A stretch of 31,915 nucleotides of DNA from Octopus sinensis (Eukaryota), in contig NW_021832747.1 of assembly GCF_006345805.1 (NCBI RefSeq), forward strand, positions 1 through 31,915. The letters run 5' to 3'. Each line of letters begins with the position of its first letter. Position 1 is the stretch's first letter. Below, one piece after another: positions 1-31,915 of the stretch. The notes beneath the pieces are model-generated. The model worked only from the letters and a program-made list of their open reading frames with translations, had not been told where the DNA came from and ran no database searches. A program made the translations under genes and the position numbers.

Positions 1-23
1 GGGAACATGAGGAAACAATGTTG

Positions 24-199
24 GCGTAGGAGTGGCTGTGTGGTAAGTAGATTGTTTACTAACCACATTGTTCCGGGTTCAGTTCCACTGCATGGCACCT
101 TGAGCAAGTGTCTTCTACTATGGCCTCGGGGCGACCAAAGCCTTGTGAGTGGATTTGGTAGACGGAAACTAAAATAAGCCTGTCATATATTTGTATATG

Positions 200-242
<43 letters not shown>

Positions 243-315
243 TTGTGTGTCTGTGTTTGTCACCCCAACATCGTTTGACAACCGATGCTGGTGTGTTTAC
301 GTTCCCGTAACTTAG
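24..315 (+). mobile_element. tRNA-derived SINE, family A, 3'-truncated at a junction with an RTE remnant
   Basis: A-box-like TGGCTGTGTGG, B-box-like GGTTCAGTTCC, CORE-like CACCTTGAGCAAGTG, internal (TA)/(TG) tract; homologous to copies at 7901, 14417, 16095 and 19145. Confidence 0.85.
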
Positions 316-1318
316 AAGAGGGAAGGGTGCCAAAACAGATTTTTAATGCGGAGTTGACCAGAAGGAGAAAACCGCAGGATAAACCAAGGAAAGAATTTAA
401 GGGTGTTACAAAAGGCTATCTTAAAGCTTTGGCGATAGGTGTGGCTAAATGGAAGGCATTGGCTGAAAACCGTGAATCACGAAGAAAGATTGTCAAGAAC
501 TGGTATGAAGTCTACGAGCAAGAAAAAATGTCACCCACTTCTTTGAAAGGATAATCCTTAAACAAGATTCAAGTAGAGTGCCTGCAGAAATCTACCTGGA
601 ATTGAAGTGCAATGTGTGTAGACGATTAACTCTTTCAAGGAAATGGATCAGTCAACCACTTAAGTTTACATGATAGTGGTGGAAGCACTTCGTCGGTTAC
701 GACGACGAGGGTTCCGGTTGATCCGAATCAACGGAACAGCCTGCTCGTGAAATTAACGTGTAAGTGGCTGAGCACTCCACAGACACGTGCACCCTTAACG
801 TAGTTCTCGCGGATATTCAGTGTGACACAGAGAGTGACAAGGCCGGCCCTTTGAAATACAGGTACAACAGAAACAGGAAGTAAGAGTGAGAGAAAGTTGT
901 GGTGAAAGAGTACAGCAGGGATCACCACGATCCCCTGCCGGAGCCTCGTGGAGCTATAGGTGTTTTCGCTCAATAAACACTCACAACGCCCGGTCTGGGA
1001 ATCGAAACCGCGATCCTATGACCGCGAGTCCGCTGCCCTAACCACTGGGCCATTGCGCCTCCACTTACATGATAGTACAGCCACCACGTCCGTCGGAACA
1101 CATTTGTAACAGGTTTAGCTTAATTTGCAAGTCAGCTGGTAGTCTGGCCAGGCATGAGGCCAAAACTGAGCCGGTTATGCCAGAGACAGAGGATCAAGTG
1201 TTACATATGTGAACATACTAGTAGAACAGAAGTTAGGTTGAAGAGCCTGCATACAGTTGTGCATAGTTCAAATGAAAGAATGGCACTCTTCTGACAAGGA
1301 GGAGCAATCAACACACAC
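316..1318 (+). mobile_element. RTE-clade LINE 3' remnant (post-RT C-terminus plus degenerate C2H2 fingers), interrupted by a SINE
   Basis: ORF 285-554 reads RVPKQIFNAELTRRRKPQDKPRKEFK...WKALAENRESRRKIV, matching the RTE C-terminal pattern RLPKQILYGEL..G.R..G.P.KR.KD...WE.LA.DR..WR; followed by CX2C/HX3H motifs at 608-671, 1105-1155 and 1199-1264. Confidence 0.8.
678..1064 (-). mobile_element. Full-length tRNA-derived SINE, family C2, with 12-bp TSD
   Basis: Minus-strand head GTGGAGGCGCAATGGCCCAGTGG...GGTTTCGATTCCC (A and B boxes); perfect TSD TTACATGATAGT at 666-677 and 1065-1076. Confidence 0.92.
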
Positions 1319-1444
1319 AAGCGTGCACTCATACATACGTGCATGCGATCACACCCGCACGCACTCACACACGTACACGCACGCACACATTCACATATAT
1401 ATGTGTATGTAAAAAGTATATCCATTAGCATTATTTATGCAGAG

Positions 1445-1670
1445 TATATATTTGTTGTGTGTCTGTGCTTGTCCCCCCCCCAACACACATCGCTTGACAG
1501 CCGATGCTGGCGTGTTCGCATCCCCATAACTTAGCTGTTCGGCAAAAGTGAATGATAGAATAAGTACTAGGCTTCCAAAGAATAAGCACTGGGGTTGATT
1601 TGCTCGACTAAAGGCGGTACTCCAGCATGGTCGCAGTCAAATGACTGAAACAAGTAAAAGAATAAAAGAA
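1445..1670 (+). mobile_element. SINE family A, 3' half
   Basis: CATCGCTTGACAGCCGATGCTGG...ATGACTGAAACAAGTAAAAGAATAAAAGAA tail shared with the other A copies. Confidence 0.85.
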
Positions 1671-1704
1671 CATATATATATGTGTATGTGTGTGTGTGTG
1701 TATT

Positions 1705-1830
1705 CGAAGGGCTTCTTTCAGTTTCTGTCTCTCAAATCCACTCACAAGGCTTTGGTCCGCCCCGAGGCTATAGTAATATACATTTGCCCAAGGTGCCACA
1801 CAGTGGGACTGAACCAGGAACTATCACATG
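1705..1830 (-). mobile_element. SINE family A, 5'/core fragment
   Basis: Reverse complement of the A core (GGGCTTCTTTCAGTTTC...TTGCCCAAGGTGCCAC..AGTGGGACTGAACC). Confidence 0.8.
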
Positions 1831-1896
1831 AATGCGTACATAAACATACACACGTACATACATACATAGATATATATATACGTATATATATAAATA

Positions 1897-2016
1897 TGTC
1901 CAGGATAGGACTACACAGCCACAGCAGGAAATGTATCAGGACATGAAATGTAAAAGCCGGACTGGACTATTTTATGCGCAACTCCATTGTCTCCCGAGAC
2001 AAAAGGATGCCCACAA
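1897..2016 (+). mobile_element. Short 3' end of a second RTE-type LINE
   Basis: Translates SRIGLHSHSRKC* (RTE terminal zinc-finger tail) and ends CCATTGTCTCCCGAGACAAAAGGATGCC, an RTE-like 3' UTR end; both flanks are TA-rich repeats. Confidence 0.7.
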
Positions 2017-2375
2017 TATATATATATATATAGATATATATATATATATATAATATACATACATACATACATACATACATACATACACACACATACATGT
2101 ATGCATACATAAACACAGACACACGTATACATTAACACAAACACATACATGCGTGTGTGTGCATGCGTGTGTGTGTGTAGAAAGACACTGTGTGTGTGAC
2201 ACTCTTCCAAAGATCGGGTTTAGCTGTGGGTTTCACACGTCATTCCTGTATCCAGTGTTGTGCGACGTGGGTCATCAGCTTCGGTATAGGCCAGAGTGCG
2301 GAATGAGAGCCAAATAATAGAAATTATATACTTTCACAGAAAACAGGTATGGTATTCAATGCCTTGTTTTTACAA

Positions 2376-2603
2376 GGCGGCGAGCTGGCAGAAACGTTAG
2401 CAGGCTGGGCGAAATGCTTAGCAGTATTTCGTCTGCCGCTACGTTCTGAGTTCAAATTCCGCCGAGGTCGACTTTGCCATTCATCCTTTCGGGGTCGATT
2501 AAATAAGTACCAGTTACGCACTGGGGTCGATATAATCGACTTAATCCGTTTTTCTGTCCTTTGTTCTCTCTGTGTTCAGCCCCTTGTGGGTAGTAAAGAA
2601 ATA
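2376..2603 (+). mobile_element. SINE family B (tail type B1)
   Basis: GGCGGCGAGCTGGCAGAAACG head, B-box GAGTTCAAATTCC, core GAGGTCGACTTTGCC.TTCATCCTTTCGGGGTCGAT; flanking 15-bp direct repeat GGTATTCAATGCCTT at 2351-2365 and 2604-2618 (left copy sits 10 nt from the head). Confidence 0.9.
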
Positions 2604-3229
2604 GGTATTCAATGCCTTTATTGAAAAATGCAGTGGACAAAAGAAAAAAAAAGACAATACAGGAGTGATATGTTTTAACATTTATGGAATTCGATCAGCG
2701 CTTAAAGAGAACAGGGAAAAGTTTCAGGTTATGAACCTTATGTGTACAGTAGTAATAAAGACAGGTGATTCAAATGAACGTACGTGGCGGTAATGCGCAC
2801 TGTTTCGTTGCATGGAATACCTTTGCACCAGCACAAATTTTTACAGAGAAATAGTAGAGTTGGTATAAGTTCAAATGATGATAAGTGGTTTGCAAGCATA
2901 GAAATTGTCTAAAACAAGATGCCAACAGACGAATAAAGGTTTGCATGCGTACATATGCTAAAATTATACTTCATGCATACACATGCATACGCACACATAT
3001 GTATGTGTGTAGATGTGTGTGTGTGTGTGTGCGTTTTTGTGTTTGTGTGTGTGTGTGTTTGTGTGTGTGTGTTCATGTGTGTATTCATACCAATGTGGGT
3101 ATAAAGTTGAATTATATGTCTACCAATATGTAGGTGAGATATATTCAGCTTCAGCATATACGCTAATGTGTGTGTTCGCGCGTGTATACATATGTGTGTG
3201 TGTGTGCATGTGTGGTGTGTATATATATA

Positions 3230-3275
<46 letters not shown>

Positions 3276-3496
3276 AATATAAGTATGTGTGTGGACACAC
3301 ACACGCATATATATATATATAACATATATATATATTACACAACATTATATATATATATATTAATTTATACACATTCATATATGTATATTTATCTATGTAT
3401 TTATCTATCTGTATGTATGTGTAGGTATTTCGATATGTACACATGTGCATTTTAGATATTATATATAGTTACACCACACCACACACACACATTTAA

Positions 3497-3531
<35 letters not shown>

Positions 3532-4001
3532 ATATATCTATATATATATATATATAATTATACATACATACATAACTTTCTGTTATACATAACTTTCTGT
3601 AAGTATGCGTGTGGTCACTTCAAAAGAAGGAACAATTTTATGTCCCAGTTTTTACGACTTTCTTCACCGCGGTCAAAGTAGCGCAAGTGTCTGATATTGA
3701 GACCACATACGACTAACACCGAGAAGGAAATTGAAAAATAAAAGAATAGCAAACTGACCACAGTCCGGTCTTTGTGTGTTAGTAACCAATATAGACGAAG
3801 TCGGAAACACCTTCAAATAGACTAGTTCCTTCCGATTTGATTAGCAATTCCCGTGAAATGTATAAAGCAGCTATTTAAAACACGTACACACATGGCGCGC
3901 ACGTACGACTCACACACACACGTTTACACAGATTCAGACGCAAATACACACATATAAATACATACACACACGCATGTGCATAAGTGTGTGTATATGTGTT
4001 A

Positions 4002-4039
<38 letters not shown>

Positions 4040-4306
4040 TCATACATACACACACTTCTATGTATATATATGTGTGTATATAAATATAATTGTACATATG
4101 TGTGTGCGTGTATATACAGATATACGCACCTGCGAAGCCACTGAAATATATTTATATGGCTGTACGGTTAAGGTTTTCGCCCGGAATCTGTCACTCTGTG
4201 TTCGATTCCAAAGCCTAGTGGTACTTTAGGTAAATGATTCCGAACATAATAAGAGATCACTGGTTTTGACTGAAATGTCGCTGCGAAATCTTATCACATA
4301 TACTTA

Positions 4307-4629
4307 AAGACTCCGCCGGTTACGACGATGAGGGTCCCAGCTGATACGATCAACGGAACAGCTTGCTCGTGAAATTAACGTGCAAATGGCTGAGCATTCC
4401 ACAGACACGTGTACCTTAACGTAGTTCTCGGGATAATCAGCGTCGTGACAAGAGAGTGACAAGGCTGACCCTTTGAAATACAAGTACAACTCATTTTTGC
4501 CAGCTGAGTGGACTGGAGCAACGTGAAATAAAGTGTCTTGCTCAAGGACACAACGCGTCGCCGGGAATCGAACTCACAACCTTACGATCATGAGCCGAAT
4601 GCCCTAACCACTAAGCCACGCGCCCTCAC
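4307..4629 (-). mobile_element. Full-length tRNA-derived SINE, family C1, with 12-bp TSD
   Basis: Minus-strand A box TGGCTTAGTGG, B box GTTCGATTCC, CORE-like GTGTCCTTGAGCAAGACAC; perfect TSD CACATATACTTA at 4295-4306 and 4630-4641. Confidence 0.92.
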
Positions 4630-4674
4630 CACATATACTTACACACACACACACACACACACACTTACACACGC

Positions 4675-4850
4675 CATTTCTGCACCTTTGTTGTGAATCA
4701 TTATAATTTGTCCGTGACTTCCATCAACCTATCTTCTGTTCTGAACGTTGCTCGAAACGTTAAACCATCATTCTCTTCTTCCCTGAGAGTCTGCTAATAC
4801 TTTACATCTACCACGCCGTCGATTTTATTTAACAAAAATCTCTAAATTCG
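4675..4850 (+). mobile_element. Degenerate Penelope-like terminal-repeat fragment
   Basis: GCTCGAAACGTTAAACC (4750-4766) is identical to the minus-strand copy near 16925, and homology continues downstream (CTTCTT.CCTGAG.GTC...TAATAC); boundaries approximate. Confidence 0.5.
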
Positions 4851-5169
4851 AGACAATTATAGAAATTCATAGAAAGGGAACAACGTATCATATGAGCAAC
4901 GGTACACAATGGCTTCTTTATCTTTTCGATTCTGCGCAGATTTAAATGCAAAGTTCATCCTGGCCTAATGTGAACTTCGAAGAAAGAATGCGGGAACATC
5001 TACCTACTACTAGACATTTTCAACGCTCAGATGTTTTTGTTATGCAATGAATATATAAAATATCTCAACATACATGTATCTCGACTCAAAATTTGGTATT
5101 TGTTAAATAGTATGCATATTATAGAAATATGCTTACATACATGCACACATACAGGCGCACAAGTATATG

Positions 5170-5201
<32 letters not shown>

Positions 5202-5402
5202 TATGTATGTATGTATGTATGTATGTATGTATGTATGTATGTATGCTTACAACTATAAGAATGTCTATGTGAAAATAGAAATCGAAGAATTGGAAGTCGG
5301 GCCTGCAACTATGCTTTCGAGATACCATTAATGCCAGCAAAATTCAGCACTCCTCTTTTGTAATATATGTATACATATATTTCCGATTTTCTGTTTGTAA
5401 TT

Positions 5403-5435
<33 letters not shown>

Positions 5436-5494
5436 TAGTATATATATATATATATATACCTTTGTCCAGCTAACTGCCATGATTAACCGCTAGC

Positions 5495-5655
5495 TGCAAT
5501 TTTTTTTTAATTCTCTCAATCTGTTTATTTCCTCGTGTTCCTTTCTGTTGAAGAGTGTAGGCTCGAAACGTAAAAGACTTTCTCACCTTCCTGACCGTTA
5601 AACTAATACACCTGTCTTCGTCCTTTGTTTTTCTGTAAATTTCAGCTACATATAT
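5495..5655 (+). mobile_element. Penelope-like terminal-repeat fragment carrying a hammerhead-like motif
   Basis: CTGTTGAAGAGTGTAGGCTCGAAACGTAAAAG; homologous to the 4675 and 16828 copies; abuts TA repeats; boundaries approximate. Confidence 0.55.
5541..5576 (+). ncRNA. Minimal type I hammerhead-ribozyme-like motif with atypical core
   Basis: CUUU-CUGUUGA-A-GAGU(GUAG)GCUC-GAA-ACGU-A-AAAG: 4-bp stem I, 4-bp stem II, palindromic ACGU stem III; A6 replaced by U. Confidence 0.45.
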
Positions 5656-5819
5656 AGCACTGCCTTCAAGAGATTTTAGCGAAGGAATCAGCATAAGGAT
5701 TTCATTCTTATTATTGCAGCCATGCACATATTCTATCGGTCTCTTTTGACGCTAGTTTTCGAAGACGTAAACAAACAAAACGTTTGAATGGGGACAGACT
5801 CGTTTGCGTGCGCATACAA

Positions 5820-5949
5820 CAGGCTTCTTTCAGTTGCCGTCAGTCAAATTCCCTCATAAAGCCCGAGGTTATAATGTAAAGCAATTGCAAGTATTGGGAC
5901 TGAACTTGCAACCGTGTTCTTGGAAAGCAAACGTCTTACTACACAGCTA
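5820..5949 (-). mobile_element. Old degenerate SINE family A 5' fragment
   Basis: GGCTTCTTTCAGTT.CCGTC...GGGACTGAAC...TTGGAAAGCAA.C.TCTTAC.ACACAGC, a diverged reverse complement of the A head and core. Confidence 0.6.
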
Positions 5950-6440
5950 ATCCTCGACTCCTATACACACAAATATACACACACGCAATTATTTATACGT
6001 ATGCATGTATATGTGTGTGTATGCCTACGCATTATACACGTATTATATATACGTAAATATATATATTTAAATATATGTATATGTGTATGTATTAACAGTA
6101 CATATATGTGTATTGATATATCCATAATTATACATATGTATTTTAATCTACAAATACAGATATATGTACACACCCCTTTATATACATTCATAAATGCACA
6201 CGGACACACATACACAAGTATATTTATGTGTGTACATATATGTATATATATATATATATATATAGATATATATTATATGTGTTGGGTGTGTGTGTGTACC
6301 TAATGTATATATGCGTGTGTATATATATATTTATTTATATATATATACGTATATATGTATGTATATATGCATATATATAATATAACTATATATATTATAT
6401 ATAATGTATGTACGTATATTATATTCATATATATACATAC

Positions 6441-6489
<49 letters not shown>

Positions 6490-6869
6490 TATATATATAT
6501 ATATATATAATGCATGTAGGTATGTATGTAATGTATGTATATGATGTATGTATGTATGTATGTATGTATGAATGCATCCATATGTATACAAATATACACA
6601 TATACATGTAATTCGTTCCAGAACAGTTTGATCAGATATGGCTCCTATGTCATACATAAACTATCAACATTTTAATTCGTTCAGTAGTTTTTGTACGACT
6701 AAAGCAGAGAAAATCAACTAAGGAAAAGTTTGGCAAGCGATTAAATATAATAAGAAAAATCTACAAATTATATCTCGAAAGCTTCAAGCAATATATTCTC
6801 TTAGATTTGACATTCTTATTTCCAACAAACGGTTTGGTGAGGGTAGGAGCTTCTCTTGATGTTACTGGT

Positions 6870-7210
6870 GGTGGTCTTGTTGTCGTTGGTGTCGCCGTCA
6901 TTGTTTTTGTTGTTGCTGTTGGTGTTGTTGTTGATATGGGGGATGAGTGGGCTTAAAATAAGATTATTGTTGTTGTTGTTGTTGTTGTTTTTCATATTGC
7001 TTCGTCTTATAATAAATATATTTGACGGGTTTTGCTTCGGCTGTTTGATTTGCTTTGTCGTAATTTTTGTTTGGCTTCCTTCCCTTTTTTCTTTCTTTTT
7101 TTTTTTGTGGGGAGTTCCTTTTTGCTTTTGGTTTGGGGTTGTTTTCTTTGTTGTTGTTATTGCTATTGTTGTTGTTGATGTTGTTGTTGGTGTTGTTGTT
7201 GTTGTTCCTG
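6870..7210. repeat. (GTT)n-rich / T-rich low-complexity tract
   Basis: Repeated TTG runs read directly; explains the hydrophobic ORF 6856-7248. Confidence 0.85.
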
Positions 7211-7259
7211 TAATTTCTCTTGACTGCTATCGTGTATCTGAATCATAATATTATTTCTA

Positions 7260-7298
7260 CATACATAATTATACATATATATACACATACCTGCATAC

Positions 7299-7378
<80 letters not shown>

Positions 7379-7417
7379 TATATACATATATATATATATA
7401 TACATACATATATATAC

Positions 7418-7473
<56 letters not shown>

Positions 7474-7480
7474 GGTGTAT

Positions 7481-7517
<37 letters not shown>

Positions 7518-7570
7518 TATATAATACACGCACGCACACTCACATATGTGTGTGTGTGTATATGTATGTA
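7260..7570. repeat. Compound (TA)n/(TACA)n/(CA)n microsatellite
   Basis: Direct reading. Confidence 0.95.
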
Positions 7571-7900
7571 TATACATGCATGTGTGGAAAGCGGGAAAGG
7601 GAGAAAGAGAGAGAGAAAGGGATTAGTATATACGTTTGGATGTATAGGTGTGTGTGAGTGTGGACATGGGTGTAAGAGAGTGAAGATTGTCTGTAAAGCA
7701 ACGTGGTGGAAATACAAACATGACAAACTTCTCCGTATATTGAAAAAATGATGAACAGGCTTAATCGATTTTCTGTCTATGTACGTATGAATGTTCCACA
7801 TATGTATGTGTGTGTGTTAAATATACGTTTATATAAATTAAAAGTAAACTTGTAGATTTTTATCTCATTATAACTAATGTATATATATATTATATATATA

Positions 7901-8272
7901 GCGCAGGAGTGGCTGTGTGGTAAGTAGCTTGCTTACCAACCACATGGTTCCGGGTTCAGTCCCACTGCGTGGCACCTTGGACAAGTGTCTTCTACTATAT
8001 CCTCGGGCCGACTAAATATTTGTGAGTGGATTTGGTAGACGGAAACTGAAAGAAGCCCGTCGTATATATGTATATATATATATATATACATATATTTATG
8101 TGTGTTCGTGTGTCTGTGTTTGTCCACCCAACATCGCTTGACAACCGATGCTGGTGTGTTTATGTACCTGTATCTTAGCGGTTCGGCAAAAGTGCCCGAT
8201 AGAATAAGTACTAAAAGCGGTGCTCCAGCATGGCCACAGTTAAATGACTGAAACAAGTAAAAGATTAAAAGA
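7901..8272 (+). mobile_element. Near full-length SINE family A with an internal tail deletion
   Basis: Complete head GCGCAGGAGTGGCTGTGTGGTAAG through tail ATGACTGAAACAAGTAAAAG; lacks the ~40-nt segment between AAGTACT and AAAGCGG present in other copies. Confidence 0.9.
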
Positions 8273-8574
8273 GAGAGAGTACGAAATAAATCCTATTCGG
8301 CTGTTGCTTCCAACTAAGAATATTTCCAAAAGCATGCTTTGATAGAATTTGCCTAATTATTATTCCATTAAGCTAGGATGACGAAAATTTCCAAAGGTTT
8401 CACTTACTAATACCAGTAAATAAGACTTTTGAACACAATTGAAACAGGATTAATGGTAACGTGGATTAAAGGGTCTTATTGTATGACTTTCCTTGTGCAT
8501 TGTGCTTAGTTTTCCTGTATAAAGCATTTTCACATAATCACTCACTTTCTCATTTTATCTTCCTTTCTATCACA

Positions 8575-8575
8575 G

Positions 8576-8656
<81 letters not shown>

Positions 8657-8683
8657 GTCTGTCTATCTATCTATCTATCTATC
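8575..8683. repeat. (TATC)n microsatellite
   Basis: Direct reading. Confidence 0.95.
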
Positions 8684-8865
8684 AATATATATATATATAT
8701 ATTTAATATATATTAAATTCATATAATATATATATATAGATATATAAACACATGTATGCTTATCTACCTTTCTCTCTATCTATTTATCTCTTTACACGTA
8801 CGCACGCACACATTGTATTTTTAAAATTTTGATATATATTTAAAATAATATAAAGTATGTAATCT

Positions 8866-8932
8866 TATGTATTGGCTTAAGTCCTTTCTTGTATGATTTG
8901 CCTATTAGTGGGTTTTAGCTCTAATTTAATAT
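8866..8932 (+). repeat. Diverged copy of the arm of the 30205-30518 inverted-repeat element
   Basis: TATGTATTGGCTTA...TGATTTGCCTA.TAGTGG.TTTTA.CTCTAATTTAATAT matches 30452-30517. Confidence 0.75.
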
Positions 8933-9502
8933 CATATATATATATAATATAGTACATATATATTCAAAATAAGCAACAAGGATATTCCAAGGATATCCTG
9001 TTTTACTTATTTGATTATAATCACCCCATTTCGATTTTATTCGGATAATACCATACCAAATTCTGGTGCCATTAACTTAAGTACCATATTCAACTGAATC
9101 TAAATTTTTACTGAACTTATATATATATATATATATATATCTTATTATATATATGGGCTGTAAGTTTACACGTATACACACATATACGAAATCCAGAATA
9201 ATTAGAGTATGAATCCCCTTCATGACCACTTAGTCAGAGAAAGAATCGTTGCAGCCACACCCTTTTTTTTTTTCAAGGTTTCTGTACAGCTGGGATGAAG
9301 AGGGGAAGTTGTCTTAGAAATGGAAACACGACTTCAATGTTTTCATAGTGAAATCCACAAAAGTTACCCAAGGACTGAGTGAGGGTTTTAAATCAAGCGT
9401 CATTGCGCCGCCCAAAAACGCCGTGATAGGAATTGAACACAAAACAAACAAGGAAATAACAGCAAATACTGCAAAGCATCCCGTCTAAAATTTTTATCAG
9501 CT

Positions 9503-9919
9503 CTTATTTCTTTATTGCCCACAAGGGGCTAGACACAGAGGGGACAAACAAGGATTGACACAAGGATTAATTGGATTATATCGACCCCAGCGCACAACTG
9601 GTACTTAATTTATCGAGCACGAAAGGATGAAAGGCAAAGTCGACCTCGCCGGAATTTGAACTCAGAACGTAACGGCAGACGAAATACCTATTTCTTTACT
9701 ACGCACAAGGGGCTAAACACAGAGAGGACAAACAATGACAGACAAACGGGTTAAGTCGATTACGTCGACTCCAGTGCATAACTAGTATTTATTTAATCGA
9801 CCCCGAAAGGATGAAAGGCAAAGTCAACCTCGGCGGAATTTGAACTCAGAACGTAACGGCAGACGAAATACGGCTACGCATTTCGCCCGGCGTGCTAACA
9901 TTTCCGCCAACTCGCCGCC
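9503..9919 (-). mobile_element. Tandem dimer of SINE family B with one flanking TSD
   Basis: Full unit 9688-9919 fused to a 5'-truncated unit 9503-9687; diverged 19-bp TSD TAAAA(T/C)TTTTAT(C/T)AGCTCT at 9486-9504 and 9921-9939. Confidence 0.88.
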
Positions 9920-10889
9920 TTAAAACTTTTATTAGCTCTACCAATCCATTGCTTTGAACTGGTAATTTATTCGATCAAATCCGAACAGATGATATGCAAA
10001 AATGCCTTAGGCAAGATTTGAAGAGTGCACAGCGAAGAGCAACAAATCCTATTGGGTGTTTTGTTCTACTCTCTAACGATTCTACCAATGCGCCACCTAG
10101 ACCATAAGGCTCTTCCAACACTGTTGATAAAGGATCAAATATTATTGCTGCCTTTATTGCATATAATAAATCTTTATTAAGCCGGGATGCTTTTCGCAAC
10201 ACCAGTGAATGCATTTTACTGTTCTTCCTACATACCAGAAGATATATAAGATATTTAGTTTTGGTAAGCAGTCGGCAGTGAGTACACATCACGGACAAGA
10301 CTCAATGTAGCCGAAATGGATCTAGCTTTTTCACTTTCCGCTGCGTCTCTCTTTCTCTCTCTCTCCGATATGTATTGTATTTTTTAAACACAGCACGTCT
10401 AAAAGAGATGTTATCTCTGAACGAATACAGCAATAAATTTGTCTTTCAACGATCTATTTACATCAAATATAATACATAGATGACTGTTATTACAAAGATA
10501 TATTTTGATAAGCAAAAGGCTTTATATTTTTAAAGAAGGGGAAAATGATTTTGTAGCGGGCATCCATATCCTAAATACTTAACATTAATGTGAAATGGCC
10601 TTATTTGGGACAGAAATGGTTCCTCGGCTATGTCCTACTGACATCTACGCCACTCAGTAGAATGACTGATAATGTTGAAAAGAAGGAGCTTCTAACAAGT
10701 CACTCGATCTGCTGGATAAAGCAGTCAAAACTCCTTTGAAATATACATTATTTTATGCAAGAAGGAACATATTGAATATTGGAGTTCATGATATACAGAA
10801 AAAACAAATAATGATAGTCACCATTGGAACAGATTTTACCTACAACAAGTCTGTCCGATCAAGATTACCCTGGGCCAATATAATAGAAT

Positions 10890-11144
10890 CTGGCAGAAAC
10901 GTTAGCACGCCGGGCGAAATGCGTAGCCGTATTTCGTCTACCGTTACGTTCTGAGTTCAAATTCCGCCGAGGTCGACTTTGCCTTTCATCCTTTCGGGGT
11001 CGATAAATTAAGTACCAGTTACGCAATGGGGTAGATATAATCGACTTAATCCGTTTGTCTGTCCTTGTTTGTCCCCTCTATGTTTACACCCCTGTGGGCA
11101 ATAAAAAAATTAAGTACCATTTGTGTACTGGGGTCGATCTAATC
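10890..11144 (+). mobile_element. SINE family B (tail B1) followed by a partial core duplicate
   Basis: Same head and core as 2376; after the A-rich tail the core segment TAAGTACCA...CTGGGGTCGATCTAATC recurs at 11111-11144. Confidence 0.88.
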
Positions 11145-11183
11145 TGTAGGACCAGAGCTGAAGGGACACTAAACATAAAACCC

Positions 11184-11374
11184 TTCTACTATAGACACAA
11201 AGCCTGGAATTTTTTGAGAGAGGGATAGTAGATTACCTCGACCACATAGTTCAATTGGTACTTATTTTATCGATCCTGAAGGATGAAAGGCAAAGTCGAC
11301 CTCGGCGGAATTTGAACTCAGAACGTAAAGACGGACGAAATATCGTGCTAACGATTCTGTCAGCTCACTGCCTT
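11184..11374 (-). mobile_element. SINE family B (tail type B2)
   Basis: Reverse complement of the B head and core; tail TTCTACTATAGACACAA.GCCTG.AATTT matches the 28209 copy rather than B1. Confidence 0.8.
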
Positions 11375-11832
11375 AAGGCTAAACAATAATAGCAATAACA
11401 TACAGGTATTAATTCGAATGCAGAATTCAAAGACTTTGAATTGGTCTCTTGTCAGGTATTGAACCCCGATCTCACTGCATCGATCTATTGCCCCACCTCT
11501 TTTCTTTTCATTTTCTTCCGATAGATTGCACTGGGAGGCTGTTTAAGAAGATTTTAATATGTCTGAAGTTCTAATTTGCTAAAGTGCTTCTTCTTCGCAG
11601 TGAAATAGTTTATAGGACGGGACGGGACGGAACTGAACTGTAATTTGCTGTCAGTTCGATGCATTAATGAATGCGAAGCTTAAGATTTGATGGGCAGATA
11701 AAGAATCATAAATTATCATGTTTTTCCCAAGATTCTCATCAGGACATTTCCAAAGACGTAATGGGCCTTCTTCCTTTTCTTTTCTTCAATAAAACTCATT
11801 AAAACGGTGAACAATAAGCAGAAACGAACGCG

Positions 11833-11836
<4 letters not shown>

Positions 11837-11885
<49 letters not shown>

Positions 11886-12016
11886 ACACGCGCACATACA
11901 CACACACACACACACACGCACAAACACACACACACACATACACACACGCACTTACACATACACACACACACTCATACACACACACACACATACACACACA
12001 TACACACACACACGTG
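11837..12016. repeat. (CA)n compound microsatellite
   Basis: Direct reading. Confidence 0.95.
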
Positions 12017-12750
12017 TGCACTGCACGCTCATACTAATGCACACATATACATTGACACAGATTCGGCATGTTTGACAAAAGTTTTGATTTGAATGGACGA
12101 TGGAGAGATATTCTTCGTCTCCAAGACTATTCAAGTCAACTATATAAACCAATATTGCTGTGTGAAAAGCAACGGTGTTATTTACGGAAGAATGATGTCG
12201 AGTTCACGTGATTTCTGTAGAAATTCTTTTGAAAAGGATTAATTTAATCCGTATCGCTTTTCACAATCATGTGATATTGTGACGTCAGCGATGAAGAGAA
12301 TTTGAACGGTAAAGTTGAAATATGAGACGTTCTGATGTCAAGTGAAGGCGAATTCTAAATATTCGAACAACAAACATATCCGACCTGTTGACATTAGATG
12401 AACATTTCAATAGGAAAAAAAAAGAAGAAAAAGAATGAAAGTGAAAATTACTCTGATCATAGTCAACGGGACACAATGCTACGTTATATTATCATGTTTT
12501 GAGAGAGAGGGAGGATGAGAGAGAGAGAGAGAAGGAGATGGACAGGGTGAGAGAAAAAGTGCATACAGGGAGGGAGAGAGAGAGTGAGAGGTGAAAGGAG
12601 TTTGAAGCAAGATTGAAAGCATTTTATAGCATATAGAATTTTATGTTGGGGCCTACCAACCAGATGGTATATCTATCTATCTATCTATCTATTTCTTTCT
12701 GTATCTTTCTCTTCTCTCTGCACACACATGCACACACACCACACACACCA

Positions 12751-12793
<43 letters not shown>

Positions 12794-12954
12794 ATATATA
12801 TATTCAGATAAATGCATATATGTATATATGTATATATTTATAACATACATAAAAATATATGTTCATACACGTGTGTATGTGTATGTGTGTGCGTGTATGT
12901 GTGAGTGCATGTGTGCATGTGTGTGTGTGTGTTTTTTTTATGTATGTATGTATG

Positions 12955-15900
12955 TTCTCTTATTTGAAATCTTCCTGTCAGGAAGGGCTTGTCTTCTAAC
13001 AGAAGTATCAAGCCCCGTCGTTGTAATGTAATGTTGATAACAAAACTAAATTTTTATATTAAACTTGAGGAAAGTCTTCCATATTTTTACTGTTTCACTA
13101 AAAAGATTGTGCTTGTAACGTGTGAAGTAGCTGGTTGATTTCTTTTCCTGAAAACCCTAATTAATTCAAAATATCACTTAGATATTTACCCACAAAACCA
13201 AGTGCACCAATTATCATTGGTATTCATCTGATAAAGACAAGAGTTTTCGAAGCAGTTGTCCGTAGTTATCCTCTTTCACTTCGAAAACCAGCTGATGGAC
13301 ATGGTAGTACATGCTATTTCTTGTCTGTCGCAGACAATCATATCCAGTCTAACATGTTTACACTTGACAGAAGTTCTGATGAGAATGTTCTGTCCATATT
13401 CCTTGTGTTGATGTTGGCTCATGTGTTGAATAATTCTCTATATTTATTTATGGACAGTTTCTTCTTCGAATGGTATTGTATATCGATTTTGCGGCGACAT
13501 CGTGTTGCATAGAGAGATCTTCCATATTTTGTTGACATTTTTGGGCAGCTGCTAATCACATATATGGGGTCCTACACAGAAATATGACGTAACCAATATT
13601 TTCAGTCTCAGCTTGGGACACCAAGGCTTTCACTGTCTTGTTTAATTTAATATTTCGTAGAAATCTCCTGTTCTTGGAATGTAAATGCATAGCTTTCGAC
13701 ATATGATGAAAACCGTCTCGAGTCCAAGAGAGTGCTCTTCATGCCGATATCACTGTCTTTTTCAAGTCTTCGAGAAACTACCCACACATAGACTTTTCTG
13801 AGCGTTTAACATTCATCTCTTTTTGAGGTATGTTAGTCCGGTTGTTTGGGGTTGTAGAGAGCGCTTCTCGAGAATCTCACTGCCGATACGTAGGATGTTG
13901 TTCTCTTCACCATTCTGAACCATGTTTGTGTATTTATTTTTTTGTTGTCATTGTGTTTTCAGATGTTGTATGAGAGAGGTTGTCGGCACTGGTCTCAAGT
14001 CCCTACATCCTTCATCGTTTCTTAAGTAGGGCCTGTCGACCTTACTGTTTCCAGGAATTTCCAGTTGATGTCAGGATATTGCATGTTTTAATGTCTATAG
14101 AGTGGATTGCCTCTACAGACCAGTCAAATATCCCAAATGTTGGAACCAGCTCTGGTACAGAAAAGGTTTTGTGGAATATTACTTAGTTCTGTTATAAGCC
14201 TGGTATAATATCCTCGGAGCATTCTATCTTTATTCACTGCGCCTTTAGGTATTAGCAGCGTTCTTTGTGAGGAACAGGTGAGATAATGCACAGTTTTGGA
14301 GGTCTGGGTGGGTGCCGATTTTCTAAATTCAACAATTAAATACGTGCACTTCTTTTGACCAAATTCCATTCCTAAATCAGCTGCAAATGTTATTACTAAC
14401 TCCAGCTGCTTTAGTATTACTCTTTTACTTGTTTCAATCATTTGACTGTGGCCATGCTGGAGCACCACATTTATTCGAGCAAATCGACCCCATGACTTAT
14501 TCTTTGTAAGCCTAGTACTTATTCTATTGGTCTATTTTGCCGAACCGCTAAGTAACGGGAGCGTAAACACACCCGCATCAGTTGTCAAGCGAGGACACAT
14601 ACACACAAACACACACACATATATATACATACATATACATATATACGACGGGCTTCTTTCAGTTTCCGTCTACCAAATCCATTCATAAGGCTTTGGTCGG
14701 CCCGAGGCTATAGTAGAAGACACTTGCCCAAGGTGCCACGCAGTGGGACTGAACCCAGAACCATGTGGTTGGTAAGCAAGCTACTTACCACACATCCACT
14801 CCAGCGCCTAACATTATTAACAATTTTAGGATAAATCTTCAGGTCATTTTAAAAGAAACATTATGGACTACATTGATATCTCTAGCGTTGTAGTCCCTAG
14901 CTTGTTGCTATTTAAATTCTATAGCAGCAAAGCCAAAATGAACAGAATTGCAGAAAGACTGTCTCCTTGGAATATTTCCTTTCAAACATTTATAACACTG
15001 GAGACGATCGTATCGTTCTCAGTTGTAAGGGGTGAGACTTGTTGACCCGATCTTTGTGAGCCTCTTAATATCAGCAACTGAGGTAGCAGTTACTTTTTCC
15101 AGATGTAGACATTTCAGCAGCCATGAATGTGGAATAGATTTGAATGCTTTGCTATAATAAAAACCTTACTACATGGATTCTACGGTGTTTTCCTACTTGA
15201 GACACTAAAGCTTTGTTTATCAAAAGTTATTTGGCACAACCTCAAACTCCTTTCCACCTACCTGCACATCACAATGTTGTTGGACTCACAATGATCCTGA
15301 AGGAATTGGTTGAAGCAGCCCGTGTACAGCTTGTGCATAATGGTTAGGTAAGTAATGGAATTATAGCTTTCTGTCAACGCAGTTGTCATTCTTAGCTACA
15401 AAATTTGTATGTTCCATAGCAAGCCAATTTGGTATGTCAATCTGACCTTCCATAGTCATTTTGAATATACATTTTATTGTATTTCTGTAAAATGTCGGCC
15501 GCTCGTACCAATATTCAACTATTAGGTCTTTTCCAGGTGCCTTCTCATTATGTAGTTTGCCTACAGTTATAGTGAAAGTTTTCATGTCAATTGCGTATGT
15601 TTTACTGTCGATATTGGCACAGCCTTCTCTCCTAACTGCATTTGGCCACGATGCATTAAAGTTGAAAACTCTGTTTTCATTCCAGATTTTATACCAGAAT
15701 GATTTATGATCTTCTTGAGTGTGGTGGGATGCTTTCTTAGCAGTAAAGGTTTCTTTCCTCATCTCTCTGTATTAACCCCGTGGCTTGGAAGTAAACTTGT
15801 TATTTATACAGGCTGGTTACTACTCTGTCTCTTCTTGGGATTTTATATTTAACTAATACTACAATTCCCAAAGGAGGGACTTACTTTGGTTAACCTATTT

Positions 15901-16094
15901 AAGCCCTCATTATTCAGCGTTTCCCTTGCAATGACTTTGCTCTTCAGGTAGGGGTAAGAGTGTACATATTTCAAATAACGATTCTTCACTTTTATTTGAT
16001 TCCCTGAAAGAATGTGCATAGGATGAGCTTCAATCCATTTCTTTGCCTTGCTTGGTAAATTAACCGTCTTCTTTAGATTTATGGTAAGACCTAG
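12955..16094 (-). mobile_element. Decayed RLE-type non-LTR retrotransposon (Dong/R4-like): RT, zinc-knuckle remnant, restriction-like endonuclease
   Basis: Minus-strand peptides with stops and frameshifts: FWYKIWNE...KAPGKDLIVEYWY...IPNWL (15361-15762), YSKAFKSIPHSWL (~15115-15155), IFQGDSLSAILFILAL (~14930-14975), broken F.xDDLKIY (~14830-14860), DLGMEFGQKKC (~14345-14378), VISSCPKM and HDVAAK (~13480-13565), KCKHVRLDMIVCD (PD motif as LD, ~13325-13365), IPMIIGALG (~13198-13224), terminal KIWKTFLKF. Confidence 0.9.
14417..14808 (-). mobile_element. Full-length SINE family A nested in the RT of the Dong/R4-like element
   Basis: Complete head-to-tail A copy splitting the RT between DLKIYPKIVNNV and LKQLELV; no convincing TSD seen. 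Confidence 0.92.
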
Positions 16095-16500
16095 GGCTCA
16101 TGTGGCTGTGTGATAAGAAGCTTGCTTCCCAACCACATGGTTACATGGTTCCGGGTTCAGTCCCGGGCGCAGTGGCGCCTTGGGCAAGTGTCGTCTGCTA
16201 TAGCCTTGGGCCGACAAAAGTCTTGTGAGTGGATTTGTTAGACGGAAACTGAAAGAAGCCCGTCGTATATATGCATACGTATGTATTTGTGTATTTGTGT
16301 CTGTTTGTCCCCCAACCACTACTATCGCTTGACAACCAATGTTGGTGTGTTTACATCCCCCTTAATATAGCGGTTCAGCAGAAGACACCGATAGAATAAG
16401 CACCAGGATTACAAAGAGTAAGTCCAGTGGTCGATTTCTTCGACTAAAAGGCGGTGCTCCAGCATGGCTACAGTCAATTGACTAAAACAAGTAAAAGAAT
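16095..16500 (+). mobile_element. Full-length SINE family A
   Basis: Head with an 8-bp internal duplication ACATGGTT, core, internal tract and tail ending GTAAAAGAAT. Confidence 0.9.
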
Positions 16501-16564
16501 ATACACACACACGCACGCATGCACACACACACAAACACACACAAACATACACATACACAGATTT

Positions 16565-16712
16565 TTCCCTGTTTTAGACTGCGGCCATGCTGGGGTAACA
16601 ACTTGAACAATTTCTTGAATCGACCGCAGTACGTTTTTTTTTTCTTTTGTAAAACCTAGTATTACTCTATTCTTTGACGAAGCGCTAAGTTAGGGGGACG
16701 TGAGACACAAAC
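16565..16712 (-). mobile_element. Degenerate SINE family A-type 3' tail
   Basis: GACTGCGGCCATGCTGGGG...CGCTAAGTTAGGGGGACGT, reverse complement of the A tail. Confidence 0.6.
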
Positions 16713-16755
16713 ATTAAATACATACACAGACATAATTATATATATATACACACAC

Positions 16756-16823
<68 letters not shown>

Positions 16824-16827
16824 TATA

Positions 16828-17030
16828 AAGTTAATCCAAACAAGAAAACAAAAAACACAACAACGCAAGGACGTGGAACAAATACAGTATTATTGGACGC
16901 TCAGGAAAGAAGGGAAGAAGGAGGGTTTAACGTTTCGAGCGGAGCTCTTCGTCGGAAACATAGGAGAAGGAAAGATCCCGAGAAGGGAAGACAGAGGAAA
17001 AAAATCGCCAGTGGTACTCACGAGGTCACA
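16828..17030 (-). mobile_element. Penelope-like terminal-repeat fragment carrying a hammerhead-like motif
   Basis: Homologous to the 4675 and 5495 copies; its minus-strand 3' end runs into (TA)n; boundaries approximate. Confidence 0.55.
16925..16959 (-). ncRNA. Minimal type I hammerhead-ribozyme-like motif with atypical core
   Basis: GUUU-CCGACGA-A-GAGC(UCC)GCUC-GAA-ACGU-U-AAAC; U4 replaced by C. Confidence 0.45.
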
Positions 17031-17149
17031 TACTGAAAGACGGAAGTAGTAAGGTAGAAGAATAATATATATTAATAGGTGGTGCTATTAAGTTAGACAT
17101 GGCCTGGGCCAATAATGGCCGAAACCTATCAAAGTATCAAAGTATCAAA

Positions 17150-17184
<35 letters not shown>

Positions 17185-17187
17185 CCG

Positions 17188-17234
<47 letters not shown>

Positions 17235-17360
17235 TGTATGTATATATATTGAGGATGTAATTCCCTCGTTAAAGATTGTAAAATCCAGAGATCAACTGGT
17301 GTTATCGATTTATATATTGAGAGAAAATTCTGTAATACATAAGGATAAACAGATCAATAT

Positions 17361-17631
17361 AGTGTTATGTTAATATGGTAAAATTCGGTCATACTGTGGG
17401 GTTCTTTTCCATCTATAACTCTTAACATGATTCGAATGCTGATGATCCAAGCACTGTTCATCCAGTGGCCGGATGGAAACATGTGTAGGCACTTTTTATA
17501 CTTATTTTTTATGATTTCCTTTAAAATCTTATATGTATTATATTGTTTGATATGTTCTCATCGTGATACACATAAAATTAAATACGTATCCGCTACATTT
17601 CTTCTCCATGATCTTATATTAACATAACACT
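17361..17631. repeat. Segment bounded by a perfect 16-bp inverted repeat
   Basis: AGTGTTATGTTAATAT (17361-17376) and ATATTAACATAACACT (17616-17631). Confidence 0.7.
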
Positions 17632-17683
17632 GAATAAATACATACATAGATACATACACACACACACAACTATAATATATATA

Positions 17684-17745
<62 letters not shown>

Positions 17746-18166
17746 TGTGTGGTGTGTTGTTGTGTGTATAACAGGTCTTCTAGCGATATCATTGAGAGTC
17801 CAAGAGTTGCAGAATTCTACAGCGTACTTTTCCCATCAATTCCTACAACAGGTCAAAGATGCTGAACAGTCAACATGCTATGTATCACTACTACTTCTAC
17901 TACTACTACTACTACTACTGCTACCATGCATATTGGATAAAGTGCTTTTGTTTATTTGTTATTGTTGTTGTATTTTTTTTCGCCCCTTAAATAAAGCCAT
18001 CCAACCAAAATCCATGCTCTTTCACAAGTGGTCAGATAAGATAAAATACTTTACAACAAAAAAATCTGTTTCAGGTTTTTGATATGTTTGTAATCCGACA
18101 AAGAGGCTGGACTGCGAAGGATATTTAAACGACTATAAAATACCTATGCCTGTATTCATTCATGTT

Positions 18167-18217
<51 letters not shown>

Positions 18218-18300
18218 GTATATATATACAGATGTATGGGTACATATGTATATGTGGATGTATATATTTACGCATTTATATGTATACATGTATTTATGTG

Positions 18301-18335
<35 letters not shown>

Positions 18336-19144
18336 ATGTATATACACATACATACATGTATGTGTGTCTGTGTGTGTGTAGACATATATTATGTGTGTAT
18401 GCGTGTATATTTGTGTCTTCAGTACTCCGTCAGGGACACCTCACATCCTCATAGTTCATAAGTCCTCATTTAATACTTAAATCTTATCGCTTTCCAAGAG
18501 CAGCACATTTTATTTATTTCGACAAATATTCTCTCGTCATACATTAAAGACACAATCTCTTTACTGAACTCTAAAATTCTTCTTTCTTTTTATTATTTGA
18601 TTGGGTGGTGGGGCGTGAAACATGTATCTACATTATTTTTGCTGTTGTAGGTATTTTTGTTGTTGATGTTTTTTTCTAATTGTTGCTGGTGATTAGGCAC
18701 AGTTGACAAGCACTGATCCAGAAGATCTACGATCAAAATCATTTTAGATGTGGTTATACCACCTTGCTACGAGTATCTAGGAGTACATTATTTAAGATCA
18801 CTTTCCTATTTATAAACATTAGAGTTTGATGAAATGCAGAATATCGTTGCTATTTCTTGCAGACACAAATTCCCAAGTAGAACTTCATGCCGAGAATTCA
18901 AGGTTGATTCATTCTGATATTCATGTTAAGGATCCAGTTTTAGAGTTCAGGAGTTTTGCAGTGTATGGAGTTGTCTTTCAGTCACCATTGCGATGTCAAT
19001 TTGTCTTTGAACCTTAAGGGAAAACCTTAAGGGAAAACTACCCAACATTTAATGAACAATTATGAGAGTGAATAATTAGGAAAACTTTTATTAGGCATTC
19101 TTTAATCAACCAAATTCCGTGTCTAATCCATTTAGATTGAAAGA

Positions 19145-19325
19145 AATATGGCTGCCTGGTTAGAGGTTTACTTTCCAACCACGTGATCTTAGTTTCTGTT
19201 GACTGTGTGGCGCTTTGGACAAGTGTCTTTTACTGTAGCTCCGGGACGACTAAAGATTTGTGAGTGGCTTTGGTAGACGGAAACTGAACGAATACGTCGT
19301 TTATATATATGTGTGTGTGTTTTTG

Positions 19326-19369
<44 letters not shown>

Positions 19370-19678
19370 CACCCATATATATCTTATATATATATATATA
19401 ATTCTAATATAATATATATCTATATATATATAATAATATAATATATATATATATATACATATATGTGTGTGTGTGTGTGTTTGTTCCCTACCACCGTTTG
19501 ACAACCAGTGTTTTGTGTTTACGTGCTTCTAATGTATCGTTTTAGCAAAAGACACCGTGAGCATATGTACCAGGTTAAAAAAATAAAATGAGTTGTGTGG
19601 TCGATTCGTGCGACTAAAATTCTTCAGGGCGGTGCCCCAGCATGACCGCATCCTAATGACTGAAACTAGTAAAAAAGT
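19145..19678 (+). mobile_element. Older diverged full-length SINE family A with an expanded internal microsatellite
   Basis: Diverged head and core, ~180-bp TA/TG tract (19301-19480), tail GGCGGTGCCCCAGCATGACCGC...ATGACTGAAAC. Confidence 0.82.
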
Positions 19679-19984
19679 ATAAATTTTTGAAAATTTTATG
19701 TATGAAAGGCCATAAATCTTGCACAGATTGACATTACAAATTTTGTCTTTTCAGGTATACTCACAGACGACATGCTAACTACGCTTATGAGACGTTTTCA
19801 CTTATTCTTTGTGGGGCCTATTAGGCTTCTCGGTCTCAGATCCTTAAATTAAATTGGAAAGTAACTATAGCTAGATTAACATTTTTCTTTTCAGTGTAAG
19901 AATACTTTCCATTCCCGACAAGATGCTGAAGTTTTTGAAAGGAGTCAATTCTTTTGTTAACTTATTTATATTATTGTCATTCAG

Positions 19985-20162
19985 CGAAGTTTGCTGCAGT
20001 AGTGCCTGCCAATGCCCCCAATGATGGGCCAAATAACAAAAGACGGTCCTTTTCCATATGCATGCCTCACACAGGACCACAGATGTGTGAAGATGCCCTG
20101 ATATCATTGACTCTGCCAAATATATTAAATAGGCCCTCTGGCTCAAGTGTAAGCTCGGTTGA
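19985..20162 (+). CDS. Possible internal coding exon of an unidentified gene
   Basis: Acceptor TTATTGTCATTCAG, donor GA|GTAAGT, only one open frame (KFAAVVPANAPNDGPNNKRRSFS...RPSGSSVSSV); no recognisable family. Confidence 0.22.
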
Positions 20163-20587
20163 GTAAGTGTTAGCTAAGTAAACTCTGGATAAACTGGCAG
20201 AAGGCAGCGGGAAACCACGACTGTATCTTTCATAGTGCATGGAGGTCTATGATCACCGACACCCGGAGCATTGCGCTTAAACAGTCGATGACTGTTTGAA
20301 GATACACAGGGAAGGAAATCCAACTAGCGGACGTTTTGTGGAGGAGAGGATTGGAAACAAAGGCGTAGTGAATGGCCTGGTCTCTGATGAGAGTGAAAGA
20401 ATGAGAAAGATGGAGCGGCAAAGAGAAAAAGAAAGAAAGAAAGAGCCTAAATCTGTAGATGTTGCTTTTTATACTAATCTACTCTTCAAGAGAATGTACC
20501 ACAAAGATACCAAAAATGTTCGTTCGATAATCTTAGCTTTGATCAGAAGAAACCTTTGCTTGAACACTCCTGGAAGACGCCAGTTTG

Positions 20588-20757
20588 AGTCGATTAAGTC
20601 CAATTCGGTACTTGACTGACACTTTATTTTATCGACCTCCAAGATAGAAAGAAAAAAGGTAAAGTCGATCTCAGTATGGTTATGAACTCAGAACTAAAAA
20701 TTTGGAAATCAAATGGTGCTGGATATTTTGTCCGACGCAGAAACGATTCGGCCAACA
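20588..20757 (-). mobile_element. Old degenerate SINE family B
   Basis: GTCGATTAAGTC...TTTTATCGACC...AAAGTCGATCTC...TGAACTCAGAAC remnants. Confidence 0.6.
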
Positions 20758-21364
20758 GTGTTTACTGTTGAGCGGAATAAATTCTATGACAAGAGGTTCT
20801 TTTATATTTGAATTTACATTCTGGGTCTGGAGGAAAGAAATGGTCAGAGCCTATGGTCTTCACAGATCCTCAGAAATAGATAAATGCTGCTAACTCCCCT
20901 TCAACTATTGCAAGTCGATGGCTGTAGGAAGATGCACAGACAGGAAATTCTAGAGAGCAAGCATTCCGAAGACGGGATTGTACGTAAAACGTTAGTGAAT
21001 GTCTTGGACAAAAAAAATTGTTAATGAGATAAAAACAGACAAGTGTAGAGAAGGCGCCTATGTGAGGACAGCCAACAATCAGAAGGGAACGATATAGATG
21101 AATGAGAAAAATCAGAAGGAGGTGTCAGTATATATAAGGGCTAGAAGTATGAGAGTATTTGTGAATGACTTTATCATATCAGTAGAGTGAATTTGTTTTC
21201 TTTTGTTACGGTCTAATATAGTTCTGTGTGTAAAATCCTAGACTCACTGCACTCTCAACTAATATTTCTAACTAGCTCAGTATCTTCTGCTTGTTACTTG
21301 CCGCACTGAGCCTAACTAGTTTCCTTGAAGTTTACTGTTTCACAGAGATATCTATACTGTTGTA

Positions 21365-21827
21365 GGATCTTTTCGGTTTGAACGGCAGTTTTTTTCTAGC
21401 GGTGTCATATGAAATTGTCACCTAGTATCGATCTATGACCCTAGTATCGATCTATTGCATTTCAATCTGTTTTAGGGTCAGGGTTAGTTAGGGTTAGGAT
21501 CAGGGTTAGAGTTAGGGTTAGGGTTAGAGGTGGGGGAAGGGTATCTTTTTTTCTTCACAAATGTAAATATACCCAATCTGTTTCATAAACGAGGTACATA
21601 TTCATACGGCACAGAATGTTTTTCACCTCAATAGACGTCATTGATTGGTTGAAATTGCAGAAATTGAAGAAAAAGAAACAACAAATATCTTACAAACTAT
21701 AGAATTTTCTCAATAGAGCCAAGAGAAAAAGATGTTTTATAAACACATTCTACCAGTATACGGAGTTTAAAATGTTTTAGTTACCTAGAAATTATGTTAA
21801 AAACTGCCGTTCAAACCGAAAAGATCC
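21365..21827. mobile_element. MITE / non-autonomous DNA transposon with perfect 29-bp TIRs, 5-bp TSD and an internal telomere-like array
   Basis: TIR GGATCTTTTCGGTTTGAACGGCAGTTTTT at 21365-21393 and its exact reverse complement at 21799-21827; TTGTA at 21360-21364 and 21828-21832. Confidence 0.9.
21472..21541 (+). repeat. Degenerate (TTAGGG)n array
   Basis: Four perfect TTAGGG units plus TCAGGG, TTAGGA and TTAGAG variants, then GTGGGGGAAGGG. Confidence 0.9.
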
Positions 21828-22179
21828 TTGTAGTAATGTAAATTGGGAAATAACAGTTTGCTTTTGACAAAGTAGTGTAGCAGATGATGTAAGTTTGAAA
21901 GGTGTTCGTTTTCATTAAAATGAGCTGATTGTTCTGTTAAGCTGGTTGATGCCACGGTTATCTTTGTTGCTTTTAGTGCTGTTGCCTTTGTCGTTTATGT
22001 AGTTCTTGTTTTATTATTTACAATACCTAATTCAGCACTTGATGATCAAACACTTTGTCAGACACCTTTCAGCTGTGACCATCATATCTAGTTTCTAGAA
22101 ATAATGAAAGTAAGACTATTTTATCCAATGTCTTCTTCCCTTATTAAGTTAACAGAGTGTAGCATGAAAGAGCTTAGAT

Positions 22180-22739
22180 CAGTGGTTCTCAACCATTCTT
22201 TATCTATTTGTTTGTTTGTTCCTTCTCGAGTCATATCCTGGATCATTAGGGCCGGTTTCCCGGTTTCCTTGGCGTATAGGTTCCCCAACTGCACGGGACG
22301 CCAGTCCGTCGCAGGTGAGCTGCAAGATGCAGGAGGAAAGAGTGAGAGAAAGTTGTGGCGAAAGTGTCAGCAGAAGTTCGCCATTAACTTCTACCGGAGC
22401 CGAGTGGAGCTTCGGTGTTTCGCTCATAAACACGCACATCGCACGGTCTGAGATTCGATCCCGCTATCCCTCGACCATGAGTCCGCTGCTCTAACCACTA
22501 GGCCATGTGCCTCCACATCTATGGACCCCTTTGATTACTATTCTATTGTGGTCGAGTCTCATCGCCATTCGATGTTTAAAAACTTATTTTAAAGACACTT
22601 CTTTGGCGTAGATTGAACTATGTAATACGTTAGAGAAAGAAACCTAGCGTCTTTTGCCCTAAATACATCCAAAGTAACATGGGCCCCGAAAATACTACTA
22701 ATATACAAAAATGCAACTAAACTACTTTGAGAACAGCTG
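22180..22739. mobile_element. hAT (Charlie-like) MITE interrupted by a SINE
   Basis: TIRs CAGTGGTTCTCAA and TTGAGAACAGCTG (11/13 match); 8-bp flanks GCTTAGAT and TTATAGAT fit an NNNTAGAN target; about 245 bp once the SINE is removed. Confidence 0.7.
22208..22516 (-). mobile_element. tRNA-derived SINE, family C3 (C2-type head and body, different tail), 6-bp TSD
   Basis: Head GTGGAGGCACATGGCCTAGTGG; body GAGTGAGAGAAAGTTGTGG shared with 678-1064; (AAAC)n tail; TSD ATCTAT at 22202-22207 and 22517-22522. Confidence 0.88.
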
Positions 22740-23212
22740 TTATAGATGCACTCTCTTGTATGGTGCCTGACCAGAGAGAATCTATTGTTGATTCGAATCC
22801 ACTACTGTATAACATAACAGTGTTTGCCCTTCATTTTTCATGCCACATTTGCCGGCTTGTTTTTAATTACTCAATATATATTTTATGTGCAACACTAGTC
22901 CTCAATTTCATTTGCATGAAATAAATCTCGACTACTTCATTAACGTCAAAACGTCAACTGTGCAAATATGAGAAGTAAGCAATTCACTGCAGTGATAGAA
23001 TAATACATGACTGCTTTATATTACAGCTAAATATTCAATGTCATGGATTAAGCAACGAAAAAGCGGGCACGTCTTCTTCGAGGAGCACCAACGAACCGTC
23101 AAACAGCCCATCAGGAAACTCTCTCATGTTCTCCAGACATGAAAAGCATGAATTGCATGAGCTTATGTTCTTACTTACCTCTCAGCTTGTTTTCTAATAT
23201 ATATATAATATA

Positions 23213-23243
<31 letters not shown>

Positions 23244-23295
23244 GTGTTGTGGTGTGTGTGTGGGTGGTGTTATGTATATTATATATATATTATAT

Positions 23296-23849
23296 GTCAG
23301 GTCACTTTTGAGTGCTACTGGTAGCATGTAACCCAGTACAACCTGTTGCATGGTCGGGTCGTCGGCGACTAAACCGGCACCCCACCAAGCTTGCTTGGTG
23401 AGGAGGGTGTTTATTGGACACCCTGCAGGATGAAAAGCAAAACCCGTCAAAGGGCGGAGGAACTCTTGAGAGTCAACGGCCATCCAATAAATGTCTTAGG
23501 GCTGTATCATGCGCGGGGACATAGAAATAACCGGACTGAATACACGATCGCGCGATTAAACCATTGGGAGTGAAGGACTCCTAGCCTTTGTTAGTGCATC
23601 CTTCTAGGAGAAGGTAACTCGGGTAACTGGGATAACTCCGACATAAAACCTGCGGCTCAGTGGTTACCGATGATGTTGACTTGTTCTTCTTTTCGGATTA
23701 TGGCTGCTGTTTCTTAGTGAGTGAGATTGACTCAGTGCACAGCCTTTCCTCACTTTAGAAAAAAAATCTTCTTGCACAGGCATTGCACGATAACAACATT
23801 GATTAAGCTTCGTGCAATGGACATACTCGATAACGAGGGGGCAGCCACC
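23296..23849 (+). mobile_element. Probable non-autonomous RTE derivative (5' UTR fused to a 3' tail)
   Basis: GC-rich hairpin-rich island inside (TA)n; CTAGGAGAAGGTAACTC...AAAACC resembles RTE 5' UTRs; end ACTCGATAACGAGGGGGCAGCC resembles RTE 3' ends; no RT coding sequence between them. Confidence 0.55.
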
Positions 23850-23867
23850 ATATATATCATATGTATG

Positions 23868-23900
<33 letters not shown>

Positions 23901-23922
23901 ATATACATATATACATATATAT

Positions 23923-23961
<39 letters not shown>

Positions 23962-24559
23962 TATATATGTATATATGTATGTATATATGTATGTATTATG
24001 TATCTACATACCGTTTTCCTCTTGTATAAGTTGCGCTGACATATACGTGATTTTGAAGTGAAAAACTTGTGATTTATACACACACACGACTTGTACACGT
24101 GTAAATAACGTGTGTGTATGTGTGTGTGTGTGTATTATATATTTATATGCACATATATGCATACATATACACGCGCATTTATGCTATCACGGAACAAGTG
24201 TAGGTTTTTATATATATATATATATATTCAAATGTATAATAATGTATACACATATCTATATAACTACCAAGCTATCGCTATCTTATTAGTGTGTCTATCA
24301 GTTTGTGTATTGATGTTGGAGCAATAGACAAACAGACAGACATAGAGGTAAGTAGAAAAACGTGCCTAATCATTCGGAATCCCATCAGAGACAACTGTGT
24401 AATCTTCCAGAAGACATACATATTCATGGAGTATGTATTTAATGTACATAAATATTTATAGACATCAGTCTACAGAGGTGTGTAATTATGATCTTGTATG
24501 AATGAATGAATGCTCACATGTATGGATATCCGTATGTAAAAATGCGTATGAATAAGTAT

Positions 24560-24575
24560 ATATACATATATATAT

Positions 24576-24608
<33 letters not shown>

Positions 24609-24661
24609 TATAATATATATATATATAATATATATATATATATAGATATAGATAGATAGAT

Positions 24662-24693
<32 letters not shown>

Positions 24694-24814
24694 AGATAGG
24701 TAGATAGATAGATAGAAGATAGATAGATACATACATTACATAATACATACATACATAGATACATAGATACATAGATTGATAGATGGATGGATAGATAGAT
24801 AGATAGATAGATAT

Positions 24815-24848
<34 letters not shown>

Positions 24849-24850
24849 GC
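24560..24850. repeat. Compound (TA)n/(GATA)n/(TACA)n microsatellite
   Basis: Direct reading. Confidence 0.95.
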
Positions 24851-24966
24851 AGATTATATATGTATGTTGTATGGATTCTTCGTTGTATGTTCCCAGAATT
24901 GTGTGTTCATATATACCCATTCGAATAAATATTTAATACATACACTCACACGTACACACACGCAGA

Positions 24967-25022
<56 letters not shown>

Positions 25023-25270
25023 TATATATTATGTATGTATATATGTAGTTCTTGTATGTATGATATGTATGCTTGTATGTATGTATACTTATATAAATAT
25101 ATATATATATATTATATATATATGAATGAGTGGTTAAACACATATATATATATATATGCATATATAACTTACAAAATAAGGGCAAAAAGGAAAATTCTGA
25201 TGTCAAATAAGCCGAAAAAAAGACAAAATTGTCAATAACCATTATAATTTATGTGCATATATATATGTGT

Positions 25271-25307
<37 letters not shown>

Positions 25308-26409
25308 GAGACATGATGTATGTGTGTGCAGCGCATACATATCTATATATCTATATACATACATATGCATAATCGTGTACGCACAGATACATATCGGTCT
25401 GTATATGTATGTATATGCTTAGATATGTATGAATGTATAAATAGTGTCCAGCAATAAACAGAAATAATCAGATATGCATATACACATATACATACATATA
25501 TATATATATATATTTTTAATCATAAATCTGCATCTCAATCCCAAATATACATATAGACACTTACCTGTATGTACACACGCTCAAACGCACATCAATACGC
25601 ACTTACGCATAATATGCATACATCTACATACATACATACATACATACATACCATACATACATATATAATATATATATATATATATAATATATATATATAT
25701 ACATTATAGAATATATGCGTATGTGCGTAAATATATATGTATATATACCTACATACATAGATATACATATATATATATATATGTATCTATCGATCTATGT
25801 ATCTATATATGTATATATGGATATATATGGATATATAATACATATATATATATTTACCCCAAAATTTATATACATACATATATATATGACACTCGAACAC
25901 ACATATAAATATATATGCATACATAAGTATGTCCATCAATATATATAAATGTATGCATATATCTGCATATATGTGGATGTATATATATGTATATGTATGT
26001 GTTTATATGTACATATATATGCCTATACATTGATATACATGCACACACACACACACACACACATGTATATATATATATATACGTATATACATATAGATAT
26101 ATATACAAAACGAGTGATGGAGGGAGAGAGAGAAAGAGAAAAAGAGGAAGAAAAAGACAAACATAAAACATATGTTTTCACATCTTAATACAACTGTAAT
26201 AATATCTGATATGTGTTTCTACATTTTTCACACATCAGCGCCATTTTCCACGCATCATAACCTGATATCATTCTGTGGAATATGGTAAAAATGAAGGCAT
26301 GGCTCTAATAACAACTTACAGAATAATTGAGGCAAAGATTTTTGTAAATTATACACCATTTTATTTCTAGAAGTTACTTTCTTACAGAGAAAACTGAAAC
26401 ATAAAAATG

Positions 26410-26502
26410 CATACGATTTCGGTCGTCATCATAATCATCATCATCATTATGGTCGTTATCATCATCCCCTTAGTCATTATAATCATCTTCATCGTCATCA
26501 TT

Positions 26503-26551
<49 letters not shown>

Positions 26552-26572
26552 CCATCATCATCATCATCGTCA
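26410..26572. repeat. (ATC)n microsatellite
   Basis: Direct reading; source of the poly-I, poly-M and poly-D ORFs. Confidence 0.95.
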
Positions 26573-26929
26573 TTAGGAGAAACATTATGATCTTTGTTCG
26601 ACATTCTGTCTTTTCCATTTATCAAAGAAAATGTGAAAGCGAATCTATATTTATGTATGTATTTGGTGTGTGCACGTTTGTATGTGTGTGTGTGTGTGGT
26701 GTGTGTGAGAGAGAGATAGAGAGACACAGAGAGAGAGAGAGAGAGAGAGAGAAGGAAAGAGTCTATCTGTGTAACTATAAGATATCGAGTCTCTATCCCT
26801 TTCGTGAATATATCTATAAACTTGCATACTAACCGTACAAAACCAAATGTATATAAACATATTCATATGGTTATATGCGTATGTGCATGAACGAGTATAT
26901 ATGTGTGTATTTTTCTCAGTCCTCACCAT

Positions 26930-26971
<42 letters not shown>

Positions 26972-27209
26972 ATATATATATATATGAACATACAAAAACA
27001 CACAGACATATATATATATATATATATATATATCTATATATATATATAATTATTAATACCACTAGAGAAATAGCCACCAAGTGGATATTCCTCTTATTTA
27101 TATAGGTAATATAATTCACACTTATCGGACACTTTTTAAGCATGCTGGGCCATTGGTGTAAATTGATATTAATTAATAATATTAATTTCTACCCTCATTA
27201 TTTAACCTA

Positions 27210-27217
27210 TATCTATC

Positions 27218-27287
<70 letters not shown>

Positions 27288-27303
27288 AATCTCTCTCTCT
27301 CTC
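27210..27303. repeat. (TATC)n plus (CT)n microsatellite
   Basis: Direct reading. Confidence 0.95.
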
Positions 27304-27645
27304 CATATATATATATATATATATTTATATTATATAGAGGGCACTGTTACACATAGATGCTGCACGCTAGGAGGGACTTTTAAAGTCAAAACTACCAAAA
27401 TAAACAAATTGTACCGAATGCAATCTTCGAAGCGAGTCATCTAAAAACAGAATTTAGTTACATATCACCTGTGATTTCGCAATCATAGATATGTATATAT
27501 GTATGTATGTATGTAAGTATTATGTATGTATATACACAAGCAAGCACATAAATGCAAAGCAAGGTACTCGAATACCGAAGGTAGAGTTATATGCCTTTTT
27601 TGTTTTATCAAAGCTGCAAAAGCATGACAAAAGACAAAGATGTCA

Positions 27646-27713
27646 TTCCCTTTCGTCGGACAATTGTGATCAGTTTGTTGCAGTCTTGATCACAACCGTC
27701 CGACGAGCGGGAA
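27646..27713. ncRNA. Pre-miRNA-like hairpin
   Basis: 68-nt foldback with about 25 bp of stem (5+10+10), one 1x1 and one 2x2 mismatch, 12-nt loop containing UGU; lies in sequence not seen elsewhere in the window. Confidence 0.5.
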
Positions 27714-28059
27714 CGTGAGACTCTGAGTAACGGTATTTTGTGGTGTTTTTGCAGCTTTAATAAAAAATTTTAAAAAACATGTCTATGTGAGTGTGTCTGT
27801 TTGTCTGTCTGTCTTTCTCCACACACACTCACACACACACATTCTACTATCGGTAAGAAATTTGAGACTGAAACGAAATATGCATACTAACAATGACACA
27901 ACACATATATATATGCATACATCCATCCATACATACATACACACATACTTACTCACATACACACAGGCTTACATTTATATATACATACATTCATATTCAT
28001 ACGCAAACATACCTATGTACATTTAAACATACATACAATCATAGATACATATGTACATA

Positions 28060-28129
28060 TAGGCATACATACATACATACATGCATGCATACATACATAC
28101 ATGCATACATACATACATACATACATACA

Positions 28130-28160
<31 letters not shown>
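28060..28160. repeat. (TACA)n microsatellite
   Basis: Direct reading. Confidence 0.95.
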
Positions 28161-28161
<1 letters not shown>

Positions 28162-28208
28162 GACTCACCCCTAGATTGGAGTAGGGATATAATATCTTAT
28201 AGAGGAAA

Positions 28209-28427
28209 GGCGGCGAGCCGGCAGAAACGTTAGCACGCCGGGCGAAATGTTTAGCGGTATTTCATCTGTCTTTGTGTTCTGAGTTCAAATTCCGCCGAGG
28301 TCGACTTTGCCTTTCATCCTTCTGGCTCGATAAATTAAGTACCAGTTGCGTACTGGAGTCGATCTAATCAACTGGACCCACACCCAACCCCAAAGAAATT
28401 TCGGGGCTTGTGCCTAGAGTAGAAAAG
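28209..28427 (+). mobile_element. Full-length SINE family B (tail B2) with TSD
   Basis: B head and core; tail ...TTTCGGGGCTTGTGCCTAGAGTAGAAAAG; diverged 17-bp TSD AATATCTTAT(A/G)GAG(G/A)AA at 28191-28207 and 28428-28444. Confidence 0.9.
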
Positions 28428-29045
28428 AATATCTTATGGAGAAATTTATCTCACTGCATTCTTCGAGAAGGAAGGAAACATTACTACGTATGTCCTACAC
28501 AAAACATAAGGACTTAATTTTAGCTATTTAAAAATCAAAACCGACGTCCTAGCCACAGCATCGCCTCTTCTGAGAAAATGTCCTGGAGATATCATCTTTC
28601 CTCACGGTATGTTGTATTAACCAGGAAAAATCTGCAATAGAATAAGAAAGAGAGAAGTAACAAAAAGTTAAGATGAGTGTATTGAAGCCGTTAGGCCAAA
28701 AGAAATGTCGATGGAGCTTAAAAATATAAGCCCTGTTTAAATAGAAATATATATATATGAATATGAATATGAATATACAGACATGTACAACACGCACACA
28801 CATATATATGTATGTACATATATGTATGTGTGTATGTATCTATATATATCTGCAGATGTGTGTGTGTGTGTGTGTGTGTGAATTTGAATTCAAAGACAAT
28901 TGGGAACATTACCCATTCTAGAAATGTTGCTCTATTTTGTTCATCTTCGTTCATACCGTAATCAACAAATATTCGCGAAGGACAGGGTATAAAAACGTGA
29001 GTAAATTAAGCAATCCAACGTTGCCATATTACGGATGTGTGCATG

Positions 29046-29098
<53 letters not shown>

Positions 29099-29103
29099 GT
29101 ATG

Positions 29104-29137
<34 letters not shown>

Positions 29138-29138
29138 T

Positions 29139-29180
29139 ACTATCATTAAAGACCCGTCGTTGCCGGATCATAGTGCTAGT
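29139..29180. mobile_element. Helitron-like 3' terminus (hairpin plus CTAG)
   Basis: GACCCG-TCGTTGC-CGGATC hairpin, 10 nt to CTAG then T on the plus strand; mirror ATAG then T 11 nt away on the minus strand. Confidence 0.45.
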
Positions 29181-29899
29181 GCATGTATATATGTGTATAT
29201 ATATGTGTACATATTACATGTACATCTATATATATACATCTACACATAAAATACAAAATACAAAGTTATATCTTGATATCGCTAGTGATAACAATACTCA
29301 AAATATATAACAAACTGGAATTGTTAGCCCGTCTCTTGTAATTTCGATCAATTGTATCTTGTCCTCCCTCTTGTATAGAAGTGTGGCCTACCTCTACTTC
29401 GCGGGGGTGGGTGGGGGGCATTTTAAATTTATATCCCAGATATAAAGGTAAAAATAAAATATTTCCACTTTGCAAGTTCGAGTGGAGTACTCCCTTGCAC
29501 GCTCCGTTGACTCGAACCTTGCTTCTATTGTGGCGAATTTACCGCCTCTGATTAGATATCTTTCATAGTCGCACCAAGACACTTTTCGGAGGTGCTTACC
29601 TCCAAGTGTTCAAATCTTCTTTTTTCTCTACATTATATACTTTATAGAAAATAGTCTTTTCTTAAATTTAATTTTTTATTATCCATCTGGACTATTCCAT
29701 TTCTGCACGCTAATTTTATTTTTGATTTATTCCCATTCATGTGAAACCACTTATTCAAGTTCAAGTCATTGATGTAACTTTATACCAATTGCTATTTTTA
29801 CTTTTTTTTTTGTTACGATTATATTATACTTTAGTTTGATTTCAATTATTACTTACTACATATAATTCAATTGTTATTAATATTTTTTATTGTTAAAAT

Positions 29900-30127
29900 G
29901 AAAGTATCTGACATAAAATAGAGAAATAGTGGAGAAGATATGATATTGCTATGGGCTCGCTCTACGCAAGAAGTTGAACGTTTTTTTTTTACCATGAAAC
30001 TACATGGACCCTAAGTAAGACATGTGTAAAGTTTGAATGAAATTGGTTGTGTAGTTCTCAAGTTTTAGGGAAACACACAGACGGACAGACAGACACACAC
30101 ACATTCTCAGTTTTATATATATAAAGA
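29900..30127 (-). mobile_element. Non-autonomous Helitron-like 5' end
   Basis: Minus strand reads A then TCTTTATATATATAAAACTGAGAATGTGTG...GTCTGTCTGTCCGTC...AACCAATTTCATTCAAACTTTACACA, the TC start plus GTCY microsatellite typical of Helitron-N/DINE-like elements; lower boundary approximate. Confidence 0.6.
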
Positions 30128-30158
30128 TATATATATATATATATATATAGATATATAT

Positions 30159-30204
<46 letters not shown>

Positions 30205-30208
<4 letters not shown>

Positions 30209-30518
30209 ATAAAATTAGGGAGTAAATCCAAACTTACAGGGAAAAATTAGATTTAGGATTAAATCTAATTTTATAATATAAATAATATTATATTAAATTA
30301 GAGATAAAACCACTATTAGGCAAATCAAACAGTGAGTTTAATTTATTAATTTAAGTAATTCAAAAAAATTTTAACTTTAATTTAAATAATTTAATTGGAT
30401 TTTTATATTTTATATTTTATATTTTTTATATTTTTTAATTAATTTTATTTCTATGTATTGGCTTATGATTTTCACTGTTTGATTTGCCTAATAGTGGTTT
30501 TATCTCTAATTTAATATA
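30205..30518. repeat. AT-rich element with a perfect 47-bp inverted repeat and a 13-bp hairpin
   Basis: Arms 30289-30335 and 30472-30518 are exact reverse complements; hairpin at 30243-30272 with GGAT loop. Confidence 0.85.
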
Positions 30519-30973
30519 GACAGGAGTAATGTTTATCACCACTTCAAAATACTTGTACTACGGAAACAGACGTTATTACTATTTTTGATCCCAAGAGGAC
30601 GCCTCCTCCATCTGGTTATTGATGCAATCTGCATTCAATGGCAAGCAGGGTATTTAACCACAACCACTTTTTTATGTATTGCTAGCTGGATAAAACTACT
30701 GCTATCTCTAGCGGATGTGTGTCCACCAGTGAAGAACCGGACGGAATGGTTGTCCTGTCGCCATCCCGAGAAGATGGCAGGGTTTGTTCCACTGCTTGCA
30801 ATATATATATATATCGGGTGCAGATTGCCTCCTTAACAAGCTGGAAGAGGCTTTAAGAATGATAGTAACATCCGTTCCTATGGAACAGCCATGTTCAAGT
30901 GACAATAGACATTACTTCTTATTACAGTTACTAAATTTATCGCTTATAGAGGTTTTTTAACCAGCTACTTTGG

Positions 30974-30974
<1 letters not shown>

Positions 30975-31046
<72 letters not shown>

Positions 31047-31061
31047 GGATAGATAGATAGA
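30975..31061. repeat. (GATA)n microsatellite
   Basis: Direct reading. Confidence 0.95.
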
Positions 31062-31714
31062 AAATAAATACATTCATATATACTTATGTATGCATGTATA
31101 AGCGTATGCACGGTATATATATATGGATATATTTAAATGTGTAAATATATATATATATACACATATATATATATATGTCACGCGCGCACGCACACACATA
31201 TGTCAATGTATATATATATATATATATATATACATATATAAATAAAACATATGCATATATACATACATATATGTACGTACCTACCTCTACATATATATAT
31301 ACATGCATATATGGGTACAGGACACCAAAAAACCGTCGAACACAATGAGAAACGAAAACATAAACACAAAACCGAGGAAATGGACATTTTTTTAAACAAC
31401 GAAAAAATAGAGTACAGGACACACAAACAAGGAAAATTCCCCTTCTTCTGTCGCCTTAATTTCATCTACTCCACGTTTCGAAGGTCAATTTATTTATATA
31501 TGACTGAACGCACGCATCTATTTCTAAGTAAGATTGTTCTTAATATATTATATATACAGTCATATATCCACACACGCACATGTATATCTAACTTTTACTT
31601 GATTTATGTATGTATATATGTATGTATGTATGTAGGTGCGTGTATGCGTCTCCTTGTGTCTGTATTTCTCCATCCACCCACTACTTGATAACTTTTGTTG
31701 GTATGATAAACTCC

Positions 31715-31848
31715 CGGAGCTTAGCGATTCAGCAACAAAATGCCGATAGTTTAAGAGACAGACTTAAAAGGCAAAAATAATTCATTCAAATAAAATTCTT
31801 GAAGGCGATATACCAGCTAGCTGCAGAGACCAATGACTGAAACAATTA
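31715..31848 (+). mobile_element. Old degenerate SINE family A 3' tail
   Basis: CTTAGCGATTCAGCAA...GAAGGCG.TA..CCAGC...GCAG..CAATGACTGAAAC. Confidence 0.6.
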
Positions 31849-31850
31849 CA

Positions 31851-31887
<37 letters not shown>

Positions 31888-31915
31888 AAGGAGCTTCTAC
31901 AGGACTAGAACTGTT

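What the first reader, a model, noticed from the sequence alone, without database searches (positions are those of the whole stretch)
27601..27767. Pre-miRNA-like hairpin nested within a larger foldback; arms resemble miR-2/13 with a miR-67/307-type seed
The inner hairpin 27646-27713 has about 25 bp; on the minus strand the 2x2 mismatch becomes two G-U pairs. An outer stem pairs 27603-27625 with 27743-27765 (23 bp, one mismatch, two G-U). The plus-strand 3' arm GAUCACAACCGUCCGACGAGC resembles miR-2/13 (UAUCACAGCC...GA(C/U)GAGC) but with CACAACC, the miR-67/307 seed if processing starts at 27690; a 22-nt duplex 27650-27671 / 27690-27711 would have 2-nt overhangs. These miRNA comparisons are from memory. 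Coleoids are known for a large expansion of novel miRNAs, so this could be a seed-shifted paralogue or a new family. The alternative is a foldback MITE (no TSD seen).
Basis: partly seen in the sequence, partly recalled or inferred. Interest (0 to 1): 0.7.

Follow-up and report, generated by a model that had tools for sequence, protein, structure and literature searches.

The report
Palindromic hairpin carrying a miR-67 seed
A real 165-base inverted repeat in octopus-like non-coding DNA would fold into a microRNA-shaped hairpin whose 3' arm starts with the miR-67 seed, but nothing available here shows that it is expressed, conserved or related to miR-67 by descent.

Summary
Region 27601-27767 folds into one long interrupted hairpin on both strands (-74 kcal/mol, z about -9.4 and -10.5). 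It consists of two nested inverted repeats, each 85% complementary. The modelled duplex 27650-27671 / 27690-27711 has 19 pairs, 2-nt overhangs and an 18-nt loop. Its 3p arm begins UCACAACC, which published data confirm as the first eight bases of octopus Mir-67 and of Lottia/Biomphalaria miR-67.

The identity is not established. Rfam mir-67 scores 14.6 bits against a threshold of 53. Beyond the seed, the arm resembles mollusc miR-67 no better than chance and resembles miR-2a only suggestively. None of the six canonical processing motifs sits at its expected position.

The two arms align over their whole length, with substitutions, indels and wobble-producing changes split evenly between strands. 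Their divergence matches that of neighbouring SINE copies. This looks like a young DNA palindrome decaying neutrally, not an ancient microRNA gene. There is no second copy and no target-site duplication in the window.

No cephalopod genome or small-RNA data could be reached, so expression, conservation and copy number remain untested. My best reading is a young inverted-duplication hairpin, at most a proto-miRNA. A genuine Mir-67 or Mir-2 paralogue remains possible.

The parts
27603..27635 (+). Outer stem, 5' arm (TTTTATCAAAGCTGCAAAAGCATGACAAAAGAC)
   Evidence: Pairs with 27733-27765. The arms are 33 nt and 85% complementary. Pair table.
27636..27649 (+). Lower stem of the modelled pri-miRNA, 5' side. 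11 pairs plus one mismatch lie below the modelled Drosha cut. 27636-37 are unpaired.
   Evidence: Pair table. The arm alignment shows indels concentrated here.
27650..27671 (+). Modelled 5p arm (star): CUUUCGUCGGACAAUUGUGAUC
   Evidence: No octopus miRNA seed in the held parts of the PMC9699675 supplement matches any register of this arm.
27672..27689 (+). Terminal loop, 18 nt, containing a 3-bp mini-helix
27690..27711 (+). Modelled 3p arm (guide): UCACAACCGUCCGACGAGCGGG. The seed CACAACC occupies 27691-27697. The 5' U is paired with A27669.
   Evidence: Sequence. The 8-mer is identical to lgi/bgl-miR-67, to the Rfam mir-67 consensus, and to the start inferred for Ovu-Mir-67.
27712..27732 (+). 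Lower stem, 3' side, with bulges at 27713-14 and 27721 and an 8-nt unpaired stretch at 27725-27732
27733..27765 (+). Outer stem, 3' arm (GTATTTTGTGGTGTTTTTGCAGCTTTAATAAAA)

Best explanation
The region is a young, imperfect DNA palindrome about 165 bp long, with arms at roughly 27603-27673 and 27686-27765. It arose from a single inverted duplication, either by replication template switching or by insertion of a palindromic non-autonomous element. Since then it has drifted at about the neutral rate.

It lies in SINE- and microsatellite-rich, octopus-like non-coding DNA. Any transcript crossing it on either strand would fold into an interrupted hairpin of about 70 bp.

Shown: the hairpin, its dimensions, and the seed.

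Inferred: such an RNA would be a substrate for double-strand-specific enzymes. Drosha and Dicer could release a duplex of about 22 nt from the apical 62 nt. The + strand 3p product would carry the MIR-67 seed, and ADAR could edit the stem.

I read it as at most a proto-miRNA, a hairpin of the kind from which new miRNAs are born. I do not read it as the ancient Mir-67 gene. On this reading the seed identity is most likely a coincidence of one arm of a palindrome.
For: - The arms align over their whole length, including the poorly paired middle: 65 matches, 6 transitions, 6 transversions and 13 gap columns.
- The inner and outer inverted repeats are equally complementary, at 85% each. The modelled miRNA duplex is therefore no better preserved than the flanks.
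- Of the 6 transitions, 3 give wobble pairs on the + strand and 3 on the - strand. No RNA strand is favoured, and the two strands fold equally well.
- Arm divergence of about 16% matches the pairwise divergence of SINE copies in the same window (75-90% identity). This fits neutral decay since a recent origin. A palindrome extending about 45 bp below the modelled Drosha site would not survive hundreds of millions of years unselected.
- CpG observed/expected is 1.5 in the inner hairpin, close to the value in SINE-rich 200-nt windows (1.39) and above the window average (0.84).
- No family-level match: Rfam mir-67 scores 14.6 bits against 53, mir-2 is absent, and nothing reaches a gathering score.
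- Tail similarity to lgi/bgl-miR-67 has p 0.55.
- Local alignment to verified mollusc miRNAs is not above window noise.
- The basal UG, CmR, bulged GWG and CNNC motifs are absent from their canonical positions. The only UGU lies 5 nt beyond the 5p end. The duplex mismatches fall at positions 7-8 rather than 10-12 (motif definitions from PMC11701709).
- TE-borne hairpins and a perfect-TIR MITE occur in the same window. Inverted-repeat hairpins are therefore ordinary in this genome.
Against: - The apical hairpin fits curated miRNA dimensions well. Arms and loop are 22/18/22 nt, giving a 62-nt precursor. The duplex has 19 pairs, against a MirGeneDB mean of 19 +/- 1.6. The guide has a paired 5' U, and about 11-12 bp of stem lie below the cut before a large internal loop.
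- The exact 8-mer UCACAACC sits on the arm that is mature in Ovu-Mir-67, the 3p arm. I estimate about a 3% chance of an 8-mer match to some conserved octopus family in some plausible register. This is my own rough calculation: about 28 register/arm positions times about 60 8-mers, divided by 65,536.
- The tail GACGAGCG resembles miR-2a's GAUGAGCG (rank 3-6 of 63,782 positions).
- The element is single-copy in the window and has no TSD.
- With only 12 mismatches, the neutrality argument has little statistical power.
Confidence: 0.5

Rival explanations
1. It is a genuine member of the MIR-67 (or MIR-2) family: either the annotated octopus Mir-67 gene itself or a paralogue of it. It would be transcribed on the + strand and cut by Drosha at 27649/27650 and 27711/27712 and by Dicer at 27671/27672 and 27689/27690. 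The 3p strand UCACAACCGUCCGACGAGCGGG would then be loaded to repress mRNAs bearing GGUUGUGA sites.
For: - The exact 8-mer (a 9-mer, AUCACAACC, against the Rfam consensus) sits at the start of the 3p arm, which is the mature arm of Ovu-Mir-67.
- Ovu-Mir-67 is the only octopus miRNA in the held parts of the supplement with this seed.
- Ovu-Mir-2-o20-v1 starts UCACAGCC in the same register, one transition away.
- mir-67 is among the Rfam families recovered on the right strand and coordinates.
- The tail is similar to bgl-miR-2a, and its differences are mostly U-to-C transitions matched by A-to-G changes in the other arm.
- Hairpin dimensions are canonical.
- It is a stand-alone locus, as mir-67/307 is in flies and worms (from memory).
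Against: - 14.6 bits against a gathering score of 53.
- The tail is unlike the gastropod miR-67 that is identical between Lottia and Biomphalaria (p 0.55).
- The whole-arm palindrome extends far beyond a pri-miRNA stem and shows neutral-looking decay.
- No processing motif is in place.
- No miR-71 or miR-2 neighbours are present.
- The mature sequence would hold four CpGs (five in the arm overall), which I consider unusual for an ancient miRNA (my judgement).
Confidence: 0.18
2. It is a lineage-restricted miRNA, new or not yet annotated, born from the palindrome. It would be processed as in the model above, and its MIR-67-type seed would have arisen by convergence.
For: - Canonical pre-miRNA geometry inside a long young hairpin, which is the expected look of a recently born miRNA.
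- Coleoids gained 90 novel families, and the authors state that their count is an underestimate (PMC9699675).
- The 5' U on the 3p arm and 5' C on the 5p arm favour loading of the 3p strand.
Against: - No seed from either arm or either strand, other than the Mir-67 8-mer, appears among the octopus miRNA 8-mers in the held parts of Data S3.
- No processing motifs are in place.
- Base rate is low: most genomic inverted-repeat hairpins yield no miRNA (general knowledge).
- Expression is untested.
Confidence: 0.17
3. It is one copy of a dispersed palindromic MITE or foldback family, inserted by a transposase acting in trans, with no RNA function of its own.
For: - A whole-length palindrome of MITE size, about 165 bp.
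- Another MITE-like element with perfect 47-nt terminal repeats, plus a partial second copy of it, lies in the same window.
- CpG content is like that of young repeats.
Against: - No TSD at any plausible boundary.
- No second copy or fragment in 32 kb, whereas the window's real repeat families recur 2-6 times.
- The termini are AT-rich and ill-defined.
- No matching ORF or DNA was found in the collections that could be searched. Those collections hold almost no cephalopod DNA, so this is a weak negative.
Confidence: 0.15

Closest known systems
MIR-67 family (miR-67 / miR-307; Rfam RF00844; Ovu-Mir-67 in MirGeneDB)
   Same: The first eight bases of the 3p arm are identical (UCACAACC), and A precedes them as in the Rfam consensus. 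The 3p arm is the mature arm. The locus stands alone. The hairpin folds on both strands. From memory, Drosophila mir-307 is also processed from both strands.
   Different: The covariance-model score is far below threshold (14.6 against 53 bits). The 3' two-thirds of the arm is unlike gastropod miR-67. The hairpin continues into a 33-bp outer stem that conserved miRNA genes do not normally have.
MIR-2 family (miR-2/13; bgl-miR-2a-1-3p UAUCACAGCCAGCUUUGAUGAGCG)
   Same: It shares AUCACA.CC and the tail GA(C/U)GAGCG. Most differences are transitions. Octopus Mir-2-o20-v1 starts in the same register (UCACAGCC).
   Different: Position 8 of the miR-2 register is A, not G, so the 7-mer seed differs. 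There is a 2-nt shorter spacer. No mir-71 or mir-2 cluster is present in the window. The Rfam mir-2 model gives no hit even at E<=10.
miRNA precursors derived from palindromic MITEs or inverted duplications (for example human mir-548 from MADE1, and young plant MIRNA genes; from memory)
   Same: The whole precursor is a DNA-level palindrome whose arms can be aligned end to end. The stem is longer than a canonical pri-miRNA stem.
   Different: Those cases have many genomic copies and sequenced small RNAs. Here neither copy number nor expression is known.
Hairpin-RNA (hpRNA) endo-siRNA loci and ADAR-edited inverted repeats in introns and UTRs
   Same: A long interrupted intramolecular duplex of about 70 bp in non-coding DNA. 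Coleoid transcripts are rich in edited hairpins (PMC9699675).
   Different: Known hpRNA stems are usually hundreds of bp long. No transcript, siRNA or editing data exist for this locus.

Membership tests
Animal miRNA gene (MirGeneDB criteria) | Hairpin with arms of 20-27 nt, a loop of at least 8 nt, about 19 +/- 1.6 pairs in the duplex, and a precursor under 80 nt in molluscs | tested here: met
   The model gives 22/18/22 nt, a 62-nt precursor and 19 pairs. Criteria come from PMC11701709. This shows structural potential only.
Animal miRNA gene (MirGeneDB criteria) | Reads from both arms with 2-nt offsets and homogeneous 5' ends | not testable with these tools
   No small-RNA data could be reached. 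The relevant data are GSE192550 / PRJNA791920.
Animal miRNA gene (MirGeneDB criteria) | Conservation in at least two species | not testable with these tools
   No cephalopod genome collection was available. The protein-based routes and two metagenome scans found nothing usable.
Animal miRNA gene (MirGeneDB criteria) | Processing motifs (basal UG, CmR/mGHG, bulged GWG, mid-BMW, apical UGUG, CNNC). These are supportive, not obligatory. | tested here: not met
   On the + strand, positions -14/-13 are AA, -5 is A and +5 is U. There is no CNNC within +1..+30. The UGU lies 5 nt past the 5p end. The mismatches fall at positions 7-8 rather than 10-12. On the - strand, CNNC is found only at +6.
MIR-67 | Seed CACAACC at nt 2-8 of the 3p mature arm | tested here: met
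   The seed occupies 27691-27697, and the full 8-mer is identical to lgi/bgl-miR-67 and to the start inferred for Ovu-Mir-67.
MIR-67 | Match to the family covariance model (Rfam RF00844, gathering score 53 bits) | tested here: not met
   14.6 bits; E 0.41 on an 89-nt search and E 2.6 on a 551-nt search.
MIR-67 | Similarity of the remainder of the mature sequence to family members | tested here: inconclusive
   Tail shuffling test: p 0.55 against lgi/bgl, 0.047 against the Rfam consensus, 0.063 against cel-miR-67. Global rank is about 200 and 8-20 of 63,784 positions respectively.
MIR-67 | Identity or orthology with the curated Ovu-/Obi-Mir-67 precursor | not testable with these tools
   The precursor sequences are not in any held text.
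MIR-2 | Seed AUCACAG at nt 2-8 | tested here: not met
   The candidate reads AUCACAA in that register.
MIR-2 | Clustered with mir-71 and other mir-2 hairpins | tested here: not met
   No other hairpin bearing ATCACAG, TCACAGCC or TGAAAGAC is present in the 32-kb window. Clustering is typical of the family rather than obligatory (from memory).
MIR-2 | Match to the Rfam mir-2 model | tested here: not met
   It is not listed even at E<=10 on the 89-nt and 551-nt searches.
MITE / foldback transposable element | Terminal inverted repeats | tested here: met
   The outer arms are 33 nt and 85% complementary, and the arms can be aligned throughout.
MITE / foldback transposable element | Target-site duplication | tested here: not met
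   No direct repeat flanks any plausible boundary between 27596-27603 and 27765-27775.
MITE / foldback transposable element | Multiple dispersed copies | tested here: inconclusive
   No other copy exists in the window. Genome-wide copy number could not be measured.

The most novel reading that the evidence does not exclude
The palindrome is a recently born, expressed miRNA gene of octopods whose guide strand carries the ancient MIR-67 seed, either by convergence or by capture of a Mir-2/67-like arm. If so, it would be a caught-in-the-act example of how coleoids generated their unusually large set of new miRNAs: inverted duplication or a palindromic element feeding an existing target network.
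Probability: 0.15. Interest if true: 0.6.

Novelty: new member of a known kind. Interest (0 to 1): 0.3.

Why it matters
The source of the coleoid miRNA expansion is explicitly stated to be unknown (PMC9699675). A young palindrome that already has pre-miRNA geometry and an existing conserved seed would be a concrete candidate for how such genes arise. It would also add a second input to the Mir-67 target network. If instead it is silent, it is an ordinary decaying inverted repeat. In that case it is a useful caution that seed-plus-hairpin matches occur by chance in repeat-rich genomes.

Tried and rejected
1. Rfam. A gathering-threshold search of the whole window gave 0 hits. E-value searches of the locus and of the window returned only weak generic-hairpin hits (plant MIR537, MIR9471, mir-7) and microsatellite artefacts (mir-297/466/3149). 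I rejected these as identifications.

2. Orthologues through the protein collections.
- The ORF across the hairpin is not on record and has no homologue.
- An RT-like ORF has no homologue.
- A SINE ORF gave one 543-nt metagenome contig.
- Ten long window ORFs are not in the collection.
- Pfam found nothing on ten ORFs.
I found no recognisable exon, so I could not fetch any neighbouring-gene locus.

3. Two metagenome DNA scans, one for the 3p arm and one for a degenerate two-arm pattern, gave 0 matches. This is uninformative, because these collections hold essentially no cephalopod DNA.

4. Literature. Octopus Mir-67 and Mir-2 precursor sequences are not in any held main text or supplement. Only 8-mers and arm usage could be recovered.

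5. Mir-2/71 cluster hypothesis. No partners are present in the window.

6. tRNA-derived or terminator-type explanations. ARAGORN found 0 genes and the terminator scan found 0 sites.

7. Strand choice from wobble bias. The split is 3 against 3, so it is uninformative.

Full report
**1. What is there**

Region 27601-27767 folds as a single RNA strand into one long interrupted hairpin. The energy is -74.4 kcal/mol on the + strand (z -9.4) and -74.3 on the - strand (z -10.5). None of 200 dinucleotide shuffles reached this on either strand.

The repeat finder resolves it into two nested inverted repeats, each 85% complementary:
- inner arms 27646-27672 / 27687-27713;
- outer arms 27603-27635 / 27733-27765.

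- 25 pairs in the inner hairpin;
- an AA/CC 2x2 mismatch at 27662-63 / 27696-97, which becomes two G-U pairs on the minus strand;
- an outer stem with one mismatch and two G-U pairs;
- a duplex 27650-27671 / 27690-27711 with 2-nt overhangs.

The inner 70 nt alone have z -7.3 on + and -7.9 on -.

**2. Context**

The window is 35% G+C. It is full of TA/CA/TATG/TAGA microsatellites and holds several SINE-like families present in 2-6 copies each. There are no tRNA genes, no Rfam family at gathering score, and no Pfam domain in ten long ORFs.

A LINE-tail-like ORF (279-551) has 92 relatives in the 1.84-billion-protein representative library. The best is an Octopus bimaculoides protein at 49% identity.

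The foldback is unique in the window. It sits on a complex-sequence island between a TATG repeat and a GT/CA repeat. A scan of the whole window for local inverted repeats with complex arms found only this one and a MITE-like element at 30289-30518.

**3. Fit to a miRNA precursor**

Take the cuts as 27649/50, 27671/72, 27689/90 and 27711/12. The arms and loop are then 22/18/22 nt, giving a 62-nt precursor. Other features of this model:
- 19 pairs in the duplex;
- a guide with a 5' U that is base-paired;
- 11 pairs plus one mismatch below the cut, followed by a 2+8-nt internal loop that could act as the basal junction.

These values sit on the MirGeneDB 3.0 averages: arms 22 +/- 1 nt, loop median 15-16 nt, 19 +/- 1.6 pairs, and mollusc precursors under 80 nt (PMC11701709).

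None of the six ancestral bilaterian processing motifs is at its canonical position (definitions):
- basal UG: absent;
- C at -5 and purine at +5: absent;
- CNNC: none within +1..+30;
- apical UGU: offset by 5 nt;
- duplex mismatches: at guide positions 7-8 instead of 10-12.

Each motif is only moderately frequent, so this is weak evidence against.

**4. The seed**

The 3p arm starts UCACAACC.
- lgi/bgl-miR-67 is UCACAACCUGCUUGAAUGAGGAC (PMC7328434).
- The Rfam mir-67 consensus reads cAUCACAACCUCC....
- In Zolotarov et al. 2022, the conserved target 8-mer of Ovu-Mir-67 is GGTTGTGA, so the mature form begins UCACAACC.
- In the same paper the 3p arm is the mature one, and a single Mir-67 gene is named (PMC9699675 Data S3 and Table S4).
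- Ovu-Mir-2-o20-v1 has the target 8-mer GGCTGTGA, so it starts UCACAGCC in the same register, one transition away.

No 8-mer corresponding to any register of the 5p arm, or of the minus-strand arms, occurs in the held parts of that supplement.

**5. Is it related to MIR-67 or MIR-2 beyond the seed?**

- Rfam mir-67 aligns to 27641-27718 on the + strand but scores only 14.6 bits against a gathering score of 53. mir-2 does not appear even at E<=10.
- Shuffling the 15 nt after the seed gives p 0.55 against lgi/bgl-miR-67, 0.047 against the Rfam consensus, 0.063 against cel-miR-67, and 0.02 and 0.005 against the miR-2a and miR-13b tails.
- Local alignment of verified mollusc miRNAs against the window does not place the candidate above noise.
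- In a global 24-mer comparison it ranks 3-6 of 63,782 positions against bgl-miR-2a-1-3p, 8-20 against the mir-67 consensus, and about 200 against lgi/bgl-miR-67.

After allowing for the number of families, arms and registers implicitly tried, none of this is compelling.

The exact 8-mer is the one strong item. My rough estimate of the chance that some conserved octopus 8-mer lands in some plausible register of one of the four arms is about 3%. No miR-71 or further miR-2 hairpin lies in the window.

**6. Origin**

Aligning the left arm to the reverse complement of the right arm shows homology along the whole length, including the badly paired middle:
- 65 matches;
- 6 transitions;
- 6 transversions;
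- 13 gap columns, concentrated at 27633-27646 / 27713-27742.

The whole 165 bp is therefore one DNA-level inverted duplication. It is not a hairpin that happens to lie inside another.

Three observations point to neutral decay:
- The inner repeat (the miRNA duplex) and the outer repeat are equally complementary, at 85% each.
- The six transitions give three wobble pairs on each strand, so no strand's RNA structure is favoured.
- Arm divergence of about 16% equals that between SINE copies in the same window (75-90% identity).

CpG observed/expected is 1.5 in the inner hairpin, as in the SINE-rich 200-nt windows (1.39), against 0.84 for the window as a whole.

This is what a palindrome of modest age decaying neutrally looks like. 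It is not what one expects of a gene that has existed since the protostome ancestor, where pairing 45 bp below the Drosha site has no reason to persist. The sample is small (12 substitutions), so the argument is indicative only.

**7. MITE?**

The size and the palindromic build fit. The window also holds a true MITE-like element with perfect 47-nt terminal repeats (30289-30335 / 30472-30518) and a partial second copy of it (8812-8951).

The candidate, however, has no TSD and no second copy in 32 kb. Genome-wide copy number could not be measured.

**8. What could not be done**

No cephalopod genome or small-RNA resource is reachable with these tools. Three protein searches, one representative-library search, exact look-ups and two metagenome scans yielded no orthologous DNA. 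Octopus Mir-67 precursor sequences are not in any held text. Expression, conservation, copy number and identity with the curated Mir-67 are therefore untested.

**9. Verdict**

| Reading | Confidence |
|---|---|
| Young inverted-duplication hairpin that any spanning transcript would present to Drosha, Dicer or ADAR; a proto-miRNA at most, with a probably coincidental MIR-67 seed | about 0.5 |
| True MIR-67 or MIR-2 family gene or paralogue | about 0.18 |
| New lineage-specific miRNA with a convergent seed | about 0.17 |
| Copy of a dispersed palindromic MITE | about 0.15 |

These readings partly overlap on the question of origin.

One BLAST against MirGeneDB and one mapping of the public small-RNA libraries (GSE192550 / PRJNA791920) would settle the matter.

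Noticed in passing
window 30289-30518 (partial second copy at 8812-8951): MITE-like element with perfect 47-nt terminal inverted repeats (30289-30335 / 30472-30518) around a 136-nt AT-rich spacer. Its right end recurs at 8812-8951 with 74-87% identity. No clear TSD was seen.
   Followed up: partly
window 2374-2609, 9505-9687, 9689-9921, 10890-11144, 11227-11345, 28207-28379: SINE-like family with copies 83-90% identical, in both orientations. Each copy carries its own 25-bp hairpin (for example 2389-2448: -31.6 kcal/mol, z -4.9). An ORF read through one copy has a single 86%-identical relative, on a 543-nt ENA metagenome contig, probably host DNA in that sample.
   Followed up: partly
window 14-315, 1432-1824, 7901-8272, 14417-14818, 16102-16501, 19149-19346: Second SINE-like family, 75-88% identical, in both orientations, often abutting microsatellites.
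   Followed up: no
window 687-868 ~ 4310-4490; 874-1064 ~ 22330-22516: A third dispersed repeat, relatively GC-rich (about 50-57% G+C), 80-87% identical between copies.
   Followed up: no
window 279-551 (+): A 91-aa open frame resembling the C-terminal tail of a retrotransposon protein. It has 92 relatives in the representative library. The best is Octopus bimaculoides A0A0L8I2D3 at 49% identity. This is the only direct pointer to the organism.
   Followed up: partly
window 23330-23440: A unique GC-rich stretch (52-59% G+C) that folds into a three-hairpin, cloverleaf-like structure (-43.5 kcal/mol, but z only -2.5). ARAGORN finds no tRNA and Rfam gives no hit. Unexplained.
   Followed up: partly
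whole window, for example 19305-19375, 29047-29126, 5989-6061: Over a hundred sub-threshold Rfam hits to mir-297, mir-466, mir-3149, mir-1277 and mir-5014. All fall on TA/CA/TATG microsatellites. They are artefacts of repeat-derived miRNA models, not genes.
   Followed up: yes
window 14124-16097 (-): Open frames that looked to me like non-collinear reverse-transcriptase fragments (15364-15771, 15852-16097, 14127-14531). They have no Pfam hit and no word-sharing homologue, so they are either very degenerate or not what they appear to be.
   Followed up: partly
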